Positions 1 through 64,000 of a stretch of DNA of 64,000 nucleotides are shown here, piece after piece; position 1 is the first letter of the stretch, and every line of letters starts with the position of its first letter. A program made the position numbers and the translations under genes. The DNA lies in IMG/VR virus record IMGVR_UViG_3300032331_002448, positions 20,150 through 84,149 of that record, one strand, 5' to 3'. Source of the stretch: a virus. Under the pieces are notes generated by a model. The model was not told where the DNA came from, did no database searches, and saw nothing but the letters and a program-made list of their open reading frames with translations.

Positions 1-78
1 TGCTGTTGTCACCAGAGTGCTGGTAAGCAACGGGCGATCCAGCATCATTGGCTGGCGGTTAACAGCTGTAGAACTCAA
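1..78 (-). CDS. 5' fragment of a hypothetical protein running off the window
   Basis: Open frame from TTG at 78 (MSSTAVNRQPMMLDRP...), TACAAT box upstream. Confidence 0.4.
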   Translation of the reverse strand, partial: MSSTAVNRQPMMLDRPLLTSTLVTTA

Positions 79-116
79 GGGTATCTCCGATTAATGCTAA
101 AAGTATTGTAGCGCAA

Positions 117-293
117 TCAATTACTAGGTTTTTTATTCTTTTCTTCAAGCTTGATACGCGCTTTCTTCACAGCTTCTTTCCGTTTTGCTTTATCACCTTC
201 TTTCTTTTCCTCTGGACTAACGCCTTCTTTAGCTCCATTCTTTTCTGCTTTCTCTTTGAAATGAGCAAGAAGAGCAGGCGGCATTTTAGCCAT
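117..293 (-). CDS. small Lys/Glu-rich hypothetical protein (58 aa)
   Basis: Manually translated ORF MAKMPPALLAHFKEK...KKPSN, below the track cutoff. Confidence 0.6.
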   Translation of the reverse strand: MAKMPPALLAHFKEKAEKNGAKEGVSPEEKKEGDKAKRKEAVKKARIKLEEKNKKPSN

Positions 294-330
294 TAGAGAA
301 TAACAACAAGTTGTACTTATTCTAAAGCAA

Positions 331-516
331 TCAAATCAATCTTTGCTCAGCAAAACCGTGTGTCATCATGCCAGGAACATGTACTAATTTATCAGAACCA
401 TTGGCAGATAAATTCAAAGGATTCCTATGGTGCATAACAATTCCTTTATGCGCAGCCTGGTGTTCTTTAAGGGTCTGGCCTGCCATTCTAGTTTTAGATG
501 GAACAAACTCAGTCAT
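331..516 (-). CDS. hypothetical protein
   Basis: ORF track; packs with neighbouring minus-strand genes. Confidence 0.5.
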   Translation of the reverse strand: MTEFVPSKTRMAGQTLKEHQAAHKGIVMHHRNPLNLSANGSDKLVHVPGMMTHGFAEQRLI

Positions 517-542
517 GTCTATTCAACAATTTGAATAAAGTT

Positions 543-947
543 TTATCCTTGCTTCCAGGTACCGCCGCGACCCTGTGCAACATTTTTAGTTGTAACTGCT
601 GCAGGTTTAGCGGCAGCTGGCGCAGGAGTAGTAACAGCGGTTGGTGCAGCAGCAGGAGTTGATGTTGGCATATCAACAGCTTCAGGAATTTGGACAGCAT
701 AAGCACCTTGTTGAGTATAACGGTTAGGTGCTTTTTGTGCTGAAAAAGTGCCTGGAGTTTGGCCACCAAAAATAGTTCCAGCCATGCGATTAACTGTTTC
801 TGGATTGCTAAAGTCCGCAGAACTAATGGCAGCAGAAATAAGATCTTTATTTGATCCTGAGGTAGGAACTGCTCCTGCAATGTTAAGAAGAGCTTTTGCT
901 GTTGGAACGTCTGATAGTTTCTTGCTACTTTTTCCCATAATAATCAA
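543..947 (-). CDS. Ala/Pro/Thr-rich protein, paralog of 986..1327
   Basis: Shared C-terminus VTTKNVAxxRGGTWKQG. Confidence 0.65.
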   Translation of the reverse strand: MIIMGKSSKKLSDVPTAKALLNIAGAVPTSGSNKDLISAAISSADFSNPETVNRMAGTIFGGQTPGTFSAQKAPNRYTQQGAYAVQIPEAVDMPTSTPAAAPTAVTTPAPAAAKPAAVTTKNVAQGRGGTWKQG

Positions 948-985
948 TTAAATTGAATTAATTGTTTTGAAGATAATTTAAAGTT

Positions 986-1327
986 TTATCCTTGTTTCCA
1001 GGTACCGCCGCGACTCCGTGCAACATTTTTAGTTGTAACTGTAGCAGCTTTAGTAGCAACTGCAGCAGGTTTAGCAGCAACTGTGGTAGGAGCTGCGCCT
1101 GCAGTTTGACCTGCCATTGGAGCAGCTGGCTTAGCAGCGGCTGGTGCAGGAGCAGTAACAGTAGCTGGTTTGGTAATAACAACGTTTGGCGCTGGCGTAG
1201 CAGCAGTTGGTGCAGGTTTAGCAGGAGCTGTATCGGGAGTTACACCTATGGCTTGACCTGCCATTTGAGTGGCTGGTTTAGCAGCAGCTGTAGCAGTTTG
1301 ACTTATCTTAGAGGGACTAGCACCCAT
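986..1327 (-). CDS. Ala/Pro/Thr-rich protein, paralog of 543..947
   Basis: AAKPA repeats; shared C-terminus. Confidence 0.65.
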   Translation of the reverse strand: MGASPSKISQTATAAAKPATQMAGQAIGVTPDTAPAKPAPTAATPAPNVVITKPATVTAPAPAAAKPAAPMAGQTAGAAPTTVAAKPAAVATKAATVTTKNVARSRGGTWKQG

Positions 1328-1365
1328 AATCTTATATCAATCTTTATTCAGTATAACAGGGCAAA

Positions 1366-2034
1366 TTAAACGTACTGAATGGGTTTAGATGCTGCAGCAA
1401 TAGCAGTATTTAAATAGCTTTGAGCGTTAACGGGAGAACTTAAGAGTCTTTGTACCATGTCAGCAGCTCCTGTTGGTTCTTCTTCTGGTTGCAGTTGCTT
1501 GGTTAATTGAGAAATCAATTCATTGTTCTTTTGTAAGTACGCTTTTAATTGCTCTTTGCCAGGATCTTCTGTTGTTTCTTGTGTTGTTTGTGGTTGTTGT
1601 AATTGTTCAGCACCAGGGATTGTTGCCATTAACTTTCCTTCAGGCGTTTTCCATCGGCCTGTCGCACCCCATTCAATTTGTGCAGGAGTAAAAGTTGCTT
1701 TTTTTGGATCTCCAATGGCAATGTGAACATGCTCAGAATGACCGGGATCCCCTGGGCCTAAAACTTCTGTTAATCCTGGAACAGTTTTTGCCAACTGTTT
1801 AAATCGCCAACTTAATTCACCTGTACGTGTTTTCCAATCTTTAGCAGGACCACCTTCATAGGCTGGAGCAATGTCTGGGCGCCAATCAGTAACGTCTATG
1901 GCATTGCCAGAATAATGATGAGAACCTGGCGCATGAGTACCTACCCTGCCAGAACCAAAAGCAGGATTTTCGCCAACTTTTAAACCGTATTTTTGAAATG
2001 CTCGCCCTAAATCAACAACACTTATTCCGGCCAT
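1366..2034 (-). CDS. putative zinc peptidoglycan peptidase (M15/Hedgehog-DD-peptidase-like)
   Basis: SHHYSGNAID (H-x6-D) and HVHIA (HxH) motifs; Gln-rich tail. Confidence 0.65.
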   Translation of the reverse strand: MAGISVVDLGRAFQKYGLKVGENPAFGSGRVGTHAPGSHHYSGNAIDVTDWRPDIAPAYEGGPAKDWKTRTGELSWRFKQLAKTVPGLTEVLGPGDPGHSEHVHIAIGDPKKATFTPAQIEWGATGRWKTPEGKLMATIPGAEQLQQPQTTQETTEDPGKEQLKAYLQKNNELISQLTKQLQPEEEPTGAADMVQRLLSSPVNAQSYLNTAIAAASKPIQYV

Positions 2035-2039
2035 TGTTT

Positions 2040-2708
2040 TTAAACGTAAGAGTAAGATGATTGCAACATTTGATTTGCAACGTCTTGAGGATTAACTGGT
2101 TTAGGAATAGGAATATTACTTAAACCATAAGGGTCATTATTTTGAGTAGAACTTTCTTTTCTTGATCTAACAAGTGCTTCTAAAAGTTCATTTTGCTTGC
2201 CAAGATGTTCTGTAAATGTTGCAAGAAATTCGTTGCTTGTTGGTGTTGTTTGTTGTTGTTGTTTTGGTTGACCTAATTGAGCTGCGCCTTGTGCTTGTTG
2301 AGCAAAGTTAATTGGCCCAAGAATGTTTTGAACATACTTATTTGTTTCCGCGTATTTTCTACTTGCTTCTACAGCGCCAGGGCCAGCGTTGTATGCACGC
2401 AAAGCGTTTTCATAAGCATTGCGAATTTTCTCGGGATCTGAATTATTAAACCCTCCAAAGGTACGCACATATCCTGCCATGTTTTTTGCGGCAGCATCTA
2501 ATGCAGCTGCAGGATCATCAGGATTTACGCCCCAACCTTTAGCAGTTCCTGGCATAATTTGTGCAATGCCACGAGCACCTGCAGGCGAAATTGCGTTAGG
2601 GTTAAACCCTGACTCCATTTTAATTTGACGTGTAAACACGTCAGGAAATAATCCATACTTTTGCGCTGCGCTTCTTGCAACACTTGGCCAATCTGTTTGC
2701 CTTGACAT
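2040..2708 (-). CDS. lytic transglycosylase (SLT domain), probably virion-associated
   Basis: MESGFNPNAISPAGARGIAQIMPGTA and AYNAGPG motifs; start trimmed to ATG 2708. Confidence 0.85.
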   Translation of the reverse strand: MSRQTDWPSVARSAAQKYGLFPDVFTRQIKMESGFNPNAISPAGARGIAQIMPGTAKGWGVNPDDPAAALDAAAKNMAGYVRTFGGFNNSDPEKIRNAYENALRAYNAGPGAVEASRKYAETNKYVQNILGPINFAQQAQGAAQLGQPKQQQQTTPTSNEFLATFTEHLGKQNELLEALVRSRKESSTQNNDPYGLSNIPIPKPVNPQDVANQMLQSSYSYV

Positions 2709-2718
2709 TATTTTTACC

Positions 2719-3198
2719 TCACCTAAAATCTTCCATAAACTTAATCCTGGTGCCAATAGAAACATCAGCAGGGCCAGGTAAAGCTTGAATAAATTCTGAA
2801 CCTTCTCGGTTGAATCTATAACGTGCTTGCTCTGGATTCCTATAGTTAGGAACGTATAAGTGCAATGCAAGTCGATCGGTTTCGTACAGATAAATCTGTG
2901 TCCAAGTTTTTAACGTATCTTTAAAGTCAGTGGTGCTAACTGTACGAACAACGTCACCAGCAATATTCTCTAAACGTCCTTTTGGAACTTCTGAATTATT
3001 AACACTGCCCGTCATGTCAGTGCGCTTTTCAGCTTCATCACACCGACCAATCTGTTCAATGATTTTGCTGTACCAAAAAGAGTCTTGAATATTGTTAATT
3101 GCTTCTTCTAAACGTGCTTGGTCACCAGCTGGCACCGAGGTTAAGTTATAACCAAGGTGCCAACGAACTTTAGATTGATTGAATGTATCTAGTTTCAT
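2719..3198 (-). CDS. hypothetical virion protein (possible head completion/adaptor)
   Basis: Globular ORF downstream of the capsid genes; function from position only. Confidence 0.5.
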   Translation of the reverse strand: MKLDTFNQSKVRWHLGYNLTSVPAGDQARLEEAINNIQDSFWYSKIIEQIGRCDEAEKRTDMTGSVNNSEVPKGRLENIAGDVVRTVSTTDFKDTLKTWTQIYLYETDRLALHLYVPNYRNPEQARYRFNREGSEFIQALPGPADVSIGTRIKFMEDFR

Positions 3199-3216
3199 TG
3201 CATAAATTTATTGCAC

Positions 3217-3657
3217 TTATTCGACTCTTACGAGATTTTCTGCAATAATTTCATCCCAGTCAACACGTTTAATTGACTTGAGCTGATCCAACCGCAGAAA
3301 CTTCTCGCCAGGCATCGAAGTTTGCAGATCTTTAATGTCTCTAGCTGTCTTTAATCCTACTCCAGGTAATGCGTCAGCAATCTGCCTGGCACTTGCCGTA
3401 TTGATATTCAATCGAACATCAACAGGGAACGTTTCTTTATTTGACGGTTCTGGAGGAGTAACGCCATCTTGCTTCAAGACTTCACGCAAGCGCTCCTTTG
3501 TCCGTTCTTTTTCATTGGTTGCGGAAAGATGCGGGACGAGGTTATCTTTTTCAAGATAATGAACCTCATCCTGCGCATCCACACACATTACAATTCCTTC
3601 GCCGTAATCAGCAAGGACTTCGACTAATCCGCCAGTCAGTTTGTATTGATAGAGCAT
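3217..3657 (-). CDS. helix-hairpin-helix (ComEA-like) DNA-binding protein
   Basis: LNINTASARQIADALPGVGLKTARDI. Confidence 0.75.
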   Translation of the reverse strand: MLYQYKLTGGLVEVLADYGEGIVMCVDAQDEVHYLEKDNLVPHLSATNEKERTKERLREVLKQDGVTPPEPSNKETFPVDVRLNINTASARQIADALPGVGLKTARDIKDLQTSMPGEKFLRLDQLKSIKRVDWDEIIAENLVRVE

Positions 3658-3703
3658 TTAAAGGTTAATTGCACTATCAATACATTAACTGACTCAACTT
3701 ACA

Positions 3704-4564
3704 TCAGCCGTTAACGCCAGGGCCATCGCCACCACCAATCTGGGACGGGAAGTCGATGAAGCCTTGGATCTCACGCCAGCCAGCAGCGCTAGCAGCACGG
3801 AGATAGTTAATACGGCAAACAATGTAACCGGTCTTACCGTTGGCAACGTCAGTAGCACTGATGTCCACACCAGAACCGTTAGCAGTTGTAGCAGCAGCGG
3901 TAAGCACGCTGTACACACCAAAGGTTGTAGCACTGGTCACTTTGTAGAACATCGAGCTGTAGAAGTCAGCAGCAACGATACCAGCAGAAGTAACAGAGTT
4001 AGCAAAAGGCAGAGAGCCAGCAGTAGCGTTACCGTTGGACAGAGCAGAAGTACCTTGAGCAAAGGCATTGCTAGCAGCCGTCAGGTAAGCAACAGCGTTG
4101 CCAATACCAAGAGCTTTGTTAGCGGTAGTAACGCCAGCGGGGACACCGCCGTTGTCAGGACCAAACAGAAGCAGATCGCTGGTAGTACCAACAAGATCAG
4201 CAGTCACAGGCACGCCTGGGAAACCAGGCAGAGCACCAGTGCCATAACCAACGCCAGAAGGGATGTCCTGGGCAATGGCAATAGAAGCACCGTAAATGAA
4301 CGAAGGTTGGGCGCTTGAAGCCGGAACAACCATAGAAGTCAGGTTGTCACGAACACGATCATCAACGCGACGGTCAGGGGAGGGAACCGTGATGTTGGTG
4401 AAAGTCTTAATCAAAGTTGAGGTAGTGATGGGCACATAACCAACAACTTCGTAAGCTTCAACGCCAGGCCAACCAAAAACACCTTCTTGGTTGTAACCGG
4501 AAAGACGATTGATTTGGTCGCCGGGATAAAGAACGGCACCACCACCAGTTTTGTAAGTAGCCAT
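3704..4564 (-). CDS. putative capsid decoration/minor capsid protein
   Basis: Directly after MCP, strong GGAGG RBS, Gly/Ala/Thr-rich, biased codon usage. Confidence 0.6.
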   Translation of the reverse strand: MATYKTGGGAVLYPGDQINRLSGYNQEGVFGWPGVEAYEVVGYVPITTSTLIKTFTNITVPSPDRRVDDRVRDNLTSMVVPASSAQPSFIYGASIAIAQDIPSGVGYGTGALPGFPGVPVTADLVGTTSDLLLFGPDNGGVPAGVTTANKALGIGNAVAYLTAASNAFAQGTSALSNGNATAGSLPFANSVTSAGIVAADFYSSMFYKVTSATTFGVYSVLTAAATTANGSGVDISATDVANGKTGYIVCRINYLRAASAAGWREIQGFIDFPSQIGGGDGPGVNG

Positions 4565-4581
4565 GATTTAGTTACCTCCTA

Positions 4582-5721
4582 TCAAACAATGGTGAATGCA
4601 ACGGTGCAGAAGTCCTTGTTCAGGTTCGCAAAACCAGCGTACAGCTGCCAGATCAGAATGATAAAGCGGCTGAAGTCGTCGTTGTTGTTAATGAGAACTT
4701 GAGCGTTAGGACCACCGATACCAATACCAACAGCCTGAGGACCGAAGAACAGACCAGGAGGAGTTGTATGGCTGATAGAACCGCCACCATCACCAATGTC
4801 AACAGTAGCGGTGAGATTGGTAAAGTTGGTTGACTCGAAGAAACGCACACCTTCAAACACAAAGCCGGAAGGCATGATGGGCTCGCCGCCCACAAATTGA
4901 GCTTGGCCGTACTGACCACCACCATAGATGGCTTGGTTCGGACCCATGGCGCCCATCATTGGATTGCCAGCGCCCATGCCAGGATAACGGGCAACTTCAC
5001 GGAAGCCTTGGTCAGCACGCAGATCCTTCATAAAGGAGGGATCAGCAATACAGCGGTAGTAACCATCTTGGAAGACGGGAACGTTACGCTTACGCAGACC
5101 TTTGACCACTTCCAGAAGGTCACTCTTCACGTTAAACTTATAACGCTCAGAGGCATACTCAGTAGCGGTATAGGTGCTAACCGTACCACTGGTATTGGTG
5201 TGGTTGTTCGGGTAGTAGTAACCACCTTGGGTGTCGGAGGCTTGACCACGGGAGAAGGACTTGTACAGCTCATCGAGCAGCACACGGTCACGCCAGCGGC
5301 GGTAGTCATCAAGCAGAGTCAGCGAACCGATGGACTGGTGGAACATGTTGAGGTTCCCCGTGTCCAGCAGCAGACGCTGAGCAGTCATCAGCGTTTCCCG
5401 AGCAATTTTGAAGGTGCTGGGAGCGTTGGAGTTGTTCGGGTCAGCAGGGCCGGTGTACTCACGCAGAGACACAAGCACTTTATCTTTAACAATCGAACGG
5501 CTGTTAGCAGTACCGATTGTTTGATCTTGCGTCCGCTCACGGCTCGCCTTCGTGCCAGGGTTACCCCAGAAACGATAGCGGTCTAACTGAACGGTCTGAC
5601 CGGGTTGTTTGGTGAAGTCGTGAACGACCACTGGCTCAGCGGCCATTTCCACGATATAAGCTGGATGGGGGCGGTACAGTTCCGCACCCAACAGCTTCGG
5701 GAAATCATTATCAATGAACAT
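4582..5721 (-). CDS. major capsid protein (HK97 fold, N4-gp56-like)
   Basis: 379 aa; HDFTKQPGQTVQLDRY and FFGPQAVG motifs; high-expression codon bias; position after portal and scaffold. Confidence 0.8.
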   Translation of the reverse strand: MFIDNDFPKLLGAELYRPHPAYIVEMAAEPVVVHDFTKQPGQTVQLDRYRFWGNPGTKASRERTQDQTIGTANSRSIVKDKVLVSLREYTGPADPNNSNAPSTFKIARETLMTAQRLLLDTGNLNMFHQSIGSLTLLDDYRRWRDRVLLDELYKSFSRGQASDTQGGYYYPNNHTNTSGTVSTYTATEYASERYKFNVKSDLLEVVKGLRKRNVPVFQDGYYRCIADPSFMKDLRADQGFREVARYPGMGAGNPMMGAMGPNQAIYGGGQYGQAQFVGGEPIMPSGFVFEGVRFFESTNFTNLTATVDIGDGGGSISHTTPPGLFFGPQAVGIGIGGPNAQVLINNNDDFSRFIILIWQLYAGFANLNKDFCTVAFTIV

Positions 5722-5825
5722 GTTGGTTATTCAGCGTAAGGGTTAGCTGATACCAGGAAGAAGCTCCTGGATTGACCACAACTAACTGTGATCAAAAACC
5801 TGGAACTTCAGTCCCATTAAATAAA

Positions 5826-5834
5826 ATTATAGCA
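5826..5834 (-). promoter_or_regulatory. extended -10 promoter upstream of the capsid gene
   Basis: TGCTATAAT on minus strand, no clear -35. Confidence 0.55.
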
Positions 5835-5867
5835 AGCACTTACTTACCTGAATTAATAACAGTGGTA

Positions 5868-6131
5868 TCAGAACCCACCAATTACATTTCCAGGATTGTA
5901 GTAGTTGGGATTTACTGGTCCCATGCGATGGTATGGATTGTACATGCCATCAGCAGGTTGTAAATCAGATCGCTCACCTAAACCAATGCCAGCAACTTCA
6001 GGCATTAAACCTGCAGCACCCATTCCCATTTGCCCTTGCATTAATGCCTGAGCCATTGCAGATTGTTGCTTTGCTTCAGTAACTCGTTTAGCTTTTTTCT
6101 TTGCAGCTTTTGCTTTATTGGTGTCCATCAA
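5868..6131 (-). CDS. hypothetical protein
   Basis: ORF track; operon packing. Confidence 0.6.
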   Translation of the reverse strand: MMDTNKAKAAKKKAKRVTEAKQQSAMAQALMQGQMGMGAAGLMPEVAGIGLGERSDLQPADGMYNPYHRMGPVNPNYYNPGNVIGGF

Positions 6132-6619
6132 CCCCTCCTGTACATTGCAGCTTGTTGTGCCATTTGATCAGCTTGCGTCATTGGCAGGTTGCCACGAGGA
6201 ATCATCATGCCAGACATCATCTGTTGTTCGTTTGCCATAATTGCATCTTGAACAATTTGAGCACGGCGTGTTGAGTTAGCTGCAAGCATTCCCATTGGTC
6301 CCAAAGGAGAACCTGGCTGATTTAAATGCAAATAACCAGCTTGTAAATCATCTGCTAATGGAGAACCTTGTCCCATCACAGGAACAGCACCAGCAGGGCC
6401 AGGCATTGCTGTAGATGCAGATACAGTATTAATGCCGCCTAATGCTGGCCCAGACATCCGTTGCATAGCTGGATTATGCGGAAGGTTAGCGGCAGCAACA
6501 GTTTGAGCAGCACCAGAAGACAATGAATGGCCAAGAGCACCTAAGATCCCAGAGGACGTTGGCCCTTGAATGAAAGAACTAATGCGGTCCCTGATTGGTT
6601 GTTTAGAAGCTTGAGTCAT
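6128..6619 (-). CDS. hypothetical Ala/Gln/Met-rich protein
   Basis: ORF track; operon packing. Confidence 0.6.
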   Translation of the reverse strand: MTQASKQPIRDRISSFIQGPTSSGILGALGHSLSSGAAQTVAAANLPHNPAMQRMSGPALGGINTVSASTAMPGPAGAVPVMGQGSPLADDLQAGYLHLNQPGSPLGPMGMLAANSTRRAQIVQDAIMANEQQMMSGMMIPRGNLPMTQADQMAQQAAMYRRG

Positions 6620-6633
6620 TGTTTTAATAATAA

Positions 6634-7098
6634 TCAGTAACGAATCATTTGCGCTGCAATGTTACTAGCAGCAGCAAAAGCTGGGGACTGCATCATGGCA
6701 GCTTGTTGTTCTTGTGCTTGTTTTTTTCTTTGTTGAATTGCTGCATAACCTAACGCAGCACCTCCACCTGCAAGTGCTAAGCTTCCTGCAAGTCCAAGCC
6801 CACCACCAGGGAATCCAGAAACTGCTTGAGCAACATTTTGACCAAACTGACTTTGGCCAATATTTTGCGCAGCTCCTGCAATGTTTTGACCAAACTGACT
6901 TTGACCGATATTTTGCGCGACCTCTGCAACTTTTTGCCCTGCAGCACTTTGCTTCATGCTACGAGATTTATTTTTTAAAAAATTCTTTGCTGCATCACGC
7001 GCTGACCGTCGTTTACCAATAACTTCTGCAGTGACATCAACTGTCTGACCAGCAGCCCCTGGACCAGAAGCTCCCATCCATGGATCTGGAATGTTCAT
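6634..7098 (-). CDS. hypothetical protein with duplicated AQNIGQSQFGQN and a Gly/Ala hydrophobic segment
   Basis: ORF track. Confidence 0.6.
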   Translation of the reverse strand: MNIPDPWMGASGPGAAGQTVDVTAEVIGKRRSARDAAKNFLKNKSRSMKQSAAGQKVAEVAQNIGQSQFGQNIAGAAQNIGQSQFGQNVAQAVSGFPGGGLGLAGSLALAGGGAALGYAAIQQRKKQAQEQQAAMMQSPAFAAASNIAAQMIRY

Positions 7099-7143
7099 CT
7101 TAAATGCTCAATATAGTTATTGTATTTCAGCTAAACCTGTAAT

Positions 7144-7168
7144 AAAAAAGGGCAGAATAAACTGCCCT
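7144..7168 (-). terminator. intrinsic terminator after the scaffold-like gene
   Basis: AGGGCAG/CTGCCCT stem followed by a T-run on minus strand. Confidence 0.65.
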
Positions 7169-7210
7169 ACTCGGATTCTTAATAAACGTAGTTTACTTAG
7201 ATTCTTGATA

Positions 7211-8233
7211 TCATTCCATAACCAGAAGTTTCTGGCGGAACACATCAGGGTTGCTAGAAGCTTGGTTAAGATAGCGCCAGGCATTAGCAGGATCACGCTC
7301 AGCCAGAGCGCCAAAGCTATCCCAGAAAGCAGCAGGATTACCCTGGGCTTGAGGTTGGGGAGGCACCGGCATTTGAGGACGCTCAAACTGTTGTTGCTCT
7401 GGACGAGCAATTGAACGGTAACCAGTGCTCACGCCTTGAGGAGCGTAACCAACTTCATCGGGAATCGGATAAGGACCATTCTCACCGAAGAACTGACAGG
7501 TGTAATCAGCAAGAATGTCTGGATCCGTCAGGATAGCTTCGTAAGCGCGATGCTCATTACCAAGCTCTTGGAGTAAGCTAACGGCCTCAATCAATTGATC
7601 GTTGGTAACAATCAGATGATTCTCAAGTTCGCAAGCATAGTTATTGAGGGCCTGAGGAGCATCAGGGCCAAAATAATCAATAACTTCAAGGCTTGCTGGG
7701 CTTACCCCGTTTGCCAGGAGCTGTTCCTGGCTGATTGCCAGTGAAGTTGGGGAATAGCTGTTGGAGTAACCCTGGTTGCTGCTGATTCCAGGCGTAAAGG
7801 TCTGCTGACCCGGATACACGCTGTTGTTGCTGTACGGGGAATACGCCTGGGAATTGTAATTGGCCGGGGCGATTTGTTCGATCGCTTGTGATTGTTGACC
7901 CTGGAACGGGAATTGGACCGGCGAACTCAGGAGTCCCACCACCCGGTTGAATGCCTCCTTGTAAGGATTCTCCGATGGCTGCGGGGCTGCTGGTTGGTAA
8001 GCCTGGGGATACGACTGAGTAGGGCTGTATTGGGGTTGCTGGACCCCCATCTGGGCCTGCATTTGCGGGGCTGGGGCCACCGCTGCCTGGTAAGGCGCCA
8101 CCCATTGCGGCGTTGTAGCCACTGAAGGAGCTTGAGCTGCCGTCTGCTGAGCTACCGGCGCCGCGTAACTGGTCGGCTGGGTCTGGTAAGACTGGGGTGC
8201 CGATTGGATCGGCGCTGCGGTATCTGCCTGCAT
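7211..8233 (-). CDS. putative scaffolding protein (Gln/Pro-rich N-terminus)
   Basis: AGAGGT RBS before ATG; lies between portal and MCP; helical acidic C-half. Confidence 0.6.
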   Translation of the reverse strand: MQADTAAPIQSAPQSYQTQPTSYAAPVAQQTAAQAPSVATTPQWVAPYQAAVAPAPQMQAQMGVQQPQYSPTQSYPQAYQPAAPQPSENPYKEAFNRVVGLLSSPVQFPFQGQQSQAIEQIAPANYNSQAYSPYSNNSVYPGQQTFTPGISSNQGYSNSYSPTSLAISQEQLLANGVSPASLEVIDYFGPDAPQALNNYACELENHLIVTNDQLIEAVSLLQELGNEHRAYEAILTDPDILADYTCQFFGENGPYPIPDEVGYAPQGVSTGYRSIARPEQQQFERPQMPVPPQPQAQGNPAAFWDSFGALAERDPANAWRYLNQASSNPDVFRQKLLVME

Positions 8234-9962
8234 AGGTTACCTCTTTTTGAAGACTTTCTAAAGTTCTGTAAAGGAACGGGGTGAGATTTAATCTAGGATC
8301 CGCAGCCATTGGAAGATTAGGTTGCTGCGGATGTGGAGTCCTCATCTGTAAATTGACTAAATCAATAAACGATGAATACGCCCTTTGTACCTCTCCTACC
8401 ATTCTAAACGGATAACCAGAAAGCATTCCTGCAATCTCATCATCAGTTTTTGAAGGGAAAAGGTACTTCAGTGCTTCAATGCTATCAACACCTAATTCTT
8501 GTAGGTTTCGTGTAAAGATTGACTGGTTAAGTTTGTCCTGTGCAGTGTCTTCATAAACTGGTCCCATCCAGCGCCAGCACACGGTTCTGTCGCCATCTGG
8601 CGCTAATCCAAGCACACCGTTGGGGATTTCTTTTGTTTCAATTGCGTTATCAATGGCCTTCTGTAAGCCCTTCTCATATTTGATTTTTGCTTTCTCATAT
8701 TTGGTTTGTTCGACTGGATCATTAGAATTTTCTGGTGGAATGGGATAAACCAAACCAGAAGCTTGCGCCAGGCTCTTGCGGAAGATTTGTTCTTCCTGAA
8801 AGATCATTAACTCAAAACATTTGCACAAACCATAGGTGTAAAGTTGCAAACATTTTTTCTTGGCAGTAGCACTAACACGACCGTAAGCAGATTTAATTTC
8901 AGTAGCGGTAACGTTGGTAATGCTGAGGTCATCAATACCGCCAAGAGCAAGCCGAATTTCTGAACGAAGCTGATCAACATAACGAGCTTGTTCAGAACTA
9001 ACTGCCATTGGTGTAATAAAACCAACGCGATCTGTTGGCTCCAGGTTGGCAATAACCCTTGGCACTCTCATGCCTGAACCAGGGCGCCCAATGTACCCAG
9101 GCGGATTGCGGCTTACATTATCTTGCTTGTAAGTAGAAGATGAAAGGCTGAACTCAGATTGGAAACCGGATTGGCTGGAGATGCTAGGACGTTGGGCAAC
9201 TTCACCATCTTGCTTCTCAATGATGTCCTGTTTAGGACGAGAAGAAAGCAAAGTTGGATTACCAAAGAACGAAAGGTTTGCCCTGATGTTTTTAACCATC
9301 TCATCATGGGCAATAACCTGATTAGCCAGCCATTCAAATTCACCACTGCCTTCAGTACCAAACGCATCAGGGTTATTAAAAACTTCAATACAAGGAATAA
9401 ATTCCAGAGTATTGATTACAGTTTTTGAATTTAAAGATGCAAAGTTTTCAGGCATATCAAAGGTGATTTCCTGTTCACTGTGCGATTCCTCAATCTCAGT
9501 AGCGGTAATCCGTAACCGCATGTACCGTTTATCCGTAGTAAGTCCGACTCCACCAAAACCACGGGAGGACTTAACTTTATAGGGATAAATAATAATTACT
9601 TCTTCTAAATCACCTTCGGGAGTGTAGTATGTACGGTACGCATCTTTGTCAAACCAATACAATCTATAGGTTTTCTTTGTTGGACGAATATAAAACAAGC
9701 CTTTGCCGTACGCCAGAAACCTATCCCAAATGGCATCTAATCGAGCGTCTAATTTGTTAAACTTAATGACTTGCTGGATAAAGTCAAACCGCTGGGTGCC
9801 AAAGTTATCTTGATCAGGATAAAATTCAACGCCCTGCCTGATCCCAAACATTTTCATTTGGGAAAGGTGGGCGTTAATGAGCATGGTATCTGCTGCGCCT
9901 GTTGACTCGCGGTTTACCGCAGCACGCAACATCCCCTCTAACAATGTGTTGGTTTCGCTCAT
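7686..9962 (-). CDS. putative portal protein with long disordered C-terminal extension
   Basis: Size, position after terminase, helical core. Confidence 0.7.
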   Translation of the reverse strand: MSETNTLLEGMLRAAVNRESTGAADTMLINAHLSQMKMFGIRQGVEFYPDQDNFGTQRFDFIQQVIKFNKLDARLDAIWDRFLAYGKGLFYIRPTKKTYRLYWFDKDAYRTYYTPEGDLEEVIIIYPYKVKSSRGFGGVGLTTDKRYMRLRITATEIEESHSEQEITFDMPENFASLNSKTVINTLEFIPCIEVFNNPDAFGTEGSGEFEWLANQVIAHDEMVKNIRANLSFFGNPTLLSSRPKQDIIEKQDGEVAQRPSISSQSGFQSEFSLSSSTYKQDNVSRNPPGYIGRPGSGMRVPRVIANLEPTDRVGFITPMAVSSEQARYVDQLRSEIRLALGGIDDLSITNVTATEIKSAYGRVSATAKKKCLQLYTYGLCKCFELMIFQEEQIFRKSLAQASGLVYPIPPENSNDPVEQTKYEKAKIKYEKGLQKAIDNAIETKEIPNGVLGLAPDGDRTVCWRWMGPVYEDTAQDKLNQSIFTRNLQELGVDSIEALKYLFPSKTDDEIAGMLSGYPFRMVGEVQRAYSSFIDLVNLQMRTPHPQQPNLPMAADPRLNLTPFLYRTLESLQKEVTYAGRYRSADPIGTPVLPDPADQLRGAGSSADGSSSSFSGYNAAMGGALPGSGGPSPANAGPDGGPATPIQPYSVVSPGLPTSSPAAIGESLQGGIQPGGGTPEFAGPIPVPGSTITSDRTNRPGQLQFPGVFPVQQQQRVSGSADLYAWNQQQPGLLQQLFPNFTGNQPGTAPGKRGKPSKP

Positions 9963-9989
9963 TACTTCTTAATTTGCCGTGTCTTTATC

Positions 9990-10163
9990 TTACTCAACCT
10001 CATAGCCAGGTGTCAGCCGTTTGAAAATAATCGAATCATCTTCCACTTCAATGTCAAACCGTTCACCAGGAACCAGCCCCATGTCATGACACAGTTCATC
10101 AGGAAGAGAGAAGATAGCAGAGCCGTAACTATCCTGCTCTAATTCAATTTCAAAATACTGCAT
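9990..10163 (-). CDS. AbrB/MazE-like small protein (57 aa)
   Basis: Manually translated: GSAIFSLPDELCHDMGLVPGERFDIEVEDDSIIF. Confidence 0.65.
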   Translation of the reverse strand: MQYFEIELEQDSYGSAIFSLPDELCHDMGLVPGERFDIEVEDDSIIFKRLTPGYEVE

Positions 10164-10187
10164 AACAAGATTGTATGATCTAAATCG

Positions 10188-10244
10188 TCAATACTCTAAC
10201 TCTAGTTTTCCTTTGGCCATCAATCCGTTGCATAACCAAACGAG
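10188..10244 (-). pseudogene. orphaned duplicate of the last 19 codons of terL
   Basis: Encodes LVWLCNGLMAKGKLELEY*, identical to the TerL C-terminus. Confidence 0.9.
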
Positions 10245-10696
10245 AATTTATTTTGCTGCAGCAATTTATTAAAAAATTCAAGGTCGTGAGTTTTAATGCG
10301 GTGACAATTAGCACACAGCACCTGGCATTTTTTTATTTCCAAAAGCAACGTTGAAACATTTGTAGTGTGCATTTTTGCAATGTCTCGTTTTTTTGTGGCT
10401 GGATCCAAATGATCAAAATCTAAAGCGCAAGCATGTGCATTATATCCACAGCATTCGCAACCACGTTTTAATTTTTCTTCTTGAATAATTTTGACGTTTC
10501 TTTGTTGTGACCGTTTTGCTGCGTTTTTGCAACTTAAATTTCTTTTTGCCCACGCCTCAGGTGTAAGCCAATTTATTTGAAAAGTTCCGTCTTTATTGAT
10601 TCTAGATTTTCGCCGATACGCTAAAAAAATTCGACCATCTGGTCCAATCTCACCGTATTTCCAAGGTTGGTTTGTTTTGGGATTCAATCTTTCCAT
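10220..10696 (-). CDS. HNH homing endonuclease
   Basis: CECCG...LDFDH...CANCHR motifs; AT-rich; flanked by duplicated terL end. Confidence 0.85.
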   Translation of the reverse strand: MERLNPKTNQPWKYGEIGPDGRIFLAYRRKSRINKDGTFQINWLTPEAWAKRNLSCKNAAKRSQQRNVKIIQEEKLKRGCECCGYNAHACALDFDHLDPATKKRDIAKMHTTNVSTLLLEIKKCQVLCANCHRIKTHDLEFFNKLLQQNKFSFGYATD

Positions 10697-12219
10697 TAAT
10701 ACTCTAACTCTAGTTTGCCTTTAGCCATTAGGCCATTGCACAACCATACTAAGGCATCGACCGTATCGTCGTGAGAGCTGACGCCAAAGTTTACGATTTC
10801 ATCTGTCAATGCTTGGAACTTACGGTATTTGTTGAATTTAATTTTGCGTTGTTCAAACAATCCCATAATGCCCCTAAACCGTGCAACTTTATCGCCACGG
10901 AATCCTTTGATTGGGTGCCAGATCATATTGTAAAGTCCATGGTCACCCAAACAGATTCGTTTGAAGTCAGCTTCTAACGATGCTTGATACGCTACAGCTT
11001 CTGACCAAACATCAACACTGGTGCCAGTTGGATGGTAATTGTCTCCATCTTTATGGACTATCCCCCACTCGTAAAGCATTTCCATTAGGGCCTCTAATTT
11101 TTCCAGGTTGCCCATGATACGGATGCGTTTGCAATCAATAATGTAAACCTTGTCTCCAACGCGTCCGCCTAAAACAAAAACACTGTAGTCATTTCTTTCT
11201 CTGACGCCAGCAGAAAGGTCAACGCCAATTCCAATACGATCAAACTCTGTAGGAATTTGACCTTTAACAATCAAGTCAGGAGACAGTGAAAGCTCACTGG
11301 TTTGAACAATTTGATTTTGGTACTGAAAGCTAAAGCTAATTGGTGCTTGCCGACGGCGATCTTGTAGGTATTCCAGTGACCACATTTCTGGCCAATAAGA
11401 AACTTCATCACCTTCTTTGTCAACAGTAACTGCAGACTGGACAAGCTGAACCCAGTTATTTGCTGGAGTAAACGTTGTGTTGTGAATGTCGTCATGACGG
11501 AATCTGGTGCCAAGGCAGATGGCCCTACCACCTTCAAACATGGTTGGAACAATAACGGAGTTCCAGTTATCTTCCATCATCAATCGAATATCTTTGTTTT
11601 TAATATCGTCAGCACTTTTTACAACGTCATCAAGGATAAGAAGATGACTACGTTTTGAGGTCACAGCACCTTTAAGACCTGCGCAACAAACGGTAAATTC
11701 TTCTTCACCAGTAGATTTGATGCCAGCAAACTTCCAGTCAATGCTCCAATACTCGTTAGAGTTAATGCCTTTGGCAATCTTAACCATTGGAAAGATCTCT
11801 CGATAGAGTTTGCTTTCTTCAATGGTTCGCTTGATAGCTGCGCTTTTAGGACGCGCAACATCAACTGTGTAGGAAATGTAAAGAATCTTTAAGGGTTTCT
11901 TGTGTAGTGCGTGGACGCCAATAGCCCAAGCAGTAAACAAACCAAGAACTGTGCTTTTAGCTGATCCGCGTGGCGCCAGAATGTCAACGTTAGGACCGCT
12001 AATGCTCTTCAAACATTCAGAGTCTTCGCCAGTGCAAAGATACTGGTGCCATTGCATGTGATGTTTTGCAGGTTTTTTATCTCCTACTACATCACAAAAA
12101 TATGCAAAATCAGTACGTGCTCTTTCAACGTCAATGTCTGATGTTTTTTTTACAACGTGTTGTTTTGCAGCAGCGCGTGCTGTTCTCCGATAAACGGAAT
12201 AGATGCTGGTTCCTGACAT
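10696..12219 (-). CDS. terL: terminase large subunit
   Basis: Walker A APRGSAKST, Walker B LLILDD, GTR coupling motif, nuclease GVDLS and HDDTVDA. Confidence 0.92.
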   Translation of the reverse strand: MSGTSIYSVYRRTARAAAKQHVVKKTSDIDVERARTDFAYFCDVVGDKKPAKHHMQWHQYLCTGEDSECLKSISGPNVDILAPRGSAKSTVLGLFTAWAIGVHALHKKPLKILYISYTVDVARPKSAAIKRTIEESKLYREIFPMVKIAKGINSNEYWSIDWKFAGIKSTGEEEFTVCCAGLKGAVTSKRSHLLILDDVVKSADDIKNKDIRLMMEDNWNSVIVPTMFEGGRAICLGTRFRHDDIHNTTFTPANNWVQLVQSAVTVDKEGDEVSYWPEMWSLEYLQDRRRQAPISFSFQYQNQIVQTSELSLSPDLIVKGQIPTEFDRIGIGVDLSAGVRERNDYSVFVLGGRVGDKVYIIDCKRIRIMGNLEKLEALMEMLYEWGIVHKDGDNYHPTGTSVDVWSEAVAYQASLEADFKRICLGDHGLYNMIWHPIKGFRGDKVARFRGIMGLFEQRKIKFNKYRKFQALTDEIVNFGVSSHDDTVDALVWLCNGLMAKGKLELEY

Positions 12220-12243
12220 CCCTTTAGGTTACGCTACTAAACC

Positions 12244-12753
12244 TTAGGATTCTTCTGCCAGGATTTTTGTCCACACGCCCATAGAAGCAACCTGCAAAGA
12301 TTCCTCAATGGGATCATCTCTAAAGATAAGAAGCAATTCTCTTAAGGAGCGATCGGCGCCAGCAAGAATTAAACCTTGTTTATCTGTCAAATGTTTTTCG
12401 TCATTTAGCTGTTTGATTGCACCACGCAATTCTTTCTGCAGCATTGCAATACGAGCAGTTCCCATATCTTGCTTTACCATTCCCATGTCAATGCCTTCGC
12501 GCAGCTTGGCAATGTCAACCTGCATGGAAGCAATCTCAGTTTCTAAAACCAAGTTAAAGTTTGGTTTTTTGTATTGCTGTTGAGCCCACTGATCACATTC
12601 AACAATTGAGCCTTTAAACCCCATGAAACGGGCATAAAGGTACATTTGAATTGGAGAAGAAACTTTCTTGCAGAAAGCAAGATAAGATTCTTTCTCGTTT
12701 TCAGTTAACCGTTCTAACCAAGACGTTACGCTCTGTACGCTTTTTGCGACCAC
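12244..12753 (-). CDS. putative terminase small subunit
   Basis: Helical ~165-aa ORF immediately upstream of terL. Confidence 0.5.
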   Translation of the reverse strand: MVAKSVQSVTSWLERLTENEKESYLAFCKKVSSPIQMYLYARFMGFKGSIVECDQWAQQQYKKPNFNLVLETEIASMQVDIAKLREGIDMGMVKQDMGTARIAMLQKELRGAIKQLNDEKHLTDKQGLILAGADRSLRELLLIFRDDPIEESLQVASMGVWTKILAEES

Positions 12754-13892
12754 TCGTAATCACGTTGCGACTTGTACTTATCATAATCTTGTGCTTGTTG
12801 TTGTGCAAGCCTGGTTTGCCTGCCACTTTCGCTGATTCCTAACCGTTCTTGCTCTCCTGCTGTAACAGTGCCTAAGCGTTGCTGTTGACCAGTTTCACGG
12901 ATTCCTAAACGTTGCTGTTCACCTGAAGCAGCAGTCCCCAAGCGTTCTTGTTCCCCTGCTGTGACTGTTCCCAACCGTTGTTGTTCTCCGGCAGTAACAG
13001 TACCTAAACGTTGCTGCTCACCTGTTTCACGGATTCCCAGACGTTCTTCTTGCCCTGCGGCAGCCGTTCCTAACCGCTGTTGTTCACCAGCAGTAACAGT
13101 CCCTAATCGCTGTTGTTCGCCGGTTTCACGGATTCCTAGCCGCTGTTCTACGCCAGCAACAAGAGTCCCTAAACGTTGTTGCAAACCGCTTTCACTAATT
13201 CCTAAACGTTCTTGTTCACCAGCAGTAACAGTTCCTAAACGTTGCTGCTCACCGGCTGTAATCGTGCCTAACCGTTGTTGCGCACCAGTTGCACCAATTG
13301 CTAAACGCTCTTGCTCACCTGCGGTTACTGTGCCTAACCGCTGCTGTTCACCAGCAGTCACTGTACCCAGCCGTTGCTGCTCACCTGCGGTAACAGTTCC
13401 TAATCGCTGTTGTAAACCGCTCTCACCAATTCCCAAGCGTTCTTGTTGTCCTGCTGTGACTGTTCCTAAACGCTGTTGTTCACCAGCAGTAATTGTGCCC
13501 AAGCGTTGCTGTAATCCAGATACAAGTGTACTAAGACGCTCTTGTTCGCCTGCTGTAACAGTTCCTAGCCGTTGCTGCTCACCAGCCGTAACGGTACCAA
13601 GACGCTGTTGTTCTCCAGCTGTAACGGTGCCTAAGCGTTCTTGCTCGCCTTGTGTTTGCAAGGTGCTACGTGTTTCTGCACCAGTTGCTTGCGTCTGGCG
13701 GACATTCTGGCCAGTAAAGAACTCACTGTTTGCACGATCAAGCTCAGCGCCAAGTCGCATGTTCATCTGCTGTTGCTGCCCACTGGTTTCCATCAATGCA
13801 GTTTGATTTTGCAAAGACTGGGTAGACACCGCTTGAGTAGACGGAGGCGGCGGCGGCGGTGGATTGTAAACAACAGGAGAAGAACTGCCCAT
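12726..13892 (-). CDS. hendecad (11-aa) repeat protein, probable internal virion/ejection protein
   Basis: 26 tandem GEQQRLGTVTA-type units. Confidence 0.8.
   Translation of the reverse strand: MGSSSPVVYNPPPPPPPSTQAVSTQSLQNQTALMETSGQQQQMNMRLGAELDRANSEFFTGQNVRQTQATGAETRSTLQTQGEQERLGTVTAGEQQRLGTVTAGEQQRLGTVTAGEQERLSTLVSGLQQRLGTITAGEQQRLGTVTAGQQERLGIGESGLQQRLGTVTAGEQQRLGTVTAGEQQRLGTVTAGEQERLAIGATGAQQRLGTITAGEQQRLGTVTAGEQERLGISESGLQQRLGTLVAGVEQRLGIRETGEQQRLGTVTAGEQQRLGTAAAGQEERLGIRETGEQQRLGTVTAGEQQRLGTVTAGEQERLGTAASGEQQRLGIRETGQQQRLGTVTAGEQERLGISESGRQTRLAQQQAQDYDKYKSQRDYEWSQKAYRA
12790..13650 (-). repeat. 33-bp coding tandem repeat (~26 units; boundaries approximate)
   Basis: Protein repeat with synonymous divergence at DNA level. 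Confidence 0.9.
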
Positions 13893-13932
13893 TACGTTAA
13901 CTCGTTAGTATCAGTATAGCAAGGTTAAAAGA

Positions 13933-14460
13933 TTAAGCCGTGAAAGTTTGACCAGCATAACCCATCCGCCCAGGTTGTTTTGCGGCAATCAGCTGATTAG
14001 CAAGTGCATTGGATAACGCAGCATCAGCTCCTGCTGTATTGGCTAAGTTGCTTGAAGCAATGAATCCACGTTGAACTTGAGCTGTTGGAGAATTTTCTCG
14101 ATAATCTAATCCAGCTTTTTGAAGTTGCAGATCATACAGCTTGGCCTGGTTAATACCAGGTTGATAGATGTCCCGCCAAGCTGTAGCAGCTTGTTGCGTT
14201 GCCATATCTCCGTATGCTTGTTGATACCTTAAAGCATCTTCAGGAGTCCAAAGACCATAACGAGATAAATCTGGCGGACCTTCTAGTTTAGTTTTTCCTG
14301 AAGTATCCAAGTTAAAAGGATCAAACTTGGGCGCTTCAATTCCTTTGGAATCAAATTGCGGAACTTTATAGTTAGCGTAATTTTTTAAAAAAGGAAGAGC
14401 TTTCCAGATACCGTTACCAAGAGCTGAGCTAAAGTCAGTGCTGGAATCTGCCATGATCAA
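13933..14460 (-). CDS. hypothetical virion/ejection-type protein
   Basis: Ala/Gln-rich, late cluster. Confidence 0.55.
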   Translation of the reverse strand: MIMADSSTDFSSALGNGIWKALPFLKNYANYKVPQFDSKGIEAPKFDPFNLDTSGKTKLEGPPDLSRYGLWTPEDALRYQQAYGDMATQQAATAWRDIYQPGINQAKLYDLQLQKAGLDYRENSPTAQVQRGFIASSNLANTAGADAALSNALANQLIAAKQPGRMGYAGQTFTA

Positions 14461-15224
14461 ACATACCCGCCACGCATTGTTGCAGCTTGTAACATAGCTT
14501 GGTTACCTTGCTGAGCAAGAGCTTGTGCACCAAGCTGAGCTTGAGACATGGCTTGAGCACCTTGTTGTAGCCGAGTCCTTAATTGAGCGCCAGCACCTTG
14601 ACGAAGAAGGTCTGCATTTTGTGCTTTAGTAATCATTTCATATTGATACGGCATTAACGTTTTCATCTGCTCTAACTGACTACGAGCTTCCATTTCGCCT
14701 CGTAGCATCTGACCACGAGCAGCACTATTAAGAGCTGCAACGTCCATGTAACTGTCAGGACCATATTGACTTAAAGAAGGAGGGCCTGGAAGATTTACCT
14801 CACCAGTTGCTTCAGGTGTAGTAAGTTGTTGGCCTGCTCCTAAAAGTTCCATCGAACCACGAAGAGCATCACCAGCTTTGCGGCTACCTGGCGTCAGCGC
14901 AGAAGCAAGATTAGCTGCTAAAGGAGCACCTCCAAATCCAATAACACCAGTAGCAATGCCGGGAGCAAGCGCTCGATATGCACTTAAATTCTTTGTTATT
15001 GGACCAAAAGGAATTTGACCAAAAAGTCTTCCTTCACCAAAGGCAGCAGCTCTTTTGCCCAATGAAGGTGCAAATCCAGTTACGGCACCAGCAGCTCCAC
15101 CAGCCATTAATGCTTTGCCAAGGTCACCGCCTGTTTGATCATAGGTTGCCTTTGCAGTTCCTAAACCAGCCAGTGTAGGAATAACATAAGGAAGCACTCT
15201 TGCCCCAAAAACTCCTAAACTCAT
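14457..15224 (-). CDS. hypothetical virion/ejection-type protein
   Basis: Gly/Ala hydrophobic N-half, Gln-rich helical C-half; AAGGAG RBS. Confidence 0.6.
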   Translation of the reverse strand: MSLGVFGARVLPYVIPTLAGLGTAKATYDQTGGDLGKALMAGGAAGAVTGFAPSLGKRAAAFGEGRLFGQIPFGPITKNLSAYRALAPGIATGVIGFGGAPLAANLASALTPGSRKAGDALRGSMELLGAGQQLTTPEATGEVNLPGPPSLSQYGPDSYMDVAALNSAARGQMLRGEMEARSQLEQMKTLMPYQYEMITKAQNADLLRQGAGAQLRTRLQQGAQAMSQAQLGAQALAQQGNQAMLQAATMRGGYV

Positions 15225-15264
15225 AATCTAACTCCTTATGTTTAGTATTTTAAGCTGAGTAAGT

Positions 15265-15654
15265 TTATCCAAACAACCCGCCAGTCAACGTGCGCATACC
15301 TGCTCCTAAAGCTGCGTTAGCAATCTTTTCGCCCCAGCCAGGTTGCCCAGCAATGTATTGACTTGGCCCACCACTTTGACTAATAATTCCAATATCAGCG
15401 GTAAACGGATTAAAGTTTGCACCGTAAGCACCTCCATCTCTAAAAGGAGAAGATGATGAATAACCTTGACCGCCAAATAAATTTTGTGTAAATTGGTTTA
15501 AAAAGTCTTTACCAAAGTTTTTTCCTGAGCCAGTATTTTTGGTAAAATCTTTATTCCAATCTGTCTTGTATGCGTCATCAAAACTCCCTCCCCAGCCAGA
15601 ACTAGCTCCAGGATCAAACTTAAAATCTGTAGAAGCGTTCCAAGCCATAATCAA
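15265..15654 (-). CDS. Gly/Phe-rich hypothetical protein
   Basis: ORF track; operon packing. Confidence 0.55.
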   Translation of the reverse strand: MIMAWNASTDFKFDPGASSGWGGSFDDAYKTDWNKDFTKNTGSGKNFGKDFLNQFTQNLFGGQGYSSSSPFRDGGAYGANFNPFTADIGIISQSGGPSQYIAGQPGWGEKIANAALGAGMRTLTGGLFG

Positions 15655-17015
15655 ACGTAAGAAGCAAGTTCTTGCCAGCTACGGGCATTTGGTTGTCCTA
15701 GTGCTGCACTTGCAGCTTCTAAACTACCGTGTTTGTGTTTTAAGTATTCTACCGGATTACTTTTTTTAATCCGTTGCTCTGATGCTTTCTGCAATGCTTT
15801 CTTGGTCGCATAACCAACACCTAATGCTGTAGCAATGCCAGCGCCAGCAACGGCTAAATTTTTGTACGGACCTAAAGCTTGCCCTGCTTGTTGGATAAAG
15901 TTTAAATCAGGTCCAGGTGCATTAGCAGCTCTCTCACCAACTTCTTCAATACGTTTGTGGAGATGTTCTATTTTTTTACCGTAAGTTTCTGCGCCGGTTA
16001 AATTTTTGCTAAGCTCTTTTAGTTGATTAAAATATTCAGGATTAGTAGAAACTTTTCCACCCGCAGTTGCAACTTGACTTGGCATTGGGTAGCTAGCAGT
16101 TTTTGCTGCTGTACCTAATGTTTTAACTGTCTTGCCTAGTTCATTTTCTAACTTTGTTACCATTGAGTTAAGTTTTACTTTCCTACTAAAAGGTACTTCA
16201 GTTGCTGCTTGCAATCCTTTCATTGCAGCATATCCTGCACCAATGCCAGCAACAGCGCTAACAGTAACGGGCCGTCCCATGAGACGAATTTCTGGATCAC
16301 CTGCTAAACCTTCAACTGATCCCCTAACAATTCCTTGCGCAGTAACAAACGTTCCTGTTTCAGGATCAATAGTTACGTACTTCCCTGGTTTATTTTTCTT
16401 TTGAAGATAACTACGATAACGCTGATACTGACTTGGAAGAATATCTGGACGTTCTTCTTTGTATAAGTGGTATGAAAGAACATCACCAGGGCGACCTGTT
16501 AAGAAGCGAAGAGTTGCATCTACTGGCGCAGAAATAGGAGTACGTCCTGTTGGATCTTCTTCTAATGATGCTGGCGCCAATGATTTATAACCTTTAGGTC
16601 GGAAACCTTCTTTGACATATCCAAAGCCTCCTCCGCTTACTGTTTGATTAACAAGAGGAACTCCAATTCCAACCAAAGCTCCAGCAAGAGTGCCACTCAT
16701 TCCTAAATCTCTTCCCATAGCCCGGCCAATATCTCCTGCCATGCGAGGAACATTTGTGTAATGCCACCACTCGCGCCGAGTTTGATCAGTTAAAAGATCG
16801 TTAATAGTCCCAGCAGCTGCTGCAGTAGCTTTTTTTACTTTGCCAGCTTGGTTTGCTGCATATTGCGCATACTTGCCAATGTGTTTAAAAGTTGAACCGT
16901 AACCGTAATTGCCTTCCCATACATTTGCTTCAGCTCTTTTAAAAACATCTTGAGCAAAGTTCTGCGCAAACTTTAATCCATTGTTCAGATAATTATTTAC
17001 GGTCTGTGGATTCAT
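15651..17015 (-). CDS. hypothetical virion protein with Gly/Ala hydrophobic segments
   Basis: 454-aa ORF in late cluster. Confidence 0.6.
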   Translation of the reverse strand: MNPQTVNNYLNNGLKFAQNFAQDVFKRAEANVWEGNYGYGSTFKHIGKYAQYAANQAGKVKKATAAAAGTINDLLTDQTRREWWHYTNVPRMAGDIGRAMGRDLGMSGTLAGALVGIGVPLVNQTVSGGGFGYVKEGFRPKGYKSLAPASLEEDPTGRTPISAPVDATLRFLTGRPGDVLSYHLYKEERPDILPSQYQRYRSYLQKKNKPGKYVTIDPETGTFVTAQGIVRGSVEGLAGDPEIRLMGRPVTVSAVAGIGAGYAAMKGLQAATEVPFSRKVKLNSMVTKLENELGKTVKTLGTAAKTASYPMPSQVATAGGKVSTNPEYFNQLKELSKNLTGAETYGKKIEHLHKRIEEVGERAANAPGPDLNFIQQAGQALGPYKNLAVAGAGIATALGVGYATKKALQKASEQRIKKSNPVEYLKHKHGSLEAASAALGQPNARSWQELASYV

Positions 17016-17428
17016 TACACATACCTTTTGGAAATTCCTTGCGCATACATCTGCATTGCAATATCAGCAGGGTCGTGCCTGGTCTGATGAATCACTTCCG
17101 TAGGTTGTTTTTCAGCTTGGATTAAACTAAGTCTCTGTAAGTAACGTTGATGTTCAATTGCAGCTTGCTGATATTGCTGAGCACTAAGTCCTAAAGTATT
17201 GCCAACGTAAGAAGTGTGCGCTTCAGGTTGAATAGCGGCACTGATTGGCGGTTGCATTGCATTATTAATTGCACCAGTAATTCGCGGATTTAATGCACTG
17301 GTAACTGCATTTGCAGCTAAACCTACGCCAGCATCAAAGGCAACCCTTTTGCCAAACCCTTGTACAGTAGGTGAGTTAAAAAATGCGCCTAATGCTTGTC
17401 CTGCTTTGCGCATGTTGCTAATGTCCAT
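17015..17428 (-). CDS. hypothetical protein
   Basis: ORF track; operon packing. Confidence 0.55.
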   Translation of the reverse strand: MDISNMRKAGQALGAFFNSPTVQGFGKRVAFDAGVGLAANAVTSALNPRITGAINNAMQPPISAAIQPEAHTSYVGNTLGLSAQQYQQAAIEHQRYLQRLSLIQAEKQPTEVIHQTRHDPADIAMQMYAQGISKRYV

Positions 17429-17437
17429 GGTTTAATT

Positions 17438-17902
17438 CTATACGGCGTTAGGTCCAGAAAGACCAACTTTTCGTGACGTTTCTCCAGTATTAAATGAACC
17501 GCTTTGATACGGTGCGCTTTCTCCGATAATTCTTCCAATTGCATTTGTATCTACAGGTTGCTGGATTAAACCAACATTAGAACCTTGAATGTATTTATCT
17601 AAGAATCCCTGGGCAATCTGATTTTCAAAACTCTTAGGATCTAACGTATTGTTAAAATCACCAAAGTTAGGAGTAACACCAATCTTTTTTGCTTCACTAA
17701 TAATAGGTTCGGGATCATCAAACCCTACCCTGTCAAGCGGATTGGTCCTTGAATTTTTAATAAAAGCAGTTCGGAAATCTTTAGGATTAAATGCTGGTGG
17801 ATTTTCTTTTAAATCATCTCCACGAGAAGCAGGTTCTCCTGCTCGTACCTTTTTTGCAATTGGAGAATCATATTGAAATTGACTGCCACCTGGCATTACC
17901 AT
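17438..17902 (-). CDS. hypothetical protein
   Basis: ORF track; operon packing. Confidence 0.55.
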   Translation of the reverse strand: MVMPGGSQFQYDSPIAKKVRAGEPASRGDDLKENPPAFNPKDFRTAFIKNSRTNPLDRVGFDDPEPIISEAKKIGVTPNFGDFNNTLDPKSFENQIAQGFLDKYIQGSNVGLIQQPVDTNAIGRIIGESAPYQSGSFNTGETSRKVGLSGPNAV

Positions 17903-17907
17903 TGCAA

Positions 17908-18108
17908 TTAACTCCCTTTGCGTTTGCGCAGTTTACTTAATGTCTTAGCTAACCGTGCTTGCTTTACGGTTTTTTCATCATACCGATCTGGATTGGCTGT
18001 TACCTGTGCAGCATATTCACGCACTGACGTTCCTGCTTTCTCAGCTTTAGCTGTAAAAGCGCCAGGGTGCTCAATTGCTTTTTGAATCCACTTTTTATCT
18101 TCTGCCAT
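17908..18108 (-). CDS. small basic phage protein
   Basis: KKWIQKAIEHPGA...ARLAKTL pattern common in phage small proteins. Confidence 0.65.
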   Translation of the reverse strand: MAEDKKWIQKAIEHPGAFTAKAEKAGTSVREYAAQVTANPDRYDEKTVKQARLAKTLSKLRKRKGS

Positions 18109-18110
18109 GA

Positions 18111-18548
18111 TTACTTGGGAAGGTAGCTACGGATCAAAGACACTGCATCTTTCTTAGGAAGGCCGCCGCTAATGTGCTCCTCAAAGAACTTAGAAACGGT
18201 TAAACCAGTTGGAGTTTCAGCGGCAGCTTTAAAGTCAGCGTATTTAGCAGCAGCTTTATCAGGCAACCAAAGCTCAGCAACTTTGCCAGCAACGTAAGCA
18301 ATTTCACCGCCAGTAAGTTTGCCGTCGCCCACGGCTTCTACTGCAAGGCGAATAGCTTGCGCAGTTTCTGAACCACTCCACTTGTTCATGTACATGATAA
18401 GTGCAGGATCAAGAATGTCAAAGATGCGCTTAAGCAAAGGACCGTACTTAAGAGCAGTACCCAACGCCCTTAAGGTGCTGAGTTTATTAAAGCCTGCCAC
18501 CGCAATTGCACCAACTGCAGCGGCAATGATGGGTTCTAGAAATGTCAT
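18111..18548 (-). CDS. hypothetical membrane-anchored protein (possible holin-like)
   Basis: Hydrophobic N-terminus. Confidence 0.5.
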   Translation of the reverse strand: MTFLEPIIAAAVGAIAVAGFNKLSTLRALGTALKYGPLLKRIFDILDPALIMYMNKWSGSETAQAIRLAVEAVGDGKLTGGEIAYVAGKVAELWLPDKAAAKYADFKAAAETPTGLTVSKFFEEHISGGLPKKDAVSLIRSYLPK

Positions 18549-18587
18549 AATTGTTCTTCTCTTGACTTTAATTTAGCATCAAAAACG

Positions 18588-21500
18588 TTATCGGTTGAAT
18601 CGCAAACTAAGTTGTTCTTGCGGTTCAACATAACGGAATTGACCAGAAGATTGTCCCGCTCTTCGTGCCATGTAATCACTAAGCTGTTGCCTTAGAGTAT
18701 CAGCTTCTGTTGGCGTTGAAGCTGCCTTGCTTGTGCCAGGGATAGTCAGCTGCCCTGCTGACCGACTGGTAGACACAGCTTGTGCCCTGTACCGCTCAAG
18801 ATCAGATGGACGTGAAGGTGGCGTAATACCTGGGCCTAACGTTTGCCCAAGAACGTCCTCTGCAAACCGAGTAACCCGTGTACCTAAGTGAGGATTGTAC
18901 GGTTCGGACATCGGAGTATGCGGTGTTTCATGTCCTGAGATACTACGTCGTGTCATTTCAGGGCCAGTAGACATTCCTGCATAACGCCCTGATTCTCCTG
19001 CAATCATTTGTTGACGTGCAGTTTGTTTTTGACGCGCTTGCTCTAGTAAAGCTTCTTGTGCAATTTTTTCAGTTTGTTTGTTTCTTGCAAGTTTTGCACT
19101 TTGTTGTTGTAGCTGTCGCGCAGATAGTTTAGGAGTTTGTTCAGCTGCTGTGATAAAAGATTCAGTTGATCCTGCGGGCCTAATAGCAGCAAGCGGATCT
19201 CGTGATGGATACAATGAGCTGCTAGCTACTTGTGACCAATCTGTTTTTTCTGTTTTTGGTAAATTAACATCACCAGCTAACCCTGCCCGAATATCACGTT
19301 CAAGTTGCATTTGAACTGCAATATTTGCACCTTGCTCTGAAGTACCACGCCGACCGGGTTTATTTTGTCGTTCAGTTGCTTGGTTTTTTAAACGAACACT
19401 TTGCATTAGCAAGTTACTAGCACCTTCAAGATCTCCTTTGGCTTTAAGTGCTTTTGCTTGTTCGTTTAACTCATGAGTACGTTCAAGAAGACTCAATGCA
19501 GCTTTACGTTCTTTGCGTGGCGCAAACTCAGCAGAGGAAACAAGTGCTCGTTGAACATAAGTTAAACCTTCTGGTGTTTTTAACCAAGGTTGTTCAGCTG
19601 CAATTGTTGGATCAGCAATAGAAGCAGGGTTAACTCCTTCTTCCGTACCGGCACGATAACCTTTACCAGAAGCAGTGACCATGACCTGTTCTGGAGAAAT
19701 TTCTCCTCGGCCTAATCCTTTAAACCCAATGTTAGTTGGGGTTTCAGCTGCTGTTTGATATAACTCAGGAGTGTATAAAGATTTGTAAGCTTGGCGAGGT
19801 TCTGCTCCATAAATTCCTAAAGGATTCTGTTCCGTTGAAAATGATGGATGACTAAGGAAGGTAAACCCACGAGTGCCTTCGCTACCTGCACGCATTAATC
19901 CCAGGTTTGCAAGATTTTCTTCAGTGCGTGCAGTTTTTCCTGCTAATTGGTTTTGAACATTTTCATGCTCAAGCTCCCATTTGCTTAACTCTTGTGCGTA
20001 TGGAGCAATGCTTGGATGGAGATGAGGAGCAGCATCAAAGTTAGCAATGTCGCGTGGATCTCTTAATTGGCTGCGCTTTATTTCAATAGCTGCTTGAAGA
20101 GCACTACCAGCTGCAGATTTTTTGTTTAAAGCTTCAATTTCTTGACCACGTAAAAACTTGATTTCACTACCAGCGCGATTTAAGCCTGGATGAGCAATGC
20201 CCATTTCTCCAAGCTCAATTGCTTTTTGTTCTGCACTTAAAGGAATAGAACCTTCTGTACCCGTAACCCCTACCTCGTAAGGAAGCTTGCGAAGATTACT
20301 AATATCTAGTAAAAATTTTGATGTAGGAACATTTTCTAATACGTCCGTTCCAGCAGGAGAAGTTCCTGCGTAGGCAGTAGTAGAAAGATCTTTTAATGCC
20401 CTTCCTTTTAAAACATCCTCAACAATTCCAGTATCGCCAGTAGTTGCAGAAAGGTTTAGTGCTTTTTGCAAATCTTGATAAATGTATTTATTGCTTGGAC
20501 TTGGTTCTCTCTTTCCATATTCCAAACTTCCTTTGTAGTATGGCGCCAGTCGATCTTGAATAGATGGGCGATTAACTGGTGCGTAATTAGAAATTGGAGT
20601 TGATTGCGGAACGCCAATATCTGATGTTTGCTGGTCAAAGTTTACATTGCGTTCAAAGCCAGGCATTGCAACAGGGCCTGCAGCTGTTACATCGCTAATT
20701 GATTGAGCAGGAGGTAAAAGATTTTGCGTTGTAGGCAGCTGCGTAGTTCTTGTTTGTTGCAGCTCTGTTAAGAAACTTTGCGCACGATCAGCAACAGATG
20801 CCTCTCCAGTCCACGGTTTATTGCTACGAACAGTGTACTCGCCAGTAAAAGGATCTGCGGTGTGAGTGTAACCAAGAGCCGCAGGAGATTCAGTCTGTTG
20901 AATCCAGTCTCGTGTTGCAGTTGAAACAGGTCTACCTTCTGAGTAACTACTGGCGGGAGCACCACCAATAATTCCTAATCCACTTGAACGTGCTGCAAGA
21001 ACATCTGGTGTAGCACGTCGAAAGGCTGGATGAAGAGGATTGACAAGATCTGGTACATATTCAGCTTCTTTGTCAGGGCGATAAAGATTTGCACTGCCAG
21101 CAGCAGTAGAAGCTACATCAAGTGGACCACGTGGTTGAGGTGAAAAGTTCTGGCTAGTAGCAATTGTTGGAGAGCCAGTACCAAACCCCTTACCCATTGC
21201 ATCTTTTAAATCAACTTGCGGAGGCGCACCGCTTGTTGCTTGCAATAATCGTGTCTGCGAAGGAATAACATCCTGGGAGTAACGCTGTGCAGTAGTAGGT
21301 GGAGTCACATCACCGGATGTTTCAACAACTTGCGTGCCAGGAGTACGCACATTGCCCATCATCCCGCCAAGGAAATCAGAGACGCGAGTTTTAATATCAC
21401 CAATATGAGTATTGATAGCGCCAGCAGCTTCCTGTGCTGCACGTTGAACGGTTGGATTACGCGCTAAAGCTACGCCACCAGCAATACCACCAGCAACAAG

Positions 21501-21860
21501 AGCTGTTTTTCCTGCAATATCAACTGCACGACGGAACCTACCCTGCTCTACAGCATGGTCAGCCTGCTCACTTTCATAATGTTGGCTGGTTAACGACTGA
21601 TCATGGGTGCCAGCAACCTTAGGGATGCGATTATCTGGTGTAACAGGCGCTTGAATTAAAGAATCAGCATTTGGATGAGCAACAGCATCAGGTTGATCAT
21701 AAGAAATGCGAGAAATATCCCTAACGCCCCCTTTACGACCTAAATTGCGGGTGAAATTATGTACTTCAGGTGCAAGTGCAGCCCTTTCGTGAACACTACG
21801 AGGGTATTCATTGCCAGTAAGCCTTGCCCACAGGTCAAAATCTTGCGGAGAGACAGGCAT
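18588..21860 (-). CDS. large low-complexity hypothetical protein (1090 aa), probably virion-internal
   Basis: Long ORF at the head of the late cluster; no recognised domain. Confidence 0.65.
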   Translation of the reverse strand: MPVSPQDFDLWARLTGNEYPRSVHERAALAPEVHNFTRNLGRKGGVRDISRISYDQPDAVAHPNADSLIQAPVTPDNRIPKVAGTHDQSLTSQHYESEQADHAVEQGRFRRAVDIAGKTALVAGGIAGGVALARNPTVQRAAQEAAGAINTHIGDIKTRVSDFLGGMMGNVRTPGTQVVETSGDVTPPTTAQRYSQDVIPSQTRLLQATSGAPPQVDLKDAMGKGFGTGSPTIATSQNFSPQPRGPLDVASTAAGSANLYRPDKEAEYVPDLVNPLHPAFRRATPDVLAARSSGLGIIGGAPASSYSEGRPVSTATRDWIQQTESPAALGYTHTADPFTGEYTVRSNKPWTGEASVADRAQSFLTELQQTRTTQLPTTQNLLPPAQSISDVTAAGPVAMPGFERNVNFDQQTSDIGVPQSTPISNYAPVNRPSIQDRLAPYYKGSLEYGKREPSPSNKYIYQDLQKALNLSATTGDTGIVEDVLKGRALKDLSTTAYAGTSPAGTDVLENVPTSKFLLDISNLRKLPYEVGVTGTEGSIPLSAEQKAIELGEMGIAHPGLNRAGSEIKFLRGQEIEALNKKSAAGSALQAAIEIKRSQLRDPRDIANFDAAPHLHPSIAPYAQELSKWELEHENVQNQLAGKTARTEENLANLGLMRAGSEGTRGFTFLSHPSFSTEQNPLGIYGAEPRQAYKSLYTPELYQTAAETPTNIGFKGLGRGEISPEQVMVTASGKGYRAGTEEGVNPASIADPTIAAEQPWLKTPEGLTYVQRALVSSAEFAPRKERKAALSLLERTHELNEQAKALKAKGDLEGASNLLMQSVRLKNQATERQNKPGRRGTSEQGANIAVQMQLERDIRAGLAGDVNLPKTEKTDWSQVASSSLYPSRDPLAAIRPAGSTESFITAAEQTPKLSARQLQQQSAKLARNKQTEKIAQEALLEQARQKQTARQQMIAGESGRYAGMSTGPEMTRRSISGHETPHTPMSEPYNPHLGTRVTRFAEDVLGQTLGPGITPPSRPSDLERYRAQAVSTSRSAGQLTIPGTSKAASTPTEADTLRQQLSDYMARRAGQSSGQFRYVEPQEQLSLRFNR

Positions 21861-22108
21861 CTTTATAGTTTTTTTCTTGATATAAACGATTTTAATGCTT
21901 CTACATGCGCCAGGAGGTAAATAATCACCCCTAATCGGCCATAGAAATGGCCAATTTGGGGTAAAAATTCCAACAGGTATCAGAGTTACTATACGCGCGG
22001 CGGGCCGTGCGAGGAAAAAAAGAAAGGAGGGAGCTGTTCCGTGCGGAGGTGAATGAGTGAAGGGTGATGGCCTTGTAGGGGATAGGCTCCCTTCGATTAG
22101 AGGTTATT

Positions 22109-22345
22109 GTGACTGAGACCAATTTGCTGGCCAAGAAAGCTCTTGCGAAGGCAAAAGAGATGGGCTGGGAAGCCCGCTGCCAGTATGACCAGTCTGACGT
22201 GTTGGATTGGTCTACGGTGGTGGCTTGGGAGCCAGGTGCATCCCGAGCCCGCTACATAACGTTTATTGAAGGAACCGAAGCCCGCAAGGGCTGGGTTCCG
22301 TTGAAGGATATTGAGCAAAGGTTGAAGCGTACTGATTGTTACTGA
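22109..22345 (+). CDS. hypothetical early protein
   Basis: GAGG RBS plus GTG; stop lies inside the next RNA element. Confidence 0.6.
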   Translation: MTETNLLAKKALAKAKEMGWEARCQYDQSDVLDWSTVVAWEPGASRARYITFIEGTEARKGWVPLKDIEQRLKRTDCY

Positions 22346-22413
22346 GTGAAAGGCGTGAGCTGGGGGATCGAATCCCCCCACTTGGTGTTGCCTTTAGCGG
22401 AGATAGGCACCGC
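22340..22413 (+). ncRNA. tRNA-like junction plus pseudoknot A (copy 1)
   Basis: TACTGAG/CTTGGTG closing stem, GGGG-ATCGAAT-CCCC T-loop, TGCCT..GCGG-AGAT-AGGCA-CCGC. Confidence 0.7.
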
Positions 22414-22428
22414 GCAACGGAGAACACC

Positions 22429-22584
22429 GTGCAAGAAGGTACCGAAAGCTGGAAGATGGTTGTTGCACGCGCAGCAACTGCCGCCGTGCTGACGTATGTG
22501 ACGCGGGAAGCTGTGAAAGCAGCGGCCCCGCATGTAAAGCAGTTCCTTGTTTCAAAGTTTATGAAGCAAGAAGAAGCTGCATGA
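22429..22584 (+). CDS. small hypothetical protein (51 aa)
   Basis: GGAG RBS plus GTG 22429, in frame with the track ORF. Confidence 0.6.
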   Translation: MQEGTESWKMVVARAATAAVLTYVTREAVKAAAPHVKQFLVSKFMKQEEAA

Positions 22585-22585
22585 T

Positions 22586-22646
22586 GGCGAAACCAGTGGG
22601 CGCAAGCCCCTGGTCGGGTAGCTTGAGATGCTGCCCCTGACGAGCC
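22586..22646 (+). ncRNA. type II hammerhead ribozyme 1
   Basis: GGC-GAAA-stem III-GTC(22613-15)-stem I GGGTAGC/GCTGCCC-CTGACGA-GCC; full conserved core. Confidence 0.88.
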
Positions 22647-23017
22647 TCTCTTTATAGCTTAAATATACCTTTATATTTAACGAATCGCTATATATTATTA
22701 ACTAAATAGAGATTAATGCCCTTAAATAATACTATCACCCCCTTAAAACCCAGTCGTACCAACCCCTCTCACGTTTGGAACGCCAGGTAGGAAGTAACTG
22801 CGCAACGTGCAGAACGTGCGCTGCGTACCGCCTGTGGAGAGAGTATCTTGATGCTTTTGACACTTGATGCAGATTACTGCATTTAATCAGGAATTTTGCT
22901 TGGTAGTTAATTACCAGATGGTTGCCTCCAGGGAATTAACCCTAGATGCAGCCTTTAGGTTGCGATTAACAGCCTGAGCTTGTTGTCTGCATTGCAGGTA
23001 ACTGAGTAAAGGTTTTT

Positions 23018-23041
23018 TGCTCCAGGGAAGATAAGCACCCC
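23018..23041 (+). ncRNA. pseudoknot A (degenerate copy)
   Basis: TGCT-CCA-GGGA-AGAT-AAGCA-CCCC. Confidence 0.55.
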
Positions 23042-23057
23042 ACCGTTAGTTAAGACC

Positions 23058-23234
23058 ATGAAAGCTTTTGCTGTTGGTTTGATGATTGCTGCAGGTTTCA
23101 CAGCTGTAGCTACTGCACCGATCATGATGCGTAGCACCTATGAAGCTACTGCTGCCAGGTGCATTGCAAGAGGACTGCCTGTTACGGAAGCAACAGGTTA
23201 TCTCAAGCTTTGTAACGCCACATTGAACAACTGA
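23058..23234 (+). CDS. small exported/membrane protein (58 aa)
   Basis: Manually translated MKAFAVGLMIAAGFTAVATAP...; signal-like N-terminus, two Cys. Confidence 0.6.
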   Translation: MKAFAVGLMIAAGFTAVATAPIMMRSTYEATAARCIARGLPVTEATGYLKLCNATLNN

Positions 23235-23304
23235 GTCCGTCAAAGCGGCGTGCCTGGGTGCAAAACCCAGGCCAGTTATTGCCTCCAGAGGAGATGGGCA
23301 CCTC
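23229..23304 (+). ncRNA. tRNA-like junction plus pseudoknot A (copy 2)
   Basis: AACTG/CAGTT, CCG/CGG, GCCTGGG-TGCAAAA-CCCAGGC; TGCCT/GGGCA and GAGG/CCTC. Confidence 0.8.
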
Positions 23305-23321
23305 ACCAGCAGGAGAACACT

Positions 23322-23486
23322 GTGCTTGACACAGTAACAGTCGATCAGGACGAATATTACGAGCTTCTGCCTTGCGGTGGAGTTGTCGTAATACTGTACC
23401 GAGAATCGGCGCAAAACTCTGGCTATACGGTCGAAGAGTGTGATTTTGCACTCTACGGACCTGTAGAAAGAGAGGCTGAGCCGTAA
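23322..23486 (+). CDS. small acidic hypothetical protein (54 aa)
   Basis: AGGAG RBS plus GTG 23322. Confidence 0.6.
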   Translation: MLDTVTVDQDEYYELLPCGGVVVILYRESAQNSGYTVEECDFALYGPVEREAEP

Positions 23487-23548
23487 AGACGGCCTAGGGA
23501 GGTTTGATGCCTCCCACAGCTATTGCCTACAGCGGAGATAGGCACCGC
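23474..23548 (+). ncRNA. tRNA-like junction plus pseudoknot A (copy 3)
   Basis: GGCTG/CAGCT, CCGT/ACGG, GGGAGG-TTTGATG-CCTCCC; TGCCT/AGGCA and GCGG/CCGC. Confidence 0.8.
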
Positions 23549-23565
23549 ACACCAGGAGCACCCTG

Positions 23566-23817
23566 ATGACCACCTTTGAGTCTGTGAGCGAGCAACTGCA
23601 CCCGCAGTCCGCCTCGGTGTTTTATGCCACTGAGGAAGCAATGAAGAACATTGTTGCTAGCGATGAAATTGCTACGCGGAACAAGGTGATTGCTGTTGTT
23701 GCTGTTGCTGCAGGTGTTGCTGCAGGTGTTGCATACTTTGCAGCACGTTCAAGATTGAAGACCCGAGTCGCTGATCTAATGAAGAAGACAGTAACTACAA
23801 CTGCTGAGTCCGTTTAA
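23566..23817 (+). CDS. small single-TM hypothetical protein
   Basis: AGGAG RBS; VIAVVAVAAGVAAGVAYFAA. Confidence 0.65.
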   Translation: MTTFESVSEQLHPQSASVFYATEEAMKNIVASDEIATRNKVIAVVAVAAGVAAGVAYFAARSRLKTRVADLMKKTVTTTAESV

Positions 23818-23877
23818 GCGGCCAGGGAGGTGCAATGCCTCCCGTCAGCTATTGCCTACAGCGGAGATGGGCACCGC
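23803..23877 (+). ncRNA. tRNA-like junction plus pseudoknot A (copy 4)
   Basis: GCTGA/TCAGC, CCG/CGG, GGGAGG-TGCAATG-CCTCCC; TGCCT/GGGCA and GCGG/CCGC. Confidence 0.8.
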
Positions 23878-23894
23878 ACACACCTTGAGGTTTT

Positions 23895-24128
23895 ATGACC
23901 AGCAACACGTTGGTTTATGCTGTCCTTGGCCGTATTTATAGTGAATGCGGTTCAGATGAGACTTGGATTCATTCTGTTCACGCAAGTGAAGAAAGTGCGT
24001 ACGAGCAACGAGCTACTTTAATTAAAGAGTCTTTGCAGAATAAACTTGCTGAAATTGAAGCGGATAACAAAGTTTTTATTGATATGAGGAAGTATTGGAG
24101 TGTTGCAAGCTATGAACTAATCCGTTAA
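23895..24128 (+). CDS. small hypothetical protein
   Basis: GAGG RBS; ORF track. Confidence 0.65.
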   Translation: MTSNTLVYAVLGRIYSECGSDETWIHSVHASEESAYEQRATLIKESLQNKLAEIEADNKVFIDMRKYWSVASYELIR

Positions 24129-24190
24129 AGCGGGTGGCCAGGTGCAAACCCTGGCCTAGTTATTGCCCTGTTCGCGCCTTGGGCAAGCGC
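24115..24190 (+). ncRNA. tRNA-like junction plus variant pseudoknot (copy 5)
   Basis: AACTA/TAGTT, CCG/CGG, GGCCAGG-TGCAAAC-CCTGGCC; TTGCCC/GGGCAA and GCGC/GCGC. Confidence 0.75.
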
Positions 24191-24204
24191 ACCGCCTTGT
24201 AGCC

Positions 24205-24453
24205 GTGACTGAAGTTTCGGTGTACAACGTCATCCAGGATCTTCGTATCCTGGCACGAAGAGACTGGCCTGCTGGTCCTGTGGATCAGCAGTTAGAGTCC
24301 TTTAGGCTGCAGTTCTTCACTGCGTTTGAGCAGTGGATGGACGGCGCCACGGTAGATCTTGTTCCATTTATGGAGCACGCTACCAGAGTGGTCTCGGTCA
24401 ATCGAGACCTTGTGCGCTGGCTTAAGCGTAAGCTTGAGCAAGACGCTGTGTAG
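24205..24453 (+). CDS. small hypothetical protein
   Basis: GTG 24205 in frame with the track ORF; TAG stop is part of hammerhead stem II. Confidence 0.6.
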   Translation: MTEVSVYNVIQDLRILARRDWPAGPVDQQLESFRLQFFTAFEQWMDGATVDLVPFMEHATRVVSVNRDLVRWLKRKLEQDAV

Positions 24454-24522
24454 GCGAAACTGGGAGCTGTGCTTGCATGGTTCCCGGTCTGCCAGGTTGA
24501 CGCCCTGGCACTGATGAGCCTG
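24451..24522 (+). ncRNA. type II hammerhead ribozyme 2
   Basis: TAGGC-GAAA-12-bp stem III-GTC(24487-89)-stem I TGCCAGG/CCTGGCA-CTGATGA-GCCTG. Confidence 0.92.
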
Positions 24523-24576
24523 TCAGTAAACCTTGGTTACTTGTTGTTGCAATGAGTAACCGAGTAAAGGATATTA

Positions 24577-24600
24577 GCCTCCTAGGGAGATAGGCACCCT
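24577..24600 (+). ncRNA. pseudoknot A copy
   Basis: GCCT-CCT-AGGG-AGAT-AGGC-A-CCCT. Confidence 0.7.
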
Positions 24601-24629
24601 ACCAAGTTATCTAGAGGATAACGAAATCA

Positions 24630-24851
24630 ATGAGCAAAAGAAGGTATTACTTTTCTTTGCTCACTATGAGCACCGCAGCTGCCATTGTTTATGTTGGTGG
24701 CATTCGCTTGCAAGAACAGAGTAATGCTGCTGCAGTTAAACACTGTACTGGTATTTACAAAGTTGTATCAAGCTCTACAGCGTTTGGTCCTGTCAAACGT
24801 TGTGTTTCTATTGTTCAATCTGACGGTCCTTCACTTCCTTTGCAACCATGA
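24630..24851 (+). CDS. small membrane-anchored hypothetical protein
   Basis: GAGGA RBS; hydrophobic N-terminus, two Cys. Confidence 0.6.
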   Translation: MSKRRYYFSLLTMSTAAAIVYVGGIRLQEQSNAAAVKHCTGIYKVVSSSTAFGPVKRCVSIVQSDGPSLPLQP

Positions 24852-25081
24852 ACAGAATTAACGTCTCTTCTTCGCTTGATTTGCTGCCAGAAACTGTTGC
24901 TTACCTGATGGTCATTGCAGCTGAGAATAACGTGACGCTTGATGAAATGCTTGCTCAAATTCTAGATGAGAGCGTTGTTGCCAGTATGGCAATTGACAAA
25001 CACATCGCTGAGCAGGAAGCAGCTAAAGATTCTTACGAGATGAACGTAGAGAAGCAGGTTGAAGAGCAACTCTCTTCATAA
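24848..25081 (+). CDS. small hypothetical protein (possible ribbon-helix-helix)
   Basis: LDLLPETVAYLMVIAAENNVTLDEMLAQIL pattern. Confidence 0.5.
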   Translation: MNRINVSSSLDLLPETVAYLMVIAAENNVTLDEMLAQILDESVVASMAIDKHIAEQEAAKDSYEMNVEKQVEEQLSS

Positions 25082-25372
25082 TTTCTTTACATTCCCTTAT
25101 GGCCAACAGCAGCCTGGCCTTGGATGCTGCAATTCACTTGCTTTACAGTCATGCAACTGTTCCAAGATCTTACCCGCCAGGAAGAAACCGAGTTTCGCAA
25201 CTGGGCCAGGGAGAACTACCTTCCTTTTGCTGACATCAGGGGCATTTGGCATCCTGTTGTCCAAGATGAATGCCGTCGCATCAACGAACAAGCACAAGTT
25301 TTTGGATGATAAATCCGCAGTTGCTTATCTTGTTGATAGGTAATTGTGTGCAGGATTAAGTGACATCTTGAT

Positions 25373-25424
25373 GTCAGCACTCAGGGGCGTAAGGTTTCTT
25401 AATCTTATGCCCTTTTCTGCTGGC
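25373..25424 (+). promoter_or_regulatory. RNase III-like processing stem upstream of ssb
   Basis: GTCAGCA-CTC-14-bp stem-TTC-TGCTGGC. Confidence 0.6.
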
Positions 25425-25458
25425 TTCTTTTGAAGTCAGTGTTCTTTGCTTTAGCACC

Positions 25459-25926
25459 ATGTCAGCTGCAAACAGCGGCACTATTGTCGGTACTATTGTG
25501 ACCGACATCACGACCAGGGTTCCTAATGACAGTCTGCAGGTCACGCAATTCCGCGTTGCTCCTGTCGATAGCAAGGAAACCGAGTCTCCCATTCCTCTGA
25601 CCGCATACAATGGTGTCGGTCAGAAGATCCTCCAGCGGTACAACAAAGGTGACACTGTTGCCATTGAGTACCGTCTGCGCTACACCACCTGGCAGACGCC
25701 AGAGGGTGAGCCCCGTGGCCGTATGGAAGTGGTTGTTGTTTCGACTACGACCATCCGCCTTGGCCAACTGAGCATTGCTCAAAGAGCTGAGCGTGCTGCA
25801 GCAAATCAGTCTGCGCCAGCACCTGAACCTGTTGAAGCAAGCGATCGTACTGCTGCTGTCAACAGACTTGCCAACTTTATTGAAGGCAAGAAGGATAAAG
25901 TTCTAGAAGCAGACCCTGTGTTCTGA
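25459..25926 (+). CDS. ssb: single-stranded DNA-binding protein
   Basis: OB-fold pattern KGDTVAIEYRLRYTTWQTPEG; C-terminal DPVF. Confidence 0.8.
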   Translation: MSAANSGTIVGTIVTDITTRVPNDSLQVTQFRVAPVDSKETESPIPLTAYNGVGQKILQRYNKGDTVAIEYRLRYTTWQTPEGEPRGRMEVVVVSTTTIRLGQLSIAQRAERAAANQSAPAPEPVEASDRTAAVNRLANFIEGKKDKVLEADPVF

Positions 25927-25931
25927 TTACT

Positions 25932-25999
25932 GATAGCTGCACTTAGGGGTTTAAAACTTTCAAGTTTTTGTTAGTTTTAAACCTTTTTCTGCAGCTTTC
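25932..25999 (+). promoter_or_regulatory. RNase III-like processing stem downstream of ssb
   Basis: AGCTGCA-CTT-14-bp stem-TTC-TGCAGCT. Confidence 0.6.
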
Positions 26000-26014
26000 G
26001 TTCTTACGGAAGCT

Positions 26015-26695
26015 GTGTTCTTTACCAGAAAGATCATGCAAGCTCAAGACAGCTGGATTTATTTGCCACCTGTAGACAATCATCGCATTCTTTGGAATGG
26101 TGGTGATTCAACCATGATTCACTTCCAAGTTTTCGATGGCTCTGAATGGAATGACATGAGCAGTAAAACGTTTATGTCATTCCCAACTGGATCCAAAGAA
26201 CTGTATTGCGAAATGCAAGAGTTCTATCAAGACTGCTTGGAGGAGCATGGCCTCAACCAAGCTTGAAGAGCTTCACCCTGTAGAAATACTGATCTTGGTA
26301 TTTCTTGTAGTGCTTGAAGCCATCATTACACTTTGCACCGTCACACCAAAACTATGGAAATCAAAGGATTCTGCAACGATCTCAGCATCGACGAAGTTGA
26401 GTGCCAGCTCGAAGACCAGTACGAGTGCGCCAGAAGAGAGCCAACCACAGTCAACGTCTACATTGTCAGCACCAGTGAAACAAGCGTCGGCATCTGTAAG
26501 CACGCGCACGCGGTCAACACGTTCTGTGTCTTCTCGAAAGAACAGGCAATCAGGACTGCAAAAGAACAGTACATTAAGTGGCGCAACTACAACGGTGACT
26601 CCCCTCACTCAAAATTCATCACCAGCATGAGAGTAAGTGTCAAATTTGACACTAACCCTGCAAAGCACAAGACTTGGTGGTTACATTCTAAATAG
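26015..26695 (+). other. three small hypothetical ORFs, two overlapping out of frame
   Basis: ORF track 26015..26266, 26247..26630, 26333..26695. Confidence 0.5.
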
Positions 26696-26700
26696 GTAGA

Positions 26701-26727
26701 ATGGTGCCAGTGTTTCTCTGGCACCAT
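26701..26727 (+). promoter_or_regulatory. hairpin sequestering the lysozyme start codon
   Basis: ATGGTGCCAG/CTGGCACCAT perfect 10-bp stem; TAGAAT at 26697-26702. Confidence 0.65.
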
Positions 26728-27352
26728 GAAATTACTTGATTTCTTTAAGCATTACAAAGGATTGCCGCACCAGGACAAAGCGATTGAGCAGTTAGAGCCT
26801 CTGATTGATCCAGAGGTACTGACAGCTGCTCAATCGTGGTACAAGACTTGGAGTACGCCACCTTCTGCTCCTGCCACCACCACAGCCAACTATGCACCAG
26901 CAGTACAGCTGATTAAGGAGTACGAAGGTTGTGTTCTGAAAGCGTATCCTGATCCTGGTACTGGCGGTGATCCTTGGACAATTGGCTATGGCAATACATT
27001 TTATCCAAACGGCGCCAGGGTTAAACCGGGTGACGTAATTACTAAAGATAAAGCAACGGAGCTTTTGTATGGAGAGGTTAATCGCATTGCGAAGATCCTC
27101 GAATCAAAAATTCCTGCTTGGAAAGAACTGAACAATAATCAACGGTCAGCACTTATAAGTTTTTCTTATAACGTGGGGCCTTACTGGTACAACTCAGACG
27201 GCTTTGGAACAATCTCGCGCACAATTGCGTCCCGCCTTTGGAAGAATGTTCCAGACGTTTTCAAGTTGTACGTCAACCCAGGTACTTCAGTTACTTTTGG
27301 ATTAACCAGGCGTCGTATCGCTGAAGGAAATCTCTGGTTTAAACCAGTTTGA
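26726..27352 (+). CDS. endolysin, GH24 phage lysozyme with short N-terminal domain
   Basis: LIKEYEGCVLKAYPDPGTGGDPWTIGYG, ALISFSYNVG, GLTRRRIAE. Confidence 0.9.
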   Translation: MKLLDFFKHYKGLPHQDKAIEQLEPLIDPEVLTAAQSWYKTWSTPPSAPATTTANYAPAVQLIKEYEGCVLKAYPDPGTGGDPWTIGYGNTFYPNGARVKPGDVITKDKATELLYGEVNRIAKILESKIPAWKELNNNQRSALISFSYNVGPYWYNSDGFGTISRTIASRLWKNVPDVFKLYVNPGTSVTFGLTRRRIAEGNLWFKPV

Positions 27353-27661
27353 GTTACGTTTATTTTTTGTACCAACTTTGGAGATGATTAATGACTGCTT
27401 TTTTTGACCGCGAGTTGTTAATTGAAAATTATGTTGAGCAAATTATTGATAATATGGACAGTAAAACAATGATGCGCATAATTTATGAAACTCTGGTGGA
27501 CAATCTTTCATCTTATTCTGATGAAGAATTGATCACTGTGGTTACAGAGCACTATCCTGAATTACTGGAGAATGTCAAATGACTTTTGATCATGAATTTC
27601 TGATCAAAAATTGCATCTTACTTTCTTTTTTATAAGTTACTGAGTAAAAGTTAAGTTTGAT

Positions 27662-27689
27662 TAGGGGGCTGCGCATCCTATAAACGCAG
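27662..27689 (+). ncRNA. pseudoknot B (copy 1)
   Basis: TAGGG/TCCTA and CTGCG/CGCAG. Confidence 0.7.
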
Positions 27690-28020
27690 AACGTTCTTTG
27701 CTTTTTTTCTCATGTCCTTTGGATACGGAATGGACATCACTGTTACGTGGCCAAGAATCTGGTGCCATGAAGCCAAGCGCATGGTTCCAGGAAAAGTTTT
27801 TCAACTGATAAATAGCACCGAGCCAGATGATCTTGAGGATCTTCAAGAGATTCTTCGCTCTGCTTATATCACTGGTAAGGAAATTACTATTGAACTCAGT
27901 CAATGGCAACCGTCAGATGAAGATTTGTGCGGTGAGCCGCCAATGACAATGGATGAGATGCACAATGAAGCTTGGAAACAGCATCAAGAGATGCATTCTT
28001 AAATGCTGAACTGAACTACA

Positions 28021-28047
28021 AGGGGGCTGCGCATCCTACAAACGCAG
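28021..28047 (+). ncRNA. pseudoknot B (copy 2)
   Basis: AGGG/TCCT and CTGCG/CGCAG. Confidence 0.7.
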
Positions 28048-28595
28048 AACTTTACACACTCACTTCACTACCATGAAAGACATTGTTTCAATTGAATCTT
28101 TCAAACTAAATAGAGAGGGTGACATTGTTGTCACTGCAATAGTTGAAGATGTTGTTTGTGTGCTTGCAGGATCTCATCTTGATCCTCCTGAGTATGCACC
28201 AGGCTATTGCGCAATTACAGTGCCAGCGATGGATCTTCCTCCTATCTGTTTGACAGATCTTAATGAAGAAGATCTAGAGGAAGTTGTAAATCGTTACGCA
28301 AACCTCAATGCGTACGAGTGGAAGCCTATGATTGTTGACGTCTCAGATTTGGAGGATTGATCAATGACTGACATTGAAACCTGGATGAAACCTTTTGTTC
28401 CTGCAGATCCTATTAACATCAGCAGCGATAGTGGAAATATTGGTAGATTTTATTGGCAAAATAAAGTAACATGCAGCATAGAACAATGGGGAGATAACAA
28501 TTTTTATGAGATTGTTATCTCCGAACTTAATGGTGTGTCTGCCTTTCTTTGGACTGAATTTGATTGGATTGCTTGGGTAATGGGAGGATGGAACA

Positions 28596-28949
28596 ATGAC
28601 TAACCAACACCCCGTCACCCCACCGCCGGATCTGGTGCAGCAGTGGGTAGCCGAAATCTGGCACGAAGGGACCCCAGTTCGAGTTGCACTTAGCGACGAA
28701 CACATCGCCACCCGCGCTGCCCAATGGGGCGCCGACCAGGAGCTGGAGGCGTGTCTCAGGTTAGTTGAAATTGAAGTTTGCGATGGCGCCTATGAGTTGT
28801 CTCGCTACATCCGCACAGCCCGCCGCCCCAAGCCTCCGACTCTGAACAGCATTGCCCTGCAGATGCTGGGCACCATCGAGCGTGACGCTCACTATCTGCC
28901 TGAGATCACCGACACCATCCGCAAAGCACTGGAGCAACTCAATGATTAA
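28596..28949 (+). CDS. hypothetical protein, paralog of 36852..37202
   Basis: TPPPDLVQQW and AAQWGADQELEAC motifs; GC-rich. Confidence 0.7.
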   Translation: MTNQHPVTPPPDLVQQWVAEIWHEGTPVRVALSDEHIATRAAQWGADQELEACLRLVEIEVCDGAYELSRYIRTARRPKPPTLNSIALQMLGTIERDAHYLPEITDTIRKALEQLND

Positions 28950-29154
28950 TCATCACATCATCGTTACCACGCAAGAACAAGAAGCTATTGTCAACGCATT
29001 AGCTTTCTTCGATTGGATGTTTTATCAATCTATTGGAGAAGAAGGAAGTGACTGGTCAATGAAAGATTGGAAAGATGTTGCTAAAGAATATCCATCTGAT
29101 TTGATGGATAAGTTAGCGACAAAGGTTGCTACCAGTAACTAAGAAGTAAATCAA

Positions 29155-29182
29155 TAGGGGGTTGCGCATCCTATAAACGCAA
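29155..29182 (+). ncRNA. pseudoknot B (copy 3)
   Basis: TAGGG/TCCTA and TTGCG/CGCAA (compensatory change). Confidence 0.7.
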
Positions 29183-31909
29183 ACCATTCTTTGTTTTGCA
29201 CTTAACCATGAATGATGACACACCTAAAGGACCATACGAAACCTATCTTCTTGTTACAGATAAAGATGACTACGAATCTGTAATGGAAATTCAAGAAGAT
29301 GAACTTCTTGATCTTGAGGTATTAATTTCTAAATGGATTGAACGTGACCTAGATAATGGTTGGTATCTAGTTCAACCGTTTGATTCCAACAACAAAATCT
29401 TTGGTGATTATTATGCTGTCATTATTACTGATTGGCGGCCATTAGATTCTGTTGTTGTTTGGGAGGGAGCATACTTTTTTGTTGACTGCAAAGAATGAAA
29501 TCAAAATCTATCTGTATTGATCCTGTTGCCAAACTTATTGATCATCTTGATGAGCTGACAGTTGATGCACTTAATGCATACACTTCAGCTTATAAAGGTG
29601 CTACATGGCATGAAATTGGCAAAGCATTTGATGCTGTTGTAGCGCACCCTGCAAGTAGATGGACCCGCAAGGATCTGTCTGCCAGGCAGAAAAAATTACA
29701 CTTTGGTTTTTAATTGATTATGCTTACCACAGTTGTTGTTGCCATCAAAATTGATGGCGCATGGAAGGAATATTCATTTGAATGCAGAGATCCCCAATGG
29801 CGCATTGCATTCAAAACAATGAAAGATAGCGGCTATCCTATTCGTTTGCTTTATCGTTGACAATGAAAACTACTACTGAAGACAAACTTTACAGTAAAAC
29901 TTGTGAGGTTTGGCACTTGCTTCACACAGCAGAGCAATTGATTGTCAACGATGAAAACTTTCACCCCAATGTTCTGCAAAGTTTAAACAATTGTCTTGAC
30001 ATTGTTGAGACTTTACAAAACAAACTTGAAAAAACAATTGCAAGCTAATGGAAACTGAAATCAAGCCTTCTCCGTATCTACCAGATGTATATCCCAACTA
30101 CCAAGCAAAGAAAGAACCATTCAAAGGTTCTGCTTATGCTGGCAGGAATGGCATGGGATACGGATCAAAGATTCCAACTGATTGGATGATTCGTATTAAC
30201 AAAAAGTGGCATCGTGTTTACGTTGTTTGTTATAGCAACGTAGGCACAGCGTACATCAAAACGAAAGAACATCCTTTCATTGTTGTACGTGATTGCGATC
30301 TACCAACTGATTGAACTTTACCAACGCACTTAAACCATGTACTTTGATCGGTTTGACATTTGTAAAGCGTGGTATCTATGGCTTAGCCACTACCATAGCG
30401 GTCAATGGAGTGATGAGTACGTCAGGCTCTGTAAGCTATCGACGTACTTCACTCCAGGTCCATTGCTTTCTTATGAGTCTTTGTCTGAGAATGGCAAAGC
30501 TATCTACGACAACCTTTGCACTAAGGAGAACAGCAAATGACTGACACCATCAAAGACCATGCTGAGCAGATCATGGCAGCATTCTGGACTGCTCCACGAT
30601 CAGCCACCAGGCGCCAGCAGGTAGCAGCCGCATTGAAAGCTGCTACTGAATTACTTCCTAAAGATGACACAGTAACTGATACCTTTGAAGAAGGTCTTCA
30701 GTATGGACTGATAACTGCATCGAAGATCTTCCTTGATATTGCTACAGAATTAGAGATAGAAATATCTAACACTATTAAATGGGAGGTTGAATACACCGAT
30801 ACATTTGGAGGAGAAGCTAACTACTCCTGGGTTAAGCGTGCAGAGTTTGAGATGCCAGACAACGCAACCAACAATCAAATCACAAAGAAAGCTAAAGCTG
30901 CAATAGGATTGACAGGCGTACGCTGTTCAACAGTAGAACTGTGGGATGGATTCCAGATCACTCCTATCAACTCTTGCACTACTGTATTTGTTACGTCGGT
31001 GATATAGGATGATAAATTTTATTTGCTTAACAATTTTATGTGTGCAGTCTCACCTTGGACTAGGGACTGTGCGTTTTCAATCTCAAGATTATCTTATCTA
31101 TTTAACAGATACTGCAACTTATTTGTGTCACATCAATGATACAAATTACAAGTGCAATTACCTTGAGAAAGGTGTGTTCTTACCACTCTACTAATCATGT
31201 TCCGCAACCTTCTTCGTTTCTTTCTTCATCGCAACAAAGACAAGGCAGCAATTAAAAGCACCATTAAAAATACTGCATCTGCCAGCAAAGAATTAGATGA
31301 GAGCGATGCTTACAGCCTTGAAGTCCTGAATGCAATGCAAGCTGTAATCAGAATGAAAGAAGCTGCTGATCGTGAAGGTGTTGGTTTTGCTGCTGGCTTT
31401 GTCACACCCAACGGCAAACGATTCCTTGTCAGTAATGTTGGTGGAGAGAACCAGGGCACTAAGTATGTCAACTACTGGCTTGACAAAACAGAGCAGCGTA
31501 TTAAGAAAAGTAACAAGGAGGCTAGCTAGGTAGCACCGTAAAGTACGCTTACAAGTTACAAGACCCTCCAATGAACCTGTTCACTGCCATGGAAAACAAA
31601 CAACAATCACGAGAAACCAAATTGCGTTCTTCTTACTCTGCAAAGCTGAGCACTGTCCTTGAGATCATGAAGGATCTTTCAGCTCAAAGTTTGTTCATCG
31701 ACTGCATCACTTCAGATCAAGAGGCAAACATTGATGCCACCATTGAATTTATTACAGCAGTAAAGAATCAAGTGGATCCTGTCTTCTTTACTTCAAACCT
31801 GAACCTTGCTCTTGCCGAACAGGATCAGAAATTTAAGGAGGATCAGGAAGCATGGGAGCAAAAGCTTGATCAACCTATGTGATCATTAACAAAATCTAAA
31901 GAGATGAAC

Positions 31910-31942
31910 TGGGTCCTAAGCATGACCCATCAAAAAAGGCTT
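31910..31942 (+). ncRNA. pseudoknot C (copy 1)
   Basis: TGGGTC/GACCCA and AAGC/GCTT. Confidence 0.55.
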
Positions 31943-33920
31943 GTTCTTTGCATGAAACTATCATGTTCTACACCTCGGCTCAGTTCCTGTCAGCTATCAA
32001 TCAACTGAAGCTCATCAACCAGATGACAGGATCTTACGTTCAGCCTACGGTTAACGTTGAGCAGTTCATGAAACCTTTTAACTGCCCGCCTGCCCCTAAG
32101 CTGCACGATTGGCTGCCTGATCTTGATCAACACAACAACTTCTGATCAGTGCCAGCAAGAAATTACTGGAGGCAGTACGCACTATTTAAAAGTAGTGTGT
32201 ACGCAGTCAACAGTATCACATCAGTTCTAGTGGTCCTATTTGCTATGGACCACATTTTTTTTAACCGTTCACTCAAAGGATTGAAGCCATGGCAGGTTGC
32301 ATTGCTCGTCGAGCGCATACCTAAAATGCTTTCAACTCTGCAACAAACCTTTACAAAAACTAGGAGGTATCATTGACGGCAAATTAAGAAAGCTTTAATG
32401 ATTTCACTGGTATAGAAGAGGTTCCATCACTACGGTAAAGGAGCCTCTTTTTTCAGTGGTGCCAATGGTTTTAAGAACTACAAAGACCTGGACTCAGCAA
32501 GGTTTCTTCCCCGCATAATAAGATACCGGGAAGTAAATAAACCATGGAAAACACCACAGAAAACGCAACAAAACTTGCTTGGGCAGTTCTTGTTAAAGGA
32601 GCCAACGGAAGGAGTGAAGTTATTAAAGTTACCAACCACGAGGATGCTGATCAAACGATCCTAAGTAATCCTCAAATGTTCTACAAGTCTGGTCCTTTTG
32701 TTTTAAAGTAATGCTTGATTCCCAAATAGAAACACTTTGGCAAGAGTCTTTAAACACCTCCAGGATACCTGTTCAGGGTGGAATGTCTCAAACCTATGAT
32801 CCTATTAAAGTTTTTGCTAAAAAGATTGCTGAGTATCTTGTTGATCAAACAGCAGATCCTGTTTCAAAGGATCAAATTAGAAAAGCTTGTGGACTCTTTG
32901 AAAGGTCAAGTGTAGTTGTTTCTACCGTTAATGGCAAAAGTTTTGAGGTGAAAGATGCAGTAGTTCTTACTCATGAGCATTTAACTGAACAAGAATGGAG
33001 AAACTATAACAGTGCTGCTCCAATGGAAAGGCGTGCAATCGCTAAAGACAGAGGAACTCCTTTGAAGCAACTAATACAATTAGATACCCTGCTACGGTAA
33101 CTTACAATACAATTTTCAAAAAACCCAAAACTTTTCAAACAATGAAAATTCCAGTCACCGGCTACGTTGTCATGATGCACCACCAGGATCTTGGTACGTT
33201 TGCGCCAGCATTCAGAACCATTGACGAAGCTGAGGAATTTTCTAATGCCATGAAGCTCGGGTCAACCTTTATGGTTGCAGAAGCTGTTCCAATTGTTCAG
33301 ACAATTACCAGTACAGAGTACGTTACTCACTGATCAAACTTAATAAGAGTAACGCTGTGGTATCTTTTAGGTACTGCAGCTTTTTTGTACATGGCCATTG
33401 TTGTTAGCGTGTCTGTACCAGATGAACTTGCTACTCGTTGGCAGGAATCTGATCTGGACATCAGCCCTTCACGTTTATTTCAAACTGCATTAGAGACCGA
33501 ACTCAATAAATCCAATCAGCATCTTACTTATTGGAGTACACGTGCTCTTAATGCAGAGAAAAAACTGAAGGCAATCGCTCAACTTGCCAATGCCAATGAC
33601 AAAACCATCAAGAAATTCTTGATGATGGACACGTTAAATAAAGATTGAGTTAAAAAAATGACTCAATTTGTAAGTGGTATCACTCCCGCCAGGGGGTAAC
33701 CACCACCAAAGGCTATATCTATTAAATAAACTAATACATAATCAATAAACAATAACAACTAACAATCAACCAATAAAAAAGCCAAGGGCACTACTCCTTG
33801 GCTCAGTTGCTTTGCACACACACACCAGGGGACCATGCTCCCCTCTTGCATTTTACCTGTTTACAGCTACACTATCCATGCAGGCGTGGCCACACGCTGC
33901 ACACACCTCTTCGTTTCCTC

Positions 33921-34358
33921 ATGAGCCCCTTCAACTTCCGTTCTGTCCAGTCCCTTGAGCTGTCCAATGATGACAACCCGACGGTCACGATCAAGGACAA
34001 CATCCTTGTGCTGACTGCTACCAGGGGGACTGAGCAGATTCAGATCACCACGCCGATCAAGTTTTCTACGATCATTCAGAACACAGTGACGGCGCCAGTG
34101 CGTCACCGTGATTACTCCAGCCGTAGGGGTGTTCCTATTGCTGGTGGAGACAAGCGTGCCGGAGAGAAAAATAAGATGGCAAAGCTTACGGATTCTGCTG
34201 TTCGTGAAATTCGCATGATCCTTGCCGATGAAGGCATGGTGAAGAAGTATCCAAATAAAAGTGCTCTGTATCAAGATATTGCAAAAGCTTATGGTGTTCA
34301 CATGTACACCATTAAAAATGTAGCAACCAACGTTAGCTGGAAGCACATCAGTATTTGA
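33921..34358 (+). CDS. protein with C-terminal HTH of the type appended to phage HNH nucleases
   Basis: GEKNKMAKLTDSAVREIR...IAKAYGV...TIKNV...WKHI. Confidence 0.65.
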   Translation: MSPFNFRSVQSLELSNDDNPTVTIKDNILVLTATRGTEQIQITTPIKFSTIIQNTVTAPVRHRDYSSRRGVPIAGGDKRAGEKNKMAKLTDSAVREIRMILADEGMVKKYPNKSALYQDIAKAYGVHMYTIKNVATNVSWKHISI

Positions 34359-34359
34359 T

Positions 34360-34728
34360 ATGAACACTTACCTCTTTCGTGTTCAGCTTGGTGATGGCAA
34401 GCCAGTAGAAGCTCCTATCAAAGCGAAAGATGTAGTGACGGCAGTTACAGCAGGGTATCGCCAGTACCCTGCTGCCAGGAACCTGCATCTTATTTCTGTT
34501 ATTCATCCTGATCCGCCCGAACCAGTTGTGTACCCTGATCTAATCGAGGAATCTCACCCTTTGTTTGGTGATTCAGTTATCAGTGTAAAGAACAGGTCTC
34601 CTGATACTAAAGAGAAAATTAAGGAGGCTATTGCTCTTCGATGGAAAGGTTTGAATTACAGACAGATCGGAAAAGAACTTAATGTTCCTGCCCGTCGTGT
34701 TTCTTCTTGGCTCAATCAGTATTGTTAA
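34360..34728 (+). CDS. HTH domain protein
   Basis: AIALRWKGLNYRQIGKELNVPARRVSSWL. Confidence 0.7.
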   Translation: MNTYLFRVQLGDGKPVEAPIKAKDVVTAVTAGYRQYPAARNLHLISVIHPDPPEPVVYPDLIEESHPLFGDSVISVKNRSPDTKEKIKEAIALRWKGLNYRQIGKELNVPARRVSSWLNQYC

Positions 34729-34732
34729 TCCT

Positions 34733-35062
34733 ATGGCTGTTAAATGTCCTGAGTGTCAACAACTGAATAACCGGACTCTAGAAGTTAGAGTTTTGAATGA
34801 CGACACTGCAGTCAGGCGGCGTAAGCTCTGCAAGGACTGTGGCGCCAGGTGGACAACCTACGAACGTTATGAAATTCCTTACAACTTTAATGTTTGTGGT
34901 TCTAAGAATCACAACTCAGTTCTCTTAGAAAAAAACATAAGAGATATACGTAAGGAGTTTCATGAAGGAACAAGTTGTTTAGAACTTTCTCGTAAGTACG
35001 GTGTTAGTCAGTCAACAATAAGTCGGATTATCCGGCGTGTTACCTGGGGCCATGTTGCATGA
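34733..35062 (+). CDS. NrdR-like zinc ribbon fused to HTH
   Basis: CPEC...VRRRKLCKDCGARWTTYER plus LSRKYGVSQSTISRI. Confidence 0.75.
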   Translation: MAVKCPECQQLNNRTLEVRVLNDDTAVRRRKLCKDCGARWTTYERYEIPYNFNVCGSKNHNSVLLEKNIRDIRKEFHEGTSCLELSRKYGVSQSTISRIIRRVTWGHVA

Positions 35063-35337
35063 CGGAACCTAAGATCAGTAGTTACTATCGTAACAAAGAT
35101 GATGAAGTAAGTTATTACTTATCATTGGTTAAGAGGCCACTAAAGAAAAACAAAACAAGCAAGTACAGAGGAGTTTGTTATCTTAAACCTAGGAATCTGT
35201 ACTCAGCTCGTTTGGATTTTAAAGGCCGTAAGTATTATTTAGGTGCTTTTAAAACTGAAGACAAAGCTGCAATTGCTTGGAACAATGCTGCTCTTAAAAT
35301 CATTGGACCTCATGTTCCTTTGAATGTTATTGAGTAA
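35059..35337 (+). CDS. AP2-domain DNA-binding protein
   Basis: SKYRGV...YYLGAFKTEDKAAIAWNNAA. Confidence 0.8.
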   Translation: MTEPKISSYYRNKDDEVSYYLSLVKRPLKKNKTSKYRGVCYLKPRNLYSARLDFKGRKYYLGAFKTEDKAAIAWNNAALKIIGPHVPLNVIE

Positions 35338-35419
35338 AAGTTAAACGATTAATTAATACCCTGGCGTACACAACAGTGTTGTAAGTCCAGGGGTTTTATT
35401 TGTTCTTTGCACTTCATTA

Positions 35420-36376
35420 ATGACTACCACGCAAGCCAAGCTTCCTAAGGTTCCTGACAAAGCACTCGAAGCTTTGACTCAAGGTATTCAATCTGTTCTT
35501 GATTCAAAAGATTGGGGAGGATTCTTGTCAGCTATCAAACAGATTCATAGCTACAGCTTTAACAATCGACTGCTCATTATGAGTGAGCAATTCAAAAGAG
35601 GCTGGGAGCTTAGTCCGTTTGTTGCTGGCAAAACTAAATGGAATGAGAAGTTTAAGCGCCAGCTGAAAGAGGGAGAATATACAAAACCTATCTGGATTCT
35701 TGCTCCTGTTCTTGTTGACAAGCTTGATGACAATGGCAAGGTAATCTATAAACCAGATGGAACACCTTTCAAGATTGCAATTAGATTCAAAGGTGTGCGT
35801 GTTTATGATCAGCATCAAACGCATGGTGAACCTATTCCTGAGGTAAATACAAATGAAATGATGTCACAATTAACTGGTAATGTGCCAGAGCAATTGTTAA
35901 ATTGCTTTGTTAAAATTGCAAGGCAACGAAGTGTAGATGTTGATATTAATGTAGATACTGCAGCTATGCAAGGTGCATTGGGACGTTGCTGGTTTAAGAA
36001 TGCAGGACGTGCTAGCAAGATTGAATTAGTTCAAGATTTAAATCTTGCAACACAAGTTAGCGTAATGGCACACGAACTTGCTCATGCAATTCTACACAAT
36101 CGTGACGAATATCTTGAGCATGATTCTAGTTCTATTAAAGAGCTGGAGGCAGAATCAGTTGCATATCTTGTTTGCTCTCACTATAATCTCGACCTTGGTA
36201 ATAGAAGCTTTCGGTATATTGTTTATCACAACACTGCATCAGATGATGTTGTTGCAGACCTTTTGAAATCTGGTAGCAGAATTATTACTGCTTACGAAGA
36301 GATCATTGGTAAGGCCGACGCAATGCTTGCACCTGTGTCAAGTTTTGTAACGGATAAAGTTTTGGTTCCAGCTTGA
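35420..36376 (+). CDS. ArdC-like protein (ssDNA-binding N-domain plus zincin domain)
   Basis: HSYSFNNRLLI, HELAH and ELEAESVAY motifs. Confidence 0.8.
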   Translation: MTTTQAKLPKVPDKALEALTQGIQSVLDSKDWGGFLSAIKQIHSYSFNNRLLIMSEQFKRGWELSPFVAGKTKWNEKFKRQLKEGEYTKPIWILAPVLVDKLDDNGKVIYKPDGTPFKIAIRFKGVRVYDQHQTHGEPIPEVNTNEMMSQLTGNVPEQLLNCFVKIARQRSVDVDINVDTAAMQGALGRCWFKNAGRASKIELVQDLNLATQVSVMAHELAHAILHNRDEYLEHDSSSIKELEAESVAYLVCSHYNLDLGNRSFRYIVYHNTASDDVVADLLKSGSRIITAYEEIIGKADAMLAPVSSFVTDKVLVPA

Positions 36377-36387
36377 CAGTAATCTAT

Positions 36388-36411
36388 GCCAGGGAATCCC
36401 CCTGGTTTTTT
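36388..36411 (+). terminator. intrinsic terminator after the ArdC-like gene
   Basis: GCCAGGG/CCCTGGT stem plus T-run. Confidence 0.55.
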
Positions 36412-36851
36412 CTTATGGCACATTCAATTAACACGCGCTTCATTCCTTCCGAAGAACAGGTAGCTGAATGGCTATCTAAAATCTACGGCATGACATTAAA
36501 TCGTGCTCCATCTATGCAAGAAAAAATGCTTGCAAAGATAGCAGCTGAATGGGGATTGCACCAGAAAGAATCCTATGAAGAATTTCTTTTTTCTGAAGGA
36601 TTATTGACAAGCCAAAAGGTTGTTGATGCTATCAAAAAAGTGGTTATCCCAACAATCAATGCTCATGATACAAAAGAAGAATGGATTACTCTTCTTGATG
36701 AAAAAGATATTTTAGAGATACTTAATGTAGCTATTGATGCCATGAGGGACTGATGGATTTTTATCATTTGTTTTTAATTTGTGCTGGTTACTGGTTAATT
36801 TGTGCAGCTCTTATTTGCCTTGCTAAATCTATTCTTCCTTGACACACAATT

Positions 36852-38763
36852 ATGACTGACACCAACAATCCCTACCCGATCACCCCACCGCCTGAGCTGG
36901 TGCAGCAGTGGATCAACGAGGAAGATGGCCTCACTGCGGGGCACATCGCCACCCAAGCCGCTCAATGGGGCGCCGACCAGGAGTTGGAGGCGTGCGTGAG
37001 CTGGTTAATTAAAAACCAGAATCCACGATGGGCTCTCGCCCTTCAAGACGCCCGCTGCCCGAAGCCCCTGAGCTTGAAGGAGCAGGCAATGCGCGTCCTC
37101 GTTGAGAATGGCACCAACTTAGATGGACGCATGGAGCTTGATTCCACCGACATTGAAACTATCCGCAGCGCACTGGAGGCGCTTCCTAATGATCAACATT
37201 GACTCCGATCAAGGCCGCATTGGTGAGCTGTGGTGGATCAATTCCGAGCCCTCAGTCAAGCATCGCGTTGACTTTGGTTTTGACTTTGCTGGTAACCGCG
37301 TTCTTATGAACTTAGTGCGTTGGGGAACCTGCGGCATCGGTCGTGACATTCGTGTTGCAATGGAGCCGGTCAATGACTGACCTTTCACCACAAGCGCAGG
37401 CGGTGCTGGATACTGTGCGAGAAATCTGTCCTGCACCGGCTGACGAAATTGCCGCCGCCGCCCTTCGTGCTGCTGCGGATCAGGTGGTGCCGGGATGGCC
37501 GTGCGGCAACGACTGTTGTATAACCACCTGCGAGCAAATCCGTGCTGACTTCCTTGCCATCGCCGCCGAGCTTACCGCTCCAACATTGATGGAACGCGCC
37601 TTAGCTGGCGACAAGGACGCTGCCAGGCAGTTTCTTTTTGAAGCTGGCTTCACTGACGAGCACGGCCAACTTACTGGACCTTACAAATCGGAGCAAACTA
37701 ATGACTGATTACCGCGCCCTATGCGAGCAATTGATGGAGTTTGCTGAAGGGAGACGATACGACGGCAGTGCTGTGATAGCCAAAGCCCGTTTCGCCCTAG
37801 CCCAGCCCGAGCCGGTGGCTCCAGTGGCGCCGACTGATGAGGAGCTGATTGACCTTTTTGAAAAAGACTACTGTCACTTCCACATCTGTTCAGAAACTTT
37901 TCTTGACATTGCTCGTTCTGTACTGGAGTTACGATGACTGACTTTCGAGCGCTGTGCGCTGAGCTTCTTGAGGCATTGGAGAACGCTATTCGCGTGATTT
38001 ACCGCGAAGACGGCACCAAGCACATCAGTACTGCGGATCCCGTTATTGCTAAAGCTGATGCCGCCCTGGCCCAGCCCGAGCCGCAGGGGTTGACAAACGA
38101 AGAGATTGAAGAAGCGGCAAAGCTGATTCACGCCTCAATGCGTTTTGCCGTTCCTGACAACCATTACACCAGTGACTGGGTAGAGCATGGCAACTCGCTA
38201 ATGCAAGACGAAGCTAGAAGGACTGCCCGCGCCGTCCTGGCCCGCTGGGGCCGCTTTGCCATCGAGCCGGTGCCGGTGAGTGAGCGCCTGCCGGGGCCGG
38301 AGGATTGCGATGCGGAGGGGCGGTGTTGGGTCTACTGGACCAGGGGCACGCGCTGGGTACTTGACCACTGGATAGACGAGGACTTTGAACAATTTTTGGC
38401 CGAACCTTTAGTGGAAGGTGCTATTTCCCACTGGCTCCCCCATTGGGCGCTGCCGGTGCCGCAGCAGAAGGCAGGTCAATGAAAGCGCCACGGCCTGAGC
38501 CCGATTACCGCCCTGGAATGCGGGAGTACGTCCAATGGGAGAAGGAGTGGAAGGAGAACGGCTCCACTGGGTCGTTCCAGCTATTCCTTATGGACAAGGC
38601 TGCGGACTATGCAGCAGACGTTGAGATGCGGCTGTGGTCTGGGATGCTGAGTGGCGTGGGCTTCATGCACATTGCCGCCACCTACGAGAGGGAGCGCAGG
38701 CCTGTTCCGCCCAAGCCTGAGATCCAGCACAACGGTTTTACCTATCGCCTTGTTGAAGAATGA
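36852..38763 (+). other. GC-rich run of modular hypothetical ORFs with ATGA-coupled overlaps
   Basis: Recurring TD(Y/F)RALC, ALAQPEP and QWGADQELEAC modules. Confidence 0.65.
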
Positions 38764-39386
38764 CAACCACCTTTGTTCACTGCACGCCAAACGCTGAGCA
38801 GCTTATCGTCAAGATGGCCAGGGTGAGCAACCCAGCCAACGCCGACAATACCGCGACAGCGCCAAAGCTGCTGCGGTACTTGATCAACCACAAGCACTGG
38901 TCGCCATTTGAAATGACGAGTCTGTGCATCAAGATCGACACCGAGCGCGACATTGCTGCTCAGATTCTCAGGCACAGATCGTTCAGCTTCCAGGAGTTCA
39001 GCACCCGCTATGCCAAGACCATGCTGGCTGAGATCCCTGCACTGCGTCGGCAAGACACTAACAACCGCCAGAACAGCATCGACGACTTGCCAGATGCGGT
39101 GATTGCTGAGATGAACCGCAGAATGTGCGTCCTATTAATAGATGCTCACCGGCTGTATCAGGACATGCTGGATCTTGATGTAGCTAAGGAGACGGCACGC
39201 CGTATCCTGCCGCTATGTACTCCGACCACGATCTACATGCACGGCACCCTGCGCAGCTGGTTGCATTACATCGAGGTTCGCACTGGCCCTGAAACCCAGC
39301 TGGAACACCGGCTGATTGCTGAAGGTTGCCGGGCAATTTTTGCTAAACAGTTTCCTATTATCGCCGAGGCCGCTTTCCTTGATTGA
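38760..39386 (+). CDS. thyX: flavin-dependent thymidylate synthase
   Basis: RHRSFSFQEFSTRY signature; HWSPFE. Confidence 0.95.
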   Translation: MTTTFVHCTPNAEQLIVKMARVSNPANADNTATAPKLLRYLINHKHWSPFEMTSLCIKIDTERDIAAQILRHRSFSFQEFSTRYAKTMLAEIPALRRQDTNNRQNSIDDLPDAVIAEMNRRMCVLLIDAHRLYQDMLDLDVAKETARRILPLCTPTTIYMHGTLRSWLHYIEVRTGPETQLEHRLIAEGCRAIFAKQFPIIAEAAFLD

Positions 39387-39414
39387 TTTAATTACTCCTT
39401 AATTTACTAAACAA

Positions 39415-39711
39415 ATGCCTAAAGGATTTGGTCCTCCGCCTAAGTACAAAACAAAACAACTTTGGGTTTCTCTTTATAGTCAAGACAATGAAGATGAACC
39501 CATGGAAGTTAAACGTTTACAGGTTCCATTTCTGCCAGGGCAGAACCCTGTAGAAAAAGCAAGGGATCAAGCACGTCTCTGGATGAATGAAAATTCAAAC
39601 ATCTGGGATGTGCTGATCTATGACGGCCCTGATCAAGAGCCAACTAGCGGTGACGCTATCTTGGTTCGGATGTGTCGGGAACCTTTTAATGAGTGTGTAC
39701 AGCTTCAGTAA
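39415..39711 (+). CDS. hypothetical protein
   Basis: ORF track; MPKGFG start. Confidence 0.6.
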   Translation: MPKGFGPPPKYKTKQLWVSLYSQDNEDEPMEVKRLQVPFLPGQNPVEKARDQARLWMNENSNIWDVLIYDGPDQEPTSGDAILVRMCREPFNECVQLQ

Positions 39712-40064
39712 TTGTTGTCTGTGTAAGTCATTCTTTAAAAAGATAGGGTGGGACTTCACCGTGATCAGCGGCAAAGTCCTTCAGTTGCCAGGTAGGGGAA
39801 GCGATAAAAACCCTACCTCCCTGGTAAAAAGACCCTGACATCGCTCTTCTTCGGGCCTCAATTATTCTACCACCTTTTAAAACAAACCATGAACAAGTAC
39901 ACAGCACCAACTATTGTTCTGCTTTTGTGGATGATACTTACTTTTGTTTTTCTTGTAAACCCTCACCTATCAGGCAGATATCTTGCTGTCTGCAACATCT
40001 GCATTTACGTTGGTTCTTTGCTTATGCTTTGGAATGACCAAGATTCTTGACCCTAGAGAGCGGC

Positions 40065-40757
40065 CTAATGCTTGGCTTCGTTCTGTTCTTCTTGATTGTT
40101 TAGAAGATCAGGATCCAGAGTCGAAAGCAATGCTCCAGTATGCCATTGATCAACTAAGTCAATGGATAGAACCTGGCTTAATAGATTCATTGTTTCATCC
40201 ATGGATAACTGCGTACCTTGAACTTTTGGATGAATCCGAAAAGAATCAAAGTAACGCAGGTCCAGAGTGTTTGCTAGAGGATCTTCAGGAATAACTTTTT
40301 CAATTTTGAATTGATCCCAAATTTGATCCGTTGAATAGGGAGGTCTATACCAATAGAACTTCCTATCAACAAAATCAACCAGCCATTCTGGATGTTGTTT
40401 ATGCCAGCGTAACCAAGCTTTGAATTGCTTGTCAGGTTCTTTTGAGGTGCAATCCAGCATCATGCAATCGCCTGGTTCAATGTTCCAACGCATCCGCAAT
40501 ACTGCATTGAATCCTTCTTTGATTGCTTTGATGCCATTGCGGCCTGTCAATTGATTGTTGAGACTGCGCCAGCGTTTGTTTTTGCGTTTCCAATACCAGT
40601 CATTAATTTGACGTTTGGATTTACCAATAGCAAACCCTACGTTCCATGCCCAAAACCCTGGCAAGTATTCATTGCATGGCTCCAGAAAAACTTTACAAAG
40701 TTGACCGTTAACTTTAAATGTTTGGCTGGTAGTATGCCTGCGTACTCGGTAGGTCAT
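40065..40757 (-). CDS. hypothetical Trp-rich protein on the antisense strand
   Basis: ~230-aa ORF, longest in the interval. Confidence 0.65.
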   Translation of the reverse strand: MTYRVRRHTTSQTFKVNGQLCKVFLEPCNEYLPGFWAWNVGFAIGKSKRQINDWYWKRKNKRWRSLNNQLTGRNGIKAIKEGFNAVLRMRWNIEPGDCMMLDCTSKEPDKQFKAWLRWHKQHPEWLVDFVDRKFYWYRPPYSTDQIWDQFKIEKVIPEDPLANTLDLRYFDSFRIHPKVQGTQLSMDETMNLLSQVLSIDLVDQWHTGALLSTLDPDLLNNQEEQNEAKH

Positions 40758-40759
40758 GT

Positions 40760-41287
40760 GTGGAAGAATTAATTTCACTGATCCAGAACGATCCTGAATT
40801 GTGGGAGATCGTTGATCGGCTTAAGCACCAGGACGAAGACCTGGATGATTTCATCTTGAGCATAGCTCAGATGCTTTCAATGGAGTTTGAAGAATTGCAT
40901 CGAACAGATCTCAGCGATAAACTGAGTGCTCTGTTCGGTGGTTTGCCTCCTACGGCGTTCCGTATGGCACCATTGATGTTGCACATTGCATTGGATATTT
41001 TCTTGATGCGTTCTATTCCTGATCACAATTCAATTCGGGATTGAACAATGCAAACAGGATTTGTTCTTTGCAGCCCAGATCTTTCTCGGGTTGTGTGTTT
41101 AACGCCAGACAAGAATGGGTTTCAATTAGAGGATGTTGAAAACACTTTAGTGTTGAACCGTGCCATGTGCTTTCACAACCGCACAGAAGCAAAAAACATC
41201 TTAGGTCGCATTGAAGCTCAAGTAAAAAGAGAGTTAGATATTGAAGTTAAAAATATTGCTCTCCTCTACAAAAAGTTTTACGGATGA
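40760..41287 (+). other. two small hypothetical ORFs upstream of the polymerase
   Basis: ORF track 40760..41044 and 41048..41287. Confidence 0.55.
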
Positions 41288-43131
41288 CTCGTTTCATTCT
41301 TGACATTGAAACCAATGGTTTGCTTCCTGTTCTTACAAAGATCCACTCTATTGTTCTAAGGAATGTAGACACAGGAGATGTAATTAGTTGTGCTGATGAT
41401 CCTGATTATTTCAGTATTGAAAGAGGGCTTGATTACATCTCTGAAGCTACAGAATTGATTGGCCATAACGTCATTAAGTTTGACCTGCCAGTAATTAAAA
41501 AGTTGTATCCAGTCCTTACATTGCGTGATGACTGTAAAATTTATGACACTTTAATTACTAGCAGATTGTTTTGGCCTGAGCTAGATGATGTAGATCATGC
41601 CAGGTGGAGTCACATTGATAAGAAGTACGTTGGCAGACATTCGCTTGCAGCCTGGGGTGAACGCCTAGGTGTTGCCAAGATTGCATTCAAAGAAGAAACA
41701 AAGAAAGAAGATAAAGGTAAAGATGTATGGGCTGAATGGACTCAAAGTATGCAAGTTTATTGCGAACAAGACACTTTGGTTTCATTAAAGTTGTATGAGT
41801 ATATGTTGAGTCAGGATGCTGATCCTCGTTCAGTTGAGCTAGAGCATGAGTTTGCAAAAGTAATTGCAAAGCAAGAAGGATTTGGTTTTCCCTTTAATGA
41901 GAAAGCTGCTTACGCTTTGGTCAATACATTAAAAGCAAAACGTGGTGAGCTTGCTGAAGAATTACAGCAAGTGTTCCCTCGTATTGTTCAAGAACGTTGG
42001 TCAACCAAAACAGGTAAGCGCCTCAAAGACAACGTCATTGAATTTAATCCTGCTTCTAGGCAGCAAACTGCTGACCGCTTGAAGGCAAAGTACCCTGAGA
42101 TTACTTTTGAAACAACAGATAAAGGTAATCCTCAAGTTGATGATGATGTTCTTGAAGCGTTAGGTAAGAATTATCCAGAAGCTAAGTTGCTTGCTGAGTA
42201 CCAGCTGCTAAACAAACGGTTAGGTCAGATTGCAGAAGGTAAAGAAGCATGGTTTAAACACTGCCAGGTTTACGGTGATGGTCGCATCCACGGGGAGGTT
42301 GTGACCAATGCTTGCATCAGTGGTAGGTGCGCTCACAAGCGGCCCAACATGGCCCAGGTACCTAGCGTTGGTCATGCGTACGGTGCTGAATGCCGTGCAT
42401 TGTTCTATGCCCCAGAGGGTTGGACCCTGGTGGGAGCCGACGCTTCTGGTTTGGAGCTACGTGCTTTGGCTGCTTGGCTTGCTTACTGGGATGATGGGGA
42501 GTACGCCCGTCTTGTCAGTGATCCTGCCAGTGATATTCATACTTACAATGCGTTAATGTTTGGTATTTATGATAACAATGAACCTATAAGTAAAGCTACT
42601 AGGGATCTATCAAAGCGTTTGATTTATTGTATTTTGTATGGTGGCGGAGCAAAGAAGACAGGTTCAATTATTTGTCCAGAAAAATTTGAAGATCAACAGT
42701 ACAGACAAGGAAAGAAAACTATTGATACTTTCTACTCTAATCTTCCTGCTATTAAATCATTGAAAGATACAATTGATAAGAGAGTTGATGCTAAAGGTTA
42801 TCTTACAGGTATTGATGGTAGGCGTTTGCAAATTAGATCCAAGCACTCAGCTTTGAATCAATTGTTACAATCTACTGGTGCGTTATTAATGAAAAAAGCT
42901 ACTTGTATTTTGCATGATGATTTAGAAGAGCAAGGTTTAAAACATCATAAAGATTGGGGGTTTTGTGTTTTTTGTCATGACGAATGGCAAATTCTAACAA
43001 AACCTTATTGTGTAAATATTGTTGCAGAAACATCAGTTAATGCTATTGAAAAAGCGGGAAAGTATTTCAATTTGAAATGTTTGTTTACAGGTGAGTATCG
43101 GATAGGTCAAAATTGGCAGGAAACACATTAA
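41284..43131 (+). CDS. polA: family A DNA polymerase (T7-like, with 3'-5' exonuclease)
   Basis: ExoI ILDIET, motif A DASGLELR, motif B RDLSKRLIYCILYG, motif C HDEWQ. Confidence 0.95.
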   Translation: MTRFILDIETNGLLPVLTKIHSIVLRNVDTGDVISCADDPDYFSIERGLDYISEATELIGHNVIKFDLPVIKKLYPVLTLRDDCKIYDTLITSRLFWPELDDVDHARWSHIDKKYVGRHSLAAWGERLGVAKIAFKEETKKEDKGKDVWAEWTQSMQVYCEQDTLVSLKLYEYMLSQDADPRSVELEHEFAKVIAKQEGFGFPFNEKAAYALVNTLKAKRGELAEELQQVFPRIVQERWSTKTGKRLKDNVIEFNPASRQQTADRLKAKYPEITFETTDKGNPQVDDDVLEALGKNYPEAKLLAEYQLLNKRLGQIAEGKEAWFKHCQVYGDGRIHGEVVTNACISGRCAHKRPNMAQVPSVGHAYGAECRALFYAPEGWTLVGADASGLELRALAAWLAYWDDGEYARLVSDPASDIHTYNALMFGIYDNNEPISKATRDLSKRLIYCILYGGGAKKTGSIICPEKFEDQQYRQGKKTIDTFYSNLPAIKSLKDTIDKRVDAKGYLTGIDGRRLQIRSKHSALNQLLQSTGALLMKKATCILHDDLEEQGLKHHKDWGFCVFCHDEWQILTKPYCVNIVAETSVNAIEKAGKYFNLKCLFTGEYRIGQNWQETH

Positions 43132-43135
43132 AGAA

Positions 43136-43627
43136 ATGGAAGCAAAAGAACTTGAAGACGCTCCAGGGTATTGTATTTATCCTGACGGAAAACTTTGGTC
43201 TAAAAAAACAAATAAATTTTTAAAAGATCAAAGAGGCGGTTACAAAGGCGAATACAGAAAATTTTCATTATGGGTAAACGGTAAATACATTAATAAGTAT
43301 GTTCACGTTTTAGTTATGAATTATTTTGGCCCAATAAAACCAAGCATTAATCATGAAATTAATCATATTGACAGTAATAAGTTTAACAATACATTAAACA
43401 ATTTGGAGTGGGTAACTTCTTCCGAAAATACAAAACACGGAGTAAAAAACGGTTTATTTAGCCGCGTTCAATTATCTATTGAAGAAGTAAAAGAAATTAA
43501 AAACATGTTTAAGAATACTCCAGATTATTATGGAAAAGTTGCAAGCATTTCCAAAATGTACGGAGTTTCTTATCACGTTATTTCACAAATTAAACATAAT
43601 AAAAACTGGAGTTATGTCGAAATTTGA
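43136..43627 (+). CDS. HNH homing endonuclease with C-terminal HTH
   Basis: YVHVLV...INHIDSNKFNNTLNNLEWVTSSEN; very AT-rich. Confidence 0.9.
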   Translation: MEAKELEDAPGYCIYPDGKLWSKKTNKFLKDQRGGYKGEYRKFSLWVNGKYINKYVHVLVMNYFGPIKPSINHEINHIDSNKFNNTLNNLEWVTSSENTKHGVKNGLFSRVQLSIEEVKEIKNMFKNTPDYYGKVASISKMYGVSYHVISQIKHNKNWSYVEI

Positions 43628-43725
43628 TGTCCATTAATAAAAAGTTTAAGTATTGACAAAAAGTTTATTGATTTAATTGCCATCCTACAAAAACCCTGTA
43701 CACTGTTCTGGTCCTCCAGGCTTTT

Positions 43726-43896
43726 ATGGAACCGCAGCGCATCTCTGAGATCAAAGCGTCCTTGCTCAACATGGGAACGGACGAGCTTCAAACGATGAGC
43801 GACAATCTTAGTGATCTCATTTCAGTCTTGATGACTCGCCAAGTGGCTGTTGAAGACACCATCCTTGATCGTCTTGAAGCCAGGTTTGCAAAATGA
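43726..43896 (+). CDS. small hypothetical protein (56 aa)
   Basis: Manually translated MEPQRISEIK...; ATGA overlap with next gene. Confidence 0.6.
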   Translation: MEPQRISEIKASLLNMGTDELQTMSDNLSDLISVLMTRQVAVEDTILDRLEARFAK

Positions 43897-44345
43897 CTCA
43901 CCAGTGGGACCAAAGGTTCATGAAGATTGCTCTTGAAGTTTCTTCATGGAGCAAAGATCCATCAACAAAAGTTGGCTGTGTTCTTGTTAGAGACAAGAAA
44001 GTTATCAGCACTGGTTACAATGGGTTGCCAAAAAACCTGAGTGACAATCTCGACCGATTGATGAATCGAGAAGAGAAGTATGAGATAACAGTACATGCTG
44101 AAGTTAATGCGGTAACTACTGCAGCTCTTCACGGCATCAGCACTGAAGGATGTACTGCTTATGTCACCTTCAACCCTTGTAGCAGATGCGCTGCAGTGTT
44201 GATCAACGCAGGAATCAACTCAGTGTACAGCTATGCTGGAGCTGAAATTCCTGACCGCTGGTTAACAAACTTTATTCTGGCCAGCAAAATCCTTGCTGAA
44301 GCCGGGGTAAGCTACGAAACCATCGACATTCCTGATCACAAATGA
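43893..44345 (+). CDS. dCMP deaminase
   Basis: SKDPSTKVG, HAE and PCSRC motifs. Confidence 0.92.
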   Translation: MTHQWDQRFMKIALEVSSWSKDPSTKVGCVLVRDKKVISTGYNGLPKNLSDNLDRLMNREEKYEITVHAEVNAVTTAALHGISTEGCTAYVTFNPCSRCAAVLINAGINSVYSYAGAEIPDRWLTNFILASKILAEAGVSYETIDIPDHK

Positions 44346-45073
44346 ATCTTCTTCTTGCTACAGGCACCTACACAGGCGACAAGTTCACTGACAACGGCTT
44401 GCGTTTCATGCAAGTTTCTATTCCATCAACAAGCAACAATGGTTTAGCTGCTCCTATTTTTGTTGTTCCAAACAAAGCGGCAGGTGATACTTTTGATAAT
44501 TTCAAAGAGAATACAAATGTATTGATTGGCGGTCGCATTTATGTGAGCCGCCAAGATTACATGGTGTATGTCATGCCAGCACAGCCGGTGCAGTTATCGG
44601 GTAACGTGACAATCAATAAAGTTAATCTTGCTGGTCGTGTTGGTGCAATTCCTGAGCAAACCAGGGATGATCTGTTTAACTTTACCTTGATCTGTCAAGC
44701 ACCAGCTCAACAAGTGCTGGGGCATGACGGTGAGAAAGGTATCGGTTTTAGAATGACAGCTTGGGGTGATGATGCTAAGCGTTTGCGTAGCCGTCTTTAT
44801 GTTGGCCGAGGGATTGCATTGGAAGCAGTCATGAAGTACAACACCTGGACTGATAAAGAAGGAAATACTAAAGGCTCCTATCAGTATCAAGTTAGATCAA
44901 ATATGTATTCAATTTTTGATAAGAGTAAAGAACAAAAAGATCAACAAAATGTAGACAAGGTTGTAACAATGAACTCTAATAAAGAGTTAGAAGTTCGTAC
45001 TGTTGAACCTTATCAAAACATTGCGGCCCGTGTGCCAGTTACGCAAGTGGACGAGGACAGCATTCCTTTCTGA
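44342..45073 (+). CDS. SSB-like protein, possibly with two OB folds
   Basis: INKVNLAGRVG, YNTWTDKEG, C-terminal DEDSIPF. Confidence 0.75.
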   Translation: MNLLLATGTYTGDKFTDNGLRFMQVSIPSTSNNGLAAPIFVVPNKAAGDTFDNFKENTNVLIGGRIYVSRQDYMVYVMPAQPVQLSGNVTINKVNLAGRVGAIPEQTRDDLFNFTLICQAPAQQVLGHDGEKGIGFRMTAWGDDAKRLRSRLYVGRGIALEAVMKYNTWTDKEGNTKGSYQYQVRSNMYSIFDKSKEQKDQQNVDKVVTMNSNKELEVRTVEPYQNIAARVPVTQVDEDSIPF

Positions 45074-45144
45074 AAATTAAAGATTCTTAGGGCTTTGCTG
45101 CCAGGAGCACGGCCCTTGATCGTCTAAACTTCTGGAGGTTGATG

Positions 45145-45176
45145 GGTGCTGTCTTGCAGGAGCGGTACCTTTTTTT
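45145..45176 (+). terminator. intrinsic terminator
   Basis: GGTGCTG/CGGTACC stem plus T7. Confidence 0.5.
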
Positions 45177-45243
45177 CCTCAGGCTGGTGCCAGCAACACG
45201 GCGAGGTGTTGTTGTTCAGGTTTGATTCCTGTTCTGGGGACCA
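45176..45243 (+). ncRNA. tRNA-like element ending in CCA
   Basis: TCCTCAG/CTGGGGA stem, CAGG-TTTGATT-CCTG T-arm; no canonical anticodon loop. Confidence 0.45.
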
Positions 45244-45261
45244 CTCAACTTCTTGACTGTA

Positions 45262-46182
45262 ATGTCCGTTCTTGATCGTTACCGCAACACTGAAAAGTAC
45301 CAGGGAATCCTGCGTGACTTTTGCAATTGCCAAATCCTGAATGATAAGACCCAGTGTGGTCTTTTCTTGAAGGATAAAGTGTTGTCACGTATCGGTTGGA
45401 CGGGAACTCCTGATATGTTCCCTGACGCCGAAGAGTATTCTCACGTGTACAACAATGGCGACACTGACAAAGGTGTCTTCTTTAAGACCCCACGCATGGT
45501 AGTTCTTCATTGCGGGTTCCGCAAAGATGTAACCTTCATTGAAAACTCTGATAAAGGTGGCATTGAGGGTCTTTATCCCCGTGACTCCTACCTTTATGAC
45601 CAGTGGGAAGAGCAGAATCCTGGCAAGATGAGCCCTTACAAGCGCCGTCGCCTGATTCTCATGTACCTTGTTACTGAGAAAGGTACGCCCGTTCATAAGA
45701 AACCACTGCTTCTTTCTGTGCATGGTGGTGCCAGCAATCTGTTTACAGATGCTTACGGCACTTTCATTGAGCAGCTAGAGAGTGCTTTTGCTGAATGGTC
45801 AGGATCTAAGAGCAGCACTGGATTTGATCCCAAGCAAACTGCTGCTGCAATCTTTACTCCTACTTTTGCATCTCAACTCTACGGTGAAACCCAGAAGAGT
45901 TGGATTGCTTTCCCTAAGCAATGGGTTGTTCCTACTGCCAAAACGGTAGAGAAGTTCTTCCCTTCTACTGACGATGACATTGATTTCATCGAACAGGTTT
46001 GGGAAACCTGCCCACCTGAAGTGTATGCCAAATCTTTCTTTGAACAGACAAACAAAGAGATTGGTGTTCACGCAATCAAGGAAGGTCTTGATTTCAATCT
46101 GCCTCCTCTCCCCAGTTCTGGCTCTAGCTCCCGTGTTCTGATGGGTGCCAGGGACGCAGAAACTGGAGAAATCAGCTTCTGA
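45262..46182 (+). CDS. hypothetical replication/recombination protein (DUF5895-like, tentative)
   Basis: CQILND..CGLF N-terminus; biased codon usage; acidic C-terminus ending in Phe. Confidence 0.55.
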   Translation: MSVLDRYRNTEKYQGILRDFCNCQILNDKTQCGLFLKDKVLSRIGWTGTPDMFPDAEEYSHVYNNGDTDKGVFFKTPRMVVLHCGFRKDVTFIENSDKGGIEGLYPRDSYLYDQWEEQNPGKMSPYKRRRLILMYLVTEKGTPVHKKPLLLSVHGGASNLFTDAYGTFIEQLESAFAEWSGSKSSTGFDPKQTAAAIFTPTFASQLYGETQKSWIAFPKQWVVPTAKTVEKFFPSTDDDIDFIEQVWETCPPEVYAKSFFEQTNKEIGVHAIKEGLDFNLPPLPSSGSSSRVLMGARDAETGEISF

Positions 46183-46190
46183 TAACGTTT

Positions 46191-46217
46191 GGCCAGGTGT
46201 TATGCCTGGCCTTTTTT
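46191..46217 (+). terminator. intrinsic terminator abutting the next start codon
   Basis: GGCCAGG/CCTGGCC plus T6. Confidence 0.65.
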
Positions 46218-46406
46218 ATGGCTAACTCTAGTACAGAAATTAAAAAAGCTTTAAAAAAATACGGCTGGACCTTGGCAAGGACAGGATCCAAACATTACAT
46301 CTACACAAATGGAACGACCAACATTACTATTCCATTTGGTGACAAGATTTACAGCCGTAGTTACAAGCACATTCTTTTACAGATCAAAGGTAGAACTTTT
46401 TATTGA
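46218..46406 (+). CDS. HicA-like (dsRBD fold) protein
   Basis: EIKKALKKYGWTLARTGSKHYIY...ITIP. Confidence 0.7.
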   Translation: MANSSTEIKKALKKYGWTLARTGSKHYIYTNGTTNITIPFGDKIYSRSYKHILLQIKGRTFY

Positions 46407-46423
46407 CAAAAACCAAGTGATGT

Positions 46424-46666
46424 TTACTCTTCATAACGTGTACGAATTGTAGAGGATTCAAGATTAGCTAACCTCTTAACTAATCCTCTAATCATTGACT
46501 GCCGCATAACAGCTAGCTGGAGTAATTTAATTGCTCCGGCTTTTGCTTGTTCAATGTCAGTGACTGCATTAATTTCATTTGTCAGCTTAGTAATTAAGAA
46601 CTCATCCTCTAAGGTGCTTTCAAAATCATTAGGTCCAAATGGAACTTCAATTACATCAAAGGCCAT
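46424..46666 (-). CDS. hypothetical protein
   Basis: ORF track. Confidence 0.55.
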   Translation of the reverse strand: MAFDVIEVPFGPNDFESTLEDEFLITKLTNEINAVTDIEQAKAGAIKLLQLAVMRQSMIRGLVKRLANLESSTIRTRYEE

Positions 46667-46766
46667 AGAAGCACTGCATGATGTTTACTTTAGCTTTGTG
46701 TAACTTGCTGCCAGTGGTCCCGAGCAGCTGCGGTAAGCTAGGGGCGTCCCTACCTTCCCCCTAACT

Positions 46767-46919
46767 ATGGCAAAAAAGACCTTCAGCGGCAGCGTTCATG
46801 CGCCAGGGCATCCCAAGCGGACGCGGATCGGCAACGGTCTGCGAACCCGTAACCGTGTTTGGACTGGCCGCACTAAACGGTCTAGTCCTCGCAAGGCTTA
46901 CCGGGGTCAGGGGCACTGA
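46767..46919 (+). CDS. small very basic protein (50 aa)
   Basis: Manually translated; ends RKAYRGQGH. Confidence 0.65.
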   Translation: MAKKTFSGSVHAPGHPKRTRIGNGLRTRNRVWTGRTKRSSPRKAYRGQGH

Positions 46920-46924
46920 TTGTT

Positions 46925-46951
46925 GGACCTAAGCACGTCTTTAAACTGCTT
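46925..46951 (+). ncRNA. pseudoknot C (copy 2)
   Basis: GGAC/GTCT and AAGCA/TGCTT. Confidence 0.6.
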
Positions 46952-46974
46952 GTTTTGCACTTTACTTCACTGTA

Positions 46975-47859
46975 ATGACCGTACCTGAAAGCCAACTGAT
47001 CATTGAATCTGAACTGACAGAAGCTCAGAAGTTAATTTACGGACGACGCAGAATTGTTGAAGCTTTCTATCAGTCAAACCCTGAGAAATTCAAAGATCTT
47101 CAAGCAAAAGACATCCATTCAATCACTCTGCAGGATGATCTTGTTTCTTGTTCTCTGGGTGATGTTGACCTTTATGTCCTTCGCTCTGCAGTTATCAAGA
47201 ACTTCTGGGACCATAGAACCAGAACTCCTTCGTTTTTCAGCTACAAGGTATGGGGTCAGGCTCTGACTTCAATGCCATGGAAAGGCACACCTGTTGGTGC
47301 TCTTGATTATGGACACAGCTTTAGTCGTGATGCGCTAGAGCCAGTGCTTGGTCGTGCTCCTCGACTTGCAGTAGACAAAGATGGGGTGCAAAAGTTATAT
47401 TTTGTTGACGAAGAACAGGACATGTGCAGCTGTGAATCGTGGTCTCAAATGCACATTCACAAGGAGGATATCAAGAAAGAGTTTGAACAATTTAGTGGCA
47501 TTAAATTCTATCCTATTTGTAAACATCGTCAATGGGTTTCTGCTTATCGAACTTTGCATGTGTTAAAGCAAATGTCTGATAAAGAAGGCCTTGCTTATAA
47601 CCCTCGGCTTTGTGTCTTTCATTATGATCATGGACACAATTTAATTCAGTACCGTGTTACTTATGACGGTGCCAAGGCAAACGGGCAGTGGTTGCCCGCT
47701 GCAGGCTGGAAAGAACGGCAGGTGTATGACGCTGCTGGGATGCCTACAGGAGCCTGTTGGGAGGTGCTGACCTCTGCCTTGGCTCAGACTCCGCCCTTCA
47801 AGCTCGTGCCCTACTCCCAGGCAGTGGCTGGGATTATGAACGCTACACGCTCACGCTGA
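46975..47859 (+). CDS. SWIM zinc-finger protein
   Basis: CSC...CKH pattern. Confidence 0.7.
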   Translation: MTVPESQLIIESELTEAQKLIYGRRRIVEAFYQSNPEKFKDLQAKDIHSITLQDDLVSCSLGDVDLYVLRSAVIKNFWDHRTRTPSFFSYKVWGQALTSMPWKGTPVGALDYGHSFSRDALEPVLGRAPRLAVDKDGVQKLYFVDEEQDMCSCESWSQMHIHKEDIKKEFEQFSGIKFYPICKHRQWVSAYRTLHVLKQMSDKEGLAYNPRLCVFHYDHGHNLIQYRVTYDGAKANGQWLPAAGWKERQVYDAAGMPTGACWEVLTSALAQTPPFKLVPYSQAVAGIMNATRSR

Positions 47860-47890
47860 TTCTTTCTGTTCCTTTATTTAATTTTTTGAC

Positions 47891-48490
47891 ATGGCTGACA
47901 ACGCTTCCTTTCTTCAACTTTCCGAGTCAATTCAAAACATTCAATTCCTTAAAGATACTCCTGAGGTATCAGAGGATGAACGAAAAGAATTAGAGCAGTA
48001 TCTCAGTGATCTTGCTTCCAGGCAGGAGTCAAAGTTTGATGCAATCATTGGCATGATCAAAAAGTGCGATGGTTATATTGAGGCACTGCAGAATGAAGCA
48101 AATGAAATACAGGCAAACCTTGAATCTTGGAAAAAGAATAAACAGAATATGATTAACATCATCAAGTTTGCTTACCAGCAGAATCTAATTAGTAACAAAC
48201 CTACAGGCATTAAATATCAGGCAACTATTAAAAAGGTTAAACCACGGCTAGTTGATAATTTTGCTAACTGGGATGAGGTAGAACGTGCTGAGTTTGGCCT
48301 TAGGAAAACTATAATTGTAACTCGTGTAAAAGATGAAACAATTTTAGATATTAAACATGAAGAACTTCCCGATAAAGATAGGGTAAGGGAAGAGCTGGTT
48401 GCTGATTCAGGTTTGGCACCAGTGTCAGCTCAATTGATTCCAGGAGTTTCTTTTGTTTATGCGCGTCGCAAACGGTTGACGGCTAGTTAA
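47891..48490 (+). CDS. siphovirus Gp157-like protein
   Basis: Coiled-coil [12 protein letters not shown]...IEALQNEA; C-terminal IPGV. Confidence 0.65.
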
Positions 48491-48523
48491 ACTATTTATG
48501 ACCTTGACAAATTGCAATGAAAC

Positions 48524-49084
48524 ATGACTTACACTGATCAATTTGGTATTGGCGACATTGTTGTTAGAATTGGCGGCAGAAAGCCAGCTCAAATTGAACG
48601 TACCACTTGGCGTACTAAAGATTCTTACAATGGAACTCATTGGTATTGCAAATACCTTCCACCAGGGAAGGGCGGTTTTGAAACTTACGACGGCTTATTA
48701 AAACCTTACGACAACCCTGAGGAAACAATGTCTGAAACAAAAACGCTTTACTCTTTCAAAAAAGAAGATGGCACCATTGGTTATGGCAGTCACATCGGTA
48801 CTAACTCAAGTAACAACTACTTGATTGAGGAAAAAGGCACTGGAGAAATCCACGTCTTTAATGTTAAAGATCTGGAAGAAGTTCTTCCTTATACGTTCTC
48901 TGCAACTATCGCAGGCAAAGAAACGCACTATGTTTGCGCTCCAGATGCTGTAAAGAAAGGTGACTATCTTCTTTATACGTCAGGTAGTACGCCGCAAATT
49001 GCTGTGGTTACTGCTATTGATACAAAAAACAAAGCGGCACGTTCCAAGTTCCGTGGCAAACGCCTTTTGCTAGAGGACCTGTAA
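48524..49084 (+). CDS. hypothetical protein
   Basis: ORF track. Confidence 0.6.
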   Translation: MTYTDQFGIGDIVVRIGGRKPAQIERTTWRTKDSYNGTHWYCKYLPPGKGGFETYDGLLKPYDNPEETMSETKTLYSFKKEDGTIGYGSHIGTNSSNNYLIEEKGTGEIHVFNVKDLEEVLPYTFSATIAGKETHYVCAPDAVKKGDYLLYTSGSTPQIAVVTAIDTKNKAARSKFRGKRLLLEDL

Positions 49085-49101
49085 TCTGCTAAGATTGCAA
49101 A

Positions 49102-49304
49102 GACAGAGCTGAAACCTCTGTTGAGTCCTTGAGGCTCCTCACGTTTCAGCCTTCACGTTCTTCCGGTACCGGAGGGGTCGCGCTTGTTAGCCTCATTGAC
49201 AAGCTCATCAGGGATGGAACCTGAACATACAGGGCAGTCAGCTTCCAAACCTGACGTAAGCCCCGCCCCCTTCAAGCCTCCTAACAGTGCTCAAACAGAA
49301 GGGG
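49102..49304 (+). ncRNA. candidate multi-pseudoknot structured RNA
   Basis: Six consecutive hairpins with complementary loops; TGCTAAGAT extended -10 just upstream. Confidence 0.6.
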
Positions 49305-49308
49305 TTCT

Positions 49309-49373
49309 GGCGCCTAGACTGGAAGTCGTTGAGCCCATAGCTCAGAAGATCCGTTCGATTCGGATAGGCGCCC
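49309..49373 (+). tRNA. minimal tRNA-like element, anticodon CAT
   Basis: GGCGCCT/AGGCGCC acceptor, GAC/GTC D-arm, TTGAG-CCCATAG-CTCAG, ATCCG-TTCGATT-CGGAT; no encoded CCA. Confidence 0.65.
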
Positions 49374-49390
49374 TTGATTTGTGTAGAAAT

Positions 49391-49720
49391 ATGAAGATTC
49401 ATTGGGCGCTGGCGGCAGCTGCTTTATTTTTGTGGAGCCTCTTTGGTTTCTTTGTGTCTGAAGCAAATCTTAATGTTGACCCTCAGGCGCCAGAGCCTGC
49501 TAAGGTTTATCCAATCTACGGGTACAGCAAAATTGAACAGTGTACTTCAGCTTCTAAAGTTAAAAAGAAAGGGGTTCGCTGTTGGGAAGTTGAAATTGTT
49601 GACGACAATATTCCCATCACTAACGAGCTTATGGAAGCCCTTCAATGGAAAGAAGATGATGTAATCGAATGGCAAGTAACTGAAGACGGTTTCCTTTCTT
49701 TCAAGCGAGCTGAAAAGTAA
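49391..49720 (+). CDS. membrane-anchored protein with AbrB-like C-terminus
   Basis: ATG 49391; TM helix; IPITNELMEALQWKEDDVIEW. Confidence 0.55.
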   Translation: MKIHWALAAAALFLWSLFGFFVSEANLNVDPQAPEPAKVYPIYGYSKIEQCTSASKVKKKGVRCWEVEIVDDNIPITNELMEALQWKEDDVIEWQVTEDGFLSFKRAEK

Positions 49721-49882
49721 TGGACTTAAAAACAATTAAAGAGTCCCTAATTCGTAGGCTTGCTGTTAATTATGTTTCCTATTTAGGGCAACAACAACAA
49801 AACAGAGTTACAGATGATTGGTGCGAAGGTTATTTTCAAGCCAAGAAAGATGCTGAAAACTTTTTAAAACAAATCGAGGTAT

Positions 49883-50083
49883 TTGATCGTGAGTAACAAC
49901 ACTTCTTCTGATGGTGGCATTGGTTTTTGCGGTGCATTAACTATTCTTTTTATTGGATTAAAACTTGGCCATGTAATTGATTGGCCTTGGATTTGGGTGC
50001 TTGCTCCTACATGGATTACACTCTTAATTGCCTTTGCGTTTATTGCAACTGCTGGTATTATTATTTATCTTAAAAATAAATGA
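49883..50083 (+). CDS. small two-TM protein
   Basis: GIGFCGALTILFIGLKLGHVIDWPWIWVLAP, a common phage membrane-protein pattern. Confidence 0.75.
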   Translation: MIVSNNTSSDGGIGFCGALTILFIGLKLGHVIDWPWIWVLAPTWITLLIAFAFIATAGIIIYLKNK

Positions 50084-50110
50084 ACTAAACTGGCAAAGTG
50101 TTTATTTGAA

Positions 50111-51985
50111 TTAACGACGTTGGAAAAATGTTGACAGCATTCCAGGAAGGGTACTTCCTGGGATTTGCCCTGGGAGTTGTCTTAAATAATCTCCAGCTCC
50201 TTTAGCTGCTTCGCTGAATCCAAACTCAAGTCGAGATGGATTAAACCGTTGCTTTGCTAGTTCTAATCCTTTTTGCAACGGGTTAAGGCTAATCTGTCGT
50301 AAATGTTCTGTTCGTTGTGTAGGTGTCATTTGAGTAATTGTTTGTGGCGTATAATTTGGTTGTAAACTTTGGCGATAACCAGGGCTTGCTACTCCAGTGC
50401 GACGGCGTACTCCTAAAGCTTGTTCCCATTTAGATTGCAGTCCTTCTCCAGTCTGATGTTCCACAACTCTGTTAAGAGCTTGTGCGCCACGAATTGCAAG
50501 CATTCCACCGGCAACGCCTGTTGTTAACGGATTTAAAGCAGCTGCTGCTTGAGGCGCTAAAGCTGTTGCTGTTCCAATGGCGGCAGCTGTCGGAAGTCCT
50601 CTTGCAAAATCTCCTGCCATTTGTTGAGCACCTTGTACTGGTTTGTTTGCATAGAAAGAATCAATTGCTTCTGGAGAAGGAATTAAGTCTGCTGCGCCAG
50701 GAAGAATTGATGCTTTAATTCCTTGTCTTGCTCGATAAATAGGAGAGTCAGTAGTAAGAACAGGTTTTGTAAAGTCAACACGATTTGTTCTTTCAAGCAA
50801 CCCTAAAGGATTGTTTCTTAAAGCAGAAACATCTTGTGTTTCTGGCATGTTATAAATTGTTCTAATTAAAGAATCTTTTAGACTCCCAGGATCAAATTCA
50901 CGTGTACCAGCAGCACTGCTTTCCCAAGTAGTTGGTCCAACACGTGTACTAAGAATCCCAAGTAGATCAGAAGTAAGTGCGCCTTTTGTAAGCATTCGAT
51001 AGGCTCTTGCTCGTGGTCCTTTACTGCCTCCCATTGGACTTGCTGTAACGTCAGAACCTACAGGAACATCTTCTAAAGCTTGCCCTAATGTGTAATGTAA
51101 CGCGGGAGAAAGCAAAGGGTCACGAATAGCTCCAGGTTTTTTTGATTCATATCCTTCTGGTCCTTTAAAGTAAATATCGTGACTGCTAGGGTTTCCTTGA
51201 TTGGCTGGAACGATAGAAGAAGAAACTCTAGAACCAAAAGGAGATTCGTATGTAACAGTTTTTCGTTTGTCTCCAACTGTAACAGGTTCAAAATCTCTTA
51301 AAAATTCTGCGCCTCTTGCATTAAGAAATTGACCAGGTTGAAGTCGGCTTTCAGGAGAAACTACTGGATTGCGTAACTTTAAAGGCTCAGCAATAAAATC
51401 TGGAAATTTAAACTTATCTAAAAATTCTTTTCCTTTTTGTTTAGCTAAAGGAGAAATAACAGATGGATCAATTTGAAACCTATCCTTAAAATCTTCTGCT
51501 TCTGCGCGATCGGCAAAAGTTGTGTTTCTGTCTAAATAATGCCTCCAATAAGATTCTCGTCTTGAATCAAAATTATTTTCTTTTGCTAAACTAGCTGCAC
51601 TCCCTATTGCATTGGAGACATTCCTAGTAATTTCTCGTGGATTTTCTGTATCAGGAAGTTGATTTACTCGATTAATAGTATCCGCTAATATGTTGGTATT
51701 TACGTCTTTAAAATTCTTTATGTAATTTTGCAGTCCTTCTTTGAAAGAAGTTACCGGAGGATTTTGCTCATACGGATTTAGAATCCTATTTAGGTAATCA
51801 GGAGAAACCTGGGAAGTCTGATTAGGAATACTATATGCTGGAGTTCTTTGTGGTAACTCACTTTGATTTTCTGATTCTAGCTGCGACTGCACTCTCTGCG
51901 ACTGCACTCTTGCCCAATTTTCGTAATCATTATCATTAAATTCTAGTTCTGGTCCTCCACCCCTAGAAAGACGAGTATAAGGCAT
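50111..51985 (-). CDS. large hypothetical protein
   Basis: 624-aa ORF; no recognised domain. Confidence 0.6.
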   Translation of the reverse strand: MPYTRLSRGGGPELEFNDNDYENWARVQSQRVQSQLESENQSELPQRTPAYSIPNQTSQVSPDYLNRILNPYEQNPPVTSFKEGLQNYIKNFKDVNTNILADTINRVNQLPDTENPREITRNVSNAIGSAASLAKENNFDSRRESYWRHYLDRNTTFADRAEAEDFKDRFQIDPSVISPLAKQKGKEFLDKFKFPDFIAEPLKLRNPVVSPESRLQPGQFLNARGAEFLRDFEPVTVGDKRKTVTYESPFGSRVSSSIVPANQGNPSSHDIYFKGPEGYESKKPGAIRDPLLSPALHYTLGQALEDVPVGSDVTASPMGGSKGPRARAYRMLTKGALTSDLLGILSTRVGPTTWESSAAGTREFDPGSLKDSLIRTIYNMPETQDVSALRNNPLGLLERTNRVDFTKPVLTTDSPIYRARQGIKASILPGAADLIPSPEAIDSFYANKPVQGAQQMAGDFARGLPTAAAIGTATALAPQAAAALNPLTTGVAGGMLAIRGAQALNRVVEHQTGEGLQSKWEQALGVRRRTGVASPGYRQSLQPNYTPQTITQMTPTQRTEHLRQISLNPLQKGLELAKQRFNPSRLEFGFSEAAKGAGDYLRQLPGQIPGSTLPGMLSTFFQRR

Positions 51986-52006
51986 TTTTTTTCTTTTTTT
52001 ACTATT

Positions 52007-53311
52007 CTACCTGCTAATCTCTTCCCAGTCCATTGCAGCATAGATGTTGGTATTAGTTGCATTAGATGCTGCTACAAGCGTAGTTTCAAACGGAGTGCTA
52101 GTAAATGTGTTGCGTTCTAACTGAAACTTAAACAAAGCTTCTTTAAGAATGTCTACAGCACTTACTGCTTGGTTTGATGCACTGATAAATCCTTGGGCTA
52201 AGATGCGTCCTCCTGTAAAGCTGGTTCCTGTAATGTTGTACTCAACAGCTGAGTCAGTACCAGCACTTACCCATGTGCCTCCAGTGGTTGCACCAGATGC
52301 AACAAGCTGCCAATTGTAGTTAGCATTATTGGTAATCCCCATAATGGATAGTGCAGTAATAATTGCAATTGCATCTAATCTATTGGGAGATGTTTTTAAT
52401 CTAAGAGAAACAATTGGGTAATAAGTACCTGCAAGAGTTAAGTTTTTTGGTGTTGTAATTGGTGTGGCAACTCCTTGTTGAGCGCCACGCAGTTCATAGC
52501 CTCCTTCTGATAAAACAGTAGAGCAAATTTGTTTTAGTGTGCTGTTGCTAGCAGTTGCTCCTGTATTCTCAATCTCATAACGCAATGGCAAAGATGCTGT
52601 TGTAATGTATGTTGAAGTAATTAGGTTTGCATGTTCAAATTCATGGCAAAGAATAAACTTACCATCAATAACAAACCCTAAACGTACAGTGCCAAGGCCC
52701 AACCACTCAATGTCCATCCAAAGGATCTGAGCTTTGGTAATATCAAGTTGGATGCCAGATGGCCCTGACCCATCCATTGGGTCAATGTTCCAGGCTGACT
52801 GTGCAGCTTTTGTTTCTGCTAAAACGCCACTAACTGAACTGCGTTCAACAAAAGAAAGCAAAGTTCCATCAAGCTCCAGGTACATGCCATTAGCGTCTCC
52901 GTAATACCCAACACGTTGTCTAAGGTTGGCTTTTGCAGAACCAAAAACAAATGTTGTCATTATCAGCAGTGACTTGCCTGGCTGGTAAGAAAAAACTTTT
53001 GTTGTTTCTCGATAGACCTTGGAGCCTGACGTAGTAGTGGTTGTCAGGTTAACCAAGCCTTCATTTACACTAAAGGTTGCTGCACCGCCAGATGCTGTCA
53101 GTGTGTCCCAAAGTCCGTTGTCTCGATACCGATGACTGGAATCAAACAACGTAAGCGGATTGGAAACCCGTTGCCTACCAAAAGCATCCAGTGATGTTGG
53201 TTTAATGCCTGCGCCAGGATCAGTTGTTACTTTGACAGGAACATTATCGTAATTCTTGACTTGAACAACTTCGTACCGCAGGTCATCACTAGGATCAATA
53301 ATGGTTGCCAC
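52007..53311 (-). CDS. beta-rich virion structural/spike-like protein
   Basis: DAFGRQRVSNPLTLFDS, YQPGKS and EWLGLG motifs typical of cyanophage structural proteins. Confidence 0.65.
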   Translation of the reverse strand: MATIIDPSDDLRYEVVQVKNYDNVPVKVTTDPGAGIKPTSLDAFGRQRVSNPLTLFDSSHRYRDNGLWDTLTASGGAATFSVNEGLVNLTTTTTSGSKVYRETTKVFSYQPGKSLLIMTTFVFGSAKANLRQRVGYYGDANGMYLELDGTLLSFVERSSVSGVLAETKAAQSAWNIDPMDGSGPSGIQLDITKAQILWMDIEWLGLGTVRLGFVIDGKFILCHEFEHANLITSTYITTASLPLRYEIENTGATASNSTLKQICSTVLSEGGYELRGAQQGVATPITTPKNLTLAGTYYPIVSLRLKTSPNRLDAIAIITALSIMGITNNANYNWQLVASGATTGGTWVSAGTDSAVEYNITGTSFTGGRILAQGFISASNQAVSAVDILKEALFKFQLERNTFTSTPFETTLVAASNATNTNIYAAMDWEEISR

Positions 53312-53398
53312 TAATTTTTGTTCTCTTTTTATTTAGTGTAGCTGGTTGCACTACGGTATAACAAGGTTAAGCTCTTAAGGTAGTAAATATTTTGTTCC

Positions 53399-54259
53399 AT
53401 GAAACCTCGGAATTGGAACTCCCGTCGGATTACCTACAAGGGTCAGGCATCTGAAATCCTTGAGCCAATCGTTTTTGAAGGCTACACAATTAAAGTTCTG
53501 CGCCACGGGAATACAGGTCACATCCTTTATTACGCGCCACGGCTGGAGGATCTTGAACCTTGTTGGACTATGGACCTTACTACTGCCCAGAATGGTGTTC
53601 TGAAATTCAATGAACAACAAACAGGTAGTAGTGATCTACAATCGGTTAAGTAATTAGCTATAGATAGGACCAGTGGTTAGGCCAACGTTAAACACCAAAG
53701 AGCTGATGGATGACCTTGCCTGGAGCATCCACGAATACTTGATGAAGGAGGCAACTCCGTTTAATGGTGGCCACCTGGTCCTTATCCCTATTACTGCCCT
53801 AGTTAAAAAATTTGAACGGAATCACCGTACAATTGCTAGGCGGTTAGCTGCTTTGAAAGATGAAGGGATGCTTATTCCTTTGATCAAGAAAGATTTTGTT
53901 ACCTTGTATTGGATTAAAGATCAGGATGAAGACTGATGCCTACCAATGAACCTAACCAACCAAACCAGTTAAATGATCTGGTTTGGTTGTTTTCTTCTTT
54001 AACAGATAACGGTAAGTCCTTGCGGGCGTTTCTTAATCATCCGCAAGAACTAGGCGTTTGCATTTTAACTGCTGGGTTGCTGGCTAACAGCAGGCTTCAT
54101 TTGGATCCTGATGATGCAATCAAGGTTTCCTTTGAAGTTTATTCCAAAGTGCAGACGCACGTTGCTCGTCATCAATCATTGGCTTTTGCTGCCAACGTCG
54201 ATAATTGTTTCAGGCAGGAGCACCCTGAAGTGGAGCAAGGTGAAGTCGAAGGAGACTGA
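53399..54259 (+). other. three small ORFs, the middle one (53673..53936) HTH-like
   Basis: ITALVKKFERNHRTIARRLAALKDEGML. Confidence 0.55.
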
Positions 54260-54626
54260 CGTAATCTCGATCAAACGTACGCAGCTGTACGCGTTTTGCT
54301 CCTACAGCTTCCTTTAAGGTTTCGATTGCTTGCTCTGGGTTGGTTCGTGTGCCACAGGTAAAGGCATCAACGGTGGCATAGCCTAGCTCAGGCCAGGTGT
54401 GGATTGAGATGTGAGACTCAGCCAGTAGGGCAAAGGCAGTGATGCCCTGGGGCTCAAAAGAGTGACTGACAATGTTTAGAAGTTTGGCGTTGGCTTTGAT
54501 AGCAGCTTCTTCTAGTGCGGTGCAGATATCGCTTTTACTGTTTAGGATGGCAGCGTCGGCTTCGTAAAATTCTCCGAGACAGTGGCGACCCACTGGATTT
54601 GTTTGATGCACTGCCGACATACGCAC
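54210..54626 (-). CDS. speD: S-adenosylmethionine decarboxylase proenzyme family
   Basis: HSFEPQGIT...LLAESHISIHTWPELGYATVDAFTCG. Confidence 0.92.
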   Translation of the reverse strand: MRMSAVHQTNPVGRHCLGEFYEADAAILNSKSDICTALEEAAIKANAKLLNIVSHSFEPQGITAFALLAESHISIHTWPELGYATVDAFTCGTRTNPEQAIETLKEAVGAKRVQLRTFDRDYVSLLRLHLAPLQGAPA

Positions 54627-54710
54627 TTTGTTTTTATTGTAAGTCCGTACCCCTACACGGGCTTGCTTTTGACGTAAAAGTTGCTAAACTCATTCATTGG
54701 CCGTTGATCT

Positions 54711-55637
54711 ATGACCCCCGTTACTCTGGATGTTACGGCTGAAGTGCTTGAAAAGCTATACGAAAGCAAGATTTACCCTACGTACTCTAAGAGTGCATCG
54801 TACACTCAGTTTTTGGAGTACCGCAGCGACGGCGACACACGGTTAACAATTAATGGAAGTCGCCATTACAAAACTCCCTACGGTGCTTTGCCTTCGGTAA
54901 CGACAATTCTGTCTGCTACCAGTGGAAACAAAGCGGCATTAGAACGCTGGGCAAAGAAAAACCCAGGAGGTAGGGAAGCTGCGGCTGCTCGTGGTACCAA
55001 GGTTCACTCTTTAATGGAAGAGTACCTTTTAGGTATCAACAAAGACCCTCAAATTGATGATGAAGAAATTGCCCAGTTCTGGGAAGGACTACCTGAAAAA
55101 CTTGACAAGCTTGATAACGTCATTTGGGCAGAAAATCCGGCCAACCCTTCAGATTTCAGCTGGACAATGGGAGGAGATGGAATTTCCCGTGTTTGGCATC
55201 CAGGTGTACATGAAACGGAAACCTGGGGGTGGGCTGGAGCACCTGATATTGTTGCTGAATATCAAGGGCAAACTGTTCTTGGAGACCTCAAAACCAGCAA
55301 CGGTCTTTACTTCAGCAAGTGGCCAGGGCCTGAAACACCGCGAGATCAGTATGGAATGAAGCGTGCTGGCTTCATGAAATATCAGAAGTGTCAAATGCAA
55401 ATGGCAGCTTATGCTTTAGCTTTGGAGCATACTGTTGGCATTGTTCCCAAGATCTTGATGATCTTTGTTGCTACCAAAGAACGCCCTCAGGTGTTTGCAG
55501 TGCAGGGTTCCACGATTGAAAAGTACAAGAACAAGTGGCTGGAAGCTGTTAACAAGTATTACTCTGAGATTTTACCGTCTCAAAATAAGACCGAGTTGGA
55601 TATGGAAGTCATTGATGGGGACCGAGAGCAAGCCTGA
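54711..55637 (+). CDS. PD-(D/E)XK exonuclease
   Basis: PSVTTIL, RGTKVH, GAPD, GDLKTS and QMAAYA motifs. Confidence 0.85.
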   Translation: MTPVTLDVTAEVLEKLYESKIYPTYSKSASYTQFLEYRSDGDTRLTINGSRHYKTPYGALPSVTTILSATSGNKAALERWAKKNPGGREAAAARGTKVHSLMEEYLLGINKDPQIDDEEIAQFWEGLPEKLDKLDNVIWAENPANPSDFSWTMGGDGISRVWHPGVHETETWGWAGAPDIVAEYQGQTVLGDLKTSNGLYFSKWPGPETPRDQYGMKRAGFMKYQKCQMQMAAYALALEHTVGIVPKILMIFVATKERPQVFAVQGSTIEKYKNKWLEAVNKYYSEILPSQNKTELDMEVIDGDREQA

Positions 55638-55750
55638 GTCAGGCAAGCGTGTGTCCAGTACATTGAGATGATCGCTGGCGGGCAGTGTCTGTGATTACAG
55701 ACTAAACTGAGAACAAGACCTGTCTGTCCTCTCACTCAAAGTAACAGATT

Positions 55751-58324
55751 GTGACAACTGCAACTCCAGATTTTGACGGCTCATCAAGTGCTCTTCTGCC
55801 AGGGCAGATTAATCTGGATTTGATTCCTGCTGATTTTCCTCTTACTGCATTACGCGATAAAAAAGCATATCTTCCTAACTGGCCCAACAGTCCCCTAACT
55901 CTTACAGAAATTAAGAAAGAGTTAGATTCTGGCCGGGCAACAGGTGTTGGTTTGATCTGCGGTCAGTTCAGCAATGAACTAGCGTTGATTATGGTTGATG
56001 TGGATGGCAAAGATGCTATTCCAGAAATTGAAGCGTTGGGCGGCGGTTCTATTGATGAAATTTTTCCTCCAACACTTGCAATTAGCAGCGGTAAAGAAGG
56101 GCGGTTTCGTTTATTGTTTAGGGTTCCTACCAGCAGAATCCAAGAGATTCCAGATAAAGCAACCTTACGGGTTGATAGTGCGCCATGGGAGATTCTTTGG
56201 CGGTCTCGTCAAGGTGCAATCATGGGATCTCATCCTGAGACTCCTGGTTATTTCACATTAGCTGGCCAGGGATTTGAGCACGTTAAAAAGTTGCCTGAAA
56301 TGCCTGAGTGGCTTTACAAAGCAATTGATAAAGCGTACCCAAACAATAAGTATCGGCGGCGCTCAAGCAACGAAATTACTGGTCACGTAACTCAAAACAT
56401 TACTCTTGCTTACGAAGAGGGTACTACATACCACAAAGAAGAAATTATTGCAGAAGCTCTGACTTACCTGCAACATATTGATCTTGCTAGAGCTGATGAT
56501 TATCACCAGTGGGTGACCATTGGCATGGCCCTGCATCAAATTGACAATGACCTTCTAGAGATTTGGACTGAGTGGTCAGAAGAGTCTGATGCTTATCAAG
56601 AAGGTTGTTGCGATGTTAAATGGGAAAGTTTTGAGCGCCTGCCAGGGGGACATTCACCTGAAGGTGGGCGTGGATTGCATACGTTGCGTGCAATTGCCAA
56701 AGAAGATGGTTACATTGAAGTCAGTGGGATTACTGTGCCAACACAAGAGGAGTTTGAGCGCCAGCTGGAAGAAGGTATTTATGACGATGTAATGCAGGAA
56801 GGTGACAGCAGTTACTGGAATCAAGTCACAAAGCTTGTTTCTTTAATTGATGAAGGTGGTGGCAACAATAAATCAGAAAAAAATGGTAAGCATCGCAATC
56901 CACCTGCTTCTGTCATTGCTGATTACCTATTTGATCGGTATCGCAGCAACCACTGGCGGTACGATCCACGGTTTGAAACTTGGTTGCAGTACGCAAAAGA
57001 ACGTGGTATCTGGTTGCGGCAGCCATACCGTGAACATTTCCTTCATGATGTTCAATTCTCACTGCATACCTTGCAGTTGCCTGGAGGATACACCTCAAAG
57101 CTGGTGTCAGATGTTGCCAACCTTCTTCGGCATGGTCTTATCTGCGATGAATGGGATGAGTATCCGTCCCGTTTAGCTTTCTCTAATGGTGTATTGGAGT
57201 TGGATACGGGTGAATTTCTTGAGCACTCACCAGAAAACTACATTACTTGGGGGATCAATTTTGATTACATCCCCAGTGCTGAGCCAGGTCCTATCACAGA
57301 TTGGTTGTACAGGACGCAGTACAACGATGATGCCAGGGTTCAAGTGCTGCGGGCATGGCTCCGTGCTTGTTTAGTTGGTAAAGGTCATGAGCTGCAGCGT
57401 TTTCTTGAATTGATTGGCCCTGGTGGTCGAGGCAAGTCCACCTTTGCCAACCTTTGTTGTGCTTTGGTTGGCTTAGGGAATTACGCCAGCACAACACTGA
57501 ACCAGCTGGAGCAAAGCAGGTTTGAGGTTGCTTCCATTAAAGGAAAACGGCTGACGCTGATCAATGACTCAGAACGTTATGGTGGTTCTGCTCAGATCTT
57601 TAAAGCGTTAACAGGTGGTGATAACCTGCGCTATGAAGAAAAGATGAAGAATATTGGTGAACCGTTTGTGTACACCGGAATGGTTATGGTGGTTGCTAAT
57701 GAACCAATTCAAACAACGGACAACACCAGTGGTCTTGGTCGTCGGCGCTTAACGGTTGAGTTTAATCGACGGCTGTATGACAAGAACAGTGACGCTAAGG
57801 ACATGATTAAGATTGATAATGGGGTTATTAGTGGTGTCTGGCGTAATTATTTACCTGGTTTAGTGAATTGGGTATTGCAGATGAGTGAGCTAGATATGCG
57901 CCGTTATCTTCTTGACACTCAAGAGCTTGTGCCAGCACTTAAGAAAGTCAGGAATACCATCCTGTTAAACAGTAACAACTTGATTGAATGGCTGCAATCT
58001 GAAGTTGTTGCTGATACAGATCATGTTTCTGCTGTAGGTAAGAAGATTCCTGCTAGTAAGGACACGCCAGAGCGGTACTGCAATAGCAACAGCCACCTGT
58101 ATCCCAGCTACTGCGCATACTGTGAAGACACTGGATCAAAGCCAGTGGGTCAAAAACGGTTTATTGCTTTGCTTCTTGATTGCTGCCGTAACCAGTTAGA
58201 GCTATCTAACGTGTTTGCATTCAGCAAAAACGGTCGTCCTTTTGTTAAAGGTCTAGCCGTGCGTAATAGTGATCAGAAGTTTAAGAATTACGCTACTATT
58301 CTTCCTGAAAAAGAAGAGAGTTAA
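55751..58324 (+). CDS. primase-polymerase / PriCT-2 / D5-like SF3 helicase fusion
   Basis: VDVDG, DDYHQWVTIGMAL, LAFSNGVL, Walker A GPGGRGKST, KALTGGD. Confidence 0.92.
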   Translation: MTTATPDFDGSSSALLPGQINLDLIPADFPLTALRDKKAYLPNWPNSPLTLTEIKKELDSGRATGVGLICGQFSNELALIMVDVDGKDAIPEIEALGGGSIDEIFPPTLAISSGKEGRFRLLFRVPTSRIQEIPDKATLRVDSAPWEILWRSRQGAIMGSHPETPGYFTLAGQGFEHVKKLPEMPEWLYKAIDKAYPNNKYRRRSSNEITGHVTQNITLAYEEGTTYHKEEIIAEALTYLQHIDLARADDYHQWVTIGMALHQIDNDLLEIWTEWSEESDAYQEGCCDVKWESFERLPGGHSPEGGRGLHTLRAIAKEDGYIEVSGITVPTQEEFERQLEEGIYDDVMQEGDSSYWNQVTKLVSLIDEGGGNNKSEKNGKHRNPPASVIADYLFDRYRSNHWRYDPRFETWLQYAKERGIWLRQPYREHFLHDVQFSLHTLQLPGGYTSKLVSDVANLLRHGLICDEWDEYPSRLAFSNGVLELDTGEFLEHSPENYITWGINFDYIPSAEPGPITDWLYRTQYNDDARVQVLRAWLRACLVGKGHELQRFLELIGPGGRGKSTFANLCCALVGLGNYASTTLNQLEQSRFEVASIKGKRLTLINDSERYGGSAQIFKALTGGDNLRYEEKMKNIGEPFVYTGMVMVVANEPIQTTDNTSGLGRRRLTVEFNRRLYDKNSDAKDMIKIDNGVISGVWRNYLPGLVNWVLQMSELDMRRYLLDTQELVPALKKVRNTILLNSNNLIEWLQSEVVADTDHVSAVGKKIPASKDTPERYCNSNSHLYPSYCAYCEDTGSKPVGQKRFIALLLDCCRNQLELSNVFAFSKNGRPFVKGLAVRNSDQKFKNYATILPEKEES

Positions 58325-58344
58325 GATCAACTCTTAACTATAGA

Positions 58345-59304
58345 TCACTCGTAAGTAATGTTGATGGTGCCAGCATCAAAGGTGTCAGAAGGAGTTCCTG
58401 TAGCACTGCCAATGACGCGAAGGCGGTCAAGAGTTCCACCTAAAGCAATGCTTCCTGATGTCACACCAGTTGCAGTGCTATCAGACCTGGCAAACACACC
58501 ACTAGCTACCCAGGTATTTCCTGTAAGTAAAGAAAGCGTAAGTGCACCATGGAAAATAGCGGTATTTACGTTGTGCAGGTTGCTTCCAAAACCTGTTGTA
58601 AAGTTCACAGCACCAACAGCACTGTTGCTTCCGGCACCTAAGTAACCACTTGTTACAAAAGAACCTGCACCCAATTGAACTTGCAAGCTATTGGAGCCGT
58701 TTGAGCTTACTCCCGTAAACATTACGGTAATGCGTTTTACCCAGGTTGGAATGCTCGTAAAGTCAATTGATGTACCACTGGTGCTGGCTTGCGCTGTTGC
58801 ACTGACAATCTTGTCGGCAAACTCAGTAGTACCTGCGGTAGCACCGTTCCTAAAAATTTGATAGGCAGTACCGTTGCTAAGCGGTAATGTAATTGTATTG
58901 TTGCCAGAAACTCCAGGAGGCGCAATTGTTGTCGTACCTGATGTTGCTCCTGTAAGAGTTAAAGAGGTAATTGTTCCTAACTTTGATTGGCCAACAGAAC
59001 CATCGGAAGGTGTTCCAATGTTAATGGCTTGGCCAATTGCAATAATGAAACAAGTTAAACCTGAAGCAGGTGCAGTTGTAAAAGTAATCTGGCTGCCGCT
59101 AACTGTATAATCAATGCCAGGATTCTGAGTTACGCCACCAAGGCGGACAAATAAAGCATTGACAGTGCCCGGCGTAAAGTAATTGGTTACGCCGCCAGGT
59201 GGAATGGCAAGTTGGAACGTTGTTGTAACGCCATCAAATCCTGACGTAATGTTATTTAATTTTGTGACAAGCCCTACTGTTGGGCTAGTTCCAAGGTAGG
59301 GCAC
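58345..59304 (-). CDS. tail fibre/spike-like protein
   Basis: Thr/Gly/Ser-rich; FDGVTTTFQL and YTVSGSQITFTTAP. Confidence 0.7.
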   Translation of the reverse strand: MPYLGTSPTVGLVTKLNNITSGFDGVTTTFQLAIPPGGVTNYFTPGTVNALFVRLGGVTQNPGIDYTVSGSQITFTTAPASGLTCFIIAIGQAINIGTPSDGSVGQSKLGTITSLTLTGATSGTTTIAPPGVSGNNTITLPLSNGTAYQIFRNGATAGTTEFADKIVSATAQASTSGTSIDFTSIPTWVKRITVMFTGVSSNGSNSLQVQLGAGSFVTSGYLGAGSNSAVGAVNFTTGFGSNLHNVNTAIFHGALTLSLLTGNTWVASGVFARSDSTATGVTSGSIALGGTLDRLRVIGSATGTPSDTFDAGTINITYE

Positions 59305-59377
59305 TGTTTACTTCCTTAATCCAATCATTCTAGACTGAGTAACTATTTAGTGGTTGTAATAACTAATAGCACCACTA

Positions 59378-59644
59378 TTAAAGTAGTCCTTCTTGGACTG
59401 GTAAGCTGGCTTGATAAGCTGCAATAACGTTAGATGTCCACAATGCAGCAGCAATTGCTTGCAGCTCAGGGCAATCATCACTTACATCATCACCAGGGAC
59501 ACGGACATGACGATGGTAGGTTTTGCCAACCTCTACACCATCACGTTCAACAATGTCAGCACGGCGGCATTGAAGAATAGAGTAAGGTGGGATAACTTCG
59601 ATCTGATGTTCAGAACGCTCGGTGAACTTAGCCATTAGGGTCAA
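59378..59644 (-). CDS. small fibre-associated protein
   Basis: Lies between fibre genes; IVERDGVEVGKTYHRHV. Confidence 0.6.
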   Translation of the reverse strand: MTLMAKFTERSEHQIEVIPPYSILQCRRADIVERDGVEVGKTYHRHVRVPGDDVSDDCPELQAIAAALWTSNVIAAYQASLPVQEGLL

Positions 59645-59696
59645 CCTCCGGTTGAGACAGGTTTAGGCCGTAGTTTTGAGCCTTTGCGGGCTAATG

Positions 59697-60320
59697 TCAA
59701 ACAAAATAAGTTAAAGAAACGGTAAATGAATAATCGTCTTGAAAATAACCTGCAATATTTTCTGTTCTAATGCCATTATCAAATGTGGCTAGTTTTATAG
59801 TGGCAGTGTTGGGTTGTACGTATCCCATAAGAAGAGTTGCGGTATCCATATAATAAACATAAAATGACGCTGAAGCTTGGTTGCTTGAGCTGTTGTTTGC
59901 AGTAAAAGGAAGGCCTGTTATTTGCAAAGTTCCTGCAGGTGAGCTTGCGACTAAAATATTAAGATAGCCAGTTACTGTAACAACTCTGCCAACTTTTGTG
60001 TATAAAAGTTTATCGTAACCTGAAGTAAGCGTTAGTGAACCACTGCCACAAACCAATGATACAGTTGCAATGCCTTCTTCGTAATCGTCCAGTGTATTTG
60101 CATCAGTACAGGCCACCTGCGTAGCTGGGAACGTGATGCCGTTGGAGACTTGCAGTTTGCCGCCATTAGCCGTGGTGGTTGTTTTACCAATTAAAAGGTC
60201 GCCTGCGCTGGTAATTCGTGCACGTTCTAAACTATTGGTACTAGCTAAAATAACATTGCTGCTAAAAGTAAAACCTGTACTTGCGTCAGCACCTACAAGT
60301 TGTGCAATAGTCTGGCTCAT
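59697..60320 (-). CDS. tail fibre-like protein
   Basis: ERARITSAG, DANTLDDYEEG, YTKVGRVVTV and ITGLPF motifs. Confidence 0.75.
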   Translation of the reverse strand: MSQTIAQLVGADASTGFTFSSNVILASTNSLERARITSAGDLLIGKTTTTANGGKLQVSNGITFPATQVACTDANTLDDYEEGIATVSLVCGSGSLTLTSGYDKLLYTKVGRVVTVTGYLNILVASSPAGTLQITGLPFTANNSSSNQASASFYVYYMDTATLLMGYVQPNTATIKLATFDNGIRTENIAGYFQDDYSFTVSLTYFV

Positions 60321-60499
60321 TTCTTTTCTTGCTTACTATCTATTGTACAAGTGCAAGTTTTACAGGCGTTGCATTTTTTTGCCCAAGTTTTGTCGCCAGG
60401 GATAACTTCTGTTCCATATTCAAAGTCATCATAATCTTGTTGGTTACGCAAGCGTTTTGCTAACTCAGCAGCCCACTTGCGTACAAGGTGTGTAGGCAT
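60317..60499 (-). CDS. small hypothetical protein
   Basis: ORF track; operon packing. Confidence 0.5.
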   Translation of the reverse strand: MPTHLVRKWAAELAKRLRNQQDYDDFEYGTEVIPGDKTWAKKCNACKTCTCTIDSKQEKK

Positions 60500-60511
60500 T
60501 GTAAAGAAATG

Positions 60512-61456
60512 TTACTTGAACAGTGCGGAGGGAGCGTTCATCATTGCGTTGGCGTCATAACCAGGGAAGTTATAACTGCCAGGATTCAATGAACCAAGTT
60601 TGAACCTGTTGATAAAATCTTGAGACCGTTGAGCGGCACTAGTTTCTTCAGTACCTTTTTGTGCTTGCATTGCAGTTCCAAACTGTTGCATCCGTTGTTG
60701 CGTTGCAGGATCTGCTGCAGGAGCAAAGCCACCCATTGTTCCTGATGGTTCAAAGTAACGGCCTTCTGCTCGTGCCTTAGCCATTGCTTCATCTGTTACA
60801 TCCTCAGATGTCCTGCCAGGTCCAGATGTTGGCATTCCTTTCCAAAGTTCCTCAATAGAAGGGACACCTCCACGAGCCTGCATCAATGGATTGTAGGTGC
60901 CAACAGCGCCGCCTGGCTTGGCAAGATCAGGGTGGAGTTTGGCCCACAGGTCTCGGCCAGCTTGATCAGCTTGAGTAGCTGCAGCGGGCATAGGACCACT
61001 GCCAGGCTGGAATCCTTTGAGGGCACCAGCAGCAGTTTTTTGTAATGCTTGCCAGTTACCAAGTTGAGCGCGGTACTCATCAGAGATACCATCACTTGCA
61101 CTACCACGTTGAACAATGGTATTGGGGCTAGTAGACGGATAATTCTTAGAAGAAGATTGTTCGGGAAACGTATTGCTATCTGTTGATCGAGTTTCAGGGA
61201 GACGTGTAGGAAGTCCTGGCCTTAAAATTTGCCCAGGAAATCTATTGCGATCTGTTGATTGAGTTTTAGAACGACGTGGTGGTGGCGATGGCATAGCATC
61301 CTTTAACCACATTCCTGGTCCCGTAAAAGGATTTGTGTAAAGCGGATTTGCAAACCGAGGATCAAATAAACTTGCTGCACCTGCAATACTATTTGCTGTT
61401 GCAATTCCAAGTTCAGCCCAAGGAATGCCAATTTCTTCAGCCATTTTTACTAACAA
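60512..61456 (-). CDS. Pro/Gly/Ala-rich hypothetical protein
   Basis: ORF track. Confidence 0.6.
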   Translation of the reverse strand: MLVKMAEEIGIPWAELGIATANSIAGAASLFDPRFANPLYTNPFTGPGMWLKDAMPSPPPRRSKTQSTDRNRFPGQILRPGLPTRLPETRSTDSNTFPEQSSSKNYPSTSPNTIVQRGSASDGISDEYRAQLGNWQALQKTAAGALKGFQPGSGPMPAAATQADQAGRDLWAKLHPDLAKPGGAVGTYNPLMQARGGVPSIEELWKGMPTSGPGRTSEDVTDEAMAKARAEGRYFEPSGTMGGFAPAADPATQQRMQQFGTAMQAQKGTEETSAAQRSQDFINRFKLGSLNPGSYNFPGYDANAMMNAPSALFK

Positions 61457-61826
61457 CAGTTCCTTTATCTACAATAGTAACACCGGCAAATAAATCTGTT
61501 ATGGACGTTATACAGACCTTTCCAAACGGTACAACAATTGAATTTGGTGACGATTCTCATGGCCACCATGTACACCGGATCTGCAATCCTGGAGGTTCTA
61601 TTTGCAAATACGCAGAACCTTACCACTGCGCATTAACTTATGCCGACTATTTTGAGGAGTATTACATGCCAGGAGGAGAGAAAACTGCAGAGAGTTAATT
61701 AGAAGTTTTTAGGGGTGCAGATGAGTCTTGAATGAGACTGATTGAGATCCCTTGGTGTGGCTGGAGTTTGAGTACAGGAATTTTTTGCAGCTTAAAATTC
61801 TCAAAAATTCGAGCTGCTATTTACCC

Positions 61827-61912
61827 CCTATAGAGGAAATAGGGATAGTAACTGCCTGTCAAATACATTTGTACTGTTGCACGCAGTCACTATCCCTACT
61901 TCTTTCTATAGG
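61827..61912. repeat. long imperfect inverted repeat in a non-coding gap
   Basis: CCTATAGAGGAAATAGGGATAGTAACTGC ... GCAGTCACTATCCCTACTTCTTTCTATAGG. Confidence 0.75.
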
Positions 61913-62035
61913 AATAAAATAAAAGAGCGATTTTTTCCGAAAACTGTTGTGTCCAAGATTCCCCCTGGCGCAAATACCCATAAAGACTGGTGGTTGCGGT
62001 AGACTGTCCCAGTAGTCCCCTAACAGGCAAGGGCT

Positions 62036-62629
62036 TTGGATTTTTTGAGCTTCTACCAGCTGGAGGGTTTAGGGAACACTGACGCTGCTGTGGTCGCCAG
62101 TGTCTTCAAAATGTTCCTTAAAAACTTAGGATTTGGTTACTGCTGGTCTGTTAAAGACCTAAACCATGCAGCTTTCAAGCACTTCACCACTTCTTCTCCC
62201 GTCTGCACGCGCTACAAAGGCCGTGACGCTCGCCTGCTCTTCCTGGCGCTAGTAGACCAGTTCCCGCCACTGCAGACCGTACAGGTGCCAGGAGGCGGCA
62301 CTGTTGTTGTCCGTGAAGGCGCTGCGGTTGAAGGACCACAGGGGGTTGTGTTTGCGCCTAAAAGCAACACGGTGTTGGTCCGCAAATCTGTTTGCCGTTC
62401 ACGGCATTGCCTTAACCCTTCTCACTATTACTTTGGTACTGCAACTGATGTTGCTTTAGAGCGCAACCAAAAGAAAGGGAGTAAGCTAACAACAAAATTA
62501 ATGGATGAGATTAAAAATCTTCATCAACAAGACAATAAAAAATGGAGCTATAGTGCATTAGCTAAGCAGTATCAACTTCCTTATTACACTGTTCGCCGTC
62601 TTTGCGTAGGAGCTACTTACAATGCCTGA
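62036..62629 (+). CDS. divergent His-Cys/HNH-like protein with C-terminal HTH
   Basis: CRSRHCLNPSH; SKLT...LAKQYQL. Confidence 0.6.
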   Translation: MDFLSFYQLEGLGNTDAAVVASVFKMFLKNLGFGYCWSVKDLNHAAFKHFTTSSPVCTRYKGRDARLLFLALVDQFPPLQTVQVPGGGTVVVREGAAVEGPQGVVFAPKSNTVLVRKSVCRSRHCLNPSHYYFGTATDVALERNQKKGSKLTTKLMDEIKNLHQQDNKKWSYSALAKQYQLPYYTVRRLCVGATYNA

Positions 62630-63218
62630 AGTCCTAACTGCTACATTTGAAAAAAATCTTAAGCTTGTTGAGAAAGAATTTCAACAAGAAATTGAATTGT
62701 TTGAGCAACACGTTAAAGATGTTCCTGAAACTACCTGTCCTTGGCATCGGTTAGGAGCACCAGGGCACAAAGGAAACTTTGGCTTAATGAATGAGTGCTT
62801 GGACTGCATGGCAGAAATCCATAGAGGCAGATGTGAAGTAAATGTAAAGAATTTTAAATTTGATCTTTACTGGATCATTAAAAGTTTCTGGGAGAAAGTT
62901 GATATTAAAGATGAGAATGAATGTTGGTTATGGACTGGCGCCACGAAGAAAAAAGAATCAGAAACGGTTGCGTACATGCCAAGTCCGTTCCATTCTGCAA
63001 AAACTCAGTCAGCTGCTCGCGTTTCTTTCTGGTTGAGCAGGGGCTACACCGGTCGATACCGCGTAACGCACAGCAAGGGTTGCCATGCTTTGTGCTGTAA
63101 CCCGCTGCACCTCCACCTGAAGGGGCTAGAATTGGAAACCCCGCCAGCAGGAATCAGTGTCGTCAACCTGTCCTATGGAAAAATCTTCTCAGAAAAAAGT
63201 AACGTCGAAACAGTATGA
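62622..63218 (+). CDS. divergent His-Cys/HNH-like protein
   Basis: FWEKVD...CWLWTGA...CCNPLHL. Confidence 0.65.
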   Translation: MPEVLTATFEKNLKLVEKEFQQEIELFEQHVKDVPETTCPWHRLGAPGHKGNFGLMNECLDCMAEIHRGRCEVNVKNFKFDLYWIIKSFWEKVDIKDENECWLWTGATKKKESETVAYMPSPFHSAKTQSAARVSFWLSRGYTGRYRVTHSKGCHALCCNPLHLHLKGLELETPPAGISVVNLSYGKIFSEKSNVETV

Positions 63219-63513
63219 CGTTCTGCCTACTGCATACCATGTTCTGAACCCTGAGTATGAAGTATGGATTCGTATTGGCGTTGAAAATTACTGGTCAGAA
63301 AAAACTTACCCAACAAAAAAAGAAGCTTGGGTTAGGTTGGAAGAAATAAAACAGGAATTAGCTTACGATCTGATTCCAACAGTTCAAGATGAAGGCTATT
63401 TTCCTGAGCGTGCTAAACTTATTAGAGAAAAGTACGAAGCCAGTGGACGGACTAACGGTCTTTACTCTGGTTTAAACATGGAAGATGGGCAGGTATCTAA
63501 CAACCTTACCTGA
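63157..63513 (+). CDS. hypothetical protein
   Basis: ORF track. Confidence 0.5.
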   Translation: MSSTCPMEKSSQKKVTSKQYDVLPTAYHVLNPEYEVWIRIGVENYWSEKTYPTKKEAWVRLEEIKQELAYDLIPTVQDEGYFPERAKLIREKYEASGRTNGLYSGLNMEDGQVSNNLT

Positions 63514-64000
63514 AAACTTTGGTTTCTATAACTTAGGAACAGTTGAAGCTTATCCGACTGGCGGGACCGGGCCTACGGCTTATGGTCCTACCAGTTACTT
63601 TGGTAGTGATCCTCAGCCTGCAAGGCCAGGAGATAACTTTAATAATGCAATTAATCTAGGCAACTTTGATGCAGCATTCAAAACAACAAGGCTGCAGAAC
63701 ACCCACGGTGGCAACACAAGAATCCAGTCAACATTTTATTCATTTACGTTGACAGTGCCAAGGGCTGTACAGTTTGTGCAGAACTTTAGTCAGTTTGCGT
63801 ACACTTCTAATACAAACAGAAACACAATTATTTCCTGTTACATCATTCAAGACGGTTCGTTTAGGCGTGAACTACCAGTCAACAATGATGGATTTGTTTG
63901 CAACCAAGCTGGAATTAATTACGACGAAGGCGATGAGTCCTCAACGGACGATTATCCAACAACGCAGTTAAAACCTGGCACATACAGCATTTTAATCACA
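63485..64000 (+). CDS. partial hypothetical (probably structural) protein, truncated by the window end
   Basis: Open frame MGRYLTTLPENFGFYNLG... for 172 codons. Confidence 0.65.
   Translation, partial: MGRYLTTLPENFGFYNLGTVEAYPTGGTGPTAYGPTSYFGSDPQPARPGDNFNNAINLGNFDAAFKTTRLQNTHGGNTRIQSTFYSFTLTVPRAVQFVQNFSQFAYTSNTNRNTIISCYIIQDGSFRRELPVNNDGFVCNQAGINYDEGDESSTDDYPTTQLKPGTYSILIT

What the first reader, a model, noticed from the sequence alone, without database searches (positions are those of the whole stretch)
22340..24630. Modular RNA-punctuated gene array: every small early gene is bracketed by a cutter-like element and a 5' pseudoknot
Seen: between consecutive 51-83 aa ORFs the same grammar repeats. 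The upstream stop codon lies in or beside a structured element, either a tRNA-like junction (22340, 23229, 23474, 23803, 24115) or a hammerhead (22586, 24451). A compact pseudoknot follows (22389, 23018, 23280, 23524, 23853, 24163, 24577), then a start codon about 15-30 nt later, usually with an RBS. The spacers diverge in sequence but keep their pairing. Established: hammerheads self-cleave, tRNA-like folds are RNase P/RNase Z substrates, and cyanobacteria have 5'-end-dependent RNases (RNase J, RNase E). Inference: the phage cuts a polycistronic early transcript into monocistronic mRNAs, each capped by a nuclease-blocking pseudoknot, with ribozymes and tRNA mimics as interchangeable cutters. 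The spacers could also act as recombination points for cassette shuffling. I do not recognise this combination as a described system.
Basis: partly seen in the sequence, partly recalled or inferred. Interest (0 to 1): 0.92.

Follow-up and report, generated by a model that had tools for sequence, protein, structure and literature searches.

The report
tRNA-like and hammerhead spacers between phage genes
Between the small early genes of this lake phage sit real, conserved RNA folds (a miniature tRNA look-alike or a hammerhead ribozyme, then a pseudoknot or hairpin) that most likely cut one long message into separate, protected messages, and the tRNA look-alike is a widespread phage RNA motif that I could not find described.

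Summary
Seven consecutive gene junctions (22345-24630) each carry a structured element on the upstream stop codon, then a pseudoknot, then a start codon. Four junction elements are one family: a three-way junction (3WJ) with an 11-12 bp closing-stem/hairpin stack capped by a T-loop-like loop. A model built from it finds 141 copies in 87 phage sources with strong covariation (96% paired, 13/16 pairs with double changes). No convincing copy appeared in 80 bacterial loci. One full copy appeared in 151 cyanobacterial genomes. In 111 of 133 contexts the upstream ORF's stop codon lies inside the 3WJ. A hairpin (71) or the pseudoknot (36) follows after a conserved AUU. Both hammerheads have complete type II cores but score below Rfam's threshold. 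An independent contig (L093) alternates 3WJ+hairpin and hammerheads in the same slot before the same leader. Homologues of one window gene are followed by a hammerhead, a 3WJ or plain hairpins. Cleavage, the responsible enzyme and nuclease blocking are untested, because no RNA data could be laid. The 3WJ and pseudoknot match no Rfam family, and my literature searches found no description. First-stage notes on this same genome had flagged these elements; none concerned other DNA.

The parts
22070..22092 (+). Pseudoknot copy 0 (GCCU/AGGC and AGGG/CCCU), before the first small ORF (22109-22345).
   Evidence: Sequence; pattern hit at 22079; row in alignment A4.
22341..22386 (+). tRNA-like junction, subtype B. 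Closing stem 8-9 bp holding the TGA at 22343-22345, a 3-bp hairpin, and a T-arm-like hairpin GGGGG-AUCGAAU-CCCCC.
   Evidence: MFE folds, z -3.49. Not hit by R1. Same subtype as L253:598-651.
22389..22413 (+). Pseudoknot copy 1, followed by an SD/start hairpin and GTG at 22430.
22586..22646 (+). Type II hammerhead 1. Stem II is GGC/GCC, beginning 1 nt after the TGA at 22582-22584. Predicted cleavage is after C22615. Loop I GAGA can pair with UCUC in the 3' tail.
   Evidence: Core and helices found by script; MFE fold z -2.2. No Rfam hit at E<=10.
22650..23017 (+). AT-rich stretch without an ORF. It holds one promoter-like site (22670-22698) and ends in a truncated junction remnant, CTGAGTAAAGG, at 23002-23012.
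23018..23041 (+). Pseudoknot copy 2 (UGCU/AGCA and GGG/CCC), before ORF 23058-23234.
23226..23280 (+). tRNA-like 3WJ. The closing stem ACUG/CAGU holds the TGA of ORF 23058-23234.
   Evidence: R1 57.3 bits.
23280..23304 (+). Pseudoknot copy 3 (S2 is GAGG/CCUC), before the probable GTG start at 23322 (ORF to 23486).
23471..23524 (+). tRNA-like 3WJ with loop UUUGAUG. The stop TAA lies in the hairpin-1 loop.
   Evidence: R1 33.1 bits, and the copy was not in the seed; MFE gives the 3WJ, z -3.15.
23524..23548 (+). Pseudoknot copy 4, before ORF 23566-23817.
23799..23853 (+). tRNA-like 3WJ. The stop TAA lies in the hairpin-1 loop.
   Evidence: R1 50.9 bits.
23853..23877 (+). Pseudoknot copy 5, before ORF 23895-24128.
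24112..24164 (+). tRNA-like 3WJ. The closing stem ACUA/UAGU covaries relative to the other window copies, and the stop TAA lies in the hairpin-1 loop. This copy is 85-90% identical to copies in Synechococcus phages S-EIVl and S-SBP1.
   Evidence: R1 76.4 bits; blastn.
24164..24190 (+). Divergent pseudoknot copy 6 (UGCCC/GGGCA and GCGC/GCGC; the middle loop is CUU instead of AGAU), before the probable GTG start at 24205 (ORF to 24453).
   Evidence: Sequence. It was not in alignment A4.
24448..24525 (+). Type II hammerhead 2. Stem II GUAGGC/GCCUGU holds the TAG stop at 24451-24453. Predicted cleavage is after C24489. Loop I UGAC can pair with GUCA in the 3' tail.
   Evidence: Rfam Hammerhead_II 30.3 bits against a gathering score of 37, E 0.0021; script; MFE z -3.4.
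24577..24600 (+). Pseudoknot copy 7 (GCCU/AGGC and AGGG/CCCU), preceded by the remnant CGAGTAAAGG at 24561-24570, and lying before ORF 24630-24851.

Best explanation
The spacers are punctuation marks of a polycistronic early transcript.

Each upstream ORF ends inside a compact fold. That fold is either a tRNA-like junction or a type II hammerhead whose open helix starts at the stop codon. The junction is an acceptor-like stem stacked on a T-arm-like hairpin (11-12 bp), with a small docked hairpin beside it.

The RNA is then cut just 3' of that fold. The hammerhead cuts itself. The tRNA-like fold is inferred to be cut by a host tRNA 3'-end nuclease, in the conserved A-U-U that follows the stack. 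RNase Z is the best fit, and RNase E is the alternative.

The upstream message keeps a structured 3' end, which shields it from 3' exonucleases. The downstream message starts with a hairpin or pseudoknot 2-3 nt from its new 5' end, which shields it from 5'-end-dependent decay. It then carries a short leader to its start codon.

Because the stop codon is inside the closing helix, a terminating ribosome must melt the fold. Cutting may therefore be tied to translation.

Shown: the structures, their selection, their fixed position on stop codons, and their exchangeability with hammerheads. Inferred: the cut, its place, the enzyme, and the protective roles.
For: - Family and covariation: 141 R1 hits in 87 phage sources. 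96.0% of cells are paired, against 73.7% in shuffles and 37-51% in slid controls. 13 of 16 pairs show double changes.
- tRNA ruler: the 4-bp closing stem is 97.6% paired, a fifth pair forms in 79 of 103 rows, and hairpin 2 adds 7 bp. Subtype B has 7 + 5 bp. Hits outside my search pattern carry loops UUCAA, UUCGA, UUUGA and UUUAA.
- Position: the upstream ORF's stop lies in the junction in 111 of 133 contexts.
- What follows: after a conserved AUU comes a hairpin (71), a pseudoknot (36) or something else (23).
- Same slot as a ribozyme: L093 runs ORF / 3WJ+hairpin / ORF / 3WJ+hairpin / ORF / hammerhead / ORF / hammerhead / ORF, each spacer before the same or a closely similar leader.
- Orthologous junction: homologues of window ORF 24205-24453 are followed by hammerhead 2 (window), a 3WJ variant (L252-L255, 21-32 bits) or plain hairpins (S-EIVl).
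- Both designs give the same products on paper: a structured 3' end, then a 5'-terminal hairpin plus leader.
- No phage RNase, RNA ligase or RNA polymerase was found among 30 window ORFs scanned. Host enzymes would therefore be needed.
- In Synechocystis, RNase E-dependent sites map 1 nt beyond tRNA 3' ends (PMC10939160, passages).
- Hammerhead arrays in prophages were proposed to process long transcripts and cleave in vitro (PMC3088659, passages).
Against: - No end-mapping data exist here. No RNA run was listed, so no cut is shown.
- The junction lacks D and anticodon arms. ARAGORN and Rfam's tRNA model do not see it. Whether RNase Z or RNase P accepts it is unknown.
- Hairpin 1 (UCCGU-NNAA-GCGG) is far more conserved than a mere nuclease handle needs to be.
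- Exchangeability rests on two arrays (the window and L093) and one gene family. L252, L253 and L254 are near-identical to each other.
- Rfam does not score hammerhead 1 at all. Hammerhead 2 and the L093 copy fall below the gathering score.
- Plain 5' protection does not explain the pseudoknot's invariant AGAU loop. The pseudoknot's topology is also odd, because its two 3' strands abut.
- Alignment A2 was fitted to the model, and its seeds were picked with a pattern that fixed hairpin 1 and part of the loop.
Confidence: 0.5

Rival explanations
1. Translational control without cutting. The pseudoknot, together with the SD/start-codon hairpin, is an operator bound by a phage or host protein. That protein would switch all small early genes off or on together, as T4 RegA or gene 32 protein act on their targets. 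The junction on the stop codon would merely insulate neighbouring cistrons.
For: The pseudoknot has sequence-invariant loops (AGAU, and a GGCAC core) across diverse contigs, more than a passive cap needs. A hairpin pairing the start codon follows 26 of 56 pseudoknot motifs, against 144 of 980 shuffled leaders. 34 of the 56 have an SD-like word. The pseudoknot lies 15-29 nt from the start codons.
Against: This does not explain why self-cleaving ribozymes take the junction's slot. Most relatives use a plain hairpin and an SD-less CA-rich leader instead (71 of 133). No candidate RNA-binding regulator was identified. The reading can also coexist with the processing model.
Confidence: 0.17
2. The three-way junction, with its AUU linker and the following hairpin or pseudoknot, is itself an undescribed self-cleaving ribozyme class. 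It would cut without any host enzyme.
For: It sits in the same slot as hammerheads. From recall, not read here: co-location with hammerheads was the criterion that led to twister-sister, pistol and hatchet (the paper was not held). It has highly conserved nucleotides in hairpin 1, in the top of hairpin 2 and in the linker. It matches no Rfam family at E<=10.
Against: The junction itself has almost no unpaired conserved nucleotides to build an active site. The downstream partner is freely exchanged among hairpin, pseudoknot and a long motif. The T-loop plus 12-bp ruler is explained more simply as protein or RNase recognition.
Confidence: 0.1
3. The junctions are leaky transcription terminators or 3'-end-forming structures that grade expression along the array. 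They are not cleavage sites.
For: The consensus scan calls two of the five junction hairpins terminator-like, because of the U-rich tail CAGUUAUUG (8 found, 3.7 expected). One weak R1 hit in a cyanobacterial genome (L244) is an ordinary GC hairpin with the same loop followed by CUUCUU.
Against: The U run is short and is separated from hairpin 2 by the closing-stem strand. A three-way junction with a conserved side hairpin is not terminator anatomy. Hammerheads in the same slot do not terminate. The downstream genes have no promoters of their own in the spacers.
Confidence: 0.08
4. The primary role is at the DNA level. The repeated spacers would be recombination points that shuffle small gene cassettes, like the promoter/stem-loop cassettes of T4-type phages or, more distantly, integron attC sites.
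For: Neighbours mix across the junction. 12 of 18 multi-member downstream ORF clusters occur with more than one upstream cluster, and 14 of 14 upstream clusters occur with more than one downstream cluster. Near-identical 50-nt copies recur within one contig (for example L007). The element supplies stop codons in two frames. Truncated remnants lie at 23002 and 24561.
Against: Conserved U-G pairs work only on the sense strand as RNA. Strong covariation and T-loop conservation are not needed for homologous recombination. No integrase or recombinase is linked. I made no comparison with junctions that lack the element, and the clustering is crude. Shuffling is more likely a by-product.
Confidence: 0.07
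5. The two co-oriented hammerheads excise the 1.87-kb segment between them (22616-24489), and a host ligase closes it into a circular RNA.
For: Hammerhead products carry the ends that RtcB-type ligases join (established chemistry). An earlier first-stage note raised the idea (e1-6134516).
Against: No ligase gene was seen in the ORFs scanned. In L093 the two hammerheads bracket a single ordinary ORF. The 2011 study looked for circular or spliced products from such arrays and found none (PMC3088659, passage). The idea leaves the five tRNA-like elements unexplained.
Confidence: 0.03

Closest known systems
Hammerhead ribozyme arrays flanking genes in prophages (Perreault et al. 2011, PMC3088659)
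   Same: Type II hammerheads with a loop I/3'-tail pseudoknot lie between co-directional small phage genes. They were proposed to cut long transcripts into gene-length mRNAs.
   Different: Here the ribozyme is only one of two fillers of the slot. The commoner filler is a tRNA-like junction that cannot be assumed to cut itself. A dedicated 5' hairpin or pseudoknot follows.
RNase III processing sites between phage T7 early genes (recalled, not read here)
   Same: Structured intergenic elements in a host-transcribed early polycistronic mRNA. After cutting, the remaining hairpin stabilises the upstream message.
   Different: T7 sites are long irregular double-stranded hairpins cut within the stem. 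Here the helices are 4-9 bp, arranged as a three-way junction with a T-loop, which is not RNase III anatomy.
tRNA punctuation of mitochondrial transcripts and plant mitochondrial t-elements; mascRNA at the MALAT1 3' end (recalled)
   Same: tRNAs or tRNA-like folds between or after coding regions serve as handles for RNase P and RNase Z, which define mRNA ends.
   Different: Those systems are organellar or nuclear and use full tRNAs or cloverleaf mimics. Here a bacteriophage uses a 45-55 nt mimic that lacks D and anticodon arms and overlaps the stop codon. Processing is not shown.
Promoter-early stem-loop (PeSL) cassettes of T4-type phages (recalled)
   Same: Repeated regulatory spacers bracket small early ORFs in plastic genome regions and are thought to favour modular shuffling.
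   Different: PeSLs are a promoter plus a simple stem-loop. These spacers hold no promoter-like sites and are complex covarying RNA folds.
Synthetic ribozyme insulators such as RiboJ (ribozyme plus hairpin) (recalled)
   Same: A cutter followed by a hairpin gives each cistron a defined, context-free 5' end.
   Different: RiboJ is engineered. This would be a natural counterpart with two kinds of cutter.

Membership tests
Hammerhead ribozyme, type II (Rfam RF02276) | Conserved core: CUGANGA, GAAA, an A-U pair closing stem III, and cleavage-site H (here GUC) | tested here: met
   Both window copies and both L093 copies pass the core-and-helix script. The sequence was read.
Hammerhead ribozyme, type II (Rfam RF02276) | Three helices, with stem II open and stems I and III capped | tested here: met
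   Stems II/III/I are 3/5+/7 bp and 6/13/7 bp. The MFE folds reproduce them, z -2.2 and -3.4.
Hammerhead ribozyme, type II (Rfam RF02276) | Pairing between loop I and the tail 3' of stem II (common in type II; PMC3088659) | tested here: met
   GAGA/UCUC in hammerhead 1 and UGAC/GUCA in hammerhead 2, read. UGG/CCA in L093 aligns to the consensus.
Hammerhead ribozyme, type II (Rfam RF02276) | Score at or above Rfam's gathering threshold (37 bits) | tested here: not met
   Hammerhead 2 scores 30.3 bits. Hammerhead 1 gives no hit at E<=10, even on 131 nt. L093:7408-7474 scores 35.4 bits, and the second L093 copy is not listed.
Hammerhead ribozyme, type II (Rfam RF02276) | Self-cleavage | not testable with these tools
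   Needs in vitro transcription.
tRNA / tRNA-like structure (substrate of RNase P, RNase Z, CCA enzyme) | About 12 bp of coaxial acceptor plus T stem | tested here: met
   Closing stem of 4 bp (97.6% paired), a fifth pair in 79 of 103 rows, and a 7-bp hairpin 2 at 96.8%. Subtype B has 7-9 + 5 bp.
tRNA / tRNA-like structure (substrate of RNase P, RNase Z, CCA enzyme) | 7-nt T-loop with U at position 1, a purine at 4 and A at 5 | tested here: met
   UGCAA and UGCGA were fixed by my search pattern, so they do not count. The hits found only by the model carry UUCAA, UUCGA, UUUGA, UUUAA and AUCGA/AUCAA. The subtype B loops begin with A.
tRNA / tRNA-like structure (substrate of RNase P, RNase Z, CCA enzyme) | Cloverleaf with D and anticodon arms; recognised by tRNA finders | tested here: not met
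   ARAGORN finds only a tRNA-Met call at 49309-49373. There is no Rfam tRNA hit in the region. One weak Tymo_tRNA-like hit appears on L012 (14.4 bits, E 1.7).
tRNA / tRNA-like structure (substrate of RNase P, RNase Z, CCA enzyme) | Cleavage by RNase P or RNase Z | not testable with these tools
   Needs enzyme assays or end mapping.
H-type RNA pseudoknot | Two helices, the second pairing the first hairpin's loop with downstream sequence, both supported by covariation | tested here: met
   On A4 (31 sequences), 96.4% of cells are paired against 86.4% in shuffles and 30-45% in slid controls. 5 of 9 pairs show double changes, in both helices. The rows were chosen by the motif GAGAYRGG.
H-type RNA pseudoknot | Classical loop geometry: short middle loop, with both crossing loops present | tested here: not met
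   The middle loop is 4 nt (AGAU), and the two 3' strands abut with 0-1 nt between them. The helices cannot stack in the classical way (my inference).
RNase III site of the T7 type | About 20 bp or more of mostly double-stranded hairpin | tested here: not met
   The longest helix in the junctions is 7-9 bp.
Intrinsic terminator | GC-rich hairpin directly followed by a U run | tested here: inconclusive
   Two of five junction hairpins pass the loose scan. The tail CAGUUAUUG has 4 U in 9 nt and is part of the closing stem.
PeSL-type promoter cassette | A sigma-70-type promoter in each spacer | tested here: not met
   Three promoter-like sites in 21700-25200 against 3.5 expected. None lies in a junction/pseudoknot spacer, and one lies at 22670-22698 in the AT-rich stretch.

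The most novel reading that the evidence does not exclude
Cyanophage-type viruses carry a widespread, undescribed miniature tRNA mimic that overlaps stop codons. Through it they borrow the host's tRNA-end-processing enzymes to cut early polycistronic messages. This would be a bacterial-virus counterpart of mitochondrial tRNA punctuation. Type II hammerheads would be a self-contained, interchangeable alternative. If so, the long-open question of what phage hammerheads are for gets a direct answer: they do the job of a tRNA punctuation mark. A bolder variant is that the junction module is itself a new self-cleaving ribozyme class.
Probability: 0.4. Interest if true: 0.85.

Novelty: new variant of a known kind. 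Interest (0 to 1): 0.74.

Why it matters
The biological role of the many hammerhead and other self-cleaving ribozymes in bacteria and phages is still called unresolved (review PMC6765202, passages). Here a ribozyme and a non-ribozyme RNA fold fill the same slot, in front of the same leader and after the same gene family. That gives a concrete, testable functional equivalence.

The tRNA-like junction is abundant. It covaries strongly, it is nearly confined to phage DNA in what I searched, and it matches no Rfam family. It is therefore a good candidate for a new RNA family.

If host tRNA nucleases do cut it, this would show phages using tRNA mimicry for mRNA maturation. It would also offer compact natural insulator parts for cyanobacterial synthetic biology.

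Tried and rejected
- Rfam. The gathering search on the window gave 0 hits. The E<=10 search on 21800-25200 gave only hammerhead 2 and chance hits, including rivX, STnc and mir-46. No twister, twister-sister, pistol, hatchet, HDV-like, riboswitch or tRNA model matched the junction or the pseudoknot.
- Riboswitch reading of the pseudoknot. I considered preQ1-I, guanidine-III and SAM-II from recall and dropped them. There is no Rfam match, the element sits before unrelated small ORFs, and a plain hairpin often replaces it.
- Promoter reading (TTGCCT as a -35 box). Rejected, because no -10 box lies at the right spacing.
- Pairing between the pseudoknot's second helix and hairpin 1 of the junction (both contain GCGG). 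Rejected, because the pseudoknot helix varies (GUGG/CCAC, GAGG/CCUC) while hairpin 1 stays fixed.
- Drum motif. I recalled it as ribozyme-associated. The paper says otherwise (PMC5737381, passages).
- Bacterial genomes. 80 of at least 120 pattern matches were listed. R1 found no real copy among them, and the best hit scored 22 bits without hairpin 2. In 151 sampled cyanobacterial genomes there were 9 weak hits (26.5 bits or less), of which one is a full junction.
- RNA evidence. No RNA holder was listed for window:22000-24700. The single look-up was then spent. The published S-SBP1 infection RNA-seq could not be examined. That paper does not mention intergenic elements, promoters or terminators (PMC7885011, term search).
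- Literature. The searches found no description of the junction or the pseudoknot. These searches do not prove absence. Weinberg et al. 2015 is not held. The supplementary tables of the 10,006 IMG/VR candidate RNAs (PMC10690425) are closed and may contain this motif.
- Rows left out:
  - searched 87 sources. I dropped the loci whose pattern match looked like chance (no hairpin 2), and L123.
  - One search kept 88 unique sequences of 150 pattern matches (hairpin 2 of at least 5 bp, not at a contig end).
  - A4 holds 31 pseudoknots chosen by position and by the motif GAGAYRGG. The window copy at 24164 is not in it.
  - One search used 101 of 133 contexts. Its start-codon calls are imperfect, because some fall on the ATG inside the pseudoknot, and one cluster merges unrelated membrane-like N-termini.

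Full report
WHAT THE WINDOW IS. The window is bases 20150-84149 of a single 84,149-base virus record. Structural and packaging genes run on the minus strand up to 21860: a terminase large-subunit C-terminal domain and a 1090-aa protein. Small ORFs start on the plus strand at 22109. They are followed by SSB, an endolysin, thymidylate synthase, family A DNA polymerase, dCMP deaminase, an exonuclease and a D5-type primase. The polymerase is about 42% identical to that of Synechococcus phage S-EIVl and of several podoviruses. Among the 30 ORFs scanned I saw no RNA polymerase, RNase or RNA ligase.

THE OBSERVATION.
- Five begin with a junction element on the stop codon, at 22341, 23226, 23471, 23799 and 24112.
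- Two begin with a hammerhead, at 22586 and 24448.
- All seven are followed by a pseudoknot, at 22389, 23018, 23280, 23524, 23853, 24164 and 24577.
- An eighth pseudoknot at 22070 precedes the first ORF.

The core word of the pseudoknot is enriched. It gives 11 matches against 5.25 expected, and seven of them lie in this 2.5-kb stretch on the plus strand. Start codons lie 15-29 nt after the pseudoknot. After 24630 the ORFs abut and the grammar stops.

THE JUNCTION IS A REAL, WIDESPREAD RNA FAMILY.

How it was found. A blastn search of the region found one 50-nt piece (24116-24167) at 85-90% identity in Synechococcus phages S-EIVl and S-SBP1 and in a Mediterranean uncultured phage. Each copy lies just after the stop codon of a small early gene. 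Of 150 pattern matches, 88 unique ones also had a hairpin 2 of at least 5 bp.

Model search. The covariance model R1 was built from those 88 sequences.
- In the window it finds exactly four copies. One of them was not in the seed (23471, 33 bits). The next hit scores 11.5 bits.
- It finds none in the first 20 kb of the genome.
- It finds 141 in the 87 sources searched, including divergent copies that my pattern could not have found.

Covariation. On that alignment 96.0% of cells are paired, against 73.7% in shuffles and 37-51% when partners are slid. 13 of 16 pairs have compensatory double changes, and no shuffle of 500 reaches any of the five measures. The alignment is fitted to the model and its seeds were pattern-picked, so the hairpin 1 and loop figures lean towards the structure. 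The closing stem and the lower hairpin 2 were not constrained by the pattern, and they carry most of the covariation.

Conserved U-G pairs in hairpin 1 mean the fold works on the sense strand, as RNA.

ANATOMY OF THE JUNCTION.
- The closing stem has 4 bp (97.6% paired), and a fifth pair forms in 79 of 103 rows.
- One or two purines lie at the junction.
- Hairpin 1 (UCCGU-NNAA-GCGG) is nearly invariant, though it covaries in divergent copies (CAGG/CCUG, CAG/CUG).
- Hairpin 2 has 7 bp, its top three pairs are conserved, and its loop has 7 nt.
- Hairpin 2 is directly continuous with the 3' strand of the closing stem. The two helices can therefore stack to 11-12 bp, capped by the loop. That is the layout of a tRNA acceptor/T-arm minihelix.
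- My pattern fixed the loop to UGCRA. The model-only hits carry UUCAA, UUCGA, UUUGA and UUUAA, so U1, R4 and A5 are kept and some copies read like a true T-loop.

A second subtype has 7-9 bp of closing stem and a 5-bp stem with loop AUCRAAU. It includes window 22341-22386 and L253:598-651, a tiny four-way cloverleaf (z -3.5 and -4.3).

The element is not a tRNA. ARAGORN and Rfam's tRNA model do not see it.

POSITION OF THE JUNCTION.
- In 133 non-redundant contexts, the stop codon of the longest upstream ORF lies in the closing stem or junction in 83. It lies in the hairpin 1 loop in 28. That is 111 of 133 in total.
- The closing pair covaries with the stop codon: UGA with G-C, and UAA or UAG with A-U.
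- After the stack comes a conserved A-U-U.
- Then comes a hairpin starting 2-3 nt later (71), the pseudoknot (36) or something else (23). Three contexts lie at contig ends.
- About 15 of the 'other' class are a longer shared motif. Five more are an imperfect hairpin.

HOST RANGE OF THE JUNCTION. The same pattern in bacterial genomes gave only chance matches among the 80 loci listed. The best R1 score there was 22 bits, with hairpin 2 missing. In 151 sampled cyanobacterial genomes nine had weak hits of 26.5 bits or less. One is a complete junction on the stop codon of a short ORF. That ORF looks to me like a phage-type helix-turn-helix regulator, which I did not test. Two of twelve IMG/VR loci scanned with Rfam carry a glutamine-II riboswitch just upstream, a cyanobacterial and cyanophage marker. 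In what I searched, the element is therefore a phage element, probably a cyanophage one.

THE PSEUDOKNOT. On 31 sequences chosen by position and core word, 96.4% of cells are paired, against 86.4% in shuffles and 30-45% in slid controls. Five of nine pairs show double changes, in both helices. Examples are UGCC/GGCA against UACC/GGUA, and GCGG/CCGC against GUGG/CCAC, GCCG/CGGC, GCAG/CUGC, CAGG/CCUG and GAGG/CCUC.

Its topology is unusual. The middle loop is 4 nt (AGAU, invariant), and the two 3' strands abut. The helices therefore cannot stack in the classical way. Whether both form at once is open.

In 26 of 56 cases a small hairpin follows that pairs the start codon with the SD region, for example ACAGG-AGAAU-CCUGU(G). 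The figure for shuffled leaders is 144 of 980.

THE HAMMERHEADS. Both window copies have CUGANGA, GAAA, the A-U pair and GUC. Stems I and III are capped and stem II is open. Loop I can pair with the 3' tail: GAGA/UCUC and UGAC/GUCA. That pairing is the tertiary contact described for type II hammerheads (PMC3088659, passages).

Rfam is less kind. Hammerhead 2 scores 30.3 bits against a threshold of 37. Hammerhead 1 scores nothing, even on a 131-nt slice.

Stem II starts at the stop codon in hammerhead 1 and contains the stop codon in hammerhead 2. This mirrors the junction's closing stem.

INTERCHANGEABILITY. My core-and-helix script found type II hammerheads in only two places in 1.07 Mb of phage loci: the window and L093. 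L093 is an independent contig with this array:
- ORF, then 3WJ+hairpin;
- ORF, then 3WJ+hairpin;
- ORF, then hammerhead;
- ORF, then hammerhead;
- ORF.

Each spacer is followed by the same or a closely similar leader running into the start codon. One of the two L093 hammerheads scores 35.4 bits in Rfam.

There is also an orthologous test. Homologues of window ORF 24205-24453 (52-57% identity, five full-length loci) are followed by a 3WJ variant in L252-L255 (21-32 bits), by plain hairpins in S-EIVl, and by hammerhead 2 in the window. L252, L253 and L254 are nearly the same sequence, so this amounts to about three independent comparisons.

On paper both designs give the same products: an upstream RNA ending in a stable fold, and a downstream RNA beginning with a hairpin followed by the leader.

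MECHANISM. I commit to processing and stabilisation, at a confidence of 0.5. The known activity of a hammerhead is to cut, and the junction shares its slot.

For the cutter I prefer a host tRNA 3'-end nuclease acting in the AUU linker.
- A 12-bp stack with a T-loop, a single A and then U-rich sequence is what RNase Z reads. The substrate preferences are recalled, not checked here.
- Cyanobacterial RNase E leaves ends 1 nt beyond tRNAs and cuts A/U-rich single strands next to structure (PMC10939160, passages).
- RNase P fits poorly. A cut 5' of the closing stem would strip the stop codon from the upstream message.

The strong conservation of hairpin 1 and of the top of hairpin 2 suggests a docked, compact fold or a specific partner. 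That keeps the self-cleaving-ribozyme reading (0.10) alive. The pseudoknot's invariant loops and the start-codon hairpin keep the translational-operator reading (0.17) alive. The latter can coexist with processing.

The remaining readings are less likely, for the reasons given under the rival explanations: terminators (0.08), DNA-level cassette shuffling as the primary role (0.07) and circular RNA (0.03). Neighbour mixing across the junction is real but crude and has no baseline.

WHAT IS KNOWN. Three things are established:
- hammerhead arrays that flank prophage genes, with the processing idea attached (PMC3088659);
- RNase III punctuation of T7 early RNA (recalled);
- tRNA punctuation in mitochondria and t-elements in plant mitochondria (recalled).

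I did not find the tRNA-like junction, its overlap with stop codons, its pairing with a 5' hairpin or pseudoknot, or its exchange with hammerheads. Rfam 15 gave no match at E<=10. Seven literature searches found nothing. The closed supplements of PMC10690425, and a paper that is not held, could hold it.

VERDICT. I class the finding as a new variant of a known kind, carried by what looks like an undescribed and abundant phage RNA family. Interest is 0.74.

Noticed in passing
L012:411-470 (also L013, L018, L026, L047, L055, L061, L072, L075, L089, L091, L099, L101, L115, L121): In about 15 loci the junction is followed by a longer shared motif of about 60 nt, not by a hairpin or pseudoknot. It starts GGCAUUGGCC and ends GACGGUGGGAUAGACCAC, with visible covariation in its outer stem. 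In L012 and L055 the order is glutamine-II riboswitch, an 18-aa ORF, junction, this motif. There is no Rfam hit at E<=5.
   Followed up: partly
L093:6376-6440 and L002:590-640: A tRNA-like T arm with the canonical GGUUCGAGUCC loop lies just upstream of the first small ORF of the early arrays in L093 and in phage S-SBP1. In L093 the flanking strands could form a pseudoknotted acceptor. The MFE fold did not show a clear tRNA shape (z -1.3).
   Followed up: partly
window 23002-23012 and 24561-24570: The short words CTGAGTAAAGG and CGAGTAAAGG precede the pseudoknots that have no junction. They read like the junction with hairpin 1 and hairpin 2 deleted. This suggests decay or deletion between short repeats.
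   Followed up: no
window 22650-23017: An AT-rich 370-nt stretch after hammerhead 1 holds no ORF of 45 aa or more and one promoter-like site (TTTATA-17-TATTAT, 22670-22698). A similar AT-rich stretch follows the junction in L252-L254, before the SSB gene. It may be a second early promoter. The rivX hit there (28 bits against a threshold of 100) is chance.
   Followed up: no
L245:1501-1551 (cyanobacterial genome G111): This is the only complete junction seen in 151 sampled cyanobacterial genomes. It overlaps the TAG of a short ORF that looks like a phage-type helix-turn-helix regulator, so it is probably in a prophage or island.
   Followed up: partly
L012:359-426: The junction gives a weak, sub-threshold hit to Rfam's tymovirus tRNA-like 3' UTR element (14.4 bits, threshold 40, E 1.7). 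It is a curiosity that fits the T-arm likeness, not evidence.
   Followed up: no
window 49309-49373: ARAGORN calls a 65-nt tRNA-Met (anticodon CAT) in a gene-poor stretch.
   Followed up: no
window 34682-35062 and 43136-43627: Two HNH endonuclease genes lie among the replication genes, one of them directly after the DNA polymerase gene.
   Followed up: no

Follow-up and report, generated by a model that had tools for sequence, protein, structure and literature searches.

An abiF-like hairpin within a chain of exchangeable RNA modules in a lake phage may act as an orphan antitoxin decoy

Positions 49087-49373 of the analysed window, a 64,000-nt stretch of phage DNA, probably specify a non-coding structured RNA on the + strand. 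The locus appears to be a chain of independently folding, exchangeable modules expressed from one predicted promoter, not one compact fold; our analysis established its anatomy, covariation and modularity and the absence of a toxin gene. One module resembles the abiF motif, scoring slightly under the cut-off of that family, and we judge the chances evenly balanced that it serves as an orphan antitoxin decoy against host AbiF and is released by tRNA-processing enzymes. We found no paper describing a phage-borne orphan abiF hairpin with a tRNA-like element, nor any description of phage-borne orphan abiF RNAs in the literature searched, although supplements may list examples. The source is a freshwater (lake) phage with a complete genome of 84 kb and terminal repeats. 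The phage that carries the array is of the lytic type.

The abiF-motif hairpin occupies 49267..49304 (+ strand) and consists of an outer stem, CCCCTTC (49267-73) with GAAGGGG (49298-304), an inner helix, AGC (49275-77) with GCT (49289-91), and the conserved single strands AAGCCTCCTAACAGT and CAAACA. An earlier, sequence-only reading of this DNA had pointed out the stem and could not assign the RNA to a family. At gathering thresholds, no Rfam match was obtained in the whole window. When we searched 48900-49600 (701 nt), the hairpin matched the abiF motif, RF03085, at 49268-49304 across all model positions 1-37 with 36.3 bits (E = 7.5e-05), 0.7 bits below the gathering score of 37. This is the sole RF03085 match in the whole phage genome (E = 2.2e-6 per genome), and its alignment keeps the unpaired AAGCCUC, AAC and UGCUCAAA and the AGC/GCU inner helix. 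A related phage locus at the same genomic spot (L008) scored 55.3 bits with RF03085. Our own model, R1, gave the window hairpin 59.3 bits and three other loci 53.6-57 bits (L056, L059 and L063), the window, L056 and L063 being part of the R1 seed. The outer stem, which has 7 perfect pairs in the window, is real: across 29 hairpins 91.4% of cells were paired, 7/7 pairs had changed on both sides and 0/500 shuffles matched this, in a set of hairpins chosen by loop only from which 3 of 32 distinct rows had been removed beforehand as having no stem.

In the passages that bear on it in three reports, the abiF motif is the antitoxin RNA of AbiF, binding directly and acting in trans (bioRxiv 10.1101/2025.04.15.648962; PMC12737573; PMC13064643). 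The complete 84-kb phage genome held no match to Abi_2 (PF07751) at E up to 1, so the hairpin does not stand upstream of an abiF gene as the definition of RF03085 describes. Abi_2 was likewise absent (E up to 0.01) from 36 other viral records with the hairpin, only 2 of which are at least 90% complete. Of about 185,579 species genomes, no more than 8 contained the exact loop, and just 5 of these, all gut-type or other non-lake taxa, had a stem as well. Among the ORFs tested, Abi_2 lay 3' of the hairpin in only 1/5 stem-bearing bacterial loci; bacterial locus L054 has the same hairpin upstream of Abi_2. No AbiF system with an exact-loop hairpin was found from freshwater bacteria among these species genomes; it is therefore the Rfam family definition, together with papers on other bacteria, that ties the hairpin to AbiF.

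Within the window and 88 related loci, only 7 of the 89 sources hold the hairpin, which is why we regard it as dispensable cargo. Flanking genes vary among carriers, and no neighbouring gene is constant outside one syntenic phage group. The best isolate relatives were phages of Roseobacter, Pelagibacter and Synechococcus at 41-43% identity; neither psbA nor a metallophosphoesterase was found in the phage genome. For the DNA polymerase and the upstream gene, the closest isolates are two cultured cyanophages, S-EIVl and S-CRM01; neither gave an RF03085 match, but as control genomes in that search were equally without one, the result carries little weight. With blastn, neither the whole locus nor the part comprising the abiF hairpin and tRNA-like element matched any isolate phage, and plasmids gave no match either.

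The alternative that survives best, which we nevertheless consider unlikely, is that these phage small RNAs bind something other than AbiF, whether a protein of the host or the phage or a target RNA, and that the abiF likeness reflects a shared protein-binding fold. It would be in keeping with the lack of Abi_2 in all 36 viral records, with the failure of the species-genome survey to show a freshwater host system, with the occurrence of exact-loop hairpins in 36 viral contigs as opposed to 8 species genomes, and with the other modules, whose loops are conserved and belong to no known family. However, the match spans every conserved unpaired position of a family that is defined, in the passages of one source, by its position before abiF genes (bioRxiv 10.1101/2025.04.15.648962), and a constant neighbour gene is missing outside the one syntenic group.

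A 4-nt linker (TTCT, 49305..49308, +) joins the abiF stem to a 65-nt tRNA-like element (49309..49373, +), and cleavage by RNase P is predicted at 49308/49309. The element has an acceptor stem (49309-15/49366-72), a D arm (GAC/TGGAA/GTC), an anticodon stem (49329-33/49341-45) and a T arm (ATCCG/TTCGATT/CGGAT). Its anticodon loop, CCCATAG, places CAT at 49336-38 and C at position 33, the discriminator base is C and no CCA is encoded. A tRNA-like 3' domain had been proposed before, and the shape is genuine: ARAGORN called 49309-49373 as tRNA-Met(CAT), our own model R2 gave the element 67.5 bits, and the cloverleaf covaries, with 92.5% of cells paired and 18/21 pairs changed on both sides in an alignment fitted to the model. 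One natural variant combines G49331A with C49343T, a compensatory change. ARAGORN reported no tmRNA and there was no Rfam match to one.

A tRNA-shaped element follows the hairpin at a fixed offset in 19 of the 36 viral contigs, its start lying 12 nt past the loop pattern in 21/39 contexts. The elements found after the abiF hairpin fall into at least four unlike sequence types, a variety that fits a processing signal better than a sequence-specific partner. Where the tRNA-like element is missing, the genes 3' of the hairpin are mutually unrelated (an AlpA-like regulator, a DNA methylase, a deacetylase and genes without an assigned function).

The 3' element could instead be a working tRNA, for example of Ile type with CAU (lysidine-modified) or GAU, which would serve codons rare in a GC-rich host, the upstream part being leader or cargo. 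The ARAGORN call and covarying cloverleaf would suit this, as would the T loop TTCGATT, a GG in the D loop, CAT or GAT in 10/12 aligned members and the true tRNAs found at the equivalent spot in relatives. We think it improbable nonetheless, because the Rfam tRNA model (RF00005, gathering score 29 bits) had no match at E up to 10 in 48900-49600 and none at gathering in the whole window, U occupies position 33 in only 4/12 members, positions 4:69 are mismatched in 7/12, the window element has a single base between the acceptor and D stems and a D stem of 3 bp, and the 'anticodon' switches between relatives that are 87% identical.

Still less probable is that the hairpin is the cognate antitoxin of an RNA-controlled toxin encoded by the phage itself, one that Pfam does not recognise and that would serve in superinfection exclusion or addiction. 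Many genes of the phage have no family, and AbiF systems occur in prophages according to passages of one source (bioRxiv 10.1101/2025.04.15.648962), but the results with Abi_2 in the complete genome and in the 36 other viral records, together with the differing genes that flank the hairpin among carriers, argue against a toxin of this kind.

The predicted promoter (49067..49095, +) consists of TTGCTA at 49067-72, a 17-nt spacer ending in TG (49087-88) and the -10 box TAAGAT at 49090-95, its 5' part lying within the end of ORF 48524..49084. It probably functions as an extended -10 promoter, with TGCTAAGAT at 49087-95 as the extended -10 box. A simple promoter scan left it unlisted (8/12 matches, threshold 9). 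A TAnnnT box lies 6-9 nt 5' of GAYAGAG in 20/20 instances of module 1 and is preceded by TGn in 16 of them, and this kept position agrees with the earlier proposal that the RNA starts just after TGCTAAGAT. Some contigs have a promoter directly 5' of the abiF hairpin.

Module 1, the 5' leader (49102..49154, +), runs through GACAGAG, GCTGAAAC (49108-15), CTCTG, an inner hairpin, CAC, GTTTCAGC (49143-50) and CTTC, and was found in 19 instances from related and unrelated phage contigs. The sequence-only reading had proposed one multi-pseudoknot RNA of about 270 nt with three loop-mediated pairings, the first of which joins CTGAAAC (49109) to GTTTCAG (49143-49). This pairing is real and covaries: with a flanking G-C pair it makes an 8-bp helix that occurs in 16 distinct versions with 127/128 cells paired, the version in L063 being CCGGAAC/GTTCCGG. 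It is, however, the closing helix of module 1, in which a pseudoknot may form. The competing hairpin, GACAGAG (49102) with CTCTGTT (49116), is near-invariant in sequence and has an A.C mismatch in 13/19 instances.

Modules 2-4 make up a conserved hairpin unit (49160-49224). Module 2 (49160..49175, +), CTTCCGG (49160)-TA-CCGGAGG (49169) followed by the linker GGTCGC, is present in the sequence and in the minimum-energy fold; pairs were not counted for it because the register of the hairpin differs in relatives. Module 3 (49182..49204, +) pairs GCTTGTTA (49182) with TGACAAGC (49197) around the loop GCCTCAT, and module 4 (49208..49224, +) pairs TCAGG (49208) with CCTGA (49220) around GATGGAA. Both covary in 5 sequences: all 8 pairs of module 3 and all 5 of module 4 are 100% paired, with 4 and 3 pairs, respectively, changed on both sides (7/13 combined). 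The invariance of GCCTCAT is an artefact of using this loop to find relatives. The 15-base pattern of module 3 was found in 42 viral stretches with only 3 real hairpins, and the other occurrences probably arose by chance within coding sequence. A conserved GAGG immediately 5' of module 3 might pair with the CCUC of the module 3 loop. Module 5 (49237..49255, +), seen in the sequence and the fold, pairs GTCAG (49237) with CTGAC (49251) around CTTCCAAAC; homologues for pair counting were not found. The modules other than the abiF hairpin have conserved loops and matched no known family in Rfam. A comparison of modules 1-5 with the first 46 loci by local blastn and nhmmer gave a single weak match, in L027, on the strand opposite to the abiF hairpin of that locus.

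Natural variants separate these modules. Among contigs of lake-metagenome runs, all of them DNA with no RNA run turning up for this stretch, some carry a clean deletion of exactly 49155-49255 with the remainder intact, from which we conclude that the modules are separable, and others have lost 49156/57-49231, again with the remainder intact. The deletions begin immediately after 49154, the 3' border of module 1, and their junctions coincide with module borders. Module 5 was kept without modules 2-4 in contigs of runs X3, X4 and X5 and lost together with them in contigs of X2, X3 and X5. The closest relative, L063, has no block 49155-49255.

All strings and hairpins cited in the sequence-only reading were found in place by a string check, and its view of a non-coding structured RNA on the + strand is supported. 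The + strand folded at -106.7 kcal/mol (z -2.58; 2/100 shuffles equal or better), and the - strand gave z -1.52 (8/100). Against 1000 dinucleotide shuffles of 49087-49373, the region had 9 non-overlapping hairpins (6.1 +/- 1.3 in shuffles; 9 reached in 32/1000) and 3 hairpin loops with a 6-nt complement (0.76; 34/1000), while 4 loops with a 5-nt complement elsewhere (2.5; 226/1000) were not significant.

The remaining two loop pairings are not conserved. TGAGGC (49130-35), thought to contact GCCTCA (49190-95), is absent from the 60 nt or less 5' of the 15-base pattern in the four other carriers of the GCCTCAT hairpin (L059, L137, L142 and L159), and L063 retains module 1 without any GCCTCA hairpin. 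TGGAA (49215-19) was to pair with TTCCA (49243-47), but the loop reads GATGGGA in those four relatives with no TCCCA in the 70 nt after the pattern, and metagenome contigs retain the TTCCA hairpin without the TGGAA hairpin. One compact RNA of about 270 nt, folded or multimerised through three loop pairings as a small cousin of GOLLD or ROOL, is hardly credible. In its favour are the presence of the complementary strings, a mild enrichment of loops with 6-nt partners and the possible pairing of GAGG with the CCUC loop. Against it, relatives do not preserve two of the three pairings, some natural deletions remove one proposed partner and leave the other, the remaining pairing is an ordinary closing helix, and no Rfam match to GOLLD or ROOL was obtained (at gathering in the window; at E up to 10 in 48900-49600).

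A further reading treated the region as the N-terminus of ORF 49184..49720, which would have made it coding. We rejected this: one variant carries a 101-nt deletion, not a multiple of 3, changes between relatives compensate one another in stems, the sequence of L063 differs downstream, and the ATG at 49394 opens a 108-aa protein instead. This downstream gene (49394..49720, +), outside the RNA, encodes a membrane-type protein with a hydrophobic N-terminus that belongs to phrog_661 (function unknown) and has no Pfam family.

For the decoy antitoxin, we infer transcription, processing, binding to AbiF and the host from sequence and picture the following. The phage has no AbiF gene of its own. During infection host transcription would fall, and the host antitoxin RNA with it; the phage-made hairpin would then bind the host AbiF RNase and keep it blocked. 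The tRNA-shaped element would be a cutting signal for RNase P and, on its 3' side, RNase Z, the cuts releasing a hairpin with a defined 3' end and separating the downstream mRNA. The 5' leader helix would protect the 5' end and the remaining modules would be further cargo. Members of the tRNA-like family keep a CAUAG/GAUAG loop and G18-G19-type bases that a pure cutting signal would not need, and this counts against the proposal, as does the shortfall of the window hairpin from the gathering score. A broader version, to which we give only a small chance, makes the array a multivalent RNA anti-defence cassette in which every exchangeable module imitates a different RNA of host immunity or toxin control and the mini-tRNA is itself a decoy (substrate or antitoxin mimic) for a tRNA-directed HEPN-type nuclease. 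Phages would then shuffle the modules by recombination at their borders, and such arrays would be the equivalent in RNA of the anti-defence islands that encode proteins.

Recent work describes AbiF as a type III toxin-antitoxin defence and the ancestor of Cas13; to our knowledge, little has been reported on how phages escape it. A review of phage counter-measures from November 2026 does not mention AbiF in the passages searched. If the decoy reading holds, a natural, widespread phage copy of the antitoxin would be the first RNA counter-measure against the AbiF family and, after ToxIN, the second natural case of the antitoxin-mimic strategy. The tRNA-punctuated build suggests a general way of delivering several small anti-defence RNAs from one promoter and would account for part of the unassigned structured RNA in phage tRNA clusters. 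In practical terms, it would yield a short RNA as a candidate inhibitor of AbiF and early Cas13-like nucleases.

Among known systems, T4 rnaC and rnaD are small RNAs of a phage tRNA cluster, and tRNA operons are punctuated by RNase P and RNase Z, for both of which an acceptor and T arm suffice. The array resembles these in having structured non-tRNA RNA co-transcribed, as predicted, with a tRNA-shaped unit; here, in contrast, the unit measures only 65 nt, its anticodon loop is non-canonical and the RNA joined to it carries a motif related to defence. GOLLD and ROOL are also phage-borne, structured and near tRNAs, but each forms one large fold, whereas the RNA described here is much shorter and consists of separable hairpins in a row. 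Phage phiTE reportedly makes a pseudo-ToxI RNA that acts against ToxIN. In this case, as in T-even phages with DarG-like antitoxins, in phage sk1 with its hairpin and, as proposed, in the lake phage, the phage supplies a copy or mimic of the antitoxin and the toxin stays blocked; unlike these, the hairpin studied here is carried within a predicted multi-module, tRNA-punctuated transcript. The orphan DarG-like antitoxins of T-even phages act against DarTG, according to passages of one report (PMC13728456). Lactococcal phage sk1 has in its cos site a hairpin that inhibits AbiF and is said, in the passages concerned, to be unlike AbiF RNA (PMC13064643), whereas ours would be a true copy of the abiF motif. 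The closest likeness is to abiF RNA itself (RF03085), named AbiFr for Prevotellaceae AbiF and RCd22 in Clostridioides difficile, with which it shares a 37-nt hairpin, an outer stem of 6-7 bp, the AGC/GCU inner helix and the order AAGCCUC..AAC..UGCUCAAA. In passages of its description, the published RNA binds and blocks the AbiF HEPN RNase, in trans too (bioRxiv 10.1101/2025.04.15.648962); in the lake phage, by contrast, the hairpin falls 0.7 bits under the cut-off and is an orphan, the genome having no abiF gene. It lies inside the RNA array of a lytic-type phage, a long way downstream of its predicted promoter, and is joined to a tRNA-shaped element.

Positions 49087-49373 (plus strand) contain a conserved, non-coding chain of modules preceded by a predicted promoter. 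One module is an abiF-type hairpin with no accompanying abiF gene, and a tRNA-shaped element follows it at a fixed distance. The window spans 20150-84149 in an IMG/VR virus record of 84,149 bp, which has direct terminal repeats and a completeness rating of 100%. Around the array, the window encodes a family A DNA polymerase (41284-43131), a Gam-like protein (47891-48490), a virion structural protein (52007-53311, minus strand) and a primase (55751-58324). The structural protein shares 66% identity with its counterparts in Puniceispirillum phage HMO-2011 and cyanomyoviruses, and the polymerase 41-43% with those in Roseobacter podophages, Pelagibacter podophages and Synechococcus phage S-EIVl; psbA was not found in the phage genome. 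DNA runs containing parts of the locus were labeled as lake, freshwater or aquatic metagenomes.

The locus is intergenic. The upstream ORF (48524..49084) stops at 49084; the listed ORF 49184..49720 opens at a TTG and includes an ATG at 49394 that begins a hydrophobic 108-aa protein. G+C content is 0.50-0.54 across 49000-49399 versus mostly 0.35-0.45 on both flanks. Among isolates, the sole match to the adjoining upstream gene was in freshwater Synechococcus phage S-CRM01, where the homolog (g172) sits inside the tRNA cluster (locus L136). The roughly 315 unannotated bases after g172 (L136 3457-3771) contain a degenerate tRNA-shaped stretch with the T arm GGTTCGATTCC. A search of S-CRM01 with Rfam family RF03085 gave no abiF match, and control genomes gave none in the same search.

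Relatives gathered by a search with the upstream protein (8 viral and 80 metagenome loci) have a TATAAT-like -10 box, mostly preceded by TGn, directly after the homologous stop codon. This box lies 6-9 nt 5' of a conserved GAYAGAG in 20/20 instances, with TGn in 16 of them; in the window it reads TGC-TAAGAT (49087-95), with TTGCTA 17 nt upstream. After GAYAGAG, module 1 (the 5' leader, 49102-49154) consists of a variable inner hairpin enclosed by an 8-bp helix, whose strands in the window are GCTGAAAC and GTTTCAGC and whose flanks (CYCUG, CAC and C(A/U)UC) are conserved. Across 19 instances, in which the helix takes 16 distinct forms, 127 of 128 cells were paired; the 3' strand was taken to be whichever stretch within 160 nt complemented best, and in 18 of the 19 the conserved flanks anchor it. 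In L063, the closest relative, the helix is CCGGAAC/GTTCCGG. The sequence-only reading had described a single RNA of about 270 nt with several pseudoknots, held by three loop-mediated pairings. The first of these is the 8-bp helix, which is well supported; the pseudoknot it would form with the local hairpin GACAGAG/CTCTGTT is unproven because this competing hairpin is nearly invariant in sequence and has an A.C mismatch in 13/19 instances. In L003 (3541-3660, two copies), L005, L008, L055, L056 and L059, all loci from the comparison set, the inner hairpin resembles an anticodon arm, with a CA(C/G/A)AUAG or CAAACAG loop identical to that of the miniature tRNA-like element.

The middle modules are hairpins at 49160-49175, 49182-49204, 49208-49224 and 49237-49255 (modules 2 to 5). 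L063 lacks 49155-49255 entirely, and variant forms were read from contigs of other lake metagenomes aligned to the window. Contigs from runs X2, X3 and X5 skip the same interval, and others from X3, X4 and X5 skip 49156/57-49231 with 3-4 different letters in its place. Because these junctions coincide with module borders, the modules are separable cassettes. Contigs from three lake-metagenome runs have a 529-nt insertion directly 3' of the tRNA-like element (window 49375-49382), and other contigs differ in sequence upstream of 49086; therefore, the array occurs in varying contexts.

Modules 3 and 4 recur together in L059, L137, L142 and L159, and at least two of these loci also have a hairpin where module 2 would lie. 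The stems of modules 3 and 4 were 100% paired in five sequences, with both sides changed in 7 of 13 pairs; the module 3 loop, GCCUCAU, was set by the search pattern, and that of module 4 is GAUGGRA. The other two loop contacts that had been proposed were not conserved, since their partners were missing from the flanks of these four relatives: TGAGGC was absent from the up to 60 nt inspected upstream of the 15-base pattern, and TCCCA from the 70 nt downstream. Compared with shuffles, the loop complementarities were only modestly unusual. A conserved GAGG immediately 5' of module 3 is predicted to be able to pair with CCUC of the module 3 loop.

At gathering thresholds, no Rfam family, hammerheads among them, matched anywhere in the window, including 22340-24630. 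A permissive search of 48900-49600 gave one meaningful match, to the abiF RNA (RF03085), covering all 37 model positions at 49268-49304 within the hairpin at 49267-49304; it scored 36.3 bits, below the cut-off of 37 (E 7.5e-05). Nowhere else in the phage genome did an abiF-type match occur, and our models of the abiF hairpin (R1, with the window in its seed; E up to 1) and of the miniature tRNA-like element (R2; E up to 0.001) found no further match in the window. Published reports describe the abiF motif as a non-coding RNA 5' of abiF genes that binds and neutralises the AbiF HEPN RNase, also in trans; AbiF thus counts as a type III toxin-antitoxin system, and it has been proposed as an ancestor of Cas13 (bioRxiv 10.1101/2025.04.15.648962; PMC12737573, PMC13064643, PMC12948488).

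The hairpin's loop pattern was present in 36 viral contigs; among about 185,579 species genomes, 8 had it, five of these 8 with a stem and one (L054) with Abi_2 downstream. The outer stem covaries over 29 distinct hairpins that had been selected by loop only, 3 of the 32 distinct rows having been removed beforehand because they lacked a stem: 91.4% of cells were paired, 52 differed on both sides, and 0/500 shuffles did as well. Abi_2 was detected at E up to 0.01 in none of the 36 viral records, which are mostly fragments, only 2 being at least 90% complete. R1 matched 7/89 sources, five with the compact hairpin (the window, L008, L063, L056 and L059) and two with a form that carries an insertion (L003 and L055); the hairpin is therefore variable cargo. 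A variant with a long extra hairpin in place of the central loop was seen in L002, L003, L004, L055, L060 and L061, 5' of their tRNA or tRNA-like element, with flanks such as CCCCTCATGCTTAGC...GATGCACAAACCGAGGGG; it scored 27.9 bits with Rfam (L003) and 33-35 bits with R1 (L003, L055).

After a 4-base linker, ARAGORN predicted a 65-nt tRNA-Met(CAT) at 49309-49373; the Rfam tRNA model had no match in the permissive search of 48900-49600. In the window and in 19 of the 36 viral contigs (the union of three separate scans), a tRNA-shaped element begins at a constant offset, 12 nt 3' of the loop pattern; downstream genes in contexts without it are unrelated to one another. These elements differ in type: 65-69-nt miniatures as in the window, forms with two T arms (L012, L033) and others (L008, L027). 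R2 recovered 14 strong miniature members (67-98 bits), and the cloverleaf was 92.5% paired with both sides changed in 18/21 pairs, in an alignment fitted to the model. One metagenome variant carries the compensatory changes G49331A and C49343T in the anticodon stem; another has C49335A at loop position 33. R2 also matched module 1 of L008 weakly (3540-3631; 24.4 bits) because the inner hairpin shares the CACAUAG loop. Several features speak against a role in decoding, as the ARAGORN call would imply: among the miniature members, only 4/12 have U at position 33, the triplet is CAT, GAT or GAC, and many have a 4:69 mismatch; in the window, just one base links the acceptor and D stems. Conservation of the anticodon-like loop is a hint that the element does more than mark a cut.

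Elsewhere, a calcineurin-type metallophosphoesterase of about 190 aa (phrog_547) lies directly 3' of the abiF/tRNA-like unit in 12 loci (L012, L014, L016, L019, L026, L029, L038, L040, L042, L044, L046 and L056); speculatively, it could act on the 2',3'-cyclic phosphate ends that HEPN RNases leave. No homolog of it is present in the genome to which the window belongs. In 10 loci a protein of about 244 aa lies 5' of the unit and matches the ribonucleotide reductase beta subunit (tested in L046), with a large-subunit-like protein of about 480 aa farther upstream in 7. ORFs with a Cys/His-rich C-terminus, HNH homing endonuclease-like by eye, follow the array in L006, L007, L003 and L058, and L004 and L005 also contain inserted ORFs; taken together, this suggests that endonucleases drive shuffling of the locus. 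Two further viral records are related to each other, and one of them is classified as proviral (L011 4018-5691 and L024 4469-6193, both minus strand); in both, a terminator-like hairpin comes after the abiF hairpin, and then a 558-575-aa protein without a Pfam or PHROG family.

We infer that the phage-made RNA may serve as a decoy of the host AbiF antitoxin, and that tRNA-processing enzymes would free the decoy hairpin; the decoy reading draws on the published behavior of the motif and on the fact that phages are known to supply antitoxin mimics. The literature searched contained no description of an orphan phage abiF copy fused to tRNA look-alikes in a cassette-like RNA array; the hairpin family and the antitoxin-mimic strategy themselves are already known.
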